Below the pieces are notes generated by a model. That model saw only the letters and a program-made list of their open reading frames with translations. It did not search any database and had not been told where the DNA came from. Source: an uncultured Verrucomicrobiae bacterium (GTDB lineage Bacteria > Chlamydiota > Chlamydiia > Chlamydiales > Rhabdochlamydiaceae). Taken from it: 64,000 nt of DNA. The stretch's first letter is position 1. Each line of letters opens with the position of its first letter. The translations under genes and the position numbers were made by a program. The DNA is taken from the NCBI GenBank assembly GCA_963731265.1, contig CAVSUE010000001.1:1824001-1888000 (forward strand), read 5' to 3'. Shown piece by piece: positions 1 to 64,000 of this stretch.

Positions 1-879
1 CATCAGCATCAAGAAGGAGGCTAAAGGAAGCAAAATCAAGAGCACGATACCGTAAATGAGCGCCTTGACCGCATGTTTTTTTAATTCGTCAATCGCTGAT
101 TCCAAATTTTTGGGAAAGATTTTAATGAGGATCACGCCGATGACGAAAGTGTAAAGGAAATTCATAAGAAGGGCGATGATCTTTGAGCCGACGAGAAGGC
201 TTTGGATCCAGGTTCCTTTGACAAGTTTCTGGACAAAAGAAGGATGGTACGTTGTGGTTCCACATACAGTCGCTCCATTTTCAATCCAGGCGGGAGAATT
301 ACTCCGGTATTCCAAATTTCCGCCGATAACTGCTCGGGAAGTGAGGCGCAGGTGTCCGACATGAGTCAATAAATCATTGCGGATGGTGGAAGACATGCGC
401 AAATTAGAAGCGATGATGGTCGCATTAGATCCAACGTTAGCGCCGAGATCGATATTCCCAGCCACCGCAACAAGGTTCCCCCCGATGGTCGCTGAAGATA
501 GCAGCTGCACGTTTCCAGCAACAAGAGTTGCGTTTTTTGCTACCTTGCCGCTGATGAGCACTTGGCCCCCTACGAGCCGGCAATTATGTTGGATTTGCCC
601 AGAGATGTCGATAGAGCCGACAGCGCCGAGCAAATCCCCGTTGATGATGCCGTCAATGATGACCTGCTTAGCGAAGACGTACACATCGCCATTGACCGTC
701 CCTGAAATTTCAATGCTTTCTCCACTGGCAAAAAAATCTCCATTATGCACGGAGCCGGAAGCCAAAATGACAATACTTTCTTCTTTATGCTCTTTCTTGG
801 AAGCTTCTTTTGGGGGTTCTGCCCATAAAATCGAAGAGAAAAAAAGGAGTAGCTGAATGAAAATTAGACGCATACGCAT
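1..879 (-). CDS. Bactofilin/polymer-forming-like beta-helix protein with C-terminal membrane segments (3' end runs off the window; absent from the ORF track)
   Basis: Hand translation from ATG at 879 (or 873), which overlaps the hemA stop: MRMRLIFIQLLLFFSSILWAEPPKE...GDFFASGESIEISGTVNGDVYVFAKQVIIDGIINGDLLGAVGSIDISGQI...GNLVAVAGNIDLGANVGSN, then hydrophobic LLMNFLYTFVIGVILIKIFP and ALIYGIVLLILLPLASFLLMLM. The frame stays open to base 1. Confidence 0.75.
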   Translation of the reverse strand, partial: MRMRLIFIQLLLFFSSILWAEPPKEASKKEHKEESIVILASGSVHNGDFFASGESIEISGTVNGDVYVFAKQVIIDGIINGDLLGAVGSIDISGQIQHNCRLVGGQVLISGKVAKNATLVAGNVQLLSSATIGGNLVAVAGNIDLGANVGSNATIIASNLRMSSTIRNDLLTHVGHLRLTSRAVIGGNLEYRSNSPAWIENGATVCGTTTYHPSFVQKLVKGTWIQSLLVGSKIIALLMNFLYTFVIGVILIKIFPKNLESAIDELKKHAVKALIYGIVLLILLPLASFLMLM

Positions 880-1868
880 GCTCTTTTTTCTCTTTGGCCA
901 AAAGCGTTATGATAACGCTGAACGCTTTCTAAAATCAATGTTTCAGAGCGATGGATCTCAAGAAGATTTTTTTCCTGTTTGCTTTCGATCATCGCGCTGA
1001 GTTGCTGCATATTTAGCAGGACCAGTTGTGGGTTGCGGGAAAGCAATGGGTTGACATTCCTTGGAACGCTAAGGTCGAAGATCAATCGCGTTTGTATTGC
1101 ATTACCTAGGGGGTTGTCGACGATGTAGGGGGGGGCATTCGAGCCGCAAATGACAAGAGGGTACTCTTGCCAGGAAGAAATTTTATCCCATGGCACTAAA
1201 GTCAACCCTTCTTTTTCAGAAATTTCCTTAGCAGAAATCAACGAACGCGTGCACAAGGCCATTTTTCGCACTCCTTTATGATGGAAGAAGGCGATGACTT
1301 TGCGGTTGATCTCGGAATTTCCAATAAAAAGAACAGGAAGATCGGACAACTTTCTAAAAAACTGCTCGCTGATCTGAAAAAGGATCTTTGGGATCGTCAC
1401 CTGGTTTTGAGAAAGAGAGAATGTCGAACGGATTTGCTTTCCCAGCTTGAGCGACTTTTGGAACAAAAAGTGCATACAACTTGGCAAGGCATAATGCAAA
1501 AGGGTCTGCTCGTACGCTGTTTTGACCTGCCGCTGGATTTCCGATTCCGCGATGATCGCGCTATCCAGCCCTGAAGTCACCCGCGCCAGATGTATAAAAC
1601 AATCAAAACCAAATAAGGAATAGAGGTTATGTTCAAAAGCCGTCGCGATTTCTCCTCGCAACAGATTGAGCAGAACACTATGGGCATCGGCGAGCGAGTC
1701 GGAACTAAAGTAGATCTCGCAACGATTGCATGTGGACAAAAGAATGGCACGGAGGCTTTCCGTCATCTCGCTGTCTCGCGAAAGCTTGATACGACAAGCT
1801 TTTGAGACGCTTTCCCGGACGCTGAGTTCCGCCGTTTTATAATTGATCCCTAAGACGCCGATCTTCAT
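864..1868 (-). CDS. hemA: Glutamyl-tRNA reductase (short chlamydial type)
   Basis: GINYKTA N-terminus, catalytic LSTCNRCEIY, SGLDS...ESEIQRQVK, DLSVPRNV motifs. Confidence 0.95.
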   Translation of the reverse strand: MKIGVLGINYKTAELSVRESVSKACRIKLSRDSEMTESLRAILLSTCNRCEIYFSSDSLADAHSVLLNLLRGEIATAFEHNLYSLFGFDCFIHLARVTSGLDSAIIAESEIQRQVKTAYEQTLLHYALPSCMHFLFQKSLKLGKQIRSTFSLSQNQVTIPKILFQISEQFFRKLSDLPVLFIGNSEINRKVIAFFHHKGVRKMALCTRSLISAKEISEKEGLTLVPWDKISSWQEYPLVICGSNAPPYIVDNPLGNAIQTRLIFDLSVPRNVNPLLSRNPQLVLLNMQQLSAMIESKQEKNLLEIHRSETLILESVQRYHNAFGQREKRACVCV

Positions 1869-1901
1869 GAAACACCTGATGAGAAAAAGTCCTTATAAAG
1901 G

Positions 1902-2510
1902 TTAATCCTCTTTAGCCGCAAGCACGCTGATCACCATCTCTGCGCTAAATCCTTGGCGGCCCAGTTTCCCGATCCATTTTTTCATTTCTCGAGGATCGTC
2001 GCGTTTGATTTTTCTCCGATTTTTATCAAGCCATTTTTGAAGCGCTTCCCTTTCAGACGTCATGGCATGTTCATAGTGCTGTTTAAGGACCGCATCTTTT
2101 AAGCCTTTTTGCCTGAGCTTAAAGTAAGCCGCTTTTGCAGACCGCCCCTTTTTTAATTCACGGGCAAAAAGCCTTTCTATTCCGCCTTCGTCGTTCAGAT
2201 ACCCTTTCTCAACGCACAGTTGCACTGTCTTATTTGCACAATCCGAAGAAATGCCTTTATCAAGTAATTTCGATTCGAGCTCGGTGGACAAGAGGCTCCG
2301 TTTTGCGAGCAAATACAGGGCATAACGTTTAGCCAGTTTCTCTTCTAGACCGAAGAACCTGCCGATAAACTCGTCCCATTCAAGATCTATGGGGATTTTC
2401 TTTAAGTCATTAATAAACAAAGACTTACTCACTTCACGCCAAAATTCATCCTCCCAAAAAAGTGTTAACACTTTCGAATCTTCTTTTTTTATTTGTATCT
2501 TTAAACCCAT
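1902..2510 (-). CDS. recX: RecX-family regulatory protein
   Basis: AKRYALYLLAKRSLLSTELESKLLDKG, GYLND, KLRQKGL and KLGRQGFS three-helix repeats. Confidence 0.8.
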   Translation of the reverse strand: MGLKIQIKKEDSKVLTLFWEDEFWREVSKSLFINDLKKIPIDLEWDEFIGRFFGLEEKLAKRYALYLLAKRSLLSTELESKLLDKGISSDCANKTVQLCVEKGYLNDEGGIERLFARELKKGRSAKAAYFKLRQKGLKDAVLKQHYEHAMTSEREALQKWLDKNRRKIKRDDPREMKKWIGKLGRQGFSAEMVISVLAAKED

Positions 2511-2602
2511 ATAACCAAGAAAGTTAGGTTAAAAATCCAACGATACTTCACTTGATTATTTACCGATTTTGGGATAAAATTAAAGAGGAAACGGAGGTAG
2601 TT

Positions 2603-2797
2603 ATGATAGATTCTATAAAAACACATTTTCAAGAAAATTTCTTACCGGATCGCATTCCACCCAACACAGCTGACTTCTATAACAGCCAACTATTCGCCAA
2701 AAATGAAATGCGAGTTTTATCGTCAGCCGTCCTCGCCGATCAACGAGCCCAGGAAAAAGGTCTTCAACGTATCAAAGATACGATTAATGAAGCGTGA
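2603..2797 (+). CDS. Small hypothetical protein (64 aa)
   Basis: ATG at 2603 with GGAGG RBS at 2593-2597; the ORF track starts it at TTG 2552; helical C-terminus. Confidence 0.6.
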   Translation: MIDSIKTHFQENFLPDRIPPNTADFYNSQLFAKNEMRVLSSAVLADQRAQEKGLQRIKDTINEA

Positions 2798-2853
2798 GTT
2801 AAGTTAATTTTCTAATTATTGATCTATAAATCAATAATTCTTATCATAAATTT

Positions 2854-3123
2854 ATGACAATACCTACAGATCCCTCTAAAAGCAGTGGCGGCAGCAATGT
2901 ACCGCCCTCGCAACCCGTGGGGCCTCAGCCAGCCGGCAATATCGACCCCACAGGAGCTTGGTCTAAATTTTTAAGCACTCCGGGCAATGTTGCCACCCCT
3001 GAAGAAGTGAAATTGTTCATGCAGGGGCTGCTAAAAATGTTTAACGTGATCATTCAACAGCAAACGGCCGCTGCTCACCGGGCAGCCGAACAAATGAAAA
3101 AAGCCGAAGAAGGCGAGGATTAG
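2854..3123 (+). CDS. Small hypothetical protein with Ser/Pro-rich N-terminus and helical C-terminus (possible T3SS substrate)
   Basis: 89-aa ORF MTIPTDPSKSSGGSNVPPSQP...MFNVIIQQQTAAAHRAAEQMKKAEEGED. Confidence 0.7.
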   Translation: MTIPTDPSKSSGGSNVPPSQPVGPQPAGNIDPTGAWSKFLSTPGNVATPEEVKLFMQGLLKMFNVIIQQQTAAAHRAAEQMKKAEEGED

Positions 3124-3266
3124 AGCCATTCCCGCTGTGAACTCTTCGAGGACGAGTTTACCCCATTTTTCGAAGTTCAATATCTCATTGAGTCATATGG
3201 ACTTCGAAAAATGGGGGAAAATCGCCGAAAAGATTCCACCGTCGAAGAGGTGCAGCGGAATGGCTC
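3123..3266. mobile_element. Palindromic MITE-like element (family F), followed by an extra end copy at 3283-3297
   Basis: Ends GAGCCATTCCCGCTG / CAGCGGAATGGCTC; inner arms CCCCATTTTTCGAAGT / ACTTCGAAAAATGGGG; starts on the TAG stop of the upstream gene. Confidence 0.75.
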
Positions 3267-3318
3267 GATTAGGTTTCCTCTTGAGCCATCCCGCTGCGGC
3301 ATGGTATCCTCCTTCCCC

Positions 3319-4248
3319 ATGGAATCTCAGGGCGAGTTAACAAATTTTTTCACTGTTTCTTCTGAAGAGGCCTCTACGAGGTTGGACAAACTTTTATCTC
3401 TGCATTTTGCCGGATATTCCCGCTCCTATTTTCAATATCTTATTGATCAGCAATGCGTCCTCGTGAATGGCCAGCGTTTAAAAAAAAGGCACCTTTTACA
3501 AGCCGGGGACGAGGTAGAGGTCTGCTTTCTTCTCACCCCGGAAATTTCTTTAGAGCCTCAGGATATTCCTCTGGATGTTCTTTTTGAAGACGATCATTTG
3601 ATCGTCGTGAACAAACCCGCAGGAATGGTTGTTCATCCTGCCCCCGGTCACCCCAGCCAGACCTTTGTCAACGCGCTTTTATTCCATTGCCGCTCGCTTC
3701 CCGAGACAGACAGCATCCGGCCCGGGATCGTCCATCGGTTGGACAAAGACACGACGGGGGTCCTTCTCGCCGCAAAGACGGCCCAGGCCCACGCAAAATT
3801 AGTCGAGCTATTCTCGGAGCGGCGGATTCAAAAAGATTATTTGGCCATTTGCCTGGGCACCCCAAAAGAGGGTTTGATCGATGCACCCATCAAACGACAT
3901 CCCCTTCAAAGAAAAGAAATGGCCGTGTGCTTTGAGCAAGGCAAAGAGGCCAAGAGCTTATGCAAAGTCCTCAGGAAAAACGGTCAGCTTTCCGTTGTGC
4001 AGATTCAGCTTCTCACCGGACGAACCCATCAGATTCGCGTTCATCTGAAACATATCGGCGCTCCTGTCCTTGGCGATACTGTTTATGGAAGCCCAAGTGC
4101 AAATAAAAGATTTAGTGCTGAGCGGCAACTACTGCACGCATGGCGTCTTCAATTCATCCACCCCATCACAAATTTTCCTATAGATGTTCGAGCCCCGATT
4201 CCCAAAGACTTAATAGCATTTTCCCAATCACTTGATTTTCAATGCTAG
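3319..4248 (+). CDS. rluD: RluA/RluD-family 23S rRNA pseudouridine synthase with S4 domain
   Basis: RLDKLL S4 domain, VVNKPAGMVVHP, HRLDKDTTG, TGRTHQIRVH. The track start at 3211 lies inside the palindromic element, so ATG 3319 (or 3301) is preferred. Confidence 0.92.
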   Translation: MESQGELTNFFTVSSEEASTRLDKLLSLHFAGYSRSYFQYLIDQQCVLVNGQRLKKRHLLQAGDEVEVCFLLTPEISLEPQDIPLDVLFEDDHLIVVNKPAGMVVHPAPGHPSQTFVNALLFHCRSLPETDSIRPGIVHRLDKDTTGVLLAAKTAQAHAKLVELFSERRIQKDYLAICLGTPKEGLIDAPIKRHPLQRKEMAVCFEQGKEAKSLCKVLRKNGQLSVVQIQLLTGRTHQIRVHLKHIGAPVLGDTVYGSPSANKRFSAERQLLHAWRLQFIHPITNFPIDVRAPIPKDLIAFSQSLDFQC

Positions 4249-4339
4249 CCGAATATGCCCCGTTAAGTTATGCTTCGACTGACGGTTTTCTCATTTCAAT
4301 TGCTTATTTTTCTGAGAATTTCTTATTGAGGACTGAATT

Positions 4340-4591
4340 ATGAAAGAGTTTGTCGAATACATCGTAAAGAACCTAGTCGATCATCCTGATCAAGTACGCA
4401 TCAATGAAATTGGCGGTACACATACATTGATCATTGAACTTGCTGTTGAAAAATCAGATATCGGCAAAATTATCGGTAAAAAAGGGAAAACAATTAATGC
4501 CATTCGGACGCTTTTGATGTCTGTAGCAAGCCGAAACGGCATCCGCGTCAACCTCGAAATTATCGAAGAACAAGAAGAAAAAAAACAGTAG
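4340..4591 (+). CDS. khpA: KH-domain RNA-binding protein (UPF0109/KhpA)
   Basis: MKEFVEYIVKNLVDHPDQV...DIGKIIGKKGKTINAIRTLL with GxxG loop; GAGG RBS. Confidence 0.92.
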   Translation: MKEFVEYIVKNLVDHPDQVRINEIGGTHTLIIELAVEKSDIGKIIGKKGKTINAIRTLLMSVASRNGIRVNLEIIEEQEEKKQ

Positions 4592-4600
4592 TTCTTCTTA

Positions 4601-4773
4601 GAGACTGACCACAAACTCAGCTCGGTCGATTTTCGGGTTTTTTGAGCCGCTTTTCGAATTCTTTTTGCGTGGGGCTGTATCAATTGTGTATACTACCCCC
4701 GCAAAAAGAATCGAAAAGCGGACAAATATAATAATCCGAAAAAACGACGAAGCCTGGATTTGTGGTCAGTCTC
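4601..4773. mobile_element. Palindromic MITE-like element, family A (variant terminal repeats), with TTA target duplication
   Basis: TIR GAGACTGACCACAAA / TTTGTGGTCAGTCTC; TTA at 4598-4600 and 4774-4776; core GCCGCTTTTCGAATTCTTTTTGCG...CCCCGCAAAAAGAATCGAAAAGCGG shared with the copies at 27823 and 36310. Confidence 0.85.
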
Positions 4774-7434
4774 TTATTGGACTAGTTTGGGAAGATAAGG
4801 CGAGATCATCGCTTTGCGGGAGTTGATAAGGCCCGCTTTATATTTTAAAACGGCAATGGAAAGCATTCCTTTACCCGAAACGGTTTTTTTCGGCACCTCT
4901 GCAAAACTCTCGGTAAAAATCTGTTCATACTCTTTGGCTTTATCTCCGAAAAATTCTGTGGATAAATGATTTTTCTGGATCTGCGGCGAAGAACGAAAGG
5001 CATTGAGAAATCTCTTCAAATGCTCGATGGACTGTTCTGTAAAAGGAATCCAGATCCACAATTCATCTTGATGTTTATAATCCCCTAGGGTTCCTGCATA
5101 TAAGTCTTCGGCGCCGGCAATCGTGCTGATCATTTGCAAATGCAAATCGAATTCTTTCCCTTCGCGATAAAAATCAAGGGCATTATCGTACCAGCATTTG
5201 CGGAGCACTTCCGCGTGCTTGGCAAATGTGGAATAGTTGCGGGAGAACAATTTCGCCTGCCCGACGCGGGCGCACCCATTTTGTTCTTTCGTATCGGCAA
5301 AAAGTGCGGAAGGGCGTCCTTTCGCGCACAGGATCATATTATTTTCTACAGCTTCTTCTTTGGAGAGGTAGATCTTGCGGTAAAGAGAATAGACGTCGTG
5401 ATTTTGCAAAATCCGCGCTGCCGCTTTGCGGACAAATTCTTGATCGCGTGGAATATCGTCTAGAGAAATGACTTCGACCTCTTTTTCCATCATCAAGGAT
5501 TTCAGGCGATTGATGAGCTCGGCAACGCAAACGATATCTCTTTGCGAGACTTTAGTCAGTAAATCCGTATCGTCGAAAATTCCGTAAAGAAAATGGAGAT
5601 ACTCGACAAATTCTCTCAAAGGGTCGATGTAATAAGAATGTTTGGATTCCGAAACGAGCTGTCTTTGCAGCAGCCGTTTGAACAATTTCTTATTTTTTGC
5701 CGAAGAAAAATTCTTAGCAATCCCGCCGATTTGACTTGCGATTTGCTGTGCGCTCATTCCCCCGGTACTAAAGGCATCGTTGATCTCGAAAGCGAGCTCA
5801 GCGCACGGCACATTGGAGGATTGCGAATCTGTGATATGCACAAGGGCGGCCGAGGTCGTTTGCAGATTGCTTTTATGATGATCGATGACGCTGATCACAT
5901 CCAGATAGGAAGGGATTTTTGTTTCTTCCCGATTGCAGAAATCGCGCAGAGTCACAGTTCCCAGGGTGGTTTTGTACAAATCGTGCGAAAGAACAATCCC
6001 CAGAGGGATTAATTTTCCCTCTTTGTCTGTCGTGGTAACGCTCAAGTAATGATAATTTCCCATTTTACTCTTGATCTCATCCACATCAGCGCGGTAGCTG
6101 ATATGCTGGGGAAAATAACCGAACACATGCGTCTTGATATTCAAGGCGACATCTAAACGATCGACAAAGTTACGGATGCTCAAGATCGCGCTGTCCAATC
6201 CCTGGATGATCTTTTCGATATAATGGAAGATCCGCGGCCTGTTCTCGACAAGAAAGCCCGACCGGTCAAATAACGGAGATTTGTGCATCGATTCGACGAG
6301 TTCGACAAATTCCTGGAAGTCAAAAAGCCCAAGCGCTTTCATCCCCTCGGCAAATTCTTCAAAAGTGCTCTCCAACCCTTTGTGGATACGCAAGACTTTT
6401 GTCAAGTAGGCTTGAACGTATTTGCTCTGGCTCAAGGTAAATTCTTTGGCAGGCTGGCAATCGACGAGTTTTGTCAAAAACACAGCCTTGATGAAAGAAG
6501 GGATGTCCTTCAAAGAGAGCTCTTCTTTAGCAAAAAGCCCGACGAGTTTCACATGCAAATGGTTTTCAAACCATCGCAAACAGTTGTTGAGCAGCATGAT
6601 CACCTGGCGTACGCCTTCCGCGTCGAAATTGCGCCAATCGCCCAAATAAAACCCCTGCTCGTCGACAAGGATGACAGCGGTTTGCATTCGTTCGTGATCG
6701 ATCAGCAAAGTCGATTCATCCGTCTGTTTACGGACCAGGCCTTTCTGCGTCATGAGATCGATGCCCGATAGGGCCAAAGTCGTGCGAGTTTTAGCGAGAA
6801 GATTGAACACACCTTTTCCAAAAATCTTCGAAAAAAGAAAACCGATCTCGATCTGCCTTTCCGGCGCGCCTCCAGGAACGTTCCACAGGTGCAACCCTTC
6901 CGCAACACGCGCCGCAAAAGCATCGACCCACCCCCAAAAAGATGCAATCGTCGTGTCCAGGTCCGGGGACCCATGCGCAGTGACATAATGGGAACCAGGA
7001 TAAATTTTGCCCATGCCCACGGGAAAGAGCAACTGGTATTCATCCCTCGGAATCGCCTTGCCGGCAATCTTCCCACGGGCCTCATAGTTTTTTTCCGCGC
7101 TCAATTGCGAAAATTGGTTGAGCCATAATTCAAAATGCACGAACGCATAAGACTCTAAAATCTTTAGAGCGTTGATCTGTTCGATATAATCGAGAACGGC
7201 CGGCAGCAAAAAGCAAGGCGTTTTTGCTTTTTCAATCAGCTCATAGAGCGCATGATTGACACGCTCGCTCTTTTGCTTGTCGTTCAAGCGGTGGAATTCT
7301 TTTCTTTGAAATTCTTTGAAAAAGGGAGATAGGTTTTCAAATTTATGTGGAACGATTTTAAAATCGCCAAGGTATTTTTCCTCTCGAGGACGGGTAGAAC
7401 CTTTTCCACTCTTACTTGCCGAGCTTTTTTTCAT
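4774..7434 (-). CDS. Large divergent DHH-family protein resembling CBS-domain family II (Mn-dependent) inorganic pyrophosphatase
   Basis: Motifs in the expected order: AHGSPDLD (cf. GHxNPDxD), CBS-like DLMTQKGLV...VILVDEQGFYLG, second CBS-like ...DKEGKLIPLGIVLSHDL, LRDFCN (cf. VDHNE), VIDHH, IFDDTDLL (cf. SDT), DTKE...RVGQ, C-terminal INSRKAMISPYL (cf. VSRKKQVVP). Confidence 0.75.
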   Translation of the reverse strand: MKKSSASKSGKGSTRPREEKYLGDFKIVPHKFENLSPFFKEFQRKEFHRLNDKQKSERVNHALYELIEKAKTPCFLLPAVLDYIEQINALKILESYAFVHFELWLNQFSQLSAEKNYEARGKIAGKAIPRDEYQLLFPVGMGKIYPGSHYVTAHGSPDLDTTIASFWGWVDAFAARVAEGLHLWNVPGGAPERQIEIGFLFSKIFGKGVFNLLAKTRTTLALSGIDLMTQKGLVRKQTDESTLLIDHERMQTAVILVDEQGFYLGDWRNFDAEGVRQVIMLLNNCLRWFENHLHVKLVGLFAKEELSLKDIPSFIKAVFLTKLVDCQPAKEFTLSQSKYVQAYLTKVLRIHKGLESTFEEFAEGMKALGLFDFQEFVELVESMHKSPLFDRSGFLVENRPRIFHYIEKIIQGLDSAILSIRNFVDRLDVALNIKTHVFGYFPQHISYRADVDEIKSKMGNYHYLSVTTTDKEGKLIPLGIVLSHDLYKTTLGTVTLRDFCNREETKIPSYLDVISVIDHHKSNLQTTSAALVHITDSQSSNVPCAELAFEINDAFSTGGMSAQQIASQIGGIAKNFSSAKNKKLFKRLLQRQLVSESKHSYYIDPLREFVEYLHFLYGIFDDTDLLTKVSQRDIVCVAELINRLKSLMMEKEVEVISLDDIPRDQEFVRKAAARILQNHDVYSLYRKIYLSKEEAVENNMILCAKGRPSALFADTKEQNGCARVGQAKLFSRNYSTFAKHAEVLRKCWYDNALDFYREGKEFDLHLQMISTIAGAEDLYAGTLGDYKHQDELWIWIPFTEQSIEHLKRFLNAFRSSPQIQKNHLSTEFFGDKAKEYEQIFTESFAEVPKKTVSGKGMLSIAVLKYKAGLINSRKAMISPYLPKLVQ

Positions 7435-7461
7435 AGAAAATTAAAGCAAAATTTATTTGAA

Positions 7462-7535
7462 CGGATTGAGCAGGACTCGAACCTGCGACCGCCCGCTTAG
7501 AAGGCGGGTGCTCTATCCAGCTGAGCTATCAATCC
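7462..7535 (-). tRNA. tRNA-Arg (anticodon TCT)
   Basis: GGATTGATAGCTCAGCTGGATAGAGCACCCGCCTTCTAAGCGGGCGGTCGCAGGTTCGAGTCCTGCTCAATCCG folds as a cloverleaf; CCA not encoded. Confidence 0.95.
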
Positions 7536-7576
7536 ACGAGTTTCCATGATCACAAAAGAGTGCATTTTAATAAACT

Positions 7577-9196
7577 TCAATATTCCTTTGGAAGAACGTT
7601 AATGCCGGCATCGAAGTCAGCCTGGTCTGCCTGTTTGCGATAAGCTTCTTCTTGGGCTTCAGTGAGCTTTTGATAGTCTTGAAAAGAATGGATGATATGC
7701 GGGCGCACGAAAATGATCACATTGCGCCTTTCATCGTGCTTTTTCGTTTTGCTGAAAAGGGCGCCGATGAAAGGCAGGCCGCCTAAACAAGGAATCCCGG
7801 CTTTATGCTGGGACTTGGAATTGCGGATCATTCCGCTCAAGACGAGAAAATGCTTGTCTGGAACATGCACGTGAGTGGCCATGTTGGTCTTCGTCGTGCG
7901 GATGCCATTGACCGTCGTATTGTTGTTCATCGGCTCTTGCTCGACGCTTTCCGTAATCTCTTCGTTCAGGCTCAGCGTAATGACATCGCCCTCGCCGAGA
8001 CGAGGCGTGATGCTCAGACTGACCCCGATATCGCGGTATTCGATATTGGCAGTCGTCTGTTGGCTCTGCCCCACGGTTTGAATGACGGAACCTGTGAAGG
8101 GAATATTGTCGCCGACAAAAATCGTCGAATTTTTGTTGTCTTGGGTAATGATTTTTTGATTGAGGACGATCGTGCTGGTTCCATCCACTTGAAGAGCGGA
8201 AACGAGGGAGCCTAAAGACAAATACGACTTGCCTTTATGCATGATCACATCGCCGATCACACCCAAATCAAACCCAGGAACGAGTGGGATCTGTCCAAGC
8301 CCTGTCGGCGTATGGGTGGCATTGATACCCTGCATGGTCGACGCAAATGAACCGTGGTGTGTTTGCTGAGGAGCGAAATTCCCAACGCCGAAGCCTGCCC
8401 TGTTGGAAAATTGTCCGCCTGCAGCCCACTGCAGACCGAACTCCATGCTTTTTTTCACATCAGTCTCGATCACGAGAACTTCGATGAAGACTTGCCTGAG
8501 AGGAATATCGAGGCTCTCGACGAGTTTATTCAGTTTTTTCAGCGTCTCCGCATCGGCAGAGCAGAGCAATGAGTTGGTCGCCTTCACCCATTGTAAAGAT
8601 TGAATCGCGTTGATCAGGTGGATGGGAGCGTCGGGCTGATTGCGCAGGTCCGCGCCGATTTTTTTAAGAGCTTCCTCGATTTCAGGTCCTTCATGATACT
8701 GCAATTTGTAGACGAAAAACTCATACTTCTCGCTATCTTTAGGTAAGGAGGAAGGGAATTCTCGAGTGGATGCCAAAAGCCCCTCCATCGATTTATCCCG
8801 ACCTTTGGAGGGCAATCCCTCTTCGCCAATCCCCTCGTCCTGGTTGTGGATAACGTAATAGCCCGCATCTTTGGATACGGAGAGCCCATGCTTTTTGAGA
8901 AGCTGGATTAAGGCTGTGAGGACCATCTCGGTCCCGACAGCTTTGCCCGTGGAGAGGGAAATATTGAAGTTGAGATCGCGGCTATCGTAAATGAAATTTT
9001 CCGCGGAAATTTTGCTGACAAAACGGATGAATTCAATGACCGGAACGTCATTGAAATTGATGCTAAAGCCCGTGCTATTCTGTTGCTCTTGCGGAACTTC
9101 TTCCAGGCCCTCTTCCGCATTATTTAAGAGAGGATAGAAAGCGAACAACACGCTTGCAAGGATACTCGTCAGTTTTTTTGTCTTTTTTCCGTACAT
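7577..9196 (-). CDS. Secretin (GspD/CdsC-like), short form of about 539 aa
   Basis: Signal peptide after MYGKK (ATG 9196); N0 SINFNDVPVIEFIRFVSKIS; N3-like YKLQY...LDIPLRQVFIEVLVIE; secretin core EYRDIGVSLSITP...GIPCLGGLPFIGALF...IIFVRPHII. Confidence 0.9.
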   Translation of the reverse strand: MYGKKTKKLTSILASVLFAFYPLLNNAEEGLEEVPQEQQNSTGFSINFNDVPVIEFIRFVSKISAENFIYDSRDLNFNISLSTGKAVGTEMVLTALIQLLKKHGLSVSKDAGYYVIHNQDEGIGEEGLPSKGRDKSMEGLLASTREFPSSLPKDSEKYEFFVYKLQYHEGPEIEEALKKIGADLRNQPDAPIHLINAIQSLQWVKATNSLLCSADAETLKKLNKLVESLDIPLRQVFIEVLVIETDVKKSMEFGLQWAAGGQFSNRAGFGVGNFAPQQTHHGSFASTMQGINATHTPTGLGQIPLVPGFDLGVIGDVIMHKGKSYLSLGSLVSALQVDGTSTIVLNQKIITQDNKNSTIFVGDNIPFTGSVIQTVGQSQQTTANIEYRDIGVSLSITPRLGEGDVITLSLNEEITESVEQEPMNNNTTVNGIRTTKTNMATHVHVPDKHFLVLSGMIRNSKSQHKAGIPCLGGLPFIGALFSKTKKHDERRNVIIFVRPHIIHSFQDYQKLTEAQEEAYRKQADQADFDAGINVLPKEY

Positions 9197-9387
9197 ATTT
9201 CGCAGCTTGCCTCGGACATTATAAGCACCTTCGAAGATTTTTGAATAGGAATTTTCAAAAACAGGAGAGGATTTAATTCCAAACAATTTTTACAAAATGC
9301 AGATTTGATTAAGATATTTTAAATAATTATTAAAATTATTCTTGGCGACAGTTTTAGGGTTGCGTCTTTTGTCTGCCATATGAATAA

Positions 9388-9909
9388 TTGTCACGCTATC
9401 ATGGAGTGCATGTGAAATTGAAAGCAGTAACAATCGACCAGCTCGACATGAAGGACCATGTCCGTTGGGCGCAGGACCAGGAAGTTTACGACATTGCTTT
9501 CGTTAAAGATTCAGATATCGTTGCGCAGCAACCCGAAATTCTAGGCACATCGGTAATCTATCCTTCCAAATTCGACGAGCTTTTCGAACTGCAAAAAAGG
9601 AATCTGCCTTGGGCGACATTTCTACCGCCAGGAAATTTCCACACATTCAGCAAGCGGTTTTTCTCCTATCGCTTATTTCCCCATATTTTTTGGGAAGAGG
9701 AAGATGAAGAGGACAGCGAGCAAGAAGATGAGGATTCTGAAGAAGGTTTGATGTCAGGCATCATCAATTGCAAACCGCCAGGAAACCAGAAGGAGTCGTT
9801 GTTCGAAAAGGACAAAAGCACTGTGCTTAATCTCTTAGAATCGATCAAAGAGATCAACGGTTTACTGAAGCAAATCAACGCGCGCAAACTGCAATACCAA
9901 AAAGGGTAA
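9388..9909 (+). CDS. Chlamydial conserved protein resembling the CT273/DUF5399 family
   Basis: WATFLPPGNF motif, acidic EEEDEEDSEQEDEDSEE tract and C-terminal INARKLQYQKG pattern match this family from recall; start uncertain (GTG 9412 possible). Confidence 0.6.
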   Translation: MSRYHGVHVKLKAVTIDQLDMKDHVRWAQDQEVYDIAFVKDSDIVAQQPEILGTSVIYPSKFDELFELQKRNLPWATFLPPGNFHTFSKRFFSYRLFPHIFWEEEDEEDSEQEDEDSEEGLMSGIINCKPPGNQKESLFEKDKSTVLNLLESIKEINGLLKQINARKLQYQKG

Positions 9910-9916
9910 GAGGCCT

Positions 9917-11113
9917 CTAAATTCGAGCGATGTCCGCTATGCCCGTTTGTGCACGGACGGGGTCGAGCTCCGCAGCAAAGGCACCGTCTTTCCCTGCGAC
10001 GATGAGATTCATTGAAGAGGCGGGACGCAGCGTCAGTAAACGTCGTTCAGCCTCGGCTGCGGTCGCGCTGTTTTCTAAGAGATCGCGGAAAAGCAAAGTG
10101 ACCGGCATGCCCTCTTGTTTGTTGTTTCCCGATTGGCAGCAACCTACGACAACACCTTCTTCGTTCATCCCTCTCAAAACCCCCAAATACCCTGGCACGG
10201 TAAGGTTCACAAATGATTTTCTTCCGTCCTGAGATTTAAAAGAAACGGGGACGAAGTAAGGAGAAAGCACAGGCCATGGCCAATCCAGGTTAAAGGCCGC
10301 AAAAATTTCTTTGCTGGTTGCAGGTTCTCTTTTTCTTTTAAAAAAAGAAAACACCGATGCTATTTTCCAAGCCGCATGTTCCCAAGCTGACGCCATGTGA
10401 ACCTCTTTTTTATGCACATCAAACACGGCAGCTTGCACAGTATCATCCATGCTCGCGTCGGCTAAAGCTCGTTGATGCGCTTTGATGCCATCATGGAGTG
10501 GAGCTCCGTTTACCGCGAGCAAACGAGAGCAGCCAGGCTGAGCGCCAAAATGATTCGTCTTAGCCACACGGCGTACATTTCCTCCCTCTTTGACCGAGGC
10601 CACTGCGCTGCATCCATACTGCCCTGCATAAACATCGATAAAGGTATGGATTTTGTAGACATCTTCCAGCGATACGCCGGCCCCTGCGCTAAGGCCTCGC
10701 ATTTCTTCATGCATGTGTGGGGGTATATGGGCTTTAAGCTGATCGAGAGAACGCTGGAAATCCACAGGACTCTCAGCAATGCGCTCATCAATTTTTTGCT
10801 TAGCGCATTGATAAAGAAATTGCGTCTGCTCTTTTAACCGAGACCCAAACTCAAAACCGCGACGATACGGATCTGTTTCTTTTAATTTTAGAGCGGTAAT
10901 CCGGCCATTTAAAGAATAATCGATAGCAGCAAGACCGTGGCCTAAGAGGGGTGTAATCAGAAGGACCCCAAAAAAAACATGATAGGCGCGCTCTAAAAAA
11001 CCGATCGGCGCTTCCGAAAAGCCTGCTTGGACATGCCTGATTCCCCATCGGACATTGGCATCGAGATAAAAGAGCGATGCTGAACTCTGTGGCAAGGAAT
11101 AATCAATTTTCAT
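9917..11113 (-). CDS. Peptidase C45 / Ntn-hydrolase family protein (Cys168 nucleophile) with rearranged beta subunit
   Basis: PYRRGFEFG and EEMRGLSAGAGV alpha subunit; G-CSA cleavage site; TNHF; FNLDW; PGYLGVLRGMNEEG; GMPVTLLFRDLLE; SSMNLIVA. Confidence 0.85.
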   Translation of the reverse strand: MKIDYSLPQSSASLFYLDANVRWGIRHVQAGFSEAPIGFLERAYHVFFGVLLITPLLGHGLAAIDYSLNGRITALKLKETDPYRRGFEFGSRLKEQTQFLYQCAKQKIDERIAESPVDFQRSLDQLKAHIPPHMHEEMRGLSAGAGVSLEDVYKIHTFIDVYAGQYGCSAVASVKEGGNVRRVAKTNHFGAQPGCSRLLAVNGAPLHDGIKAHQRALADASMDDTVQAAVFDVHKKEVHMASAWEHAAWKIASVFSFFKRKREPATSKEIFAAFNLDWPWPVLSPYFVPVSFKSQDGRKSFVNLTVPGYLGVLRGMNEEGVVVGCCQSGNNKQEGMPVTLLFRDLLENSATAAEAERRLLTLRPASSMNLIVAGKDGAFAAELDPVRAQTGIADIARI

Positions 11114-11125
11114 AGGTTAAAAAAG

Positions 11126-11899
11126 TTAAGGTTTAGGTGAAAGAACAAATTCTTGATGTTGACCACTACAAAGTGTGCGAGCGAATTCGGCTGCTTCATC
11201 CGCATTATGCGCAGTTATATCTGTGATTTGAGAATTCGGTAGAAAGGGAAACAGGGAGACGTGCCATATTGATCCGTCATGCCCGCCAAGCGAAATCGAC
11301 GTTTCACGGTATAACTGCTTGATTGTTGCGATAAAAACACGATTAGTCGATCGTTGTGTCAAACGCATCGCTGCGAATTTAGTTCCAGCAGGGGTTTCTC
11401 CCTGTACGATCGATTCCCCCCTGTTGAAATAGGATTCTTGTAGCTCGAAGTTGCCAGTGGTCCAACATTGGCAATACTCTCTATCGGTTAGGGGGACAGA
11501 TCGAAATGCTCGGCATGTGCGTTCTCCTCCTAATCCAGCGACGATCTTTTCACGTGCAAGGCGATTACGTTCGACTCCTGTTTGAAAATATTTATACTGC
11601 TCCAATTTTCCATTAAAACCGATCAGTGGTGTTACCAATCCGTTTCCACCATAGAATTGGCCAAACACAAAATGCCCAAATCCGCTCCAATCTAGAAAAT
11701 TAAAGAGTTTTTTCACGACAAACAAACAATTAGCAGTCCAACAACTTTTGTTTAGATCTAAATCCCACTCGGCTACTTTTCCAATAAGGCCGGAATGCCA
11801 CCCTTGAGTATCATCATGACCTACAAAGTACGGTACATTTAATTGATAAGAGGGAATTGGCGCTTGGATAGTTGATGTTAATAAGGGAGAAACACTCAT
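11126..11899 (-). CDS. Hypothetical protein (orphan, possible effector)
   Basis: About 257-aa ORF from ATG 11899 (MSVSPLLTSTIQAP); no recognisable motif. Confidence 0.65.
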   Translation of the reverse strand: MSVSPLLTSTIQAPIPSYQLNVPYFVGHDDTQGWHSGLIGKVAEWDLDLNKSCWTANCLFVVKKLFNFLDWSGFGHFVFGQFYGGNGLVTPLIGFNGKLEQYKYFQTGVERNRLAREKIVAGLGGERTCRAFRSVPLTDREYCQCWTTGNFELQESYFNRGESIVQGETPAGTKFAAMRLTQRSTNRVFIATIKQLYRETSISLGGHDGSIWHVSLFPFLPNSQITDITAHNADEAAEFARTLCSGQHQEFVLSPKP

Positions 11900-12101
11900 A
11901 AAAATCAAATTATCTCTATTATATAGGCGGAAATTATACTAAACAAGACGATAATAAAGAAGAAAAAAAGGATAATGGCAAAAAAGGGGCTTAAAATATT
12001 TTAATTTCGAAGCCTCCATCCGCAGCCCTTAATGTGTTAATGATATAAAAAAATTAACAAGATGGGCAAGATTAAGGATGAAAAATAGGAGAAGGGTTAA
12101 T

Positions 12102-12809
12102 ATGACATTAGCTCTAACGATATTAGGCGCTTCGGGAAAAATGGGCCAAAAGGTATTGGAATTGGCTCTTAAAGACTCCCATTTTCAAATTGCCGGCTTA
12201 AGTTCTAGAAAGAAAAATGACCTCCTCTCTGCGATGGCGCAATGCGACGTAGCCATCGACTTCTCATCTCCCGAAGCCTTGGCGCATCACCTTGAAGCCG
12301 CCCTCTCAGCGAAAAAAGCGCTTGTCATTGGAACGACCGGTCTCACCCCCCAAGCAAAACAAGCGATAGAGGATGCGGCCAGGATGATCCCTCTTCTATA
12401 TTCTTCCAATTTCAGTTTCGGCATGGCCCTCTGTTTAGACGCTGCAGCCCGCCTGGGGAAAGTTTTGTTCGGCAAAAGCGCGATCGACATTCATGAGACC
12501 CATCATGCCCACAAAAAAGATCGGCCGAGCGGAACGGCATTGGCATTGGCCAAAGCGATTGGAAACGGCAAGGTAATTTTTGAAAACGAAGGCTCTTCAC
12601 GCCAAAAAGAAGAAATTCTCATCCATTCCACTCGTTCTGGGGAAACAGTCGGTGAACATTCTCTCATTTTTGAGTGCGGCCACGAGAGGATAGAAATTAA
12701 ACACACGGCGCATTCACGAGATACCTTTGCGCAGGGAGCTTTGATAGCAGCAAAGTTTTTAGCCAAGCAACCCCCAGGGCTCTATTCGTTTCTGGATGTT
12801 TACCATTGA
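12102..12809 (+). CDS. dapB: 4-hydroxy-tetrahydrodipicolinate reductase
   Basis: GASGKMG, IDFS, VIGTTG, SSNFSFG, ETHHAHKKDRPSGTA, FAQGA; start 12102 or 12078. Confidence 0.95.
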   Translation: MTLALTILGASGKMGQKVLELALKDSHFQIAGLSSRKKNDLLSAMAQCDVAIDFSSPEALAHHLEAALSAKKALVIGTTGLTPQAKQAIEDAARMIPLLYSSNFSFGMALCLDAAARLGKVLFGKSAIDIHETHHAHKKDRPSGTALALAKAIGNGKVIFENEGSSRQKEEILIHSTRSGETVGEHSLIFECGHERIEIKHTAHSRDTFAQGALIAAKFLAKQPPGLYSFLDVYH

Positions 12810-12864
12810 ATAAAACTGCAACGAGCGATCATCATTAGCTCCAAACCTCCCCAGGAAACTGTCT

Positions 12865-13719
12865 ATGAAAAATGTTCCTGTAAAAGATTTTTTTATCGGG
12901 AAAAAACAACCCCTTGCCGTGATGTCGGGGCCCTGCGTGATCGAAAGCGAAGACCACGCACTTTTCTCCGCTGAGCGGCTTGTGCGAATGTTTCAGAATC
13001 TCGACGGACTCAATTTCATTTACAAATCGAGCTATGACAAGGCCAACCGCTCTGCCTATGCCTCTTTCCGCGGGCCAGGGCTAGAAAACGGATTGAAAAT
13101 CCTCGAGCGGGTTAAAAAAGAATTTGGGGTTCCTGTTTTGACAGACGTGCATTCTCCCGAAGAAGCTATTGCCGCCGGCGAAGTGTGCGACATTTTGCAA
13201 ATTCCCGCTTTCCTTTGCAGACAGACGGATCTGATCGCCGCCGCCGCTAAGACAGGGGCTGTGATCAATGTAAAAAAAGGGCAGTTCATGGCCCCATGGG
13301 ACATGAGCAATGTCGTCGAAAAAATCATTGCTTCCGGGAATGAAAAGATCATTTTAACAGATCGAGGGACGTCGTTTGGCTACAACAACCTTGTCAGCGA
13401 TATGCGCGCGATACCGATCATGCAGAAATTCGGCTTCCCTGTCTGCTTCGATGCTTCCCATTCCGTTCAACTTCCGGGTGGCTTAGGAAATGCCTCGGGC
13501 GGCCAGCGCGAGTTCATCCCCACTCTGACCCGCGCAGCGATTGCTGCCGGCTGCAACTGCCTTTTCCTAGAATCCCACCCCGACCCCGCTCTTGCTAAAA
13601 GCGATAAAAGCTCCGTCTACCCTTTTGCTGAACTGCCGCGCTTTCTCGCTGAAGTGGAACAAATCTACCGACTCGTACAATTATTTGAGGAAGAAACCCT
13701 TACTGCAGGGAAAATTTAA
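12865..13719 (+). CDS. kdsA: KDO-8-phosphate synthase
   Basis: GPCVIES, KSSYDKANRS, QIPAFLCRQTDL, KKGQF, FDASHSVQLPGG. Confidence 0.97.
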   Translation: MKNVPVKDFFIGKKQPLAVMSGPCVIESEDHALFSAERLVRMFQNLDGLNFIYKSSYDKANRSAYASFRGPGLENGLKILERVKKEFGVPVLTDVHSPEEAIAAGEVCDILQIPAFLCRQTDLIAAAAKTGAVINVKKGQFMAPWDMSNVVEKIIASGNEKIILTDRGTSFGYNNLVSDMRAIPIMQKFGFPVCFDASHSVQLPGGLGNASGGQREFIPTLTRAAIAAGCNCLFLESHPDPALAKSDKSSVYPFAELPRFLAEVEQIYRLVQLFEEETLTAGKI

Positions 13720-13721
13720 AA

Positions 13722-14336
13722 ATGTTTCGACGTGCGACGATCCTCTCTTCGCTGCTTCTCGGTATCCTGACGGTTGTTTGGGGGTATTCCCTTGTCCATG
13801 TCAGTAAAGAGGACCTTGCCCGCATGAACCAAAAGATCTCCGAAAAAAAACTTGCGACGTCGACGAGTGTTTTTTCCACATCGCAGCAGCAACGCAAGGG
13901 GGTCGTCAAAGAAATCTGGTTCTCTCAAGAAGACGATACCCGCTTGCAATACCGCATTTTCAGCGAATCTTCGCTTCTCACGATTAAACCTGTCGACAAT
14001 GGCTTCGATCTCATTGAAAAACTGGAAAAAATCAAGTGCTGGATGCAAGATAAGCTCTATGAGCCTGCTGCAGGAGACGGCCCCATGCAGCAGATCCGGT
14101 TTCTCGCCGCTGAAGAGGGGTTGTACCGTTATGCATCCCAAGAATTCATCGCCCAGACTGTAGCTCTTTCGCTGTACAGGCTTGGCGGCCATGAATTGCC
14201 TCATGAGATGGTGACCAAGCCGTTCCTCAAGGGAATTGCGGAAGACGTCTCCTTTGCCGTTTCCGGCAAAAATCCGCAGTTCAAAGCGAAACATTTTAAA
14301 GCGGAATTAAATACGCTTGAGGATAAGAAAAAATGA
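13722..14336 (+). CDS. LptC-like membrane-anchored LPS export protein (by position)
   Basis: Single N-terminal TM helix, beta-rich body, located between kdsA and lptB. Confidence 0.6.
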   Translation: MFRRATILSSLLLGILTVVWGYSLVHVSKEDLARMNQKISEKKLATSTSVFSTSQQQRKGVVKEIWFSQEDDTRLQYRIFSESSLLTIKPVDNGFDLIEKLEKIKCWMQDKLYEPAAGDGPMQQIRFLAAEEGLYRYASQEFIAQTVALSLYRLGGHELPHEMVTKPFLKGIAEDVSFAVSGKNPQFKAKHFKAELNTLEDKKK

Positions 14337-15826
14337 GAACTTTGACTATCGCCATGAGCTTGCTCGCCGCGCCCCTTGCAGCGGATGAGCCCGCCCTTCC
14401 TGAGAGCGGAACGCTCTCCTCTTCCGACGCGAGCTATGACGGCAATTCTCTTGTGCTCACCGGCCACGTCATCCTCGACCATGGGCTTGGCAAGATGACA
14501 GCGGAAGAAGCTTCTCTGCAACGGCAAGAGGCCGGAAAAGATTTTCCCTTCTCTTTCATTCATTTGCGCAAAGATGTGCTTTTAGCATTAAAAAGCAGCG
14601 CCCAAATTTCTTGCGGCAGCGCTGAACTCGACTTCACGACGCTGAAAGGGATTCTGCATCCGCCCGAGAACGGCCCCGTCGTCTACACCGACCAAATCAA
14701 AAAAAAGCGGGGCGGAGAAATAAGCCCGCTAAAATTGTCGGGCCAGCTCATTCAGCTCAATTTCTTAAAACGACCCATCGACGGCAAAAAGACGGAATAC
14801 GAGATCGAAAATATCCTTGCAAAGGAAGATGTCGTCATTGATTACGCCAGTGATTTTCAGCTTTATGCACACCAAGCCCTCTACCGCAAAGAACTTTCCC
14901 AAGATTACAAAAGCTCAAAGAAGGAATTTCAGGGCATAGTCACCGCTTATCCCAAAGATGAACATTCCCCCTGCCGCCTGACCCATCAAGGCGATGAAGT
15001 CTTTGCCGAAATGGTCGATTTCGATCTCATCAATTCCCGCATCTCCCTGCTGCGCCCTAAAGGCATCCTCGCTACAGCCATTCTCCCTCAATCGCAAACA
15101 GGAGGGATGCGTTTTCAAGGCGACCATTTGTATTGGGACCACATCAAGAACACGTTGATCTTAAAAGGTCAGGTCGCCATCGATGACGTTTCTTTAGGAA
15201 GAATCAGCGCAGAAGACGAATTGCAAATCACTCAAACTCTCGTCAAAGGCAAGACGATGCTTAAGGGCATCCACACGCAGGGCCCTTCCACTCTTGTTTA
15301 CAAAGACGAGCATAACAATTCCCATCGACTGATCTCCAGCGGCCCTATCGATTTCAACCGCGACAAACTGCGCTCGACGATCGACAGCCTTGAAAAAGAC
15401 GGCTCTATTGCTCAAGACAAGCAACTTTATTACGAAGAAGAAGAATTTGCCGTCTACGCCGACGCCGCTTCGCTCGAATACTCCCTTGCCAGCGACACCC
15501 TGCAGCCTTCTTCCATCACTTTGACCGGAAACGTCCGCTTGTTTTCCCACAACCCGCAAGGACCTAAGCGCTGCGGGCTGGCTGACCGGTTGACCTATTC
15601 ACTGTCCACCAAGACGCTGATCCTTTCGGCTAATTCCGGAAAAAAAGTCCTTTTCTGGGACGAGTCGCAAGGCATGCGCCTGAGCGCTCCCGAAGTGCAT
15701 ATCACCTACGACCAGGAAACAAAACAACAGCAGGTCAGAGGCATCGGCGCCGTTCAGTTTGCCTTCACGCCGGATGAAGAAAAGAAAATTCAACAACTCT
15801 TCCCATTACTTAAAAGATTGCCATGA
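14333..15826 (+). CDS. LptA/OstA-like periplasmic beta-jellyroll protein, long (497 aa)
   Basis: Signal peptide; recurring DASYDGNSLVLTGHV / DHLYWDHIKNTLILKGQV / DRLTYSLSTKTLILS motifs; ATGA overlaps with both neighbours. Confidence 0.65.
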   Translation: MRTLTIAMSLLAAPLAADEPALPESGTLSSSDASYDGNSLVLTGHVILDHGLGKMTAEEASLQRQEAGKDFPFSFIHLRKDVLLALKSSAQISCGSAELDFTTLKGILHPPENGPVVYTDQIKKKRGGEISPLKLSGQLIQLNFLKRPIDGKKTEYEIENILAKEDVVIDYASDFQLYAHQALYRKELSQDYKSSKKEFQGIVTAYPKDEHSPCRLTHQGDEVFAEMVDFDLINSRISLLRPKGILATAILPQSQTGGMRFQGDHLYWDHIKNTLILKGQVAIDDVSLGRISAEDELQITQTLVKGKTMLKGIHTQGPSTLVYKDEHNNSHRLISSGPIDFNRDKLRSTIDSLEKDGSIAQDKQLYYEEEEFAVYADAASLEYSLASDTLQPSSITLTGNVRLFSHNPQGPKRCGLADRLTYSLSTKTLILSANSGKKVLFWDESQGMRLSAPEVHITYDQETKQQQVRGIGAVQFAFTPDEEKKIQQLFPLLKRLP

Positions 15827-16641
15827 GCCAAAAAACTTATTCTCCACTTATGCCTGCCGCAGCCCCCACGGTAAAGTTTGCACAACGTCACTCTCTCAAA
15901 ACGCCCGCAGCATCCTCTGCGACGCTGCTCAAAGCGGATCATCTCGTCAAAGTTTACGGCGGGAAATCTGTCGTCAACGGGCTGAGCCTGCAAGTGGGCA
16001 ACGGAGAAGTCGTCGGTCTCCTTGGGCCCAATGGCGCCGGCAAAACAACGGCTTTTTATATGACCATCGGGCTGATCAAGCCCGATTCAGGGAAAGTCTA
16101 CTTTAACGGCCAAGAAGTCACTCATCTTCCCATTCATGAGCGGGCAAAAATGGGGATGGGCTATCTCGCGCAAGAACCTTCTGTATTCCGCCAACTGACG
16201 GTGGAAGACAACCTCATTTGCATCCTGGAGACGCTCCATCTGTCCTCCGAAGAGAAAAAAAGCCGCCTGCAAACCCTTCTGGGCGAGCTCCATTTGACAG
16301 GCCTGGCAAAAAAGAAGGCGAGCAGCCTCTCCGGCGGAGAGCGCCGCCGCCTGGAAATCACCCGCGCCCTGATCATCCAGCCTTCCTTGCTCCTGCTCGA
16401 TGAGCCCTTCGCCAACATCGATCCTCTCGCCGTCAACGACGTCAAGACGATGATCCGCCATCTTAAGAGCAAAGGGATCAGCGTCCTGATCACAGACCAC
16501 AACGCCCGCGAGATCTTCTCGATCGTCGACCGCAGCTACCTCATCCGCGACGGCAAGGTCCTGCTCTCCGGCACCGTCCACGAGCTCCTCGAAAGCCCGG
16601 ATGCCCGCTCGTCCTACTTCGGCGAAGACTTTAGGTTGTGA
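15823..16641 (+). CDS. lptB: LPS export ABC transporter ATPase
   Basis: GPNGAGKTT, YLAQEPSVF, LSGGERRRLEI, LLLDEPFA, ITDHNARE, YFGEDFRL. Confidence 0.95.
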   Translation: MSQKTYSPLMPAAAPTVKFAQRHSLKTPAASSATLLKADHLVKVYGGKSVVNGLSLQVGNGEVVGLLGPNGAGKTTAFYMTIGLIKPDSGKVYFNGQEVTHLPIHERAKMGMGYLAQEPSVFRQLTVEDNLICILETLHLSSEEKKSRLQTLLGELHLTGLAKKKASSLSGGERRRLEITRALIIQPSLLLLDEPFANIDPLAVNDVKTMIRHLKSKGISVLITDHNAREIFSIVDRSYLIRDGKVLLSGTVHELLESPDARSSYFGEDFRL

Positions 16642-16695
16642 TTTTCGTTAGAGCAGGTAATCCATCCCATTTCCTATCCATAAATCGCTTCAGGG

Positions 16696-19600
16696 CTAAT
16701 TGACGGTAGTCGTAGTGCTCCGATTTTCGGAATCGATCCAATAGACATCATCCTCGAAAATGAATGAGCCATAGGGGGAAAAGATCGGGTCGCAGTAGCG
16801 CCATTGTTTTTTTCGATCGATGAATTGGCAGATCTTGAAGTGGTAACTAGGACTACGAAGACGTATTAAGGGAGGCATTTTTATTACTGGCAATAGGTCG
16901 GGAAGCGTGACAAGATTAGCGGCAATATTTGTAAATAAGAGAGCTTGGGCAGGCTTGGAGGCTAGAGGGTTTAATTCTTTATAATAAATTTTAAAAGGAG
17001 TGCCTTGATAAGTTCCTCCTGGATAGTAAGTTCCCCACTGTTCAATATTGCTATCTATCTCGAAAGGCCCGGGCGTAAAAACAGACCCGTTAATGCTATT
17101 GCCAACGGTATTTTGAGAGCGCCTGGCGGTATAGACCTTAACAGGAATCCCCGCGCCCGCCATAATCAGGCCTCCAGGTTCGAGAATAAATTGACCTAGG
17201 CCAATCCCAGGAGCGGTGGGGAAATCGTTATCGACAACGAGCGTAAGACTGCTGGAAGTGGTGCCATCTGCAATCACTTGAGTGTTAGTTCCGATAGAAA
17301 TATTGTTCCCGGCAATTAATAAGAGATTCCCTGGATTTGGTGTTGAAAAAATAGTGTAACCAGAAAGGTTGATCGAATCTCCTGCGATCACTGTAAGATC
17401 ACTACCGAAAGTGCGCATCACGCCTAATGCCCCGGCGGTAGGCGCCGTGTATAGGCAATCCTGAACACAGGTGACAGAGATATTGCCTTGCGCAGTCTGT
17501 ATTCCGGTCAAGACGTTATTGGACCCTCCTTGCACAATCAAATTCATAGCATTCGCGTTAATATCGCCGTGTGTTGTGCTTTGAATGAGTGCATTGGATC
17601 CGGCATTAGTGCCGCCTGTGAGACTCACATTTCCCGTGGTATTCACACCAATATCTCCATTTGTGGTAGAAATTAAGGCAGGGCCTAAACTTCCAGCGGT
17701 TAAGTTAACTGCGCCTGCTTGGACAGAAATATCATTGCCTGGACCTGTTCCAAGTGTCTCAATGCTCGCATTATTATTCACAAAAATGGTGTTGGGTGAG
17801 TTGACAGTAATTTTCCCTGAATTTGTATTTTTGACGGCTGCGCTATTTGTGACCGCGGTCCCATTTGTTGTTCCGCCTCCTGCTGTTCCCGTCATTGTTA
17901 TGGGACCGTTGACAGAACTCACAGCTGTCGAAGAATCTCTCATAAAGATTCCTTCATTGGAAGAAGTTCCTTGAACAGATCCTGTTCCGGCTAGCACGAT
18001 AGGGCCTGAATTCGAACTAATGATCCCACCATTGGAAAGGCGAATTCCTTCATTGGTATTTCCTGTACCGCCGGCTGTACCTGTCACCTCAATAGCACCG
18101 CTACTTGAAGTAATTTTACTACCGATTCCATCGACAAAAACTCCATGGCAGGAGGAAGTTCCTGCAAGTGATCCTTGCGCATTTGAAATGGTGATTGCGC
18201 CAGTGGTAGTTGAAGAAATGGATCCCGCAGCGGTCACCGAAAGTCCCGTACTGCTCGCTCCTATTCCATTCCCTGTGCCCGTGATCTGAATATTTCCCGA
18301 AGTGGATGTGACTGCACTTGATGTCCCCGTCACAATAATGCCATTACCTGTGGTCCCTACAGGTGATCCCGTTCCATTGAGTGTAATGCTTCCACCATTA
18401 GTGCTCATGATTTTGCCGCCTACCTCAATCGCTATACCATCTGCAGAAGTTCCCGAACCCCCTCCTATTCCCGTCATTTGGATCGGGCCCGTACCCAAGG
18501 CAGCAACTGTAGACTGATAGATAAGAATCCCCCAGTTAGTATTCGTCCCAGCTCCCCCAGTTCCGTTCAGGTTAATCATTCCCGTTCCGAGCGATTCCAC
18601 CACGGACGCGGTATCCAATTGGAGGCCGCGATTATTTGGATTTCCGGCTGAACCTCGTGCTTGTCCAGTCATTTGAATGTTGCCATTCGTGTTTACTACC
18701 TGAGACTGAGAGACCTGAATTCCCAATTGTGTATTCCCAGTGAGACTGGAATTGATAGCATTTGCAGTGATGTTACCCGAGGTGGAATACAGAAACGACC
18801 CCCCTGCAACCTGAAAAGCCGAGGAACTGCCACTTGATACTGTGGTTTGGGCAATAATGTTAATGGGACCACTGTTGCTCTCAATGATAGAACTAGCGGT
18901 GAGGAAAACCCCCGGATTATTAGTGCCCTGTCCGTTATTAATTCCCGTGATTGAAATCGTTCCCGAATTAGATGAGAGAGTGCTGCGGGTTGCAATTTGG
19001 ACTCCTTGTCCGGAGTTACTTGGACCCGTAGAGAGAGTGCCTATTATGGTGATATTCCCGCTGCCAAGGGCTTGGCAGGTGGCGGTAGTGTTATCTCCTG
19101 CCATTTCAAACCCCGTAGCGATTAATCCTTGACAGGCAGAGGTGCCAATAAGAGTAATATTACCGGTTCCCATCGAAGTGATCTTGGGATTTCCAATCGG
19201 CCCATCTCCTCTTATGATGAGTCCGTTATTCCCCCCAGTAACTCCGGCGCTGGTACTGGTTCCTGTCATATTAATATTGCCCGAACTTGTAGATGTAACT
19301 TGACCCCGAATCATGACACCATTCTGGTTGCCATTATTGGGAGTGCCAGTTATCCCTATGAAATTTATCGTTCCATTCGCTGTTTGAACAACTCCGTCAA
19401 CAGCGACACCACTGCATTGATTTACTACCCCTACCGCACCCGAAATTCCAGTTCCATTGAAGGTAATATCGCCCGAATCTGTCGTGACTCTCCCTGTGGA
19501 ACTGACATACAATCCCTCCTGGGGGGTTGTCGTTACCCCAAGACCTTGGGTTGTAAAATTAACAGCTCCTCCGTTGGTCGCAGAGATCGTTCCGTTTACA

Positions 19601-21042
19601 GTCAGTGTCCTGTATGCAATTGCCGTTAATGTACTGGGAAAGGCCCAAGTCGTGGTTGTGCCCGTTGCAAAAACGATATTGCCCCCTCCTCCACCTGATC
19701 CCGATGACTCAATAAGGACATTGTTGCTACCAAGGGCAGTGTTTAGGTCCCCGACATATAAATTGGCAGTGGCAACTCCCGAAGGATCATAAGGATTGGT
19801 AAAGCCACCAGTAGTCCCCGTCGTGTTGCTAATCGTGATATCGACGGGGTCAAATAGCAGAGTGCCTGTTTTGCCATTTTTAGCGCGCGTGCTCACATCA
19901 CCACGATAATCGAGATGATTGGATTTAACCGAGATCTCAACGAATCCCCCATCTCCGTGTTCTCCCAATCCCTGGCAAGAGATTTGCCCATGGCAGCTTG
20001 TTGCCTCGTCTCCCCATAGAATGACACGTCCTGCATCTTCTTCCCATCCATCGGCAAGGAGACGCGCTCCTTTTGCAACGGAGTTTGTTTTTGCATTGGC
20101 GATTTCAGAATTTGAGCCTCGATAATCACCCCCCACAAGAATAGTTCCTCCATGCCCACCTGAGACATCGATCAGGGCGTTCTGATCAAGATGCACATCT
20201 TTTCCTAGGATGCGCACTTGTCCGGAAGGAGCGCTGATCGAGCCATCAACGAAAGTTTCCCCACGATCGGCCACCAAATAGACTTTTCCTTCTCTCTCTA
20301 CAGTGGCAACGGCCTCGATTATCCCGGTATGGTGAATCGCTTTCTCATAAGGACTTCCTGTCTTAAATTCAGCAGCCAAAGCCTGAATCTCTCCGCTATT
20401 TTTGATCCCTTCTTCATCTTCACTTAAGCGAATAAAAATTGTTTGCTTGGTAGTAGGATGAATCATCACTTCACTTGTCGTTAAGCTGACCACTCCTTCC
20501 GGCGCTGTGATTTTACCACTGTTATCGATAGCACGGGCGATTAGATAGACATCGCCTTGGGCGGAGGCAATGGTGCCAAGATTGACAATTTTTCCGGGAC
20601 CTAAATTTCCAAAAAACAACTCCGAGCCTTGCCAAAACGCCTCGTTAGAAATATCGGCAGTGGTTGCCAAAAAACCAGCGGTGTCGATCTTAGCCGAGCT
20701 ACCTATAAAAACGCCTTGGGGGTTGATCAGATAAATGGGACAGTTGGCTTCAAGCAGGCCAAGGATTTGGCTTGATGGGCCAGTGAGAACGCGGTTTAAA
20801 ACGATATCTTTACTTTGGGATTGTAAGAAAGAGACTGTTTCGCGGAGAGAAATATCAAATCGCTCCCAGTTGATGATCGCTTTGCCATTGACTTGGATAC
20901 GAAGCCCATCGGGTGAGGGGACAATAGTGGCCTCCCCTTTAACAGATTGTCCTCCTGTGGGCAGAGCAAACAAAGTGAGATTGCAAGTAAGTAGACTAAG
21001 CAATAAGGGCTTGGTGATTTGCATAATATCTCCGAACACCAT
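16696..21042 (-). CDS. TpsA exoprotein 1 (filamentous haemagglutinin N-terminal domain, long beta-helix)
   Basis: Signal peptide (likely start MQITK at 21024); TPS domain LPTGG...IINWERFDI...LNRV...YLINPQGVFIG; GGFVEIS, GTLLFDPVDITI; many G-N-I-x-x-x-G repeats. Confidence 0.93.
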   Translation of the reverse strand: MVFGDIMQITKPLLLSLLTCNLTLFALPTGGQSVKGEATIVPSPDGLRIQVNGKAIINWERFDISLRETVSFLQSQSKDIVLNRVLTGPSSQILGLLEANCPIYLINPQGVFIGSSAKIDTAGFLATTADISNEAFWQGSELFFGNLGPGKIVNLGTIASAQGDVYLIARAIDNSGKITAPEGVVSLTTSEVMIHPTTKQTIFIRLSEDEEGIKNSGEIQALAAEFKTGSPYEKAIHHTGIIEAVATVEREGKVYLVADRGETFVDGSISAPSGQVRILGKDVHLDQNALIDVSGGHGGTILVGGDYRGSNSEIANAKTNSVAKGARLLADGWEEDAGRVILWGDEATSCHGQISCQGLGEHGDGGFVEISVKSNHLDYRGDVSTRAKNGKTGTLLFDPVDITISNTTGTTGGFTNPYDPSGVATANLYVGDLNTALGSNNVLIESSGSGGGGGNIVFATGTTTTWAFPSTLTAIAYRTLTVNGTISATNGGAVNFTTQGLGVTTTPQEGLYVSSTGRVTTDSGDITFNGTGISGAVGVVNQCSGVAVDGVVQTANGTINFIGITGTPNNGNQNGVMIRGQVTSTSSGNINMTGTSTSAGVTGGNNGLIIRGDGPIGNPKITSMGTGNITLIGTSACQGLIATGFEMAGDNTTATCQALGSGNITIIGTLSTGPSNSGQGVQIATRSTLSSNSGTISITGINNGQGTNNPGVFLTASSIIESNSGPINIIAQTTVSSGSSSAFQVAGGSFLYSTSGNITANAINSSLTGNTQLGIQVSQSQVVNTNGNIQMTGQARGSAGNPNNRGLQLDTASVVESLGTGMINLNGTGGAGTNTNWGILIYQSTVAALGTGPIQMTGIGGGSGTSADGIAIEVGGKIMSTNGGSITLNGTGSPVGTTGNGIIVTGTSSAVTSTSGNIQITGTGNGIGASSTGLSVTAAGSISSTTTGAITISNAQGSLAGTSSCHGVFVDGIGSKITSSSGAIEVTGTAGGTGNTNEGIRLSNGGIISSNSGPIVLAGTGSVQGTSSNEGIFMRDSSTAVSSVNGPITMTGTAGGGTTNGTAVTNSAAVKNTNSGKITVNSPNTIFVNNNASIETLGTGPGNDISVQAGAVNLTAGSLGPALISTTNGDIGVNTTGNVSLTGGTNAGSNALIQSTTHGDINANAMNLIVQGGSNNVLTGIQTAQGNISVTCVQDCLYTAPTAGALGVMRTFGSDLTVIAGDSINLSGYTIFSTPNPGNLLLIAGNNISIGTNTQVIADGTTSSSLTLVVDNDFPTAPGIGLGQFILEPGGLIMAGAGIPVKVYTARRSQNTVGNSINGSVFTPGPFEIDSNIEQWGTYYPGGTYQGTPFKIYYKELNPLASKPAQALLFTNIAANLVTLPDLLPVIKMPPLIRLRSPSYHFKICQFIDRKKQWRYCDPIFSPYGSFIFEDDVYWIDSENRSTTTTVN

Positions 21043-21103
21043 TTAATATTTTCACGTAAGCAATGAGTTCCTATTCCATTACAGCCTGTAATATTCTATT
21101 ACA

Positions 21104-23650
21104 TTAATGTGGAATAAACGTCACGGTTCCTGATCCTGTCGTATTCACTTGAGTCGAAGGAATCACGAGAATAGGTTGGTTGTTTTGGCCGTTTCCTCGA
21201 GCTGTTCCTTCGATGATGATATTGCCATCAATACTTGTGACCTCCGAATAAACGCTTTGTACCACAACACCATTACAATCATCGGTGCCCGGTCCGCCTG
21301 TTCCCACTAAAGAAATTTGTGCAGCTTCCGAACCGGTTCCTGTGGATTGGATTTCTCCCATTTCAATCCGTATTCCTTGATTGAGATCCATTGTGCCATT
21401 TGAGATGCCTATCATTTGAATATTGCCATTAGAAGAAACAATAGCCGGTCCGGCTGAAGAGATAATGACGCCACAATTGCCATTTAAGCCGGAGAGGTTA
21501 TTTCCTTGCAGAGTAATAGGAGCAGTACCCGTAGATAGGCATTGGCCCGTTGTTTCAATCCGAATTCCATAATTGAAATCTTCAGAGCCTTGACCAACTC
21601 CCGTTATTGAAATCGCTCCGTTATTTGCAATCAGCGATGTTCCCGACAAGCTGACTCCATGGTTATTATTAGTCCCGTTACCCGATGTCCCTGACAGCGT
21701 AATGACGCCGCTGCCTGTTGACTGGCACAGAGATTCAAATAAAGTGGCAAGGCTCACCCCCATATTCTGCTCTCCAGTCCCCATGCCTATTCCTGTTAAA
21801 TTAATATCTCCATCTACTGTATTGATTACTCCATCGCTCATGTAGATCCCCATATTATTGTCGATCCCACTTCCTGCAAATCCATTGAAAGTCACTGTTC
21901 CTGTGCTCAAAATATTTAAAGTCGCAGACGAATAGATTCCCATATTACCACTTCCAGTTCCATTGCCCCCGCCATATCCATCAAGACTTAAGGGGCCGGC
22001 ATCGGTTTGAAGAAAAGTTTCTGAAGATAACAAATAGATTCCTACGTTTGAGTTAGATCCGTTTCCGCCGGTACCAACCAAAGAAAGACTCCCCTCTCCA
22101 CTGGTTTGTACAACGCAATAACTCCCTGTTGAAATTCCATAGACATCATCGCTACCATCTTGCCGTGCAAAGCCTGTCATGGATACATTGCCTCCCCCTG
22201 CATCCATCATTCCAAATTGAATAGAAATTTCTCCTTCTTGAACTCCTCCAAAATTTCCCACAGAAACAGTAATGTCTCCTCCATTGGTGAATATTTCCGA
22301 GAAGTTTCCGAATTGAAAACTGGCTACACCCGGATCGCGATCTGCGGCAATAGCCCCATCATCGTTAATGCTAGCTATAAAACTGCCGCCATTTAATGAA
22401 AGATACCCATAAAATAATATAGAACGGCCTGCTTGAAGTGTAAGTCCGTTGCCTGCTGTGGAGACCTCGACATCATCTTGAAAAAGTATATCCGTATTGG
22501 CTTGAATGGTGACATTGGCAGCATTGAGAGCCGATTGCAACGTAGCCCCACTAATGATGACCGAGTCAGTCGGGCTAGATCCAAAAGTATTCCCAGTGGC
22601 AGGATCCGTCCCTTCAGGAGAAATGTTTACATATTGGGGATCAAAGATAACCCTACCCGTTTTTCCACAAGGTGCAGAAGCATCGACAATGGGATGTTCT
22701 TCGCTGAACTTTGAAGAAGATCCTTCAAAACAGAGATGAATAGTTCCTCCATTTCCTCCTTGAGTGCCCCCACGCGCTTGAGCTTTCCCGTTAAAGATGA
22801 GTGGCGCTTTCGTGGAAATTGTGATTTCTCCTCCATCGCCATCGATCTCAGCATTGGCAATGAGTTGTCCTTCAACGATCACCCCCCCTTGCTCAGCCAC
22901 AAGAGAAATATGTCCTTTTTGCCCTCGAGTTGTCAGGGCTTCGATAGAGCCATCATGATGAATCGCTTTTTCGTAAGGGCTCCCTGTTTTAAGTTGGACA
23001 ACGAGAGCCTGAATAGTTCCTGTGTTTTCAATTCCCTGTTCATTTTCACTTAAGCGGATGAAGGAAGTCTGTTTGGTCATAAGATCGATCATGACTTCAC
23101 TCGTGGTAATTTTTACCACTCCTTGGGGCGCTGCGATTTTACCCGCATTCTCGATAGAGCCTGCGACCAAGAAGATATCCCCCCCATTGGAAACGATATT
23201 GCCAAGATTGACAATTTTGCCGGGGCCTAGCTGCTCAAAGCTTAAATTCGAGTTTTGCCAAAGCATTTCACTAGAAATATGCGCTGTTGAGGCTAAAAAA
23301 CCACCGATATCAAGGAGAGCTTGCTCACCGACGAGCACGCCTTGCGGATTGAATAGGTAAACCGGACAATTGGATTCAATCCTACCCAGAATCTGACTAG
23401 CAGAGTCTTGCGTCATACAATCGAGAATAACAGTGCCGAGCTCTGTTTGCCGAAAAACGATTTTTTCCTGTGGGCCGATATCGAATTGATCCCACTGAAT
23501 AATCGCCATACCGCTTGCCTGGATTTCCAATCCATTGCGAACATGTGCAATTCTTGCATCTCCTTTGACAACTTGGCCCCCGGATGGAAGTGCAAAAAGA
23601 GAAAGAGTGCCGAAGAGCGATAAAAGCGTAAAACATTTTTTCATAGCCAC
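21104..23650 (-). CDS. TpsA exoprotein 2 (acidic beta-helix), paralogue of TpsA1
   Basis: LPSGGQVVKG...IIQWDQFDI...YLFNPQGV; LKTGSPYEKAIHH segment shared with TpsA1; GRVIFDP. Confidence 0.92.
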   Translation of the reverse strand: MAMKKCFTLLSLFGTLSLFALPSGGQVVKGDARIAHVRNGLEIQASGMAIIQWDQFDIGPQEKIVFRQTELGTVILDCMTQDSASQILGRIESNCPVYLFNPQGVLVGEQALLDIGGFLASTAHISSEMLWQNSNLSFEQLGPGKIVNLGNIVSNGGDIFLVAGSIENAGKIAAPQGVVKITTSEVMIDLMTKQTSFIRLSENEQGIENTGTIQALVVQLKTGSPYEKAIHHDGSIEALTTRGQKGHISLVAEQGGVIVEGQLIANAEIDGDGGEITISTKAPLIFNGKAQARGGTQGGNGGTIHLCFEGSSSKFSEEHPIVDASAPCGKTGRVIFDPQYVNISPEGTDPATGNTFGSSPTDSVIISGATLQSALNAANVTIQANTDILFQDDVEVSTAGNGLTLQAGRSILFYGYLSLNGGSFIASINDDGAIAADRDPGVASFQFGNFSEIFTNGGDITVSVGNFGGVQEGEISIQFGMMDAGGGNVSMTGFARQDGSDDVYGISTGSYCVVQTSGEGSLSLVGTGGNGSNSNVGIYLLSSETFLQTDAGPLSLDGYGGGNGTGSGNMGIYSSATLNILSTGTVTFNGFAGSGIDNNMGIYMSDGVINTVDGDINLTGIGMGTGEQNMGVSLATLFESLCQSTGSGVITLSGTSGNGTNNNHGVSLSGTSLIANNGAISITGVGQGSEDFNYGIRIETTGQCLSTGTAPITLQGNNLSGLNGNCGVIISSAGPAIVSSNGNIQMIGISNGTMDLNQGIRIEMGEIQSTGTGSEAAQISLVGTGGPGTDDCNGVVVQSVYSEVTSIDGNIIIEGTARGNGQNNQPILVIPSTQVNTTGSGTVTFIPH

Positions 23651-23660
23651 ATACCCCTGT

Positions 23661-25379
23661 TTAATAACTGGCAGTCACGTTAAAATGGATTCTATTCCAA
23701 TCGCCTTCAAACGCTTTCTTATTATGTAGGCGAATCCCCCAATCAAACCTGAGAGTAAGATAGGGTTCGATCGTATAGCGCAAGCCTGGACCTGCTCCCA
23801 AAAGATAATCTGACTTCCCTGACCCGGGAAAAGTCTTCCTTGTTCTGCCGAGTCCGTAATCGAGAAAAACAAGAAATTGCAGTGCATCGTAAAATGAGCA
23901 CGATGAGCGAATGGATTTAATGATCGGAATGGCCGGGCTTCTGAATTCTGAGCTTACAACAAAGGCGTTATCTTCATTTAACTCTCTTTGCTCATAACCG
24001 CGTACACTATCATAACCGCCGAGTCCAAATTGCTCGCTCGGTAGGAGGGGTTCACTTGTGATTTGCCCTGTGGTCAGCATGTAAAACGAAAAAGATTTGG
24101 GCAAGCGTTGCAGGTAAGCCAGAGACCCTCGAAAATAGATCCAATGGTTCACAGCTCCAGGCCGTAGTGAAGCATAATCGGAATTTGTTTGATCAGATAA
24201 CCACTTTCCTGGAGACCAGTAGAAGTTACCGATAAAATCCAAACGAAACCTGTTTCTTTCGTAATTGCCGCCATAGCCTAAGACTGCCTGGGTCAGGTTG
24301 ACTTCATGGCCAAACCGGGGGAAAACCTCGACATACTCGAACGTGTTGTTGCTTCGCTTGAAGTCTCCGCCGAAGGTGATTTCGTGTTCTAAATAGGGAT
24401 AAATTTTAAGTGGGATAACATACCGAAGACTGGTCTGCATACTCCACCCATCATTGTGTTTAAAAGGGTAATGGACATGAGGATGGACCTCAGAATATCC
24501 CCCATATACATCGAGCAAATGTCCCCAGGAAAGGGGCGCGGTGTACTCGGCAGTATGAGCTTGGAACCGATGCATATTATAAGAGGAAGTAAACTGATAA
24601 GAAAGAATATGGTCGAGTCCAAAGACATTGCCCCAGTTAAATCCAGCATACCATCGATTAGCACCTAGCGGTTCGACTCCCAAATCATCAGAGCCTGTGT
24701 AAACCCTAGCAGAACGCCGATCTTTAACTGAAACGACAACATCCGTGGTTCCTTCTTCTTTCCCAGGAACAAAGACAAGATCAGCGCGACGAAAAGGATT
24801 TCGGTTAATAAAACTGATATTTTGGATCAACCTGCTTTCGTCAAGAAAATCTCCAGACTTGACATGACAATACTTTTCGATGCGTTCGTTAGAGGTCCAT
24901 TTGTTTCCTTCGACTCGCAGATTGCCGAGGCGGCTTTCCATGACAACAAGTTGTAACACGCCCGTTGTCACTTCCTGTTCCGGAACTTTTACAAGGACGA
25001 AAGGACGGTGGTTTTCTCTGTAGTAGTCATCAATGGTGCGTTTGAGCTCCCCAAGCGTTTCATGAGTCACAGGGCTTCCCAGAAAGGGGGTAAGTCGCTT
25101 ACGCAACTGCTCTGAATGACCTGGAATATCTAAATCTTTCCAATGGACCCCTTCCCGATTTTTTGCCGCAGACAGCCCCTTTTCTTCACTTTGAGATAGG
25201 AGAACGATCCCTTTTAATTCAGAAATGAGAAATGGAGAATTTTTTGTCTGAATGTTGGCTTGGTTCCCGATAGCGGGATTACAGGATAAAGAATGATGAA
25301 GTGTTCCCACAAGCAATCCAGATAGGCAAAATACGTGGCGATATAACATTTTCGTTACCCTTTTTATGTTTTCTGCCAT
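23661..25379 (-). CDS. TpsB (ShlB/FhaC/HecB) outer membrane transporter
   Basis: POTRA-like VPEQEVTTGVLQLVVMESRLG; EQFGLGGYDSVRGY (VRGY motif); C-terminal aromatic beta-signal HFNVTASY; start may be 25349. Confidence 0.93.
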   Translation of the reverse strand: MAENIKRVTKMLYRHVFCLSGLLVGTLHHSLSCNPAIGNQANIQTKNSPFLISELKGIVLLSQSEEKGLSAAKNREGVHWKDLDIPGHSEQLRKRLTPFLGSPVTHETLGELKRTIDDYYRENHRPFVLVKVPEQEVTTGVLQLVVMESRLGNLRVEGNKWTSNERIEKYCHVKSGDFLDESRLIQNISFINRNPFRRADLVFVPGKEEGTTDVVVSVKDRRSARVYTGSDDLGVEPLGANRWYAGFNWGNVFGLDHILSYQFTSSYNMHRFQAHTAEYTAPLSWGHLLDVYGGYSEVHPHVHYPFKHNDGWSMQTSLRYVIPLKIYPYLEHEITFGGDFKRSNNTFEYVEVFPRFGHEVNLTQAVLGYGGNYERNRFRLDFIGNFYWSPGKWLSDQTNSDYASLRPGAVNHWIYFRGSLAYLQRLPKSFSFYMLTTGQITSEPLLPSEQFGLGGYDSVRGYEQRELNEDNAFVVSSEFRSPAIPIIKSIRSSCSFYDALQFLVFLDYGLGRTRKTFPGSGKSDYLLGAGPGLRYTIEPYLTLRFDWGIRLHNKKAFEGDWNRIHFNVTASY

Positions 25380-25503
25380 GGCCCTTGGTCATTTTTTAAT
25401 CAGGAGGAAAACTATGCGTATGGCTCTTTTCGACTTTTTTGTAAAATATAAATTTTTTGCGCTTTAGAAGCTCCCGTTAAAAATAATTTCTTCATGCAAG
25501 TTA

Positions 25504-26688
25504 TTAAGGCCAGGGACAGTTCATTGGGAATAAAATTTTTGCAAGGGCCATGAACAATAGGGTTGCATCATCGCTGGGAAAAGAGTCGGGGGAATCTTTG
25601 TTGATCATCACGACGAAGGTTGCATCTTGAGAAACCAGATAATTCATCGAGCAGTTATAAGAAATAACATCTCCTTCATGACCTAAAAAAACATTGTCAT
25701 TGTCCAAAGAAAAATCTCCAAGCATTTCAATACCTAGCCCGTACCTCAAAAAGGGCCCCTGAAAAGGTCCAGGCGCAGCCAGAGGAGTAACGCGGATAAG
25801 CCGCTGTTGTTGCATTTGAGGAGATACGAGGGTTCCTAGCGCCAGAGCCTTTGCCCACGCTTTAAGATCCCGTAAATTAGAAACAAGCCCGCCCGCTCCA
25901 AGTAAGAGAGAGGGATTAATAACGGTAAAATCGATTTGATTAGCACGGGTAAAATCGAAGAACTCTGGATCGATATTCTCTGGGCCGAAAAGATATCCTC
26001 TTGCAAATTCCCCGTTTAAATAGGGGCTTCTAGGAAGCACTGTATTTTCCAAACGCAGAGGAAGGACGACGCGGGCTTCGATCGCACGGCCAATGGGAAT
26101 TCCGATAAGCTGTTGAACAATCATTCCCTGCAAAATGAAGTTAGTATTGTTGTAGTCGACTTGTGTCCCAGGCGGAAAAAGAGGGGGATGAGAAACTGCG
26201 ATTTGAACAAGCTGTTCTTGAGTCCATTCTTTCCAAGGCATTTCGAAAACGGTCATCCCTAAGTTTTGGTCTTTTGAATAATCGAATAGTCCGCTGGTAT
26301 GATTGCAAAGCATGCGTACCGTTATGTTGTTTGCATTTGGGACACCTAAATTAAAACTTTCAATCGATTCATCCAAGCTAATCAGGCCTTCATCTACTAA
26401 TTGTAAAATAACAGTCGTAGTAAATGACTTAGAGATACTTGCAATCCGCATTTTATCCGAAAAAAGCAATGGACGCATTGCCTGAATATTCGCCAAACCT
26501 TTTGTTCTAACCCAAGTCGAATCTTCGCCGACCCACACTCCTGCAATGATGCCGCCTACGGCTATACCTGCGGTTGCAAATGTGGCGTCGAGCTGGGCAA
26601 TAATTTCAGGAGAAAATTGGGCATTTAATGGAATGAAAAAAGAGAGCAGAAAAATAACAGGATAACATTTTATCTTGTGCTTTACCAT
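25504..26688 (-). CDS. Serine hydrolase of the class C beta-lactamase / D-Ala-D-Ala carboxypeptidase family, secreted
   Basis: Signal peptide; RIASISK (SxxK), LCNHTSGL, DYNNTNF (YxN), GHEG. Confidence 0.9.
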   Translation of the reverse strand: MVKHKIKCYPVIFLLSFFIPLNAQFSPEIIAQLDATFATAGIAVGGIIAGVWVGEDSTWVRTKGLANIQAMRPLLFSDKMRIASISKSFTTTVILQLVDEGLISLDESIESFNLGVPNANNITVRMLCNHTSGLFDYSKDQNLGMTVFEMPWKEWTQEQLVQIAVSHPPLFPPGTQVDYNNTNFILQGMIVQQLIGIPIGRAIEARVVLPLRLENTVLPRSPYLNGEFARGYLFGPENIDPEFFDFTRANQIDFTVINPSLLLGAGGLVSNLRDLKAWAKALALGTLVSPQMQQQRLIRVTPLAAPGPFQGPFLRYGLGIEMLGDFSLDNDNVFLGHEGDVISYNCSMNYLVSQDATFVVMINKDSPDSFPSDDATLLFMALAKILFPMNCPWP

Positions 26689-27680
26689 TTTACATCCAAA
26701 GATAATGTAATCCCTTGTAAGCCCAAATCAGTATTTTGTGGATTACTGGGATTTTGATCACGGTATCTCCTCATTTGGTTTTGATCGAAGACTTTGACGA
26801 TCTCATAAGCAAAAGATAAATAGAGATGCCATTTGTTTGACAATATGGGCCGATATTGGAGGCCCAACCCTGCCGCCAGATCATTAGTCACTTCAATAAA
26901 ATTCCTCCGCTCTCTGAATAAATGACCCGAAGAGAGTTGAATCAAAACATTCTCTCCACTGACTTTCTCAGGAACGTTAAATCTCCCATACAATAATGTG
27001 CCAGCTGCATTGCCAAAAAAAATCAAATGACGATTAAGATGGAACAGCAGACCTAAATCCAGATGCAGTCCGAGAGCATGATAATTGTTTTCTGCTTTGA
27101 GTTTGATTGGACTGTCCAAGTCAAAATCCCCTCCTGCATACTTTACTTTGAAGGTTTGATCAATCAAAAGCCCTCTTAAACCAAAAGCCGGAATAACTTC
27201 GAAATATCTATTCATTTTACAGGGACAGCTCAAAAGCAAATCCAAGGTATCGTAATACAAATTCCACTTCGCAGAAGCGCTGAGAGCATCGATTCCATAT
27301 GGAGAAGGAGTCCACAATTGTTCCAGGAAATGATGGAGACCTCCACTAGAAGCATGTCCTTGGCTTTCGGAATTTAGGTGGGTCCAAAGCAAAGAAATAT
27401 CCCATTGATTCTTTTCCAAATAATAAGCAAAACCCAATCGGAATCCTGGATCCCATTCAAATGAAGGGTGTTTCCAATGCATGCTTTTCGGTTGGAATTC
27501 AGGATTGCTGGAAACTTGCACAGCATAATCCAACCCCTGTTCAGACGCTTGCCAGTACAGAAAGTCTAATGTTGCATCATAGTGAAGTTCTTTTTTTGGT
27601 TTAGCGCTGTCCGCCATCAAGATGCCGGGGATCAAAACCAATAACATCGTTTTAGATAAGTCGCCCATAGTCCCATCCAC
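26682..27680 (-). CDS. Lpg1974/Legionella MOMP-like outer membrane beta-barrel
   Basis: DFLYWQASEQGLDYA, FEWDPGFRLG, ASAKWNLYYDTLDL, DLGLQGITLSLDVKW with terminal aromatic; start GTG 27680 or ATG 27668; stop overlaps the start of the next gene. Confidence 0.85.
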   Translation of the reverse strand: MDGTMGDLSKTMLLVLIPGILMADSAKPKKELHYDATLDFLYWQASEQGLDYAVQVSSNPEFQPKSMHWKHPSFEWDPGFRLGFAYYLEKNQWDISLLWTHLNSESQGHASSGGLHHFLEQLWTPSPYGIDALSASAKWNLYYDTLDLLLSCPCKMNRYFEVIPAFGLRGLLIDQTFKVKYAGGDFDLDSPIKLKAENNYHALGLHLDLGLLFHLNRHLIFFGNAAGTLLYGRFNVPEKVSGENVLIQLSSGHLFRERRNFIEVTNDLAAGLGLQYRPILSNKWHLYLSFAYEIVKVFDQNQMRRYRDQNPSNPQNTDLGLQGITLSLDVKW

Positions 27681-27822
27681 GGATTCAAAATTAAGTTTGC
27701 GCCATGGTATCTAAAGTCGGGATCTGCCTCAATACTATTCAGATCAAAACAAATCAAGTGAGCTCAAATCCCCGGCCATGACTTTTATTCATCGCTGTAA
27801 GAAAAAAAGTTGATGGCGCTAA

Positions 27823-27950
27823 GAGGATGTCTACAAAGTCAGGTTCTGTCGATTTTTTCGGTTCTTTTGAGCCGATTTTCGAATTCTTTTTACGGGGGTT
27901 GTATCAACTTGCGTATACTATCCCCGCAAAAGGAATCGAAAAGAATCCTC
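27823..27950. mobile_element. Family A MITE-like element with internally deleted right arm and TAA target duplication
   Basis: Starts GAGGATGTCTACAAAG and ends ATCCTC; TAA at 27820-27822 and 27951-27953; near-identical (reverse complement) to the 36310 copy. Confidence 0.85.
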
Positions 27951-29320
27951 TAAGACTTTTTCAAATGCTTCGCAATGGTCTCAACTTTATGCAAAGTGGT
28001 GGACTTCTGCCAACTATCTTCACTTTGCTCCCCGTAGATTTTGTTTTTCATCCCGTCAGGCAGACGAGAGAATCGCTTCATTGCTTCTGCGATGTCTTTG
28101 GAATATTTGAATTGCTTGATAATATCTTCAAGTACGGCATTGTGGTTTGCTGTAAAGTCCCAGACCTTGATCGTATTCAAGGGAGTAGCGTCTGAATAGA
28201 TCCTCCCGTCTTTCACCGCAAGAGTTAAATAAATGTTGGCTCTATCCAAAATGGTGACTAAGTTTTTTAAGGTATGTTTATGTCGAATCCTAATGGTATT
28301 CTCAGGAGGCACAGTGTAAATGAGGAAATCATCTGCAATGACAAGAGAACAAACTCGCCCCATATGATCATCGAAGAAATTCAAGAACTCAAGAGAATCG
28401 ACATCCCAAAGACGAACCGATCTATCTGCAGAGGCTGAAAACAGCACTCCTTTGTCAATAGCAAGAGAATTAATTTGATCGGTGTGCCCAAACAGCGTTT
28501 TGAGGTGTTTAAAGGAGATCAAGTCCCAGGCCATGATCGTCTTATCCGTAGAACCTGAAAACAGTTTGTTTTTAGCGAAGGCACATCTCCTAACAGTACC
28601 CGAATGCCCACTAAGAAGAGCGATCTCTTTCATAGTGTCCAAATCCCAGATCCTAATTGTCTGATCATCCGAGCCGGAAACAACCACTATTTTCTTCTCG
28701 CCGGAGCCGGAAATAATTTCTGTGCTACCAAGACAGGTAATAGCTCCAGTATGACCCAGAAGAGGAGGTAACCATTCCTCTGATTTCCTATCGTATACCC
28801 TGATCGAATTGTCGCGATCAATACCCCCTAAAAAAACCTTTTGATCCACAACCGCAATGGATGAACCAAGGTTTAATTGTAAAGTAAGCGACTGAGTACA
28901 TTTTTTAGACTCTACGTCCCAAACCTTAAGCTGATGGTTGAAGGCCCAAACGGAGATTGAAAAAAGATTTTCGCCAGCAAAGAGAAGAGAGTCAGGGCCA
29001 TAACCATTATGATCCCCCAAAATATAAGAAGAGAATATCCCTTCTCTGTAATTCCAATAGGTTTGATTTTGACTCAAATAGGCTTTTTTTAAATTCTGAA
29101 TTCCGTTCACATTAAATTCAGGGAAATTACGAGAAAATAATTGCTGATAAATTTCAATATTATTCAATTCTTGATTCCATTGATGTGAAACACAAGCGCT
29201 CGCAACCAACTCCTGCGATGGCAGTCGTGAAAAAATATCCGTGAGCAGCTCTGTGGGAGCATCTATGATAGAAGAGGGTATTAGAACTATGGCTGAGGAC
29301 GGTATTGCTATTGGTGTCAT
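27950..29320 (-). CDS. F-box/WD40-repeat protein (eukaryote-like effector)
   Basis: F-box PTELLTDIFSRLPSQELVASACVSHQWN; WD40 repeats LLGHTGAITCL...VSGSDDQTIRIWD, LSGHSGTV...SGSTDKTIMAWD, LFGHTDQI...SASADRSVRLWD. Confidence 0.93.
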   Translation of the reverse strand: MTPIAIPSSAIVLIPSSIIDAPTELLTDIFSRLPSQELVASACVSHQWNQELNNIEIYQQLFSRNFPEFNVNGIQNLKKAYLSQNQTYWNYREGIFSSYILGDHNGYGPDSLLFAGENLFSISVWAFNHQLKVWDVESKKCTQSLTLQLNLGSSIAVVDQKVFLGGIDRDNSIRVYDRKSEEWLPPLLGHTGAITCLGSTEIISGSGEKKIVVVSGSDDQTIRIWDLDTMKEIALLSGHSGTVRRCAFAKNKLFSGSTDKTIMAWDLISFKHLKTLFGHTDQINSLAIDKGVLFSASADRSVRLWDVDSLEFLNFFDDHMGRVCSLVIADDFLIYTVPPENTIRIRHKHTLKNLVTILDRANIYLTLAVKDGRIYSDATPLNTIKVWDFTANHNAVLEDIIKQFKYSKDIAEAMKRFSRLPDGMKNKIYGEQSEDSWQKSTTLHKVETIAKHLKKS

Positions 29321-29357
29321 GATTGTTAACCTAAATTAAACTTCACTGAAACATTCA

Positions 29358-30425
29358 TTATTTAAAATTGAGCTTGCTGTATTTAACAAGAGCTAAATGC
29401 AGATAAGCTAAATGAAAGGGAAGCGTAAGATGTGTTAAAGCAAAGTCGCGGGAATTTTGCGCGATTTTTTTACTGTGCAAGTCGTTTTGCAACGCCCATT
29501 CCATTTTTTTGACAAGATCGCTGAGGTCAGCTTCGACAGGCACATAATGGACCCAAGGTTTTAGTTGTCGATAATACCACTGGATCCATGAAGAATTGGG
29601 TTTGAAGACCAAAGAACGTGTGAAAAATTTCCAGCCCGATGCCGAATAAGCGCTCGCATTCCCATCCACAAGAATATGGTATTTGCAATGAAACTGTTCT
29701 TCAAAACTCACCCTCTCGCCTGCTAATTGTTCCAGGAAGGGAATCGGTTCGCCCAATTGGGCAAAATGAGTAAATTTTGCATCGATAAGTTCCGGCATTG
29801 CAAGCGAAAGGGAGCACAGGATGACTCTTGAAAGCTGATGGCAATTGCTCATCGTGACAACTCCATTCTGGGCCGTCGATCCACGCCAGATCATTTTAGG
29901 AATTTTTGCTTCCCATGGAGGTGCAAATTGAAGCACATCGGCATTGTGCAGAACTTGATAGGCCGCATTGAGCGCCTCAAAATCGGGAATCAAAATGCAA
30001 TGCTCCACCCCCACTCTTTTACACATCGCAAAAACGGGGATTCCTTCTAAGGCGCCATTTGGCAAGTCAACGCCGTCTCCCATGGAGATCAGAAACGCCA
30101 TATCGGGGAATTTCAACTCTTTGGCAAGATCTGAAATGACCTTATAATAAACACCGATGCGTTGATGAAGAAAATGGCCTGCAGGGATTTTGGTCCGATA
30201 CGTCACTTGTCCGTCATCAATCGTAAAGGCGACCAGTAGCCATTCTTCAGCTTTTTTGTCGTAAAGCTGGCGTATTTTTTTTAGGGAAATCTTTTTACCT
30301 TTATAAACAGCGAAATCGTCTTTCAGTTGTAACAACATCCAGGATGGCGGGGACTGGACTAATTTTTTTAGTTCTGAGGCATGAACTAAGCAGGGGAAGA
30401 TCAAAAGGAGGAAAACTTTTAGCAT
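29358..30425 (-). CDS. Glycosyltransferase family 90 (CAP10/KDELC/POGLUT-like)
   Basis: ILIPDF, PWEAKIPKMIWRGST, CKYHILVDGN, QWYYRQLKPWVHYVPVEADLSDL...W...ND...KIA; start ATG 30425 (MLKVFLLLIFP) coupled to the upstream stop. Confidence 0.88.
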   Translation of the reverse strand: MLKVFLLLIFPCLVHASELKKLVQSPPSWMLLQLKDDFAVYKGKKISLKKIRQLYDKKAEEWLLVAFTIDDGQVTYRTKIPAGHFLHQRIGVYYKVISDLAKELKFPDMAFLISMGDGVDLPNGALEGIPVFAMCKRVGVEHCILIPDFEALNAAYQVLHNADVLQFAPPWEAKIPKMIWRGSTAQNGVVTMSNCHQLSRVILCSLSLAMPELIDAKFTHFAQLGEPIPFLEQLAGERVSFEEQFHCKYHILVDGNASAYSASGWKFFTRSLVFKPNSSWIQWYYRQLKPWVHYVPVEADLSDLVKKMEWALQNDLHSKKIAQNSRDFALTHLTLPFHLAYLHLALVKYSKLNFK

Positions 30426-31516
30426 AAGGAATGTTCTAACAGAGCATCGAGCCCGGAAAGAATAGACTGAATGGGCATCGAAAAAAGGCAATCGCTCATT
30501 TTGCTGCCGCCGCAGCCGTCCTGGTAGCAAGGGCGGCAGGAAAATTGTTGCGTGATCACGCGAGCATTGGGATGCATCCATGGCCCCCAATTGACTTCAG
30601 ATGTGGGACCGAACAAGGCCGCAACGGGCGTTTTCAGCGCCGAGGCAATGTGCAGCGGGACAGAATCGACGCAGATCAAAGCCTTTGTAAAGAGGATGAG
30701 TGCCGAAAGTTCTTTCAAGGTCAATTTCCCTGCGAGATTAAACACTGGAACATCCGGAACCAAAGCGAGAATCGCTGCGACCATCGCCAATTCCTTTTCT
30801 TCGGGACCAGCAGAAATCACAACGCGCATTCCCCGCTCATGCAGCTCAGTGATGAGTTGCGCGATCTGCTTAGCGGAAAGGCATTTAAATCGCCAGCGGG
30901 AAACGGGATGGATCAACACATAATCGCCTAGGCGTATTTCTTCCTGGGCGAGAAGGTCGGCGATTTTATTTTTAGCGCTCTCGGGGACATGCAAAAAAAG
31001 GTCCCTTTCTTCCATCGGAGGAAAAATACCTATCCGTCTCAACGCGTCCAGTTGACGCTCCACCGCGTGCCGCGGATTCGCGCACTCTTTGACGAGATGG
31101 GTGTAGGTTTTGCCTTTGCCGAAAAAACCCGACTTTTTAGGATCGAAGCCCACGCGATATTTACTTCCTGAAAACCACGCGGCAATAGCACCCCGGTCGC
31201 CTTCTGTCAGGTTGATGACCAGTTCGTACGATCGGGAACGAATGGCTTTGAGAAGGATCAATTCCTTAACGATCTTTTTTAAAGGAGACAAGTTTTTCCA
31301 ATTCCGATCATAGAGTAAAAAATCTGTAATGGCGGGGTGCCCCTCCAGCATGGGCAAAGTGTCTTTGTAGATGAAAGCGTCGACCTGCGCATGAGGAATA
31401 GCTTTTTTTAGATTGGAAAACAATGGGGAGCTCAGTAGCACATCCCCATGGTGGCGCATTTTGATCACTAGAGCGCGTTTCACGAGGCTCAGCTCTGGAT
31501 AATTGCCGTAAGTCAT
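30419..31516 (-). CDS. GT9 LPS heptosyltransferase III-like (RfaQ/WaaQ)
   Basis: LVIKMRHHGDVLLSSP, HPVSRWRFKC, LAGKLTLKEL, CVDSVPLHIASA...LFGPT, CRPCYQDGCGGSKMSDCL. Confidence 0.9.
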   Translation of the reverse strand: MTYGNYPELSLVKRALVIKMRHHGDVLLSSPLFSNLKKAIPHAQVDAFIYKDTLPMLEGHPAITDFLLYDRNWKNLSPLKKIVKELILLKAIRSRSYELVINLTEGDRGAIAAWFSGSKYRVGFDPKKSGFFGKGKTYTHLVKECANPRHAVERQLDALRRIGIFPPMEERDLFLHVPESAKNKIADLLAQEEIRLGDYVLIHPVSRWRFKCLSAKQIAQLITELHERGMRVVISAGPEEKELAMVAAILALVPDVPVFNLAGKLTLKELSALILFTKALICVDSVPLHIASALKTPVAALFGPTSEVNWGPWMHPNARVITQQFSCRPCYQDGCGGSKMSDCLFSMPIQSILSGLDALLEHSLC

Positions 31517-31665
31517 ATTAAAAACATCTTATCGCTTCCCCTTAAGTCTTTCAACTAGACAAATTTTGGGAGACAAGTAAAATTTTTTCTGGTCAAAGGC
31601 GTTTCTCAGTGATAATAATTTAGCGAATTCTTATAATTGCAGGTTTTCACAATTGGAGTTTTCTC

Positions 31666-32091
31666 ATGGTAAAAGAACAAACCCTTTCAATCCTAAAACC
31701 GGATTCCGTTTCAGCAAATAATATTGGCGTGATTCTATCCCGCTTTGAAAAAGCTGGTTTAAAAATTATCGCTGCTAGGATGGTGCACATGACCACTGAG
31801 CAAGCCAAGGCTTTTTACGCCGTCCATGCACATCGCCCATTCTTCCAGGAACTCGTCACTTTTATGATCGAAGGGCCCGTCCTCGTCATGGTCCTCGAAG
31901 GTGAAAACGCCGTTGCCAAAAACCGGGATCTCATGGGCGCCACCAATCCTCGGGAAGCCGCTCCAGGAACGATCCGCGCTGATTATGCAAAATCAATCGA
32001 GAAAAATGCAGTCCACGGTTCCGACAGCTCCGAGAATGCAAAAAACGAAATTTCTTTTTTCTTCAAACCGCAAGAAATTTTCTCTAGATAA
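31666..32091 (+). CDS. ndk: Nucleoside diphosphate kinase
   Basis: [34 protein letters not shown]. Confidence 0.97.
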
Positions 32092-32098
32092 TCATTTC

Positions 32099-32125
32099 AG
32101 CAAAGTCCCCAAAAGGGACTTTGCT
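32099..32125 (+). terminator. Hairpin downstream of ndk (probable terminator whose U-tract is displaced by an element)
   Basis: AGCAAAGTCCC-CAAAA-GGGACTTTGCT perfect 11-bp stem. Confidence 0.6.
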
Positions 32126-32252
32126 AGTGTCTAATTGCATATATTGCCCATCGTATTTTGCTCAGATTTTTCTGCCTGAGGCTCTATGGGGCGTCAGGCT
32201 GGAAAAGATGAGTAAAATACGACAACTAATTTAGGCAATTAGACGACACTAG
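32124..32252. mobile_element. Palindromic MITE-like element (family E), CTAG-flanked
   Basis: Ends CTAGTGTCTAATTGC / GCAATTAGACGACACTAG; inner arms TCGTATTTTGCTCA / TGAGTAAAATACGA and GCCTGA / TCAGGC; the right CTAG contains the autotransporter stop. Confidence 0.75.
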
Positions 32253-35200
32253 AACGCTTTTCTCAATTCGCCTTCGATCGCATTTTCTCTGAAATATTCT
32301 CCAAATTCGCCGTGGTAGCCAACGGTTAACGAAAAGCCGTGTTCCAGCGAGGCGAGCCGAAATCTTGCTTGAGGCGAAATGAGATTGTTTTCGGGATTCA
32401 ACCCGTGCACGTAAAAATGGCAGTCGTCTTCTTTTTTAAATCTAGCTCTTGTCCTTTTGCCGAGTAGGCGAAATTCCAGAATGTAGCTTGCGGAGAGGTC
32501 GAACATCACTTCCACGTGTTTGAAGCATCCGTTGTAGCCCACGCCAAGTCCCGCTTCGGGGCGGAGATAGTCATAACTTTTTCCATACACTTTGAGATTT
32601 AGGCTTTTAGCGTCGTGCTCGGTGTAGCCCGATTGCATGATGTAAAGATAATCGACATTGGCAAAAGGATAAATGTTGATTTTCGCTTTTCTCCCGGCAT
32701 CGAAATGAAAATCATAGCCGCCGCCAAAATGGCCCATGACCTGATTCATGCGGTCATAGTGCTCGGCCTTGCGGTGATCGGTCCCGGAAAAGAGGAAATG
32801 CTCTACTTTGAATTTCATCCTGCGCTCTGCGTAAACAGGGCTATAGAGAAAAGAAAATAGGGCATCGGAAAACCAGTAAGTGTTCGACCATGCTGCTGCA
32901 AGCGTTCCTGCATAAGTTTTAAAGTCCGCCTCCGCCTTGGTGTGGGCGATGTGCATGTCCGTATCCACGAAAGAAAATCCTCCGGAAAAAATCCACAATC
33001 TCTGTTTGCGGTAATCAAAGGCCGTAGTGACCCCTGCAAATGTTTGCTTGTAGCCAGGCAGTGAATCATCGCCGTATTGCCGCACTTTTTCAGCAAACGG
33101 AGCAATCCACAAACGAAACGGCTCCGATTCAGGACAGGAAATCGCCCGCTGCTCAAAAAAATGATCGGTGAAAATTTGACGGATTCTCTCGGCGACATTT
33201 TCTTCCGCGTAAGCGATGTTGTCGAAGTTGGCGGGCTGCATTTGATTGAACGATCGGCGCAGCTCAGGCAATGTTTGCAAATCCAAAATCGGAATGAGTC
33301 GTTCTATATCCGGGAAAGATTTGAAGTCGAGGACTGAAAAACAAACAGCCGCATTTCTTGCATTGCCGGACGGCAGAACCTCATCATAGGCTACTTTATC
33401 TAAGAGCACATACACGGCGTCCGGGGTATAGAGAATTTCGAGAATGTATGTCGGAAAAGGATTCGTGAAGTTGAAAAAAGCATTATAAGTCATCGTTGGC
33501 GAGGTGATGATCGTGTAATAGCCGACCTCAGGCCTTGTGAATCCATCGGGCATGAGGAGCAATGTGGAATTTGGATTGATCGTGACATTTGTCGATGCAG
33601 CTAGGCTGGAAGAGCCTGTATTGTCAAATGCGACGGAATAAGTCGATCCGGGATTGAAGACGACATGGGAAGCGTTCAATGTGCCGATGCCATTATCGCC
33701 AGGCGCAAGCGTGCCGTTGACGGTGACATTTTGCACTTGCCCTGTGCCCTCTAACGTCCCTCCGCTATTAACAGTGATCGTGGAAATCACAGAGCCATCG
33801 ACGGTAAGAATCCCTGCCTGCACTGTCGTGGGGCCTGTATAAGTGTTATTACCGCTGAGAATTACATTTCCCGGACCTTGCATGGTCAAATTTCCCGGTC
33901 CCGAGATCACCCCTGCGCTATTCGCTGTACCAGGATTGTTGAACAGCAAAAGACCATTGTTGACAACATTGCTGTTCGTGGGGAGCCCGCCATTGGAATT
34001 AATCTGCAAGGTCTTCGCTGTCGCGATCGTCGTGGTTCCTGTATAAGTATTTGTCCCGGAAAAAATGAGGTTTCCATTTTGTATTGTCACTCCTCCGCTT
34101 CCGCTGATCGGTCCGGCAAAAGTAATCGTGTCCGGCTGATTGAACAGCAATAAACTATTGTCGATAACAGAATTTGACAGAGGAAGGGCTGTATCGCCGT
34201 TAATTTGCAATGTTCCACCAGCGATGATGGTCCTCCCTGTATAACTGTTCGTGTTGTTAGTAAGGAGCAATGTTCCGGGCCCGTTTTTTTGGAAGCCTCC
34301 AGGCCCCGTTAGCTGCCCTGTCAATGTTCCGATAAATGCACCGTCGACAGTGATGTTTGCTGCATTTTCGAAAATGAAAGTCCGCGGCGTACTCATCGTG
34401 GCGGTCATTTCCAAATTGCCAATATAAAATTCCAGGGGGTTTGGGGCGGCCCCAAGATTTGCATCGTCGGAAACCTGGATCGTCCCCGCGATTAAAAAAG
34501 TCGTGCCCGTGTAGTTATTCTCCCCACTTAAGACCAAAACGCCGCTCCCACTCATGGCCAATCCACCTCCGGATCCGCTGCCCAAGCCATTATCGCTTTC
34601 GATCGCCGTGCCAATCGCAAACGTTGTGGAATGTTGAAAGTTGATGAGGCCGCCCGACATGATAAAAAAGTCCTGGCCGAGGAATTTTGCAAGAGTGGCC
34701 CCCCCAGTTCCTGCCGTGGACGTGCCGGAAGTGATCGTAGCCGGCACGGGATCTTGAATATTCAAAGTCCCAAACGCGCCGAGAAAAACTGTCCCGCCCA
34801 GTGCTGCCCCTCCTCCACCAGAACCACTGGCCTCTCCGCTGCCACCAAATCCTCCTAAAACGCTCTGACCGGAATTGCCTGCAGAATACCCAGCTCCACC
34901 GCCACCGCCAAATCCCCCATTTCCAACATTCGAACTCGCATTTGTTCCGGTTCCTGCTCCGCCCCCGCCGCCTCCAAATGCTATTGCGTTAAAAACCCCT
35001 CCATTCCCACCTGGGCTTCCTGAGCCGCCCGAAGCTCCTCCACCTCCGCCGCCGCTAAATCCTCCGTTGCCTCCCGCTCCCGCAGCTGTAGACCCAGAAC
35101 CTCCTGCGCCGCCTCCGCCGAACATAGCCGTGGAACTCCCTCCCGCCCCGCCATTCCCCGCCGTTGCACTTCCGCCGCCGCCTGCGCCTAATGCGGAATT

Positions 35201-36115
35201 GCCACCGGCTCCGCCATCACCCGTGGCATTGCCCCCGCCGCCACCGCCGCCGCTATTACCTGTTCCAGCGCCGCCAGTTCCTCCGCCCGCAGTGCCCGCG
35301 GTTCCGCCCGGATGTATCAAAGAATCTGCTCCTCCGGAGCCTCCAGTTGTCGTTAGGTTGCTTCCCGGCTGCCCAGCATTTGCATCCGATCCTCCACCAC
35401 CACCACCGCCGCCGAGACTTCCAGCTCCGCCAGGAAAAAACAAGCCGCCACCTCCACCGCCACCCCCGTCTGAGGCCCCTCCTCCTATACCACTGAATCC
35501 TCCTCCGCCGCCGCCGCCGCCGAATGCTATCTCGCCTCCAGTTCCGCCCGACATACCTCCGCCACCACCACCGCCGTTACCTGCTCCAGTAGCTCCTCCA
35601 TTTCCTCCTTGGGCAAAACACATGGAATAATTGAAACCTTGCACGGTAAGAGAAGATCCGGGAGCAACAAAAATTCCTCCAGCTGCTCCTAAAGCGCCAC
35701 CTCCTCCATTAGCTTCTCCCATTCCGCCGCTGCCGCCTATGGAAGCGCCGTTCATCACTTGAATATTTGTTCCAATCGTCACAGGCGCAGAAGAAGGCTG
35801 GGCGACAAAAAAGACGCTATAGAGATTTTGTCCGTTGATGGTGATTGCATTCCCATTTGTGTTGATCGAAGCGATCGATGCACCTGGGATGTTTGATCCG
35901 ATAGGAGGCAGAGGACTCATCAGCGTGATTGTCCCAGCAACCCCCGGCCCGAACACGATCGTGTTGCTGCCCACAGTGGTATTTCCACTCAAAATTGCCT
36001 GGCGCAAAGAACCCGGACCGCTGTCATTCGTATTCGTAACTGTGAAGTTCGCGCCTGACAAAGAAGCCGCATGGAAAAAAGAAAAATAAAACAGGCCGGA
36101 TAAATATTTTCTCAT
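32249..36115 (-). CDS. Autotransporter with glycine-rich passenger and passenger-associated beta-strand repeats
   Basis: Signal peptide from MRKYLSG (ATG 36115); FTVTNTNDSGPGSLRQAI; about 330-aa poly-Gly region; repeated LxLSGxNTYTGxTTIxxGTL; C-terminal barrel ending EGELRKAF. Confidence 0.92.
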   Translation of the reverse strand: MRKYLSGLFYFSFFHAASLSGANFTVTNTNDSGPGSLRQAILSGNTTVGSNTIVFGPGVAGTITLMSPLPPIGSNIPGASIASINTNGNAITINGQNLYSVFFVAQPSSAPVTIGTNIQVMNGASIGGSGGMGEANGGGGALGAAGGIFVAPGSSLTVQGFNYSMCFAQGGNGGATGAGNGGGGGGGMSGGTGGEIAFGGGGGGGGFSGIGGGASDGGGGGGGGLFFPGGAGSLGGGGGGGGSDANAGQPGSNLTTTGGSGGADSLIHPGGTAGTAGGGTGGAGTGNSGGGGGGGNATGDGGAGGNSALGAGGGGSATAGNGGAGGSSTAMFGGGGAGGSGSTAAGAGGNGGFSGGGGGGASGGSGSPGGNGGVFNAIAFGGGGGGAGTGTNASSNVGNGGFGGGGGAGYSAGNSGQSVLGGFGGSGEASGSGGGGAALGGTVFLGAFGTLNIQDPVPATITSGTSTAGTGGATLAKFLGQDFFIMSGGLINFQHSTTFAIGTAIESDNGLGSGSGGGLAMSGSGVLVLSGENNYTGTTFLIAGTIQVSDDANLGAAPNPLEFYIGNLEMTATMSTPRTFIFENAANITVDGAFIGTLTGQLTGPGGFQKNGPGTLLLTNNTNSYTGRTIIAGGTLQINGDTALPLSNSVIDNSLLLFNQPDTITFAGPISGSGGVTIQNGNLIFSGTNTYTGTTTIATAKTLQINSNGGLPTNSNVVNNGLLLFNNPGTANSAGVISGPGNLTMQGPGNVILSGNNTYTGPTTVQAGILTVDGSVISTITVNSGGTLEGTGQVQNVTVNGTLAPGDNGIGTLNASHVVFNPGSTYSVAFDNTGSSSLAASTNVTINPNSTLLLMPDGFTRPEVGYYTIITSPTMTYNAFFNFTNPFPTYILEILYTPDAVYVLLDKVAYDEVLPSGNARNAAVCFSVLDFKSFPDIERLIPILDLQTLPELRRSFNQMQPANFDNIAYAEENVAERIRQIFTDHFFEQRAISCPESEPFRLWIAPFAEKVRQYGDDSLPGYKQTFAGVTTAFDYRKQRLWIFSGGFSFVDTDMHIAHTKAEADFKTYAGTLAAAWSNTYWFSDALFSFLYSPVYAERRMKFKVEHFLFSGTDHRKAEHYDRMNQVMGHFGGGYDFHFDAGRKAKINIYPFANVDYLYIMQSGYTEHDAKSLNLKVYGKSYDYLRPEAGLGVGYNGCFKHVEVMFDLSASYILEFRLLGKRTRARFKKEDDCHFYVHGLNPENNLISPQARFRLASLEHGFSLTVGYHGEFGEYFRENAIEGELRKAF

Positions 36116-36258
36116 GGGAATTTTCCTGCGCAAGTCGACACGCATTGATGACCTCGATAATAATTTAAGTTATGAATCATAATGCGCTTGAGATTTGCAT
36201 CAAAGAGATTTTGTAAAACGAGTTGTATTTCCATTTTTGCGAGACCAAAAATGGAGCA

Positions 36259-36288
36259 TTCTCTGTGATCTCTATGTCTCTGTGGTAA
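36259..36288 (-). repeat. Short CACAGAG-type tandem motif
   Basis: Minus strand reads TTACCACAGAGACATAGAGATCACAGAGAA; the hairpin TCCATTTTTG / CAAAAATGGA lies next to it at 36230-36255. Confidence 0.45.
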
Positions 36289-36309
36289 ATAAAAGGGAAA
36301 AAAGCCTCA

Positions 36310-36480
36310 GAGGATGTCTACAAAGTGAGGGTTCGTCGAGTTTTTGGATTATTTTGGCCGCTTTTCGATTCTTTTTGCGGGGGTAGTATACGCAAGTTGA
36401 TACAACCCCCGCAAAAAGAATTCGAAAATCGGCTCAAAAGAACCGAAAAATCGACAGAACCTCGCTTTGTAGACATCCTC
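36310..36480. mobile_element. Family A MITE-like element, full length, TCA target duplication
   Basis: TIR GAGGATGTCTACAAAG / CTTTGTAGACATCCTC; TCA at 36307-36309 and 36481-36483 (the latter is the pckG TGA stop). Confidence 0.9.
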
Positions 36481-38277
36481 TCAAGCCAAACGCCGTTTCA
36501 GTGCAGACAGCTCTTCTCGAATCGCCTTCGGCAATTTATCCCCGAATAGCTTGAAATACGTTTCCAATCCATCCGCTTCTTTTTTCCATGCTTCCTTGTC
36601 CACATGAAGAAGCTGTTGAACGACTTCTTTTGGAATGTTTAAACCAGATACATCCAAACTCTCCACTGTAGGCAAGTAGCCGATCGGAGTGATCTGGGCA
36701 GACGCTTTTTCGTCGATCCTTTCGCACATCCACTTTAAAACTCTCGAATTTTCGCCGTAACCGGGCCAAAGAAATTTTCCATCTGCATCTTTCAAAAACC
36801 AGTTCACGTAAAAAATACGGGGAAGATTTTTTGCATTCATTCCCATGTGCAGCCAATGATCGAAATAATCGCCCATGTGGTAGCCGCAAAAAGGGAGCAT
36901 CGCAAATGGGTCATGCCGCAACTTTCCAATCTCACCTTTTGCCGCGGCGGTCATTTCGGAAGAAACGGAAGCACCGATAAAAACTCCATGAGGCCAAGAC
37001 AACGCTTCATAAACAAGAGGAGTGGTCGAAGCCCTCCGGCCTCCGAAAATGATCCCTGAGATCGGAACGCCTTTCGCATCTTCCCATGCGGGATCGATGG
37101 CTGGACACTGGGAAGCGGGGGTTGTGAAACGTCCATTGGGATGGGCTGCCTTAGTTCCTGATTCCGGCGTCCAGGATTCTCCCATCCAGTCTGTCAAATG
37201 ACGCGGAGGTTCAGCGGTCATAGCTTCCCACCACACGTCTTTGTCATCGGTGAGGGCAACGTTAGTAAAAATCGAGTTGCGTTCAATCGTTCGCATCGCG
37301 TTAGGATTGGATTGCATTGAAGTGCCGGGCGCTACGCCAAAAAAACCTGCTTCGGGATTGATCGCATACAATCTTCCATCAGGGCCAAAGCGCATCCAGG
37401 CGATGTCGTCGCCCACGCATTCCACTTTCCATCCCGGCAGCGTAGGGGTTAGCATGGCAAGATTTGTCTTGCCGCATCCGCTGGGAAAAGCGGCGGCGAA
37501 ATACTTTTTTTGCCCTTGAGGATTGGTGATTCCGAGGATCAGCATGTGTTCGGCCATCCAACCTTGGTCGCGTCCCATCACAGATGCAATACGGAGAGCA
37601 AAACACTTTTTGGCAAGAAGGGCGTTTCCGCCGTAGCCACTCCCATAGGACCAAATGGTCCTGCCCTCAGGAAAATGCACGATATATTTTTCATCTGAGC
37701 GGCAAGGCCAGGGCATATCTTTTTGCCCGGGCTTTAGAGGTATGCCCACCGAATGCATACAGGGAACAAAAAAATCGTCGCCCAGCGTCTTGATCACTTC
37801 TTTGCCGATGCGCGTCATGATGCGCATGTTGCAAACGACGTAAGCGGAATCGGTGATCTGCACGCCGATGTGGCTTAAAGGAGAACCGATCGGCCCCATG
37901 CTGAAAGGAATCACGTACATCGTCCGCCCTTGCATGCAGCCGTTGAACCGGTCTTTCAGCAGAGCGAGCATTTCTTTTGGATCGCGCCAATGATTCGTCG
38001 GCCCCGCGTCGTCTTCCGATTCGGAACAAATGAACGTGGCTTCTTCGACCCGCGCGACATCCGCAGGAGTTGAGTGGCACCAAAAAGAATTCGGACGTTT
38101 TTGTGGATTAAGCGGAACGAAAATCCCTTTATCGACGAGCTGGCGCGTCAATTGATCGTATTCTTCTTGGGATCCGTCGCAGAGGTGCACGCGGTCGGGT
38201 TTACAAAGTTGAACCGCTTCCTCGACCCATTGAATGAGCCGGGCATTTGAGGTCCACTCTCGTAATGAGGAAATCAT
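36481..38277 (-). CDS. pckG: GTP-dependent phosphoenolpyruvate carboxykinase
   Basis: [65 protein letters not shown]. Confidence 0.97.
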
Positions 38278-39371
38278 AAGACGTTTGATTTGCGCTTCTT
38301 GAATTTGTCGAGATATTCAAGCGCTTTTCCTGTTCCGAGGCAGACAGCAAGAAGCGGATTGGGTGCGACAATCACCGGAAGCCCTGTTTCTTTGATCAAT
38401 GCTTTGTCCAATCCTTTGATCAGAGCGCCCCCGCCCGCAAGCACCATGCCGCGTTCGACGAGGTCGGCTGCAAGTTCGGGAGGGCATTTTTCAAGAATCA
38501 ATTTAACGCTTTCTACGATCTGTTGAATCGGCTCAAAAAGACATTCCCGAATTTCAACGGAATTGATCCGCTTTGTGATTGGAAGGCCGGCCACTTGGTC
38601 GCGTCCTCGCACTTCCATTTCGAGTTCGTGCTCTCCAAGAGGATAAGCAGACCCGATCGTCATCTTAATTTCTTCAGCGGTGCGCGGCCCGATCATCAAA
38701 TTGTAAGTACGCCGCATGTAATTCACGACGCACTCGTCGAATTCATCGCCAGCAATCCGGAGCGAGCGCGATTCGACAATGCCTCCCAGGGAAATAATGG
38801 CAATCTCGGTGGTACCGCCGCCGATATCGATGATCATATTGGCAAAGGGTTCGTGAACAGGCAGATCGACACCTATCGCCGCTGCCATCGGCTCTTCAAT
38901 CAGGATGACTTCCTGAGCGCCTGCGCGAAGGGCGGAATCTTCAACGGCGCGTTTTTCTACGCCGGTGATCCCGGAAGGAACGGCGATCAGAATTTTCGGA
39001 CGGAACAAGCTGCGTGCAGGAGTCACGCGTTTGAGCAGGGCACGAATCATGCCTTCCGCAATCTCAAAGTCCGCAATGACGCCGTCTTTCATCGGCCTGA
39101 CAGCATGGATTCTGCGGGGCGTTTTACCGAGCATCGCCTTAGCTTTATGACCAACTGCAAGCACTTCGTTCGTCGAAGAATCGACAGCGACGACAGAAGG
39201 TTCGGCCAAAACAATTCCCTTGCCGCGCACATACACGAGCGTATTGGCGGTTCCCAAGTCAATTCCGATATCGTTGGAAAAAATTCCGGAGACCTGTCCG
39301 AATTTGTCAAAGATCCTTCGGCCAACTTTGTTGAATACTTGTTTTAAACCGGATTGTTGTGGTACAGTCAT
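38274..39371 (-). CDS. mreB: Rod-shape determining protein MreB
   Basis: [45 protein letters not shown]. Confidence 0.97.
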
Positions 39372-39383
39372 ATGATTAAAAGT

Positions 39384-42300
39384 TTAAGTCTTGAGAAGTT
39401 CGAGAACGTCTTCCCACGTGAGTTTAGCAATTGCCTCATCATCGCAGCTTATGACTTTCTTGACCAATCCTTTTTTCTTCTTCTGCATCTCGGCAATCTT
39501 CTCTTCGATTGTATTCAAGGTGATCAGCTTGTAGGAAGAGACGGAATTTTTTTGTCCCATGCGATGCACACGGTCCGTGGCCTGCGATTCAACGGCAGGA
39601 TTCCACCACATATCATAATGGATAACGGTGTCCGCTCCGACAAGATTGAGTCCGGTTCCACCGGCTTTCAAAGAAACCAGGAAAACCGGGATGTTGACGT
39701 CTTCGTTGAATTGTTTGACGACCTCGAGGCGGTTTTTGCTCGACCCGTCCAAATAGGCGAAAGGAATCCCCTTGGCCTCGAAATCTTCGCTCATGATCTG
39801 CAGCATGCGCGTATACTGTGAGAAAATCACTGTTTTGTGTTTTCCCTCGATCAAAGTTTGCAGCAGCTCGAGAAGCATTTCATATTTGGCGGAATCGCCG
39901 CTCTCAGCCTTTTCTTTGGCGAAGATGGCGGGGTGGCAGCAGATCTGTTTGAGCCGGGTAAGAGTCGCCAGCACATGGATCTGCACACGGTCGAATCCAT
40001 CGCGCTGAACAAGCTTCACAAGTTCATCCCGCGCCGATTCTGCGTAGGAACGATAGAGTTCCTGCTGCACATCGCTGAGCTGGCAGTGGTAGACGAGCTC
40101 CGAAACAGGAGGCAGGTCGTCAAGCACGTCCACCTTCATCCGGCGCAAGATAAAAGGGGCAACTTTTTTACGCAAATATTCGATATTTTTTGTTTGGTCC
40201 TTGCCAGAGATGCGAATGTATTTTTCCACAAACCTGTCGTAGGTTCCCAGAAACCCCGGCATTAAGAAATCGAACAGACTCCACAGTTCGTCAAGAGAAT
40301 TTTCGATCGGCGTACCGGAAAGAATCAGACGATGTTCCGCATGGACCATTTTGACCGATTTGGCATTGCGCGTGCCGCGGTTTTTAATGTGCTGGGCCTC
40401 ATCGAGGATGACGTAAGTGAAATTTGTGGCTTTGTAGGATTCGATATCTTTTTGCAGCAAAGTATACGAAGTGATCATCACGTCGTAATTTTGCATCTGG
40501 TCGATCAACTTCTTTCGATTGGAAGGAATGCCATCGACAACGGTCACTTTGAACTTGGGATTGAATTTGGCAAACTCTTCTTTCCAGTTATAGAGCAGCG
40601 ACGTCGGGCAGACGATCAAGGCACGGCTCGTTTTTTTCTTCATATGCTGCGTCAGAGCGACGATAGCCTGCAGGGTTTTGCCAAGCCCCATGTCGTCGGC
40701 CAAAATCCCGTTCAGGAACATGAGGCGCAAACGCTCCAGCCACCGTACGCCTTCCTGCTGATACCCTCTCAATACCGCTCTGATATCGCTAGGAACTTCG
40801 GAGAAGGTCAACAATTTTTCGCCAAGCATTTGTTTGCGGATCTCGATCAGATTCTCCGTCATCGTAAATTCAACGGGAAGGCCTTCAAATTGCGTAGCGT
40901 CGATATTAGCAAGGCTCCATAGCGGCCGCTGCATCTTGTAGTCTTCCATCACTTCGATCCCCATCTCGTCGAAAAGCTGGATCACGCCATTCAACCTGTC
41001 CAGATCCAGCACCAGGATCTTGGGCATTTTATTGCCCTCAGCACTTTTCTTTCCTTTTGATTTCGGCGAATCGAGCTCGATAAAAGAGCGTTTGGCGCTC
41101 ATGCATTCCCATAATTGATCCAGGCGGACGCCCTTGAGCGCGCCGTCGACAATCAGCTCGATCTCGTAAGCATCGATGCGGGATGTGTGGCTCAATTTCA
41201 AGATAAACCTGGTTTGATCATAGATGAATTGATCGAGCAGATTCTGCGGACAGTTGAAAGTCACGCGATGTTGATTCCGCGGAATCACATCAGTCATAAA
41301 TTCGACGATTTTCTTCTCGGACTTGGAAACGTAGACGCCGCTTTCGGGATTAAAAATAAAATCCTGGAATAAATCTTCTAAAATCTGGCGCTCTTCGACA
41401 AGATTGCGCGCTAGAATTCCTTCCTTAGTGGTAAACGATCTCACATCTTCAAAGGTCAACTTTGAAGCTGTCGAAGGAATTTTATGTTTGTCGTAAATGA
41501 AGTGCAGGCTTGCATCGAGCTCTCCATCGAGATAGGAAATTTCGCAAACGGCTTCGACATTGCCCACAAAAGGAAGCGTGACGAAATCTTCAATCGCTTC
41601 CTGGTGTGCGACCTCGGCGTACCGGGCAAGCTGCGGAAGTGAGTTTTCGACAAATGTGCCGAACAATGGCTCGGGGATCGTCATATCCCGGATCTGAAGC
41701 AAATTGCGCAAATGCACGCGGGTGATATTATCCTGGAACCGATAATACGCATTTTTGTAGAGCATCCCCGGCTTAGCGCATTCGAAAAAGCGGACGTCCT
41801 CCAAAGTGATAGGCTCCTCTGCAATTAAGATATGCGGATTGACGAGAATTTTCGACGTCGGAGGGCGGATATATTCCAACGAAAAACGCAAACACGCGTG
41901 AATGGGCGAAAAACGCAGTGGCGTCTCCATCGTTCCCTCGTAAAGCCCTGGCAAAGCCGGGAAGTCGTCTTCCTGGCCGACAAATCCCTGTTTTTTATAT
42001 TGCTGCGAAGCCATATCATAAGTCTTTGCCAAAATCATACCGAAGGATTCCAGGTCAAGCTGCGCCACACGCAGGGCACGCTCCGAATTGGTATTTTCAT
42101 GAAACCGCGCTTGATCGCGGACCATCCGTATGATTTCTTGCTGAGCAGGATCGAAAGATTTGAGCGAAAAGCAGTATTTTTTCCCGCCGATAAAGATCGA
42201 TTCCTCGTAACGGAGCGCCTCTAAAAAAGGCTTGATTTGAGGAACATAAAGAGGCTTGGAGCGGAAAGGAAGCCGAAGAGCGACCTGAATTTCGACAATC

Positions 42301-42869
42301 CCTTTATGATCATTTTCCTGAGGGTTGAAGATCAAAGCAAATTCAGCCCGATCGACATCCTGCTTTTCCTGAGCGCGGAAAAAAGGGGAAGCCGCGAGAA
42401 GCTGGGAAGAGACTACATACTCTTGTAGCAATTGCTTTTGATACTGTTCTTCCTGCCGCTGTGATTCCTTGGACTCCGCCTCTTTGATCTTCTCCAAAAG
42501 CTTCTTTTGCTCTTCTTTGTCAATCCCCGGTTTTCCACCTGACTTTATATCGTTTTCCTTTGAATAGGCAACAAGGATCTTATCGATATTCTCTTCAAGA
42601 TAGAATAGAACAGCCGCCAAATGCTGGCAATCATAGTTGTAAGGACAATCGCAATCCGAATCGATCGTTTCGCAGTCCTGCCTGTCGATTTCGATCTCAC
42701 TTTCATAGCAGTTATCGAATTGCCCCAGCACCCTTGCTGAGACCCGCATCAGCTTGGCGTCCAGGTGGATCAACTTGGCCGAAACGACTTTCTGCAAGTC
42801 GTAAAGTTCACGCCCCTCTTTGACGATCGAAGAGGAAAAGTCTTGCTTCAGCTTGCGAAAGTTTAACAT
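39384..42869 (-). CDS. SWI2/SNF2 helicase with N-terminal SWIM zinc finger
   Basis: CDCPYNYDCQH (SWIM), LADDMGLGKT, LDEAQHIKN, LSGTPIEN, FSQY, SLKAGGTGLNL, QATDRVHRMGQ. Confidence 0.95.
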   Translation of the reverse strand: MLNFRKLKQDFSSSIVKEGRELYDLQKVVSAKLIHLDAKLMRVSARVLGQFDNCYESEIEIDRQDCETIDSDCDCPYNYDCQHLAAVLFYLEENIDKILVAYSKENDIKSGGKPGIDKEEQKKLLEKIKEAESKESQRQEEQYQKQLLQEYVVSSQLLAASPFFRAQEKQDVDRAEFALIFNPQENDHKGIVEIQVALRLPFRSKPLYVPQIKPFLEALRYEESIFIGGKKYCFSLKSFDPAQQEIIRMVRDQARFHENTNSERALRVAQLDLESFGMILAKTYDMASQQYKKQGFVGQEDDFPALPGLYEGTMETPLRFSPIHACLRFSLEYIRPPTSKILVNPHILIAEEPITLEDVRFFECAKPGMLYKNAYYRFQDNITRVHLRNLLQIRDMTIPEPLFGTFVENSLPQLARYAEVAHQEAIEDFVTLPFVGNVEAVCEISYLDGELDASLHFIYDKHKIPSTASKLTFEDVRSFTTKEGILARNLVEERQILEDLFQDFIFNPESGVYVSKSEKKIVEFMTDVIPRNQHRVTFNCPQNLLDQFIYDQTRFILKLSHTSRIDAYEIELIVDGALKGVRLDQLWECMSAKRSFIELDSPKSKGKKSAEGNKMPKILVLDLDRLNGVIQLFDEMGIEVMEDYKMQRPLWSLANIDATQFEGLPVEFTMTENLIEIRKQMLGEKLLTFSEVPSDIRAVLRGYQQEGVRWLERLRLMFLNGILADDMGLGKTLQAIVALTQHMKKKTSRALIVCPTSLLYNWKEEFAKFNPKFKVTVVDGIPSNRKKLIDQMQNYDVMITSYTLLQKDIESYKATNFTYVILDEAQHIKNRGTRNAKSVKMVHAEHRLILSGTPIENSLDELWSLFDFLMPGFLGTYDRFVEKYIRISGKDQTKNIEYLRKKVAPFILRRMKVDVLDDLPPVSELVYHCQLSDVQQELYRSYAESARDELVKLVQRDGFDRVQIHVLATLTRLKQICCHPAIFAKEKAESGDSAKYEMLLELLQTLIEGKHKTVIFSQYTRMLQIMSEDFEAKGIPFAYLDGSSKNRLEVVKQFNEDVNIPVFLVSLKAGGTGLNLVGADTVIHYDMWWNPAVESQATDRVHRMGQKNSVSSYKLITLNTIEEKIAEMQKKKKGLVKKVISCDDEAIAKLTWEDVLELLKT

Positions 42870-43220
42870 AGGTGGTCGGTCTGCTTTTTTTTATTTTTGG
42901 GATTATCTTTTTTAGAGGATGCCAGAGCACACAAAAGGGAATCGATTTCCGAGTGGAATGGCAGACTCTAAAATGCTTTTACATTTTTTGGGGATGAGTT
43001 GCAAGAATATTTGAAAAAAGGGCGGAAAAAGATCCTTTGCGCGGCTAATTTCCATAAAGGTCTTATAGTCAATACCTTAAAGAAATCTGCTCATCTAACC
43101 ATAAGCTGTTAACGTTTGTCGCTTTAAATAACTAGAAATTATTAAAAAAATTTAAACAAAAACTAATGAAAACAAAGACTGTTTAATATAAAATAATAAT
43201 AAACAATAAAAAGGTCTTTC

Positions 43221-44702
43221 ATGTCAGTATCAGGTTCAGATTCTCCGCATCCTTCTTCGCTCGTGGGCGGGGTTGGTGCCGAATTGCATTTAGGCTCATC
43301 ATCTTCCCCTGTGCGCACCATAGACGTGGACGCGGTTATAAACCGGCCCGGCCAGCAGACCCCCCCCTCCCCTCCACCTGGTCCGAATGACCTTACCGTT
43401 AATATGAGTAGAGCCGACGCGAATGATAATAACCTTGCAATTGACATTAGAAGAGTCGACGCGGTGGCAAGGAAAACGATCGTATTCAATGACTTAGGAT
43501 CTACTGCAAGTCAATTAACAATTAAACGTTCGAAACAGGACCAGATTGACCAGGCTTATCGCAAGCTGCGGGAATTAGCTACTCCGGCAGGGGCTAATAA
43601 ATGTAGCTTCAATCTTTCGAAGATGACAGTTCGGTATGAGCTAGGTGGGGTCGAACATCTAAGCGATTTGCAAGAACTCGTGGAGGGCAATCAGGCGATC
43701 CGGGAGGCCTACGAAACTCTGGATGACCTTGTTCAACCCATTTGGGGAGGCCCTACGAAAAGTCAATTGATTGAAAAAGGAAGTAAATCTTCGAGTAATA
43801 GCGCTAAACCGATGGTGCGCAACACTGAAGCCCTTATAGCTCCAAATCTTCCTAAAGTTCAATATGCGGATACAGCCAAGCTGACCCTAGAGTTGTATGC
43901 AAAAAGCGGGGTTGACGCCGGAAAGCAGCAAGAAGCCCTCAAACGTATCACTGGGGTTGAAAAGCTGATCAATCTTCTCATCACCCACCTCACCACAGAA
44001 ATTGGGCAGGCAGAAGCCAGCCTGAGCAATCCAGCAACTCCTGCTGCGGATAAACCTGGTATCCAGGCCAATTTGAGAGAAATGAACGCTTTGAAAACAA
44101 AACTGGACGCTGATCGACTGGGACTCTATGTTGCAGTTGCTTTTGCGCCACATCCCCGCCATCCAAATTCAATTCAGGCCCTTGCCGACGCCAATCGAGC
44201 AGCCAAAATTGCCCAGGAAATTCTCCAGGAGCATCTGGAAAGCGTCCGTGACCGACTTATGCATAAAAATGTCCGCGCACGATTCCGGGAATGGAAATTC
44301 CTTCCGGAATTTATTAGAGGAAAAGAAGATCCGATCTACGAAAACAAAGAATATGGCATTGATGTGGCCGGACTGATCTTCTCCTCACTTCCGATCGCCC
44401 TCGCGAGAAAGGGATATTTGGATTACATTCAAGGCCAGCAGTCGATCCAAAAAATTGAGGGTATAGAGGATGCGATCCTACGCTTTGCTCTAGCAGGAGA
44501 TCAAAGTATCCCGTCTATCGATTCTCTGATCGAACGCTTGAGCAATGGTCCACTTAAGCTACGCATGCAACAAACATTCACTCAATCAAAAACGGATGCG
44601 CAAAACATCCTCAACGGGAGAACAGACTTAACCATTCCAAACGCGGCAGGGACCGACTTTGGGGCCCAGGTCGACCGTTTGAAGGCAGCCCATTTTCCTT
44701 AA
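43221..44702 (+). CDS. Hypothetical 493-aa protein, candidate T3SS effector
   Basis: Ser/Pro-rich disordered N-terminus, helical body, no signal peptide, AT-rich upstream region. Confidence 0.7.
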   Translation: MSVSGSDSPHPSSLVGGVGAELHLGSSSSPVRTIDVDAVINRPGQQTPPSPPPGPNDLTVNMSRADANDNNLAIDIRRVDAVARKTIVFNDLGSTASQLTIKRSKQDQIDQAYRKLRELATPAGANKCSFNLSKMTVRYELGGVEHLSDLQELVEGNQAIREAYETLDDLVQPIWGGPTKSQLIEKGSKSSSNSAKPMVRNTEALIAPNLPKVQYADTAKLTLELYAKSGVDAGKQQEALKRITGVEKLINLLITHLTTEIGQAEASLSNPATPAADKPGIQANLREMNALKTKLDADRLGLYVAVAFAPHPRHPNSIQALADANRAAKIAQEILQEHLESVRDRLMHKNVRARFREWKFLPEFIRGKEDPIYENKEYGIDVAGLIFSSLPIALARKGYLDYIQGQQSIQKIEGIEDAILRFALAGDQSIPSIDSLIERLSNGPLKLRMQQTFTQSKTDAQNILNGRTDLTIPNAAGTDFGAQVDRLKAAHFP

Positions 44703-44705
44703 AGA

Positions 44706-45935
44706 TTATGCCGTATGAGATCGGATAATCTGTGGCTGCTCGCGCTTAATCACGCAATCCCTATCGACAACGATCTCTTTGATCGTGGGATCGGAAGGGA
44801 CGTCGAACATCAGCTCTAAGAGCAAATTTTCAACGATCATTCGCAAAGCCCTCGCCCCTGTGCCTGTTTCCTTAGCCTTCTCCCCCATAGCCCTTAAAGC
44901 CTCTTCTGTGAAGCGCAATTGGACGTTTTCTTCATGGAAAAGCTGCTGATATTGCTTGATGATGGCGTTCTTTGGCTTGACGAGGATTTCTACAAGGTCG
45001 TCTATCGTCAGCTCATTGCAATTGGCGATGCTGTTGAATCTACCGACAAACTCGGGGATCATGCCAAAGGAAATCAAGTCCTCAGGCTCTACTTTAGAAA
45101 GAAGGTAGTTAATCTCATTGGCATCGAAAGTCCGGCTTTCATCAGCCGCAAAACCAATCGTGCTCTTCCCCAGCCGCTTGGCGATAATTTTCTCCAAATG
45201 GACAAAAGCTCCTCCGACAATGAAGAGGATATTCTGGGTATTCACGCGGATATACTCTTGGTTAGGGTGCTTGCGGCCCCCTTTAGGAGGTACATTAGCG
45301 ATCGTCCCTTCGACAATTTTAAGCAGGGCCTGCTGGACCCCTTCCCCCGAGACATCACGCGTAATGGAGACGTTGCCGGTGGTTTTGCGTATTTTGTCGA
45401 TTTCGTCCACGTAGATAATACCCATTTCCGCACGGGCGATATCGTAATCCGCGGCCTGGACCAGACGTAGGATGATATTTTCGACGTCTTCGCCCACGTA
45501 GCCTGCCTCTGTCAAAGTCGTGGCATCAGCGATCGCAAAAGGCACGTCCAGTAGGGCGGCAAGTGTACGGGCGATCAAGGTTTTGCCCGAGCCTGTAGGG
45601 CCTAGCAGAAGGACATTGGACTTGCTGTATTCGACCTCTCCTTCTTTATGCAAGGCGCGGATCCGTTTGTAGTGATTGTAGACGGCTACGGAAATTGTCT
45701 TTTTGGCCTTGTCCTGGCCAATGACATACTCGTCGAGGGCTTCTTTGATTTCTTTTGGTTTTAAAAACTTTAGCTCATGATGGATAGGTTTTTTTTCAAC
45801 GATTTCCATGCAGAGGCGTACGCATTTATCGCAAATGTAAGAATCAGGACCCGAGATCAATTTCTCGACGGCGTCTTCCGGGCGGCCGCAAAATGAGCAC
45901 TGAGCGCCTGCCTCTTTCTCTTTTTTGTTATTCAT
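44706..45935 (-). CDS. clpX: ATP-dependent Clp protease ATPase subunit
   Basis: CSFCG...ICDKC zinc finger, [36 protein letters not shown] loop. Confidence 0.97.
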
Positions 45936-45937
45936 AG

Positions 45938-46543
45938 CTACTTGGTTACAATAGGTGTTTTTGGGCCCTGCGAAGCGACTTTATCGATAAATCCGTAAGC
46001 CACAGCCTCTTCGGGGTTCATCCAGAAATCGCGTTCGGAATCTTCCATAATTTTCTTAAACGACTGACCGGAAAGGTCTGCCATGATTTGAGCGCACATC
46101 TTTTTGAGCTCGAGGATTTCTTTCGCTTGAAGGGCAATATCGGCAGAAGTTCCTCCGATTCCCCCTGAAGGCTGGTGGATCATGATCCGGCTATTGGGGA
46201 GTGCGAACCGTTTCCCTTTTGTCCCCGCGGCGAGCAAAAGAGCTCCCATGGAGGCTGCTTGCCCTAAGCAATAGGTGTTGATATCGTATCCCATGAAGCG
46301 CATCGTGTCGTAAATCGCAAGGCCGGCCGTGATCATCCCCCCTGGTGAATTGACGTAGATGTTGACGTCTTTCTTGGGGTCTTCCGCACGCAAGAAAAGA
46401 AGCTGCGCAATGACAGTGTTAGCCACTTGGTCATTGATTTCGGTTCCGATAAATACGATCCTGTCTTTCAAAAGGCGGGAGTAGATGTCCATGGCGCGTT
46501 CGCCGCGACCAGTATCTTCAATGACATAGGGGATTGAGTACAT
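45938..46543 (-). CDS. clpP: Clp protease proteolytic subunit (ClpP2 type)
   Basis: [28 protein letters not shown]. Confidence 0.97.
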
Positions 46544-46682
46544 GATTCAGAACCTCAAAAGGCTTTATTAATTAACTTCAGTATGGCGGATGAAACGTTA
46601 ATCTGCAAGCCACAGTGTTTATACCTGACTCGGGCATAAAATCCAAGTTTATGGCCGAGCCAATAAAGAGAGAACCGAACTT

Positions 46683-46745
46683 GTAATAGGCCGTCTGCGA
46701 TTCATGTCGTGTGCAAACGACAAATCGCAAACAGCCCCTAACTAC
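46683..46745. repeat. REP-like imperfect hairpin between tig and clpP
   Basis: GTAATAGGCCGTCTGCGATT...AATCGCAAACAGCCCCTAACTAC; a second hairpin CTCGGGCATAAA / TTTATGGCCGAG lies at about 46629-46659. Confidence 0.45.
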
Positions 46746-46760
46746 CTAACGTGTAATTGA

Positions 46761-48089
46761 TTACTCGCTTTGCGTTACGGCATTCTGAATCACGAAATCC
46801 TCGGCTTTTTCGAGGACTAATCGGGAGAATGCTTCGGCGTGCTCGATCTCCGTGTTGCGTTGGTGGTGATACATTTTCTGTGGGTTGATCAACATCTCCA
46901 AAGGTGAAGTGGATGGCGGGGGAATATCGGTTGCGGAAATGCGGATATTGGCGTCGGCGACGATTTGACGGCAGAGATAGAACATCCGGACAGCCTTTTC
47001 AGATTGCTGGTAGACCGTTTGAATCGTTTTTTTTCTATCCTCGGCGTTCAATTTTTCCCAATATTGATTAAATTCCTGGTCTTGCAAAAGCTGGCGGAAG
47101 CGAAATTGCGTCTCTTTTTCGATGAGGGTTGCAGGCAGATCAAACGGATGGTTATTCAGCAAGAATTCGTTGACTTGTTCGCGCTGCGCTTCTTGAACGT
47201 GAGCATCGGCTTGGTTGTTGAGCAGGTGGGTGATCTTAGTATGCATATCTTCAATGGAAGTAGCGCCTAATTTTTGAACAAAGGCATCGGTCAGCTCAGG
47301 AAGAGTTGCAGTATCGACCGATTTGATGGTGATGCGCACTTTTTTTGGCTTGAGTTGCTCTTTGTCTTCTTTAGAAGCGTCCTCATCAGGCACGCTCATT
47401 CCCTCCATGGAGTCGCCGGTCTTTTTGCCGATGACAAGTTCACGCATCCATTTGGCCATCGATTTTTCCGTGACCTCAAAGCGCGTATGGGAAAAAAGCG
47501 GCGTTGAAGGGGTGTCCTCAATCACATCGACATCTAAAAGGACGAAATCGCCTTCCTGAACAGGCCGATCGTGCACACCCTGCCAGTTTGCAAAGAAAAG
47601 TTGAATCTGGCGGATGGTCTCATTGATTTTGTCTTCGTTGACATCAGGCCGCTTGACAGACTTCAATTGCATTTGTTTGGGGTCTATGCGGGGAACTTTT
47701 GGCTCTGTCTCTAAAGAAAGCGTCAATAGAGCTCCCTTTGACGAATGGCTTTTTAGATTATAGGTGATTTTTGCGTCGCGATGAAGAACAGGGACTTTGG
47801 CGAGTTTTTCACATTCCTGGAAACAGGCATTGGCAATCTGCTGCTGCCATTCTTTGTCCAATTCTTTAGGGTAGTTTTTGATGATCATTTCTTCAGGGGC
47901 TTTTCCTTTGCGGAACCCGTGCAGTGTCACTTCTTTGGCGATCAATCGGGCGGCTTTTTTATGTGCATTTTTAACGAGCGGTTCAAAAGCTTCGATATCG
48001 AATTCGACAACGCAGGCGGGTTTATGATGGATTGTAAAACGGACGTTTTCGTTCTGCAATTCCTGATGTTCAGCTGCCGTTTGTTCCAT
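46761..48089 (-). CDS. tig: Trigger factor
   Basis: LHGFRKGKAP ribosome-binding motif, DRPVQEGDFVLLD FKBP domain, FDLPATLIEKE; upstream of clpP-clpX. Confidence 0.92.
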   Translation of the reverse strand: MEQTAAEHQELQNENVRFTIHHKPACVVEFDIEAFEPLVKNAHKKAARLIAKEVTLHGFRKGKAPEEMIIKNYPKELDKEWQQQIANACFQECEKLAKVPVLHRDAKITYNLKSHSSKGALLTLSLETEPKVPRIDPKQMQLKSVKRPDVNEDKINETIRQIQLFFANWQGVHDRPVQEGDFVLLDVDVIEDTPSTPLFSHTRFEVTEKSMAKWMRELVIGKKTGDSMEGMSVPDEDASKEDKEQLKPKKVRITIKSVDTATLPELTDAFVQKLGATSIEDMHTKITHLLNNQADAHVQEAQREQVNEFLLNNHPFDLPATLIEKETQFRFRQLLQDQEFNQYWEKLNAEDRKKTIQTVYQQSEKAVRMFYLCRQIVADANIRISATDIPPPSTSPLEMLINPQKMYHHQRNTEIEHAEAFSRLVLEKAEDFVIQNAVTQSE

Positions 48090-48115
48090 TCCCTTGCTCC
48101 TTTATTTTTATCAAT

Positions 48116-48187
48116 AGCGGGTGATGAGGCTCGAACTCACGACCCTCACGTTGGCAACGTGATGCTCTACCACTGAGCTACACCCGC
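48116..48187 (-). tRNA. tRNA-Gly (GCC), copy 1
   Basis: GCGGGTGTAGCTCAGTGGTAGAGCATCACGTTGCCAACGTGAGGGTCGTGAGTTCGAGCCTCATCACCCGCT. Confidence 0.95.
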
Positions 48188-48205
48188 AAAAAATCATTTA
48201 AAACA

Positions 48206-48277
48206 AGCGGGTGATGAGGCTCGAACTCACGACCCTCACGTTGGCAACGTGATGCTCTACCACTGAGCTACACCCGC
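48206..48277 (-). tRNA. tRNA-Gly (GCC), copy 2 (identical to copy 1)
   Basis: Same 72-nt sequence, 90 bp away. Confidence 0.95.
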
Positions 48278-48286
48278 AAAAACATC

Positions 48287-48464
48287 CTGGTGGTCCGTGA
48301 CCAAAATTCTTGGAGCAATTTCGGCGTCAAAGCCGCTGAAATCGACGATCGCAAGTTGATTCGTATTGCATTAATACGGATCAACTTGCAAAGCCTGCGG
48401 TCGTCGATTTGAGCGAGCTTTCATGCTCGAAATTGTCCCAAGAACTTTTGTCAGGGACCACTAG
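48287..48464. mobile_element. Palindromic MITE-like element (family D) inside the tRNA-Gly cluster
   Basis: Ends CTGGTGGTCCGTGACCAAAATTCTTGG / CCAAGAACTTTTGTCAGGGACCACTAG; central GCAAGTTGATTCGTATT / AATACGGATCAACTTGC. Confidence 0.8.
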
Positions 48465-48465
48465 T

Positions 48466-48538
48466 AGCGGGTGATGAGGTTCGAACTCACGACCCTCACG
48501 TTGGGAACGTGATGCTCTGCCAGTTGAGCTACACCCGC
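48466..48538 (-). tRNA. tRNA-Gly (CCC)
   Basis: GCGGGTGTAGCTCAACTGGCAGAGCATCACGTTCCCAACGTGAGGGTCGTGAGTTCGAACCTCATCACCCGCT. Confidence 0.93.
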
Positions 48539-48556
48539 AAAATCATACCAACTATA

Positions 48557-48601
48557 TACTGCTTCCACTTGAAAGTTAGGGAAATTTCAATTTCAGCAGT
48601 A
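48557..48601. mobile_element. 45-bp deletion derivative of the family C element, TA-flanked
   Basis: TA-TACTGCTTCCACTTGAAAGTTAGGGAAATTTCAATTTCAGCAGTA-TA; matches the ends of the 58222-58402 element. Confidence 0.75.
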
Positions 48602-49041
48602 TAGCCTAGCAGTTTTTTTTGGATCAAGAAATTGCTGAAAATGCAAAGAAACGATGCATTTGATTAACGCCAGTTTTGGAAAAGCCTCCTAGAGGGGGAA
48701 CGCGACGTACCCCCGATCCTGCCCTTTTTACACGAAACCCTCCTTAATATATATGGCCAGATGCATAAACCCCTTAATCATAGTGATCCGACTCACCCAT
48801 AACTCCAACATGACCGATGAAATACAAACTATTAACCCATAATGACTTGTGTATAGAATAATTTTAAAGTTTTAATAAACAAACGATTAAAGATCAGCGA
48901 CTAACGCACATTATGATTATAAATGAAATGTTGGTTTATTTTAAAAATTATATTTAAATTATATGGACAAACAGTTAAAATTATACTTGAGGGAGTACAA
49001 GATCATGCAAATACTCCTGAAAATTTTAATTAGGTAATAAT

Positions 49042-49821
49042 ATGAGCACAATAACACCGCAAATTAAAGACCCAGATTCAGATAATTTAGAAAAGTATAT
49101 CGCCCAATGGGGGGATGCAAACAAGCGATTCCAGGACGACCTCAATAGTTTAACGGCGCTCATCACACAGATGATGGCGTTACTTAAGGGAGGAAAGGTC
49201 TCTGAAGCTTTCCAAATCGCTGAAATGGGGGTCATGCCAGGCGCAATGTCGCTTCAGGGCGACTCGATGGGGCAGCTGGCTGCCACGATGAATGTCAGCT
49301 CTGCGCTTCAGAAATTCACAACAGACACGCAAAACGACCTCAACCAGGGTGCCAATATAGACCATGAGATCCCCAAGGGATCCGATCATGAAACATACGC
49401 CGATCAGTTTGTTCAGTTCCTTAAAGATCTTTATGCCAAAGTCAATGTCGACAATCCACCGGACTGGCTGAAAAACATACAAGGGGGCCTTAAACAGTCG
49501 ATCGAGCAGATTTGCCAAGTTTTTGGCGCGTCGGATCCTACCAACCTGTATCCTACGACAGTCGCTAACGATGTGAAAACATGGATCAACAACCCTTCTA
49601 CCGTCGACGGAAACGGAAAAACGGGCCAACAAAACATACAGAACCTGCAATCGGGCTTTACGCAATGGAACAACACAGAGTCCGCTCAATCGCAAGGACT
49701 TCAAGCTCAAGAGCAATTCGCATCCAATGTTTATAATCAATACATGAGCTCTTGTTCGAACATCTTCCATGCAGTGCAACAGTTGTCCCAAGCTATGGTC
49801 CAAAACGAAAAATCACAGTAA
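49042..49821 (+). CDS. Secreted helical protein with EspA/SseB/needle-like C-terminal helix (candidate tip or filament protein)
   Basis: Gln/Asn-rich; C-terminus NNTESAQSQGLQAQEQFASNVYNQYMSSCSNIFHAVQQLSQAMVQNEKSQ; first gene of the translocon-like operon. Confidence 0.55.
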   Translation: MSTITPQIKDPDSDNLEKYIAQWGDANKRFQDDLNSLTALITQMMALLKGGKVSEAFQIAEMGVMPGAMSLQGDSMGQLAATMNVSSALQKFTTDTQNDLNQGANIDHEIPKGSDHETYADQFVQFLKDLYAKVNVDNPPDWLKNIQGGLKQSIEQICQVFGASDPTNLYPTTVANDVKTWINNPSTVDGNGKTGQQNIQNLQSGFTQWNNTESAQSQGLQAQEQFASNVYNQYMSSCSNIFHAVQQLSQAMVQNEKSQ

Positions 49822-49845
49822 TAAAAATTAAAGAGGAGAAAAAGC

Positions 49846-50262
49846 ATGAATAATTTATTAGCCGTCATGGAAGCTGTATCTAATTCCGTAGCTGCCGGAT
49901 CTAATCAGCAGCTCGCAGATGGCCTGAGCACTAATATGAATGTCGGTATTGAACAGGGAATTTACAACGATTGGCAAAAAAAAGTGACAAAAGACGCATC
50001 AGACGTTCATACTTTAGCAGGAGAACTCGGCGGGGATCCGGGCAACCAATCCATCCAAGCGTTTTTATCCCAAGCACAAGCGAAATTCCAAAACGATGAG
50101 ACGAATATGCAGACCTACACGCAGCAGGCTGACTCTGCTACCCAAGCGACTCAGAACCAGGCCGGACAAGATGCCTCCACTATGCAGCAAAAAGTACAGC
50201 TGGAAGCCGCCGTTAACCAAACACTGCAAACATTGACTTCCATATTGGGACAACACTATTAA
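49846..50262 (+). CDS. Small Gln-rich coiled-coil T3SS-type protein (DUF720/CT847-849-like)
   Basis: QAQAKFQNDETNMQTYTQQADSATQATQNQAGQDASTMQQKVQLEAAVNQTLQTLTSILG; GAGGAG RBS. Confidence 0.5.
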   Translation: MNNLLAVMEAVSNSVAAGSNQQLADGLSTNMNVGIEQGIYNDWQKKVTKDASDVHTLAGELGGDPGNQSIQAFLSQAQAKFQNDETNMQTYTQQADSATQATQNQAGQDASTMQQKVQLEAAVNQTLQTLTSILGQHY

Positions 50263-50275
50263 TCAGGAGTTTCCG

Positions 50276-51676
50276 ATGACAAATTTAAGTAACGCTCAAA
50301 ATCAATTCCCCGATTTTATTAATATTCCAGCATTCAATTCTGAACGCCGGGATCAAAAAGAGAAGGAACGCGCGGCCTTTGCCCAATTGGCGAGTACGCT
50401 CCAAGCCGTGTTAAAAACACTGCCTGAAGAAAGCACTCCAACAGCAGAACCGGCCAGCATTCCTTCTGACTACCAAATGCAGCAGTCCATTGGACAGCTC
50501 ATGGCGCTTCTCACGGATTTACAAGGATTGATCGCCAAATTCGGCACGCAGAATAATCAAGCGAATGCGACGGTCGGCCAGGCCCTAGTGACAGAGATGC
50601 AAGCCCAGGTCAAGAAGGCCAGTGATCAGCTGCAAACTATCCTTAAAGACCAAAAGCAGCAAGACTTCTGGTCGACCTTCACGAAAGTCGTCGAAGGGAT
50701 TGTCGGTACCATCGTCACCGGCATCGCACTTCTTTGCGGACAGCCGGAACTTGCCATCATTACGCTGGCCTTTACTATTCTTGCCTTATCCGGAGGCATG
50801 GATAAGATGACTAAAGGGCTCTCTGACGTTTTAAGCAAAGCTTTAGTGGATATAGGCGTTCCCAAAGAAGAAGCCGATGCCATCGCAAAAGTCTTGGCAG
50901 ACGTCATCATCATTGTCGCCTCGATCGTCGTCACTGTCGCCACATGCGGAGCGGGTGCAGCGATTGCCGGTCAGGTAGCAGCAGAGGCAGCGGTAGAAGA
51001 AGGGACTGAGATGGCAGAAATTGCCGGTTCACAAGTAGCCGAGGCCGCACCCGAAGCTGTCGAGGCATCAGATTCTTTTGCCCAAAAAGTGGGGAATTTC
51101 TTCGAGAATGTTGCAAATAAGATCAAAACGAACAATCCATTCAACAAAATCCCTAAGAATTGGAACCTGGGAATCGTTGCGGGAGCGCAAGCGGCCGGTT
51201 CGACAAACTTCGGCCAAGACTTCATGGCCTCTGTCCTCGTCCACATGAAGGATAAGAATACAAAACAGATACTAGAAACGACATTGGGCATTATCATCAG
51301 TTTGCTCACAGCGCTTGCAGGAGCAGGAGCCGGAATTTCTGTGGCATCAGGTCCCAGTTTCTATTCGTTTAGCAATATCACCAAGCCTATGGTAGGGCTC
51401 ACCGGATTGCAAATTGCCGCAGGAACTGCGCAGGTGTCCGGGGAAGTCGGACTCGGCGTTACCTATGGCGAATTGGCTAGCAAGATCGGTACCCAAGGCC
51501 AAACCCAGGCCCTCTTAACCATGCTTCAAGCTCTCGTTCGAATGAACAGCGGGCAGGCCGACGCTGATACTAAAGCGCTCGGTTCCAAGATGAAAGCCTG
51601 GGGCTCCGAAATAGCCGCCTTAAGCCATAACTTAAATGCCGCAGAAGCTGCGGTCGCTCGCGAATTGCAAGCATAA
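50276..51676 (+). CDS. T3SS major translocator-like protein (SctE/CopB/SseC type)
   Basis: Coiled coil followed by the hydrophobic hairpin WSTFTKVVEGIVGTIVTGIALLCGQPELAIITLAFTILALSGG and VIIIVASIVVTVATCGAGAAI; Ala-rich C-terminal helices. Confidence 0.75.
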   Translation: MTNLSNAQNQFPDFINIPAFNSERRDQKEKERAAFAQLASTLQAVLKTLPEESTPTAEPASIPSDYQMQQSIGQLMALLTDLQGLIAKFGTQNNQANATVGQALVTEMQAQVKKASDQLQTILKDQKQQDFWSTFTKVVEGIVGTIVTGIALLCGQPELAIITLAFTILALSGGMDKMTKGLSDVLSKALVDIGVPKEEADAIAKVLADVIIIVASIVVTVATCGAGAAIAGQVAAEAAVEEGTEMAEIAGSQVAEAAPEAVEASDSFAQKVGNFFENVANKIKTNNPFNKIPKNWNLGIVAGAQAAGSTNFGQDFMASVLVHMKDKNTKQILETTLGIIISLLTALAGAGAGISVASGPSFYSFSNITKPMVGLTGLQIAAGTAQVSGEVGLGVTYGELASKIGTQGQTQALLTMLQALVRMNSGQADADTKALGSKMKAWGSEIAALSHNLNAAEAAVARELQA

Positions 51677-51702
51677 AAAAACTAAAAAAAGGAGTTTAAT
51701 CG

Positions 51703-52623
51703 ATGACAACTACCAACAATGCTATTTCTACCCCACCTGCTGCAACCTCTTCTCAAGGGTTCAGCTCGATGAATCAGCTCGACAGCGGCCCTGCCGCACT
51801 TCTCTACACTTTGGCAAACAAACTGATTCAAATTTATAACCAGCTTCAAGAAAGCTACAATGAGATGACCAAGGCGGAAGTTTCCGTCCAACAAAGCACC
51901 ATCGCCGCTTCTGCTCAAGAACAACGGAGCACAGCATCGGCCGAAGCAGCTGGCTACTGGTGCCAGATGGGAGCTACTCTTGCAAGCGCTGCGGTCACTG
52001 CAGTGTCAACATTCATGGAAGGGAAAAACAATGACGAGATTAATAAAAAACTGGGCCCACAAGAAGAACAATTGGGCAAATTGAAGGCCCTCGAGAAAAT
52101 GGCGCCTACAAGGGGAGCAAACATCATTGTCGAAGAAGAAGGGGCTGCCCCTCTACGTCCGACTCCTGCTCACACTAGAGCGACTAGGATGAAAGATGGA
52201 ACCTTCGAATCCCCTGGAGATGCAACTTTACGTCCGCATGAAATCACTGCAGAAAACCAGGAAGCGATCAACACGATGAATACGAAGCAATACGAAACAT
52301 ACAGAAAGAACCTGCAAAAGCAAATTGAAGCTCAACAAAGAGAGATCAATACAACGAACCTTACAAGGAACCATGCGCAGACCGATTACCAGCAAAAAAC
52401 TCAAATAGCTACTAACATTGTGAATACTGCTGGTCAAGGCGCACAGGCACTCACCAAAACGCAGATGGGAGAACATCAAGCAGGTCAGCAAGTCGCAAGC
52501 GGTGTGACCTCCATGGCGAGCAGCACAGCAGATAACACGCGGGGAGAGATCAACAAGTATGACAAGGCCGCCGATTTATACGCCTCTGCAAGACAAGGTG
52601 CACAGACCTACGCGAATACCTAA
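51703..52623 (+). CDS. T3SS minor translocator-like protein (SctB/CopD/SseD type)
   Basis: Directly follows the SctE-like gene; QQSTIAASAQEQRSTASAEAAGYWCQMGATLASAAVTAVS single hydrophobic segment; amphipathic C-terminus. Confidence 0.65.
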   Translation: MTTTNNAISTPPAATSSQGFSSMNQLDSGPAALLYTLANKLIQIYNQLQESYNEMTKAEVSVQQSTIAASAQEQRSTASAEAAGYWCQMGATLASAAVTAVSTFMEGKNNDEINKKLGPQEEQLGKLKALEKMAPTRGANIIVEEEGAAPLRPTPAHTRATRMKDGTFESPGDATLRPHEITAENQEAINTMNTKQYETYRKNLQKQIEAQQREINTTNLTRNHAQTDYQQKTQIATNIVNTAGQGAQALTKTQMGEHQAGQQVASGVTSMASSTADNTRGEINKYDKAADLYASARQGAQTYANT

Positions 52624-52652
52624 TCGCTCCTTCCAATAGGAAAATGCTTACT

Positions 52653-52684
52653 AGCCGTTGCCGCTCTGGCAACGGCTTTTTTTT
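52653..52684 (+). terminator. Rho-independent terminator between convergent genes
   Basis: AGCCGTTGCC-GCTCT-GGCAACGGCT followed by a T run. Confidence 0.85.
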
Positions 52685-53126
52685 AGGAACGCATCCACTT
52701 CGATTTTTTGGGCCCTTTCTTTTTTTCGGCTTTTGGTTTTATCGATTCCGGGGATGGCTTTTCTTGCGTATGAAGAAGCTTGACGAGATCTTCTCCCGCT
52801 TTAGCAAGCTCCATTCTTGACTCCTGCATGTTCCTCCATTGCTCGGGAGTAAAATTTGCAGGGTTTTCTGAATCGGCGATCAACTTTTCTTCACTTAATC
52901 CCGAGCGCTGGCTCATGATTTTTGTGTGTTCCTGCATGTGTCCATACAATTCTTTCATCATGCGGAGAGCGGCTTTTTTGTCCTCTTCATCGCCCTTAAT
53001 TAGGACTTCTTTTAAATGCTCAATAAATTCAAGAGACTTTTGAAAAATTTCCTGAACTGTCGTCCCTTTCCCTTCTGCAGCCTGGTTGTACATAAAAATC
53101 AGTCGAGAAAATTCTTCCTGGAGCAT
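52683..53126 (-). CDS. Hypothetical helical protein, tandem paralogue B
   Basis: RSGLSEEKLIADSENPANFTPEQW motif; basic tail KKKGPKKSKWMRS. Confidence 0.8.
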   Translation of the reverse strand: MLQEEFSRLIFMYNQAAEGKGTTVQEIFQKSLEFIEHLKEVLIKGDEEDKKAALRMMKELYGHMQEHTKIMSQRSGLSEEKLIADSENPANFTPEQWRNMQESRMELAKAGEDLVKLLHTQEKPSPESIKPKAEKKKGPKKSKWMRS

Positions 53127-53130
53127 AAAT

Positions 53131-53580
53131 TCACGATTTCATCCAACTGGATTTTTTTCCTTTTTTGTCTTTGGGCTGCTTGCTGCCTTGCTCTTTTTCT
53201 TCCGGTTGGTCTCTACCCCTTTTTCCAAGAGTTTTAGCGAGATCTTCTCCCGCATGAAGAATTTTTTCCTTCGATTCCTGGATCGCTTTCCATTGTTCCG
53301 GAGTGAAATTGGCAGGATTTTCAGCATAATCGACCAGCTGCTCCTCGGAAAGACCGGAGCGTTTGGTAATTTTTTGCGTTTCCAGCATCATTTGCTGGTA
53401 CATTTCGCTCATCATCGCCATGGCTTCTTTTTTTTCTTCAGACGTGCCTTTTTCTATCTGAGCTTTGAGTTGCTGAAAGAAAGTCAGGGATTGGCCGAAC
53501 ACATCGCCGAGATTGATCGATTTGCCCTCCGCCCCTTCCTGGAAAAGCTTTAATAGCCTTTCATACTCATCTTTCAACAT
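53131..53580 (-). CDS. Hypothetical helical protein, tandem paralogue A
   Basis: RSGLSEEQLVDYAENPANFTPEQW motif; basic tail KKGKKSSWMKS; AGGAG RBS. Confidence 0.8.
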   Translation of the reverse strand: MLKDEYERLLKLFQEGAEGKSINLGDVFGQSLTFFQQLKAQIEKGTSEEKKEAMAMMSEMYQQMMLETQKITKRSGLSEEQLVDYAENPANFTPEQWKAIQESKEKILHAGEDLAKTLGKRGRDQPEEKEQGSKQPKDKKGKKSSWMKS

Positions 53581-53775
53581 AGGACTCCTGCAGGCTTTGC
53601 CGTGTCAAAGGTGATTATAACCCTTTTGAATTTCATTTTACATGATTTAATTAGCAGCAACAAGGATTTAAAATAATAAATCCCCGTAAGGAATTTACGA
53701 TCATAGATTTAGTACATGATTTTTTGAGTTGCTTTAAACACTTCAAAAGATTAAACCTGTGGTGGAATGGGCTGG

Positions 53776-53894
53776 CTCGACTTTGCAACTTTTGGAGCCC
53801 GCCTGCCTCGCCTATTTGCCCTCGCCGGTTCGACCCATGGTCGAACTGGAAGATTATTTAAGACAGGAAGGGATTAAAAAGTTGCAAAGTCGAG
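53776..53894. mobile_element. Family B MITE-like element, one arm deleted, immediately upstream of scc4
   Basis: TIR CTCGACTTTGCAACTTTTT / AAAAAGTTGCAAAGTCGAG; body matches the reverse complement of the right half of 56071-56255. Confidence 0.85.
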
Positions 53895-53907
53895 GCTAGA
53901 CTTACAA

Positions 53908-54327
53908 ATGCAAAACGCGCTGGAACAATTGCTCGCCACTTTGGCTGAGGAATTGGAGTTCGATGAAATCCCAAAAAAGGAAGAAGGGAATATTTACAAT
54001 GTGTCCTTGAACCCTGAAATTTCGATTGCGGTCCAGCAGATAGATCCCGGGGTTTCTTTTTTGGGAAAAATTGGACCTTGCCCGACTGTAAAAAGAGAAG
54101 ATTTGTTCATCTTATTGATGAAGGCGAATTTCTTAGGTCAGGGGACCGGCGGTGCCGTGATCGCTTTGGATGGAAATGAGAATTTCTTGACACTCTCTTC
54201 CCTTATCCCGTATGACATGAACTATAAAATGTTTAAAGAAGCTTTAGAAGACTTCGCAAATTATCTCGATTACTGGAGAGAAGAACTCGTGCGCCACAAG
54301 AAAGCAGCAGAAGAAAGTATGATCTAA
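53908..54327 (+). CDS. scc4: Class I T3SS chaperone (CesT family), Scc4/CT663 homologue
   Basis: Acidic 139 aa; LMKANFLGQGTGGAVIALD...FKEALEDFANYLDYW; directly upstream of cdsD. Confidence 0.8.
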   Translation: MQNALEQLLATLAEELEFDEIPKKEEGNIYNVSLNPEISIAVQQIDPGVSFLGKIGPCPTVKREDLFILLMKANFLGQGTGGAVIALDGNENFLTLSSLIPYDMNYKMFKEALEDFANYLDYWREELVRHKKAAEESMI

Positions 54328-54336
54328 AGGGAATAA

Positions 54337-56070
54337 ATGGCTGGTTATCTCATTGCAGAGGAAGGTCCTTTAGCAGGCCTGGTTGTCAGCTTCGAAGAAG
54401 GAGAGGAATGGATTCTTGGACGCGATCCGGATGAAGTGACGCTCGTCCTAGAAGACCCGATGGTCTCGCGCAAGCATGTCATTTGCCGGCTCACTGCCGA
54501 AGGCTACATCCTCGAAAACTTAAGTTCGGTGAATCCAGCAACCCAAAATGGAAAAGTGATCACCGAGCCCGTCCTTCTGCGCGAAGGGGATATCCTGCAG
54601 ATCGGCAGCACCTTTTTTCGGTTTACCGAAAAAACGCCATCGTTTGGTGAGCCCTCCGAAGAGTCGCCCCTCGACCGCGAGACGGAAGTGGTCGAAGAAA
54701 AAGAAGATCTATCCTCGGTGAGCGTCGAAGCCGGAGGAGAAGTTCGCTGGCTGCTCAAGGTGGTTTCAGGGCCCAATAGTGGCGCTGAATTCGCGATGCA
54801 GCGCGGCTCCACATACATCCTTGGAAAAGATCCCAATCTCTGCGACATCGTTTTTCAGGATTTAAGCGTATCCCGGCAGCACGCACGTCTCATCGTCGAT
54901 GAAGAAAACAATATTTTTATTGAGGACTTAGGCAGCCGCAATGGAGTCCTGCTCAACGGCGAGCTGATCCAGGAAAAGCACCCCATTTCTTCTCAAGATC
55001 TCGTCGCTTTGGGGACGACCACATTTTTGATGATCGACCGCGAGCAAATCTACGAGACGATTATTTCACCCCCAGCGGTTCCGGCCATGAAAGCCGAAGA
55101 GCGCGCTGCCCCTACACCCGCTATGGTAGAAGCTGCTGCGGTAAAGCGGGACTGGAGAGAGATGGTCATCCCTAAAAAGCATCTCATCTTCGCCGGGATC
55201 TTCGGCCTTGCGTTGATCGGAGGGATTGCCAGCATGATGGCGCTTTTCCGGACGAAAGAGGTCGTTGTTCACATGCCGGATGAGTCCGAGGCAATTCACA
55301 AAGCAATTGCCGGGTTTGAAGATATCCAATTTTCCTACAATCCTGCGAATGGCAAAGTCTTTTTAGTCGGCCACGTCCTCACAGCGGTCGATAAACAAGA
55401 GCTAGTGTACAAAATCAATAATCTCTCCTTTATCAAATCGATCGATGACAATGTGGTCATCGATGAGTTTGTCTGGGAAAATATGAACGCATTAATGATG
55501 ACAAATTCCAATTGGATCGGCGTTTCTATTTATTCTCCAGTGCCGGGAAAATTTGTGATGCGGGGCTATGTGCAGACTTTGGAGCAAATGTCAGCTCTTA
55601 TCGACTATATGAATTTAAATTTTCCTTACACGGATAAGCTCGAAAACCAGATTGTGGTCGAAACAAACCTCCAGACGCAGATCCAAAGTATGCTCGCAGC
55701 CAAGGGGTTCAGCGGCGTGAATTTTCAGATCAGCAACGGAGAGCTCGTCCTTGCCGGAAGAGTCGACCAAAAGCAGGAATCTGATTTTACCGGCGCGATC
55801 GATCAATTGAAAGCTGTCAAAGGTGTGCGCCTGGTGAAAAATTTTGTGATCTACACGTCCGCAGACACCTCGCGAATCGATGTTTCTTCCCAATATCGAG
55901 TCACCGGCTCTTCGAAAAAGGACGATCAGAATATGTTTATCGTGATCAATGGCAAAATCATGAGTATCGGTGATGCTATTGACGGGATGACAATCACAAG
56001 CATTCTACCAAGTATGGTATTGCTTGAAAAAGATGGATTAAAATTTAGGATTAACTACAATCTGCAATAA
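54337..56070 (+). CDS. cdsD: T3SS inner membrane ring protein with two FHA domains
   Basis: FHA1 WILGRDP...MVSRKH; FHA2 YILGKDP...DLSVSRQHA...DLGSRNG; TM segment; BON-like periplasmic domains; C-terminal LLEKDGLKFRINYN. Confidence 0.9.
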   Translation: MAGYLIAEEGPLAGLVVSFEEGEEWILGRDPDEVTLVLEDPMVSRKHVICRLTAEGYILENLSSVNPATQNGKVITEPVLLREGDILQIGSTFFRFTEKTPSFGEPSEESPLDRETEVVEEKEDLSSVSVEAGGEVRWLLKVVSGPNSGAEFAMQRGSTYILGKDPNLCDIVFQDLSVSRQHARLIVDEENNIFIEDLGSRNGVLLNGELIQEKHPISSQDLVALGTTTFLMIDREQIYETIISPPAVPAMKAEERAAPTPAMVEAAAVKRDWREMVIPKKHLIFAGIFGLALIGGIASMMALFRTKEVVVHMPDESEAIHKAIAGFEDIQFSYNPANGKVFLVGHVLTAVDKQELVYKINNLSFIKSIDDNVVIDEFVWENMNALMMTNSNWIGVSIYSPVPGKFVMRGYVQTLEQMSALIDYMNLNFPYTDKLENQIVVETNLQTQIQSMLAAKGFSGVNFQISNGELVLAGRVDQKQESDFTGAIDQLKAVKGVRLVKNFVIYTSADTSRIDVSSQYRVTGSSKKDDQNMFIVINGKIMSIGDAIDGMTITSILPSMVLLEKDGLKFRINYNLQ

Positions 56071-56255
56071 ACTCGACTTTGCAACTTTTTGGGTCCGAAG
56101 ACCTCGAAATATTTACTCTCGGGGGAGTTATTTAAAACAGGAAGGGGTTTTTTTAACTCCTTCCTGTTTTAAATAATCTCCCAGTTCGACCATAGGGCGA
56201 ACGGCCGAGAGTAAATAGACGAGGCAGGCGGGCCCAAAAAGTTGCAAAGTCGAGT
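56071..56255. mobile_element. Family B MITE-like element, full length, TAA target duplication
   Basis: TIR ACTCGACTTTGCAACTTTTTGGG / CCCAAAAAGTTGCAAAGTCGAGT; TAA at 56068-56070 (the cdsD stop) and 56256-56258. Confidence 0.9.
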
Positions 56256-56281
56256 TAAACCATGGGTAGGAGTGAAGAATT

Positions 56282-56518
56282 ATGTACGGCTTAGAGAAGA
56301 AAGGGAGAGCGCTCTTCGAATTTGATTTAGAAAAAGAACTGAAAGCCAATCCCAATAAAGCGAAGGATTTGCTTAAAACTGTAGAAGGTCGCATTCAAGA
56401 CATAAAAACAATTTTGCGGCAAGGAACGGAATCGGAAGATTTCGACAAGTTCGGAGTTCTGCTTCACGGGTATGCAGCATTGCAGAAAGTCCTAACTAAA
56501 GTTGCCAACAAGAAATAA
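56282..56518 (+). CDS. cdsE: Needle chaperone CdsE (CT665-like)
   Basis: MYGLEK...FEFDLEKEL...LRQG...FGVLLHGYAALQKV; between cdsD and the needle gene. Confidence 0.8.
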   Translation: MYGLEKKGRALFEFDLEKELKANPNKAKDLLKTVEGRIQDIKTILRQGTESEDFDKFGVLLHGYAALQKVLTKVANKK

Positions 56519-56538
56519 AAATATAGAGGAGGAATCCA

Positions 56539-56781
56539 ATGAGCCAATGGGCGACAATATCATTTAGTACCCTGATCAAACAATACATGACCCTACAGAG
56601 CAAGGTCATCTCCCAAGTTCGCGCGGTAGCTAGCAAAATTTCGCAGGCTACGCCAGGCAAATTCCTGTTGTTACAGTTTTCGATGAGCCAAGTCACGCAG
56701 ATTGGAGAATCGATCTCGAACTTGATCTCGCAAGTGCAGGCGGTGGTCAACAACATGGTCCGAAACCAAAAGAGCTCGTAA
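56539..56781 (+). CDS. cdsF: T3SS needle subunit CdsF (SctF)
   Basis: 80 aa; TPGKFLLLQFSMSQVTQIGESISNLISQVQAVVNNMVRNQKSS; GAGGAGG RBS. Confidence 0.8.
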   Translation: MSQWATISFSTLIKQYMTLQSKVISQVRAVASKISQATPGKFLLLQFSMSQVTQIGESISNLISQVQAVVNNMVRNQKSS

Positions 56782-56805
56782 AAAATATCAAATTAAGGTG
56801 GCTAC

Positions 56806-57258
56806 ATGGGACAGCTTCAAAAATACCAAACCAAAGACCAATTTCTGCTATTGGCGGAGGCGGGATTCATCGCCATCAATCAATCTGACGAGGATGCAGC
56901 GATCAAATTATTCAAGGCCTCGGAATTGCTCGATCCCCTCAATGTTCTTCCCAAAATCGGAATGGGGTACATGCATCTTTGCAAATTAGAGCTAAAGCAA
57001 GCAGCCAAGTACTTCGAAGACATTTTGGCCAACGACCCCCATAACGAGATGGCACGGGCTTTTTTAGGCTTGAGCTTATCGCTTAACCCTGCTGAACTCG
57101 TTAACGGGGAGAAAGTCCTGGAAGAGGCTTCGCAAAAAGCCAAAGATCCGATGATCAAAAATTTGGCGGCAAGCGCTCTTGAATTTGTGGAAAAATTCGT
57201 CAAAAAGGCCCCCTCCCCCGCTGCCGGCCAGACGCATACCCCCAAAGAAAAGAAATAA
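56806..57258 (+). CDS. cdsG: TPR needle chaperone CdsG
   Basis: FLLLAEAGFIAINQSDED...LFKASELLDP...IGMGYMHLCKLELKQA TPR pattern. Confidence 0.85.
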   Translation: MGQLQKYQTKDQFLLLAEAGFIAINQSDEDAAIKLFKASELLDPLNVLPKIGMGYMHLCKLELKQAAKYFEDILANDPHNEMARAFLGLSLSLNPAELVNGEKVLEEASQKAKDPMIKNLAASALEFVEKFVKKAPSPAAGQTHTPKEKK

Positions 57259-57265
57259 AAGCATG

Positions 57266-57292
57266 GGCAGCAGAAACTGCTGCCGCTTTTTT
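57266..57292 (+). terminator. Rho-independent terminator after cdsG
   Basis: GGCAGCAG-AAA-CTGCTGCC-GC-TTTTTT. Confidence 0.8.
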
Positions 57293-57482
57293 ATTCATCA
57301 CAAAAAAAATAGAATAATACATTTTTGTCCCCGCAAAAATGGAATTAACCTCCGCATTATTTTTTTATTCAGAACATCTAGAAGTCTTCAATAGCAAAAA
57401 ACCTCAAAGTGTGTTATTTCTATGGTAAGGGGTAGGTCCTTTGACTTTACCCTTTCCTAAAAAAACTAATAGAGGAAGTTCC

Positions 57483-58142
57483 ATGGTCGACAAGCCTATC
57501 CCCGCAGACATCGAAGACCCCGGCCGCATATATGAAACAATTCCGATAGGCGGCGGCGAATCAGAAAAAAGCGGCCTCGCCGTCCCTACACAGCAATTTT
57601 CTGCGTTTATGAAGCCAGGAAATCCCATGGAGACCGCGGGAAAATCCCCCATGATTTCACCTTTCGGTCTCATGCAAGGGCAGCCTCCTCTCGCCCAAGC
57701 GCCGACAATGGAGACCTTGGTTGCGCAAGTCAATAATGTTCAAAGCACGATGGGCGATATCAACTCGCAACTCAACACTCCTAACCTGAAACTCAAAGCA
57801 TCGACCAAATACTTGGTTAAAAGCAAACTGACGGATGCCAATGACCACTTGCGCACGGCGAATGCCAAACTCGGTGGGGGGATGCCCGAAGAGGCCGACA
57901 TCTCAAAATTTACGGGGCCTTTAGGCCGCTTCTTCGCTTATTTGACCGATGGACAAAACCAAATGAATTCCGCTAAGCAGCAGCTCCAAAACATGAAAGA
58001 TCAAGGGGGAACCCTTTCCCCGGGAGACTTTCTCCTCGTCCAGGTCAAGCTGAACAAAGCGCAGCAATTATTGGAATTTACTTCGGTTCTCTTGTCTAAT
58101 GCCGTTTCTACGATTAAACAAATGATGCAAGTCCAACTTTAA
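57483..58142 (+). CDS. CT668-position protein with SctI (inner rod)-like C-terminus
   Basis: ATG 57483 with GAGG RBS; LSPGDFLLVQVKLNKAQQLLEFTSVLLSNAVSTIKQMMQVQL. Confidence 0.7.
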   Translation: MVDKPIPADIEDPGRIYETIPIGGGESEKSGLAVPTQQFSAFMKPGNPMETAGKSPMISPFGLMQGQPPLAQAPTMETLVAQVNNVQSTMGDINSQLNTPNLKLKASTKYLVKSKLTDANDHLRTANAKLGGGMPEEADISKFTGPLGRFFAYLTDGQNQMNSAKQQLQNMKDQGGTLSPGDFLLVQVKLNKAQQLLEFTSVLLSNAVSTIKQMMQVQL

Positions 58143-58221
58143 AAGAGGGTTGTTTATCCATGGATCTTATTATTTTTGTCGCTCTAACCGGGGAAAATCC
58201 TCCAACCTCGGTTAAGAAATA

Positions 58222-58402
58222 TACTGCTGACAGTTGAAAGTTATAGAAAATTTCAATTTCAGCGCTTCAATTTTTTGTTTGTTGAAGGAGACCATGTCCA
58301 AGCACTTGGTCGATCGAAACGAACAAAAAGGGCGTCGCAAACGACGGCGGTAAGTGAAGATGCTGAAGCAGGAATTTTCATAACTTTCAAGTGGAAGCAG
58401 TA
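58222..58402. mobile_element. Family C MITE-like element, TA-flanked, directly upstream of cdsN
   Basis: Ends TACTGCTGACAGTTGAAAGTTATAGAAAATT / AATTTTCATAACTTTCAAGTGGAAGCAGTA, with TA on both sides. Confidence 0.8.
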
Positions 58403-58408
58403 TAAATC

Positions 58409-59725
58409 ATGGACCAGCCTCCGGATTTCGAAAAGTTAATTACCCACCTGGATGAAATCGAGCTGACGACCGTGCATGGCCGCATCACGGAAGTTGTCGG
58501 CATGCTAATCAAAGCCGTCGTTCCTCAAGTGAAGATGAGCGAAGTGGTCATGATCAAGCGCGATGGCGAGCCGCTTATGGCGGAAGTCGTCGGCTTCACG
58601 CGGGATGAGGTCTATCTTTCCCCGCTTGGAGAAATGTCGGGAATAGGGCCTTCATCGGAAGTCATTCCGCTGCGCATGCCGATGCATATTAAAGTGGGGC
58701 CAGGCCTCTTAGGAAGGGTCTTGAACGGCCTTGGCAAGCCGCTTGATACGGATACCAAAGGGCCTTTACTCGTCGAAGAAAGCTACCCCGTCATCGGCCC
58801 CCCTCCCGATCCTTTGAAACGGCAAATGATCAAAGAACCGATCTCCGTGGGGGTCCGCTGTATCGATGGCGTCCTCACCTGCGGGAAAGGGCAACGGATG
58901 GGGATTTTCGCCGCAGCAGGTGGCGGCAAATCGACCTTGTTGGGGATGATCGCCCGCAACGCCCGGGCCGATGTCAATGTCATTTCATTGATCGGCGAAC
59001 GGGGCCGCGAGGTGCGCGAGTTTCTGGAAAACGATCTGGGCACCGAAGGCATGGCCAGGTCTGTCGTCATCGTCTCAACGTCCGATCAAGCCGCTCAACT
59101 GAGGATCAACGCCGCTTATGTCGGTACAGCGATCGCCGAGTATTTCCGGGAGCAGGGAAAAACCGTCATTTTAATGATGGACTCGGTCACGCGTTTTGCC
59201 CGCGCTTTACGCGAGATCGGCCTCGCTGCAGGCGAACCTCCTGCCCGCGCCGGATTTACCCCGTCGGTCTTCGCCACCCTTCCCCGGCTCCTTGAACGGT
59301 CTGGAAATTCAGAGAAAGGCTCGATGACAGCCTTTTACACCATTCTCGTGGCCGGGGATGATATGAATGAACCCGTTTCCGATGAGACCCGTTCGATCCT
59401 CGACGGCCATATTATCCTTTCCTCAGAACTGGCCAGGCAGTACCACTACCCGGCTATCGATGTCCTTGGATCGATCAGCCGTATCTTGCCGCACATCATC
59501 GACAAAGAACACCTGCAGCTTGTAGGGAAGGTACGGGAGGTCCTCGCCAACTATAAGAAAAATGAACTGTTGATCCGCATCGGGGAATATAAACCCGGCT
59601 CCGATAAAGGGGCTGATTTTGCGATCAAGTACATCGATAAAGTCAACCGTTTCCTAAGGCAGCTCATCGACGAAAAATCGAGCTTCGAAGAAACCTTGCA
59701 GCAGCTAAAAGCTCTTTTTAGGTAA
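58409..59725 (+). CDS. cdsN: T3SS ATPase
   Basis: [55 protein letters not shown]. Confidence 0.96.
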
Positions 59726-59735
59726 ATTTTTTTTC

Positions 59736-60275
59736 ATGGAAGAATCCTCTAAACACTATCCTCTTGAGCAGATCGCAATCATCAAACAAAAAAAGCTCGA
59801 TGAGGCCGAAAGGGTCCTCCGCGAGAAAAAAAAGGCCTTGGAGCGGGAAGAAGAAAAATTGGCTGTCGTCGAGAAAGAACGGAACGAAGTCAAAGACCAT
59901 CGATTTGCCAAACTCACCCAACTGCGCGAAAAAATGGACGAAGGTGCCCCTTCCGACAAGATCCAGCAAATGCGTTACTACCTAAAAGTCGTCGATGAAA
60001 AACTGAAAGCCAAAGAAATCAAAGTCAAAGAACAGCAAAAACAAGTGGAAACAGCTAAGCAGCAGGTGGAAGCCGCCCGCAAAGATCTTGTTAAAAAACA
60101 GCAAGACGTTGAAAAGATCCAGACCCACCGCAATGAATGGGAAAAAGAAATGCACGCCCTGGCCGAGCACAAAGAAGCCCTTGAAACGGACGAAATGGGT
60201 TCCGTACTCCACCAACGCCGCCAAGTCGCCAGCAAAAAAGCCCACTCTCACTCCAAAAAAAAGAAACACCATTAA
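59736..60275 (+). CDS. cdsO: T3SS stalk protein (SctO), coiled coil
   Basis: YPLEQIAIIKQKKLDEAER; long coiled coil ending ETDEMG; follows cdsN. Confidence 0.85.
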   Translation: MEESSKHYPLEQIAIIKQKKLDEAERVLREKKKALEREEEKLAVVEKERNEVKDHRFAKLTQLREKMDEGAPSDKIQQMRYYLKVVDEKLKAKEIKVKEQQKQVETAKQQVEAARKDLVKKQQDVEKIQTHRNEWEKEMHALAEHKEALETDEMGSVLHQRRQVASKKAHSHSKKKKHH

Positions 60276-60358
60276 AAATTTGTTTGTCCTTAATTCGGGT
60301 GGTTCTGGACTTTTGTCTGCGCTGTGGGGTATAGCTTGGAATAAAGGCATGTTTTTTT

Positions 60359-61744
60359 ATGGTGGATGTGAGCAAAGTTGAAGGGCCTTCCGGCTCTCCA
60401 GAAAGTTTTGGGAAAAAAGATAAGGGTTCCGTCGAGGGTGACAAATTCAAAGATGCGATGCGCAAGCGGGTCACCGAAGTAAGCCAAATCGATCCCGACG
60501 AACAAAAAAAACGTAAGCGGCGTGAAGAGGCTGAAGAAGAAGAACCGGCCGAAGGGACGAGCACTGGCCCCGCGACTACCCCTTCCCAAGTTACGCCTTT
60601 TTCTCTCGAGAAAGAGCAAAAAAAAGTCAGCCCCTTAGACATGCAGGGGCCTGGGACTCCCCCTACAGAATCTGCCCAAAAGGTCTCGATGACTGCCCCT
60701 TCGTCAGAGGAAATGGCCGATGATTCCGGAATGCTGGAAGAGGAAGCCTTCCTAGAAAATATTCCAAGCCCGATTTCCGTGGGTGACATGACGGAACGTT
60801 CTATTTCCCAACCTCCCCTTTCGACTCCTCAACCCCCCGTTTCTGAAGGGATGGCCCCTCCAACGAGACAGCCTTCTGTGGCTGCGGCCGCGGAATCAGG
60901 ACAGGAAACAGGACAGCGGCCTCCGGGCAGGCAGCCCTCTCGCCCTCCGGTCGGGCCCCCTCCCGAAAAAAAACCGACCGCTAAGGGGATGGGGCTTGGA
61001 TCGGGACGCCCGCAAGAGCCAAAACAGGCATCCCCTGTTCCAGAAAAAAAAGGCACGACTGGCGCGGAATTAGAACAAACCTCGCTCGCAAAAGCAAGAG
61101 ACACTTCAGGATTTTTTGAACAGCTTGGCCAAGAAGGAGGAGAAAAGGAGGGCAAACCCACAAAAACTCCTGAAGAATTGGCTCAAGAAGCCGCACTTCA
61201 AGAGGCTGTCCCTGCCCAGCCTCCTCCGTTTGCCCCTACACCGGAAGGGGAAAAAAAAGAAAAGCCTGGTGAGGAGCCGGGGTTAGGCGCTTCCCCAGCA
61301 ATCCCTGGAGAACTCCCCGGCATTGCCCTTCCGCCAGCCACGCCCGAGGCTTTGCCATCTTATGCCAATATCCACCCTCAAGTCATGGAACTTTTTGACA
61401 GAATGGTCGGGGTGATGACTGTCATGTCGATGTCAGGCATTACAGAAACAGTGATTACTTTAAACTCCCCTCAATTTGCCTCTTCTGTTTTTTTCGGGAG
61501 TCAAATTATAATCCAAGAGTACAGCACAGCCCCTCAAGCTTATAACATCCAACTTATCGGGACACCTCAAGCAGTAGCACTTTTTCAAGGCAATGCCGAG
61601 GATTTGATGGCGGCATTTCAAGCGGGCAACTATAATTTCCGTGTCAACCGGCTGGAAACGGGTCATTTGACCGATCGCCCTTTGTTTAAGCGCAAAGAGA
61701 AGGCTGGGGGAGAAAAAGACGCAGGAGGAGGAACCCAATCATGA
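60359..61744 (+). CDS. SctP/CdsP-like ruler protein, long form (461 aa)
   Basis: Position between cdsO and cdsQ; long Pro/Glu-rich disordered middle; globular C-terminal domain QVMELFDRMVGVMTVM...EYSTAPQAYNIQL...NFRVNRLET. Confidence 0.7.
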   Translation: MVDVSKVEGPSGSPESFGKKDKGSVEGDKFKDAMRKRVTEVSQIDPDEQKKRKRREEAEEEEPAEGTSTGPATTPSQVTPFSLEKEQKKVSPLDMQGPGTPPTESAQKVSMTAPSSEEMADDSGMLEEEAFLENIPSPISVGDMTERSISQPPLSTPQPPVSEGMAPPTRQPSVAAAAESGQETGQRPPGRQPSRPPVGPPPEKKPTAKGMGLGSGRPQEPKQASPVPEKKGTTGAELEQTSLAKARDTSGFFEQLGQEGGEKEGKPTKTPEELAQEAALQEAVPAQPPPFAPTPEGEKKEKPGEEPGLGASPAIPGELPGIALPPATPEALPSYANIHPQVMELFDRMVGVMTVMSMSGITETVITLNSPQFASSVFFGSQIIIQEYSTAPQAYNIQLIGTPQAVALFQGNAEDLMAAFQAGNYNFRVNRLETGHLTDRPLFKRKEKAGGEKDAGGGTQS

Positions 61745-62451
61745 ATCCAGTATTGCCGCAAGTTCTATTACGCAAGGTTTCCCCAGAGTCGCAAGAAGCG
61801 CCGGAAGGCCATGCCTCTGATGGGCATTTTCGGGAATTGTTGAAAACTATGCCCGTCGATGAGAACCTTCGCGAGAAAGACTTGTTTGCATTGATTGAGG
61901 AAGAAGAAGCTGAAGAAATTGTGGAAGGAGCTCCGGTCGTTCCGTTCCCTATCCGTTCTTCTCCTGAACAAAAAAAAGAAGGAATCGATGCGCGCATGGC
62001 CGCCATGCCTGCCAATATCCCTCTGCCGTTTTTCTCTTCTTTTTCAAATACGCCTTCTACAACACAGAGTTCTTTATTTCCTCAAATCCAAGCGTTGTTT
62101 GAAAAAATGGCCTCGACAATGATTGTGATGGAGACATCGGGAGAAACGGAAACAACTTTATTTCTCGACAGCCCGCAATTCTCTTCTTCGGTTTTATTCG
62201 GCACAAAAATCACCATCCGCGAATTCAGCACGGCCCCAAAAGCGTTTAACGTCGAAATTGTCGCCTCGCCGCTGGCAATCAACACCATCGACCCTTGCAA
62301 AAACGATCTTTTGGCAGCTTTTCAAAAAAGCCATTTCAACTTTTCCATACATCGTTTTGAAACTCATCTTCACACAGACGACCGTCCCGTATTGCACAGA
62401 AAAGAAAACAGCGATGGCGATCAACAAGAAAGCGACGGAGGCCGTCAATGA
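61741..62451 (+). CDS. SctP/CdsP-like paralogue, short form (236 aa)
   Basis: Same C-terminal domain QIQALFEKMASTMIVM...EFSTAPKAFNVEI...NFSIHRFET; ATGA overlaps on both sides. Confidence 0.7.
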   Translation: MNPVLPQVLLRKVSPESQEAPEGHASDGHFRELLKTMPVDENLREKDLFALIEEEEAEEIVEGAPVVPFPIRSSPEQKKEGIDARMAAMPANIPLPFFSSFSNTPSTTQSSLFPQIQALFEKMASTMIVMETSGETETTLFLDSPQFSSSVLFGTKITIREFSTAPKAFNVEIVASPLAINTIDPCKNDLLAAFQKSHFNFSIHRFETHLHTDDRPVLHRKENSDGDQQESDGGRQ

Positions 62452-63656
62452 TCCAGGCGCCTCTTGATTGGGTCAAAGAAATCCATCTCGCTCTCATCGA
62501 AGCTAAAGAAATCCCCCTTCATGGATTCGCACCGGCTTTTCCATGGGAGGAATGTTCCCGAAAAATCGCTTCCGCTTTGGAAATGCCAGAATTGAGAATT
62601 TCATTTCGACAAACAAAATTTTTAATCCACGACAAAATATTTGAAGGCCTTGGCGCTGGATTTATCGCCATCCCTTTGGAAATGGCTCCATTGAGCGGAA
62701 AAGTGTTCTGGATCATAGCAAAAGAAGATGTGGCAAAATTGACAGCCCTCCTGTTAATTCCCGGGAACGGGACCAAAGGGTTTTCCTCGCCCAAATTTCA
62801 AGAAGGATTTTATTATTTTCTTGCTACGAAAGCACTTGCTGCCATTCATGAACTCAATGCATTTGGCGATCTCTCGCCAAAGATCGCGAAACCCGCCGAA
62901 TTTCCCCCAGAAGAATCTCTCTGCATCGATGTCGAAATCCAACACCCGAAACAGACTTGCTGGGGAAGGCTCGTCTGCCCAGCATCTTTTCATCAAGAAT
63001 TTAAAGCCCACTTTTGCAATCGGGAACCGGCCCCATTGACCAGCGCATTCGCCAAACAGATCGATGTCCCGATCCGAGTCGAAGTCGGTCAAACGGCGCT
63101 CTCTTTAACGGAATGGAAAAATGTATCCGTCGGGGATTTCATTCTCTTGGACCGATGCACCTTTGATCCTCAAACGCATAAAGGGACGGCTATGCTGAGA
63201 CTCCTCAAGACGCCTATTCTGCGCGCGAGGTTGAAGGAAAACACTTTAAAAATTGTCGATTACGCTTTTTACCGCGAGGAACAAAAACCCATGAATCCCC
63301 ATATGCCTCAAGATGATGAAAAACCCGAAGAAATTTCTGAAGAAGTCGAATTCACTTCAGAAGAAAGCGGTGAGATAGGAACTGAGGAAAATCATCTTTG
63401 GTCCGCCGAAAGCGCTGAAGCGATGAGCGAAAAGATGATACCTGCCAGCGAAATTCCTCTCACGTTGACCGTGGAGGTCGCCCGCTTGCGGATCAATCTC
63501 GATAAGCTTCTGCAACTTTCTCCGGGGAATATCCTTGAGCTTCCGATCAAACCCGAACAGGGGGTGGATCTGACCGTCGATGGCAAAAAAGTCGCTAAAG
63601 CAGAGCTGATCAAATTAGGCGACATGCTCGGTGTGAAAATCCTTCAACTAGGCTAA
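62448..63656 (+). CDS. cdsQ: T3SS C-ring/sorting platform protein (SctQ)
   Basis: Two SPOA domains: RVEVGQTALSLTEWKNVSVGDFILLD and LTVEVARLRINLDKLLQLSPGNILEL...AELIKLGDMLGVKILQLG. Confidence 0.92.
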   Translation: MIQAPLDWVKEIHLALIEAKEIPLHGFAPAFPWEECSRKIASALEMPELRISFRQTKFLIHDKIFEGLGAGFIAIPLEMAPLSGKVFWIIAKEDVAKLTALLLIPGNGTKGFSSPKFQEGFYYFLATKALAAIHELNAFGDLSPKIAKPAEFPPEESLCIDVEIQHPKQTCWGRLVCPASFHQEFKAHFCNREPAPLTSAFAKQIDVPIRVEVGQTALSLTEWKNVSVGDFILLDRCTFDPQTHKGTAMLRLLKTPILRARLKENTLKIVDYAFYREEQKPMNPHMPQDDEKPEEISEEVEFTSEESGEIGTEENHLWSAESAEAMSEKMIPASEIPLTLTVEVARLRINLDKLLQLSPGNILELPIKPEQGVDLTVDGKKVAKAELIKLGDMLGVKILQLG

Positions 63657-63657
63657 A

Positions 63658-64000
63658 ATGACAGGCTCTTTTTATAAACAAAATACTCTTCCCGACATGA
63701 TTTCAGGGGAAGAGGAGCCTGCTGTTCCTGCGATGATCGGACCTTATAAAATCGAAAGCCTCTTTAACAAAGGAGGCATGAGCCTGCTCTATCTTGGGCT
63801 TGACCTCGAGACAAAAAAAGCCCTCATCATCAAAGTCCTTTCCCCCTCTTACGTTGCGCATTCCGAGGCCGTGAATCGATTTTTAAATGAAGCAAAGGCC
63901 ATTGCCCTGACCAATCATCCCAACATCGTTAAGCTTTACGGCCAAGGCCAATGGGAAAAAGGGCTTTACATTGCCATGGAGCTGATCCATGGCATCTCCC
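63658..64000 (+). CDS. pkn5: Ser/Thr kinase-like protein Pkn5 (3' end runs off the window; absent from the ORF track)
   Basis: Hand translation: MTGSFYKQNTLPD...IGPYKIESLFNKGGMSLLYLG...IIKVLSP...RFLNEAKAIALTNHPNIVKLYG...YIAMELIHG; follows cdsQ. Confidence 0.85.
   Translation, partial: MTGSFYKQNTLPDMISGEEEPAVPAMIGPYKIESLFNKGGMSLLYLGLDLETKKALIIKVLSPSYVAHSEAVNRFLNEAKAIALTNHPNIVKLYGQGQWEKGLYIAMELIHGIS

Follow-up and report, generated by a model that had tools for sequence, protein, structure and literature searches.

The window, by which we mean the whole 64,000-nucleotide stretch of DNA that was analyzed, carries injectisome genes in the order sctN, sctO, a long gene, a short gene, and sctQ; all features described here lie on the forward strand. 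The gene sctO (positions 59736 to 60275) encodes a YscO/CdsO-like stalk protein of 179 amino acids, recognized by Pfam model PF16789 (YscO-like) with an E value of 1.2e-52. On the other side, sctQ (62448 to 63656) encodes a sorting-platform/C-ring protein of 402 amino acids, which matches NCBIfam TIGR02551 (SpaO_YscQ; E = 1.6e-40) and Pfam FliMN_C (E = 6.7e-22). Between them lie, as the initial annotation had proposed, two intact genes. The first encodes a long SctP-type paralogue of 461 amino acids (60359 to 61744), assigned from its open reading frame and translation, its AlphaFold2 (AF2) model, and a match to the PscP/FliK fold; the second encodes a short SctP-type paralogue of 236 amino acids (61741 to 62451), assigned from its open reading frame and translation, its AF2 model, and its homologues. 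An ATGA overlap joins the long gene to the short one (61741 to 61744), and another joins the short gene to sctQ (62448 to 62451). The Shine-Dalgarno-like sequence GGAGGAGGA for the short gene, read from the sequence at 61724 to 61732, sits within the last codons of the long gene, 8 nt 5' of the ATG at 61741, and a GGAGG Shine-Dalgarno motif for sctQ (62437 to 62441, likewise read from the sequence) sits within the last codons of the short gene, 6 nt 5' of the ATG at 62448. The long gene, the short gene, and sctQ form one translationally coupled string. The coupling by ATGA overlaps that had been claimed for this locus is thus real at the long/short and short/sctQ junctions but does not extend upstream, where an 83-nt gap leaves the long gene uncoupled from sctO. 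Only one sctU, which bears an NPVH site, and two T3S4 genes in all are present in the genome to which the window belongs. Among the sequencing runs listed as matching the locus, all with small word shares, none is an RNA run.

From N to C terminus, the long copy consists of a helical module, a disordered spacer, a T3S4 (substrate-specificity switch) domain, and a ~20-residue tail. The N-terminal helical module (residues 27 to 56; positions 60437 to 60526) was delimited by AF2 secondary structure (pLDDT, 57 to 77) and by motif alignment; it is predicted to form helices at residues 27 to 41 and 46 to 56 and includes a KFKDAM motif shared with the short copy. The spacer (residues 58 to 333; positions 60530 to 61357) is rich in proline (18%) and glutamate (14%) and is predicted to be disordered (pLDDT, ~40; secondary structure absent); it holds no repeats of note, the only one being a 12-nt repeat of 2.1 copies at 60892 to 60916. 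The T3S4 domain (residues 334 to 440; positions 61358 to 61678) is modeled with a pLDDT of 90 to 97 and a predicted helix-strand-strand-strand-helix-strand topology. The short copy follows the same plan, with an N-module (helices at residues 29 to 33 and 48 to 57), a spacer of about 53 residues, a T3S4 domain (residues 111 to 212; positions 62071 to 62376; pLDDT, 92 to 98) identified by Foldseek and VIA-align matches, and a tail.

The likeness between the two proteins goes far past chance, with 41% identity over 179 residues in BLASTP (E = 2e-39). The C-terminal motifs and the DRP..RKE tail that the initial annotation had listed as shared are present when the sequences are aligned. Their N-modules carry a common F-K/R-E/D-L motif, but the N-terminal similarity noted earlier, while real, is weak: when a profile built from residues 1 to 70 of 50 short copies was compared with one built likewise from 50 long copies, only 7 columns aligned (xxFKxxL, positions 30 to 36 against 28 to 34), with an E value of 0.004 for a single comparison. 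Within this motif, at least 90% of 120 sequences keep F30. The short copy's retention of the N-terminal motif is what would be expected if it were exported and anchored like the long copy, and it speaks against an accessory role. In the models, residues ~60 to 330 of the long copy and ~58 to 110 of the short copy lack secondary structure (pLDDT, ~40 to 55), and the two proteins differ, as had been read from their translations, almost only in this disordered Pro/Glu-rich middle, with a spacer of ~276 residues in the long copy and ~53 in the short one. The T3S4 domains have diverged little where they are strongly conserved: 22 of the 24 such columns are identical in long and short types, and the other two are K/R and F/Y exchanges. 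Since both copies keep the T3S4 domain with these columns, the suggested division of labor, with one protein as ruler and the other as switch, does not fit in its original form.

Comparison of the AlphaFold models with structures in the PDB bore out the T3S4 fold that had been proposed for both C-terminal domains. In VIA-align, the short copy matched the substrate-specificity domain of PscP (5cuk_A; chain length, 94) with a Z score of 11.3 and an rmsd of 2.4 over 91 aligned residues, and FliK (2rrl) with a Z score of 8.2, the next unrelated match reaching 5.9; the same two structures headed its Foldseek results (5cuk, E = 1.3e-3; 2rrl, E = 3.2e-3). The long copy gave a comparable picture, with a Z score of 10.6 and an rmsd of 2.5 over 92 residues of the same PscP chain, 7.4 for 2rrl, and 5.4 for the next match. 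At the sequence level, neither protein had a Pfam or NCBIfam match at an E value of ≤0.1 or a meaningful match to PDB sequences at an E value of ≤10. Neither matched the PF02120 (Flg_hook) profile at an E value of ≤0.1, and among long or single-copy relatives only 1 of 66 reached an E value of 0.005 with it, which is why we file these proteins under a fold and functional class rather than under the PF02120 sequence family. The pair has the T3S4 fold, the slot between sctO and sctQ, and a disordered N-terminal region of lineage-dependent length that characterize SctP/FliK-type proteins. On the strength of the modeled folds, the gene position, and the disordered spacers, we take the two genes to be tandem paralogues of SctP, the ruler and substrate-specificity-switch protein.

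The family to which the two proteins belong is large, comprising 1,160 representative clusters at an E value of ≤0.001, and the order sctO-pair-sctQ recurs in related loci. For the short copy we found 123 homologues at the same threshold; among the 120 listed, most are ~200 to 260 amino acids long, and those named in their source are called hypothetical. A survey of co-retention, which had been proposed for the interval between sctO and sctQ, showed the long-then-short order to be kept across many chlamydial genomes, in at least seven chlamydial family groups and in 50 distinct complete pairs. Trees and length statistics leave out duplicates and eight truncated or odd loci (L043, L060, L063, L065, L073, L099, L102, and L107). 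In the 50 pairs, 197 to 457 residues precede the T3S4 domain in long copies and 51 to 120 in short ones, so that the two classes never overlap, and the ratio of long to short tether ranges from 2.4 to 8.5 (median, 3.5). The spacer lengths of the two partners are at most loosely related (Spearman coefficient, 0.23; P = 0.11; uncorrected for kinship). At the lower extreme stand loci L104, L100, and L093, in which only 51 to 60 residues, approximately the size of the N-module alone, precede the T3S4 domain of the short copy.

Where a single copy is present, it is of the long type: all 20 single-copy loci examined encode proteins with 183 to 362 residues ahead of the T3S4 domain, and the short type was the lone copy in none of the 20. 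In the window's own family, 28 of 90 genomes scored had one match and 59 had two or more, so that the short copy is missing, at the threshold used, in 28 of the 87 matched genomes. In such single-copy relatives, sctQ follows directly, or the slot is taken by noncoding or unrelated DNA; some lineages have lost the short copy and retain a long copy that is otherwise similar. In distant families the short copy is barely detectable (E values of 1e-4 to 1e-10), and the very divergent short copy of locus L071 is still an open frame.

An analysis of dN/dS, suggested from the start for the short copy, indicated purifying selection, with values for its T3S4 domain of 0.047 to 0.356 in the 9 of 18 comparisons that were computable, the remainder having saturated dS. 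For the long copy, likewise under purifying selection, the corresponding values are 0.028 to 0.138 (17 of 18 comparisons computable), and dN of the T3S4 domain was higher in the short than in the long copy in all 18 comparisons, by a factor of 1.3 to 7. Pseudogenization of the short copy in relatives, which the initial annotation had named as an outcome that would speak against its proposal, was not borne out, given 50 intact pairs, though the gene is lost in some relatives. Free trees (134 rows and 82 rows; 121 columns; quick search) placed the single-copy proteins of the window's family among the long copies. In these trees, the short and long copies of the window's family are sisters within one well-supported clade, and short copies from the other families group apart on long branches. 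Taken as found, this topology would mean two duplications or gene conversion; under an approximately unbiased (AU) test, however, a tree with all short copies in one clade was not rejected (P = 0.335).

We therefore regard the genes as two functional SctP-type paralogues, both predicted to act on a single SctU. The reading that we favor, if tentatively, is that the long copy is the ancestral ruler and switch protein, joined by an accessory T3S4 protein, the short copy, that works on the same SctU. Both copies would be early export substrates, with T3S4 domains that target one and the same SctU switch. Needle measurement and the flipping of SctU would remain with the long copy as its ancestral and indispensable task, while the short copy, with its short tether, would act only much nearer its N-terminal anchor point. 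By virtue of that tether, it might serve as an early checkpoint or a modulator of the early-substrate phase—possible checkpoints being completion of the rod or basal body or attainment of a minimum length—and final needle length would not be set by it. The long type of all 20 single copies, the tethers of 51 to 60 residues in some lineages, and the losses within the window's own family argue for such an accessory protein and against an equal second ruler.

A second ruler would nevertheless account for several of the observations. If both copies measured, the ruler that flips SctU would end each injectisome, and two classes of needle length would result; we think this rather unlikely, as we do the corollary that the short needle class would be of the order inferred for Chlamydiaceae-type CdsP and the other roughly three times longer. 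The common architecture and N-terminal motif of the two copies, their largely similar T3S4 surfaces, and the strict separation of their tether lengths are all compatible with it. This separation suggests that length itself is selected in both copies, for which a second ruler is also an explanation. In addition, the short tether of 107 to 110 residues approaches the ~128 residues of CdsP, which the literature treats as the needle-length determinant, so its length is no obstacle to a role as a chlamydial ruler. Coexpression of long and short YscP in Yersinia is reported by Wagner et al. (2010) to have produced two needle populations. However, besides the arguments just given for an accessory protein, the short T3S4 domain evolves faster, and the coupling of both genes in one operon leaves little room for stage-specific expression. 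The shorter FliK is moreover said to have dominated in the flagellar infrequent-ruler experiments of Erhardt et al. (2011); were the same true of this pair, the long copy would have almost nothing to do, but it is the better conserved of the two. On balance, we lean toward the short copy as an accessory switch protein rather than toward two needle lengths.

It is less probable still that the pair functions as a unit in which the short copy binds the long one (through the T3S4 domains or through the N-modules of both) or competes with it at SctU or SctO. An equally improbable extension is that it would tune when the long ruler flips the switch, as a built-in partner or antagonist. The fixed gene order and translational coupling favor a fixed stoichiometry, the short copy never occurs alone among the 20 single-copy loci, and the conserved common surface positions would permit competition for one site. 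Against this stand the loss of the short copy where an otherwise similar long copy remains and the description, in passages of PMC5073101, of known T3S4 proteins as acting singly on SctU. Finally, the faster evolution of the short copy in 18 of 18 comparisons, its absence from 28 of 87 matched genomes of the window's family, and its faint similarity in distant families might be taken as signs of a redundant duplicate drifting to loss without a function of its own. We consider this very improbable, given that 50 distinct pairs over several family groups have an intact short copy, that its dN/dS is well under 1 wherever computable, that its core residues are conserved and its length class is stable, and that even the very divergent copy mentioned above remains an open frame.

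The T3S4 fold of the slot proteins, as seen in the predicted structures, would identify the missing SctP of environmental chlamydiae, which is usually duplicated. It thereby fills an annotation gap, as the proteins between sctO and sctQ in these organisms carry no Pfam or NCBIfam name. Experiments that separate models of length control rely on long and short rulers paired artificially, and a long/short pair that has evolved naturally, is stable, and would serve one SctU offers a natural test case for needle measurement. How needle and hook length is measured is debated, the competing mechanisms being a ruler of the static or the infrequent kind and a growth terminator (bioRxiv 10.1101/2020.03.25.007062; PMC5073101). 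A natural two-ruler injectisome, in which long and short SctP at fixed stoichiometry yield two discrete needle-length classes from one machine in many environmental chlamydiae, is a doubtful outcome. It would be the natural counterpart of the engineered long-plus-short YscP experiment and would make possible a direct test of one-ruler-per-needle against infrequent-ruler models; one class might, for example, suit the thick host surface at entry and the other close contact with the inclusion membrane. Our literature search returned no published account of two SctP/T3S4 genes in one injectisome or of an SctP of environmental chlamydiae.

Among known systems, YscP/PscP (SctP) of Yersinia and Pseudomonas likewise lies between sctO and sctQ and ends in a T3S4 domain, preceded by a disordered or extended region of variable length. 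PscP (5cuk) is the best structural match to the window proteins, yet identity in the structural alignment is only 14 to 15%, and these systems have one such gene per injectisome, whereas the window has two in tandem in a fixed long-then-short order. FliK (2rrl; PF02120), the second-best fold match, works by the same logic, with a sensing part at the N terminus connected by a linker to a T3S4 domain that acts on an FlhB/SctU paralogue, but it belongs to the flagellum and the window's system is an injectisome. The closest counterpart by position is CdsP (CT671; DUF5421, PF17458), which is found in the matching slot, flanked by cdsO and cdsQ, in five Chlamydiaceae-like genomes and, at 281 to 283 amino acids, is near the short copy in size; in contrast to the window's pair, it is a single gene directly followed by cdsQ. 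CdsP has been named a putative needle-length determinant (passages in PMC4682100, PMC6717882, and PMC10448858), and gene-family surveys restrict it to Chlamydiaceae and a sister family (PMC1403754 and PMC10448858). Sequence homology of the window proteins to CdsP is not demonstrable: an hhalign comparison of the 120-sequence family with five CdsP proteins aligned the expected C-terminal regions, leaving the ~128 CdsP residues ahead of the T3S4-like region, but at a probability of 2.9% and an E value of 0.015. The family profile matched none of 29 genomes in the CdsP-type (Chlamydiaceae) family group, and neither window protein matched DUF5421 in the Pfam search.

A T3S4 domain makes up most of the small proteins HpaC of Xanthomonas and EscP of enteropathogenic Escherichia coli (EPEC), which in size are the nearest functional analogues of the 236-amino-acid copy. 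Such short proteins control substrate switching through SctU (PMC5073101 and PMC2427183), and very small T3S4 proteins such as EscP are described as regulating needle length elsewhere (PMC5073101). HpaC and EscP are the only T3S4 proteins of their systems, whereas the short copy in the window coexists with a long one.

The slot between sctO and sctQ in the window holds two intact plus-strand ORFs, a long gene (60359..61744, 461 aa) and a short gene (61741..62451, 236 aa), exactly where the initial annotation had placed two tandem SctP-type paralogues. The translational coupling claimed for them is likewise borne out, as one ATGA (61741-61744) joins the stop of the long gene to the start of the short one and another (62448-62451) joins the short stop to the sctQ start, and the sequence reads a Shine-Dalgarno-like GGAGG 6 to 8 nt 5' of both the short and the sctQ starts, inside the preceding gene. 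Their assignment to the sctO-sctQ slot agrees with the neighboring genes: a YscO-like gene (Pfam E 1.2e-52), preceded by sctN, lies upstream of the long gene across an 83-nt gap, and the short gene is followed by sctQ (NCBIfam E 1.6e-40) and then by a kinase-like ORF. Farther upstream in the window, Pfam and NCBIfam place a CdsD-like gene and small chlamydial needle-cluster genes. The 233-aa ORF upstream of sctN (57441-58142) has no firm name; its only matches are sub-threshold, one to DUF5407 and one to a CT668-family T3SS protein (NCBIfam E 3.4e-4), for which it scores 20.5 bits where the cut-off is 335. Within the genome to which the window belongs (2.34 Mb, two contigs), the long and short genes are the only copies encoding the C-terminal substrate-specificity switch domain (T3S4), and there is one sctU.

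The two proteins share 41% identity over 179 residues (BLASTP, E 2e-39); neither matches a Pfam or NCBIfam model at E<=0.1, and a PDB sequence search returned no meaningful match for either. In the AlphaFold2 model of the short copy, built from a 120-sequence alignment, residues 111-212 form a helix, three strands, a helix and a strand (pLDDT 92-98), and confidence is low over residues 1-110 except in short helices at 29-33 and 48-57. Compared with 48,161 PDB representatives, this model best matches the substrate-switch domain of PscP (5cuk_A, Z 11.3, rmsd 2.4, 91 residues aligned, chain length 94), followed by the C-terminal domain of FliK (2rrl, Z 8.2) and a third match at Z 5.9; Foldseek likewise ranks 5cuk (E 1.3e-3) and 2rrl (E 3.2e-3) as the top two. 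The long-copy model (66-sequence alignment) has its T3S4 domain at residues 334-440 (pLDDT 90-97) and gives the same order, with 5cuk_A at Z 10.6 (92 aligned, chain length 94), 2rrl at Z 7.4 and the next match at Z 5.4. Since both models best match PscP and FliK, both paralogues are, judged by predicted structure, SctP/FliK-type T3S4 proteins.

Long and short copies have a common build of N-terminal module, spacer, T3S4 domain and tail. As the initial annotation had proposed, they differ in a disordered middle: this spacer, 18% Pro and 14% Glu in the long copy, spans about 276 residues there versus about 53 in the short one, and between the N-terminal helices of the long copy (27-41 and 46-56) and its T3S4 domain the model has no structure (pLDDT about 40). 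The N-terminal motif said to be shared is present, with F30 conserved in at least 90% of sequences, but its support is modest, profile comparison giving a 7-column match at equivalent positions (E 0.004). Near the C-terminus, a Gly-Gly is conserved in both paralogues (consensus ..GG... in the C-terminal columns of the family alignments A1 and A2). It falls where the overlapping gene downstream has its GGAGG (61724-61732; 62437-41), so that this part of the tails may be conserved for translation initiation, not protein function.

The tandem long/short SctP-type pair is genuine and conserved. In a set of 5.8 billion proteins, 123 homologues of the short protein were found at E<=0.001; among 120 of these, most are about 200-260 aa long, and any that carry a name from their source are called hypothetical. 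Searched with a profile, 1.84 billion representatives yielded 1160 clusters at E<=0.001, of which 869 pass 1e-10 and 368 pass 1e-30, with short and long forms intermingled. In the phylum survey, 266 of 400 scored genomes match. At least two matches were found in 59 of the 90 genomes scored in the family of the window genome (itself included; one match in 28, none in 3) and in 29 of 35 in family f9 (one in 5, none in 1). Family f7 has one match in 66 of 69 genomes, none in 1, and two matches in 2, where they are a fragment or parts of a single ORF, making f7 effectively single-copy. All 29 genomes of family f4 (1.0-1.2 Mb) lack a match, and their sctO-sctQ gene encodes a 281-283-aa DUF5421 protein, that is, CdsP. 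Single-copy counts are upper bounds, because a domain profile of higher sensitivity brought out weak short copies 3' of the long gene in families f20, f23, f25, f28 and f30, and one locus first scored as single (L071) holds an intact, very divergent short ORF.

The arrangement is kept as well: 28 of the 30 sctO-sctQ loci returned by the survey have adjacent ORFs, long upstream of short and then sctQ, and the other two have one ORF only. Named pair carriers are MAGs labelled Rhabdochlamydiaceae, Simkaniaceae, Chlamydiae or, wrongly, other phyla. Among relatives with this chlamydial T3SS cluster (L033-L073), many public MAGs bear the labels Verrucomicrobia, Acidobacteria, Anaerolineae or even 'Chlamydia trachomatis'; their gene content suggests environmental chlamydiae. 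Several correctly labelled relatives are Rhabdochlamydiaceae or Simkaniaceae. Two genomes of one family group, G178 (contigs C38, C50) and G192 (C59, C20), have a short-type match on a contig other than that of the long gene; either the pair is sometimes split or the assemblies are fragmented.

With duplicates and incomplete ORFs removed, long copies (n=50) measure 323 to 584 aa (median 452), with 197-457 residues before the T3S4 domain (the tether), and short copies (n=50) 168 to 251 aa (median 215), with 51-120. Pair by pair (n=50), the long tether exceeds the short one by 119-385 residues and by a factor of 2.4 or more. Single-copy proteins (n=20) range from 307 to 482 aa (median 366), with 183-362 residues before T3S4, and no short-type protein occurs at these 20 loci.

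In T3S4-domain trees, which have 121 columns and are poorly resolved, the short and long copies of the window's own family are sister groups within a clade of 99-100% support that also takes in the f7 single-copy proteins, and those short copies that belong to other families cluster separately on long branches. This topology suggests either two duplications or gene conversion; the AU test, however, did not reject a tree constrained to make all short copies monophyletic (p 0.335). Single-copy proteins from the own family fall among the long copies. Among 12 single-copy genomes, sctQ closely follows the SctP gene in five (gaps of 3, 3, 7 and 16 nt; one 86-nt overlap), 115-1681 nt of non-coding or unrelated DNA separates them in six, and sctQ was not found in the examined stretch of one. 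Given that single copies group with long ones and that the slot is closed or filled with other DNA, the short copy has been lost more than once. The long type proves indispensable, and the short type dispensable in some lineages.

Some single-copy loci deserve separate mention. L064, a complete genome recorded as that of a Rhabdochlamydiaceae symbiont of Dictyostelium giganteum, has a single 307-aa SctP, and the 311 bp between its gene and sctQ (4522-4833), with stops in all frames and without T3S4 similarity, may be the remnant of a lost short copy. Unrelated ORFs occupy the slot in one genus' single-copy relatives: 282 and 204 aa on the opposite strand in L149 (about 3326-4775), 467 aa in L151 (1280-2683) and 180 aa, without a T3S4 match, in L148 (3023-3565). 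The usual site of the short copy appears to tolerate insertions. At L140, the single SctP gene is followed (3080-5500) by a 76-aa ORF with a Cys/Thr/Gly-rich tail and by 461- and 272-aa ORFs, which could be a small modified-peptide cluster; sctQ was not found within the 5.5 kb examined.

Eighteen pairwise comparisons within and near the window's genus (Nei-Gojobori) gave dN/dS of 0.028-0.138 for the long-copy T3S4 domain (17 computable) and 0.047-0.356 for that of the short copy (9 computable, dS being saturated in the rest), indicating purifying selection on both copies; N-terminal regions gave about 0.10-0.47 where computable. In all 18, dN was 1.3-7 times higher in the short T3S4 domain than in the long one. 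In the own-family clade, both types show at least 80% conservation at 24 columns, of which 22 have the same residue and two have conservative exchanges (K/R, F/Y). Together, these estimates and shared columns show that both domains are constrained at largely the same positions, with looser constraint on the short one.

The structural and evolutionary parts of this account are solid, and from here on we infer function. SctP/FliK proteins are described in the sources consulted as early substrates that are themselves exported and whose T3S4 domain contacts the SctU cytoplasmic domain, ending the early-substrate phase (PMC5073101, PMC3459982); by analogy, both paralogues would do the same. Both are encoded in one operon, the genome has one SctU, their length classes are stable and both are under purifying selection. 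We tentatively favor a division of labor in which the long copy would be needle ruler and primary switch protein, measuring the needle and flipping the main switch, and the short copy an accessory T3S4 protein that would act over a short distance only, as an early checkpoint or modulator of switching. That the short copy is a decaying duplicate strikes us as highly improbable, and a partnership or antagonism between long and short copies as doubtful.

The main rival is the idea of the initial annotation that both copies are rulers. We consider it rather unlikely; it stays viable because the short tether (107-110 residues) is near that of Chlamydiaceae-type CdsP (about 128), the N-terminal motif is kept in both copies and the two length classes are strictly apart. 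Experiments with engineered long-plus-short rulers were reportedly carried out by Wagner (2010) and Erhardt (2011). Full-text literature searches turned up no description of an injectisome with two SctP/T3S4 genes or of an SctP from environmental chlamydiae. As far as the published surveys describe it, CT671/CdsP is specific to Chlamydiaceae and a sister family (PMC1403754, PMC10448858), and a broad T3SS study states that SctP was omitted from its evolutionary analysis for too weak similarity (PMC3459982).

Both paralogues show all three features checked for the SctP/FliK fold and functional class, and fall outside the PF02120 and DUF5421 sequence families (Pfam; profile comparison). Among known systems, the small T3S4 proteins HpaC and EscP are closest to them in size, CdsP is closest in slot and size, and YscP/PscP and FliK are closest to both in fold, position and logic.
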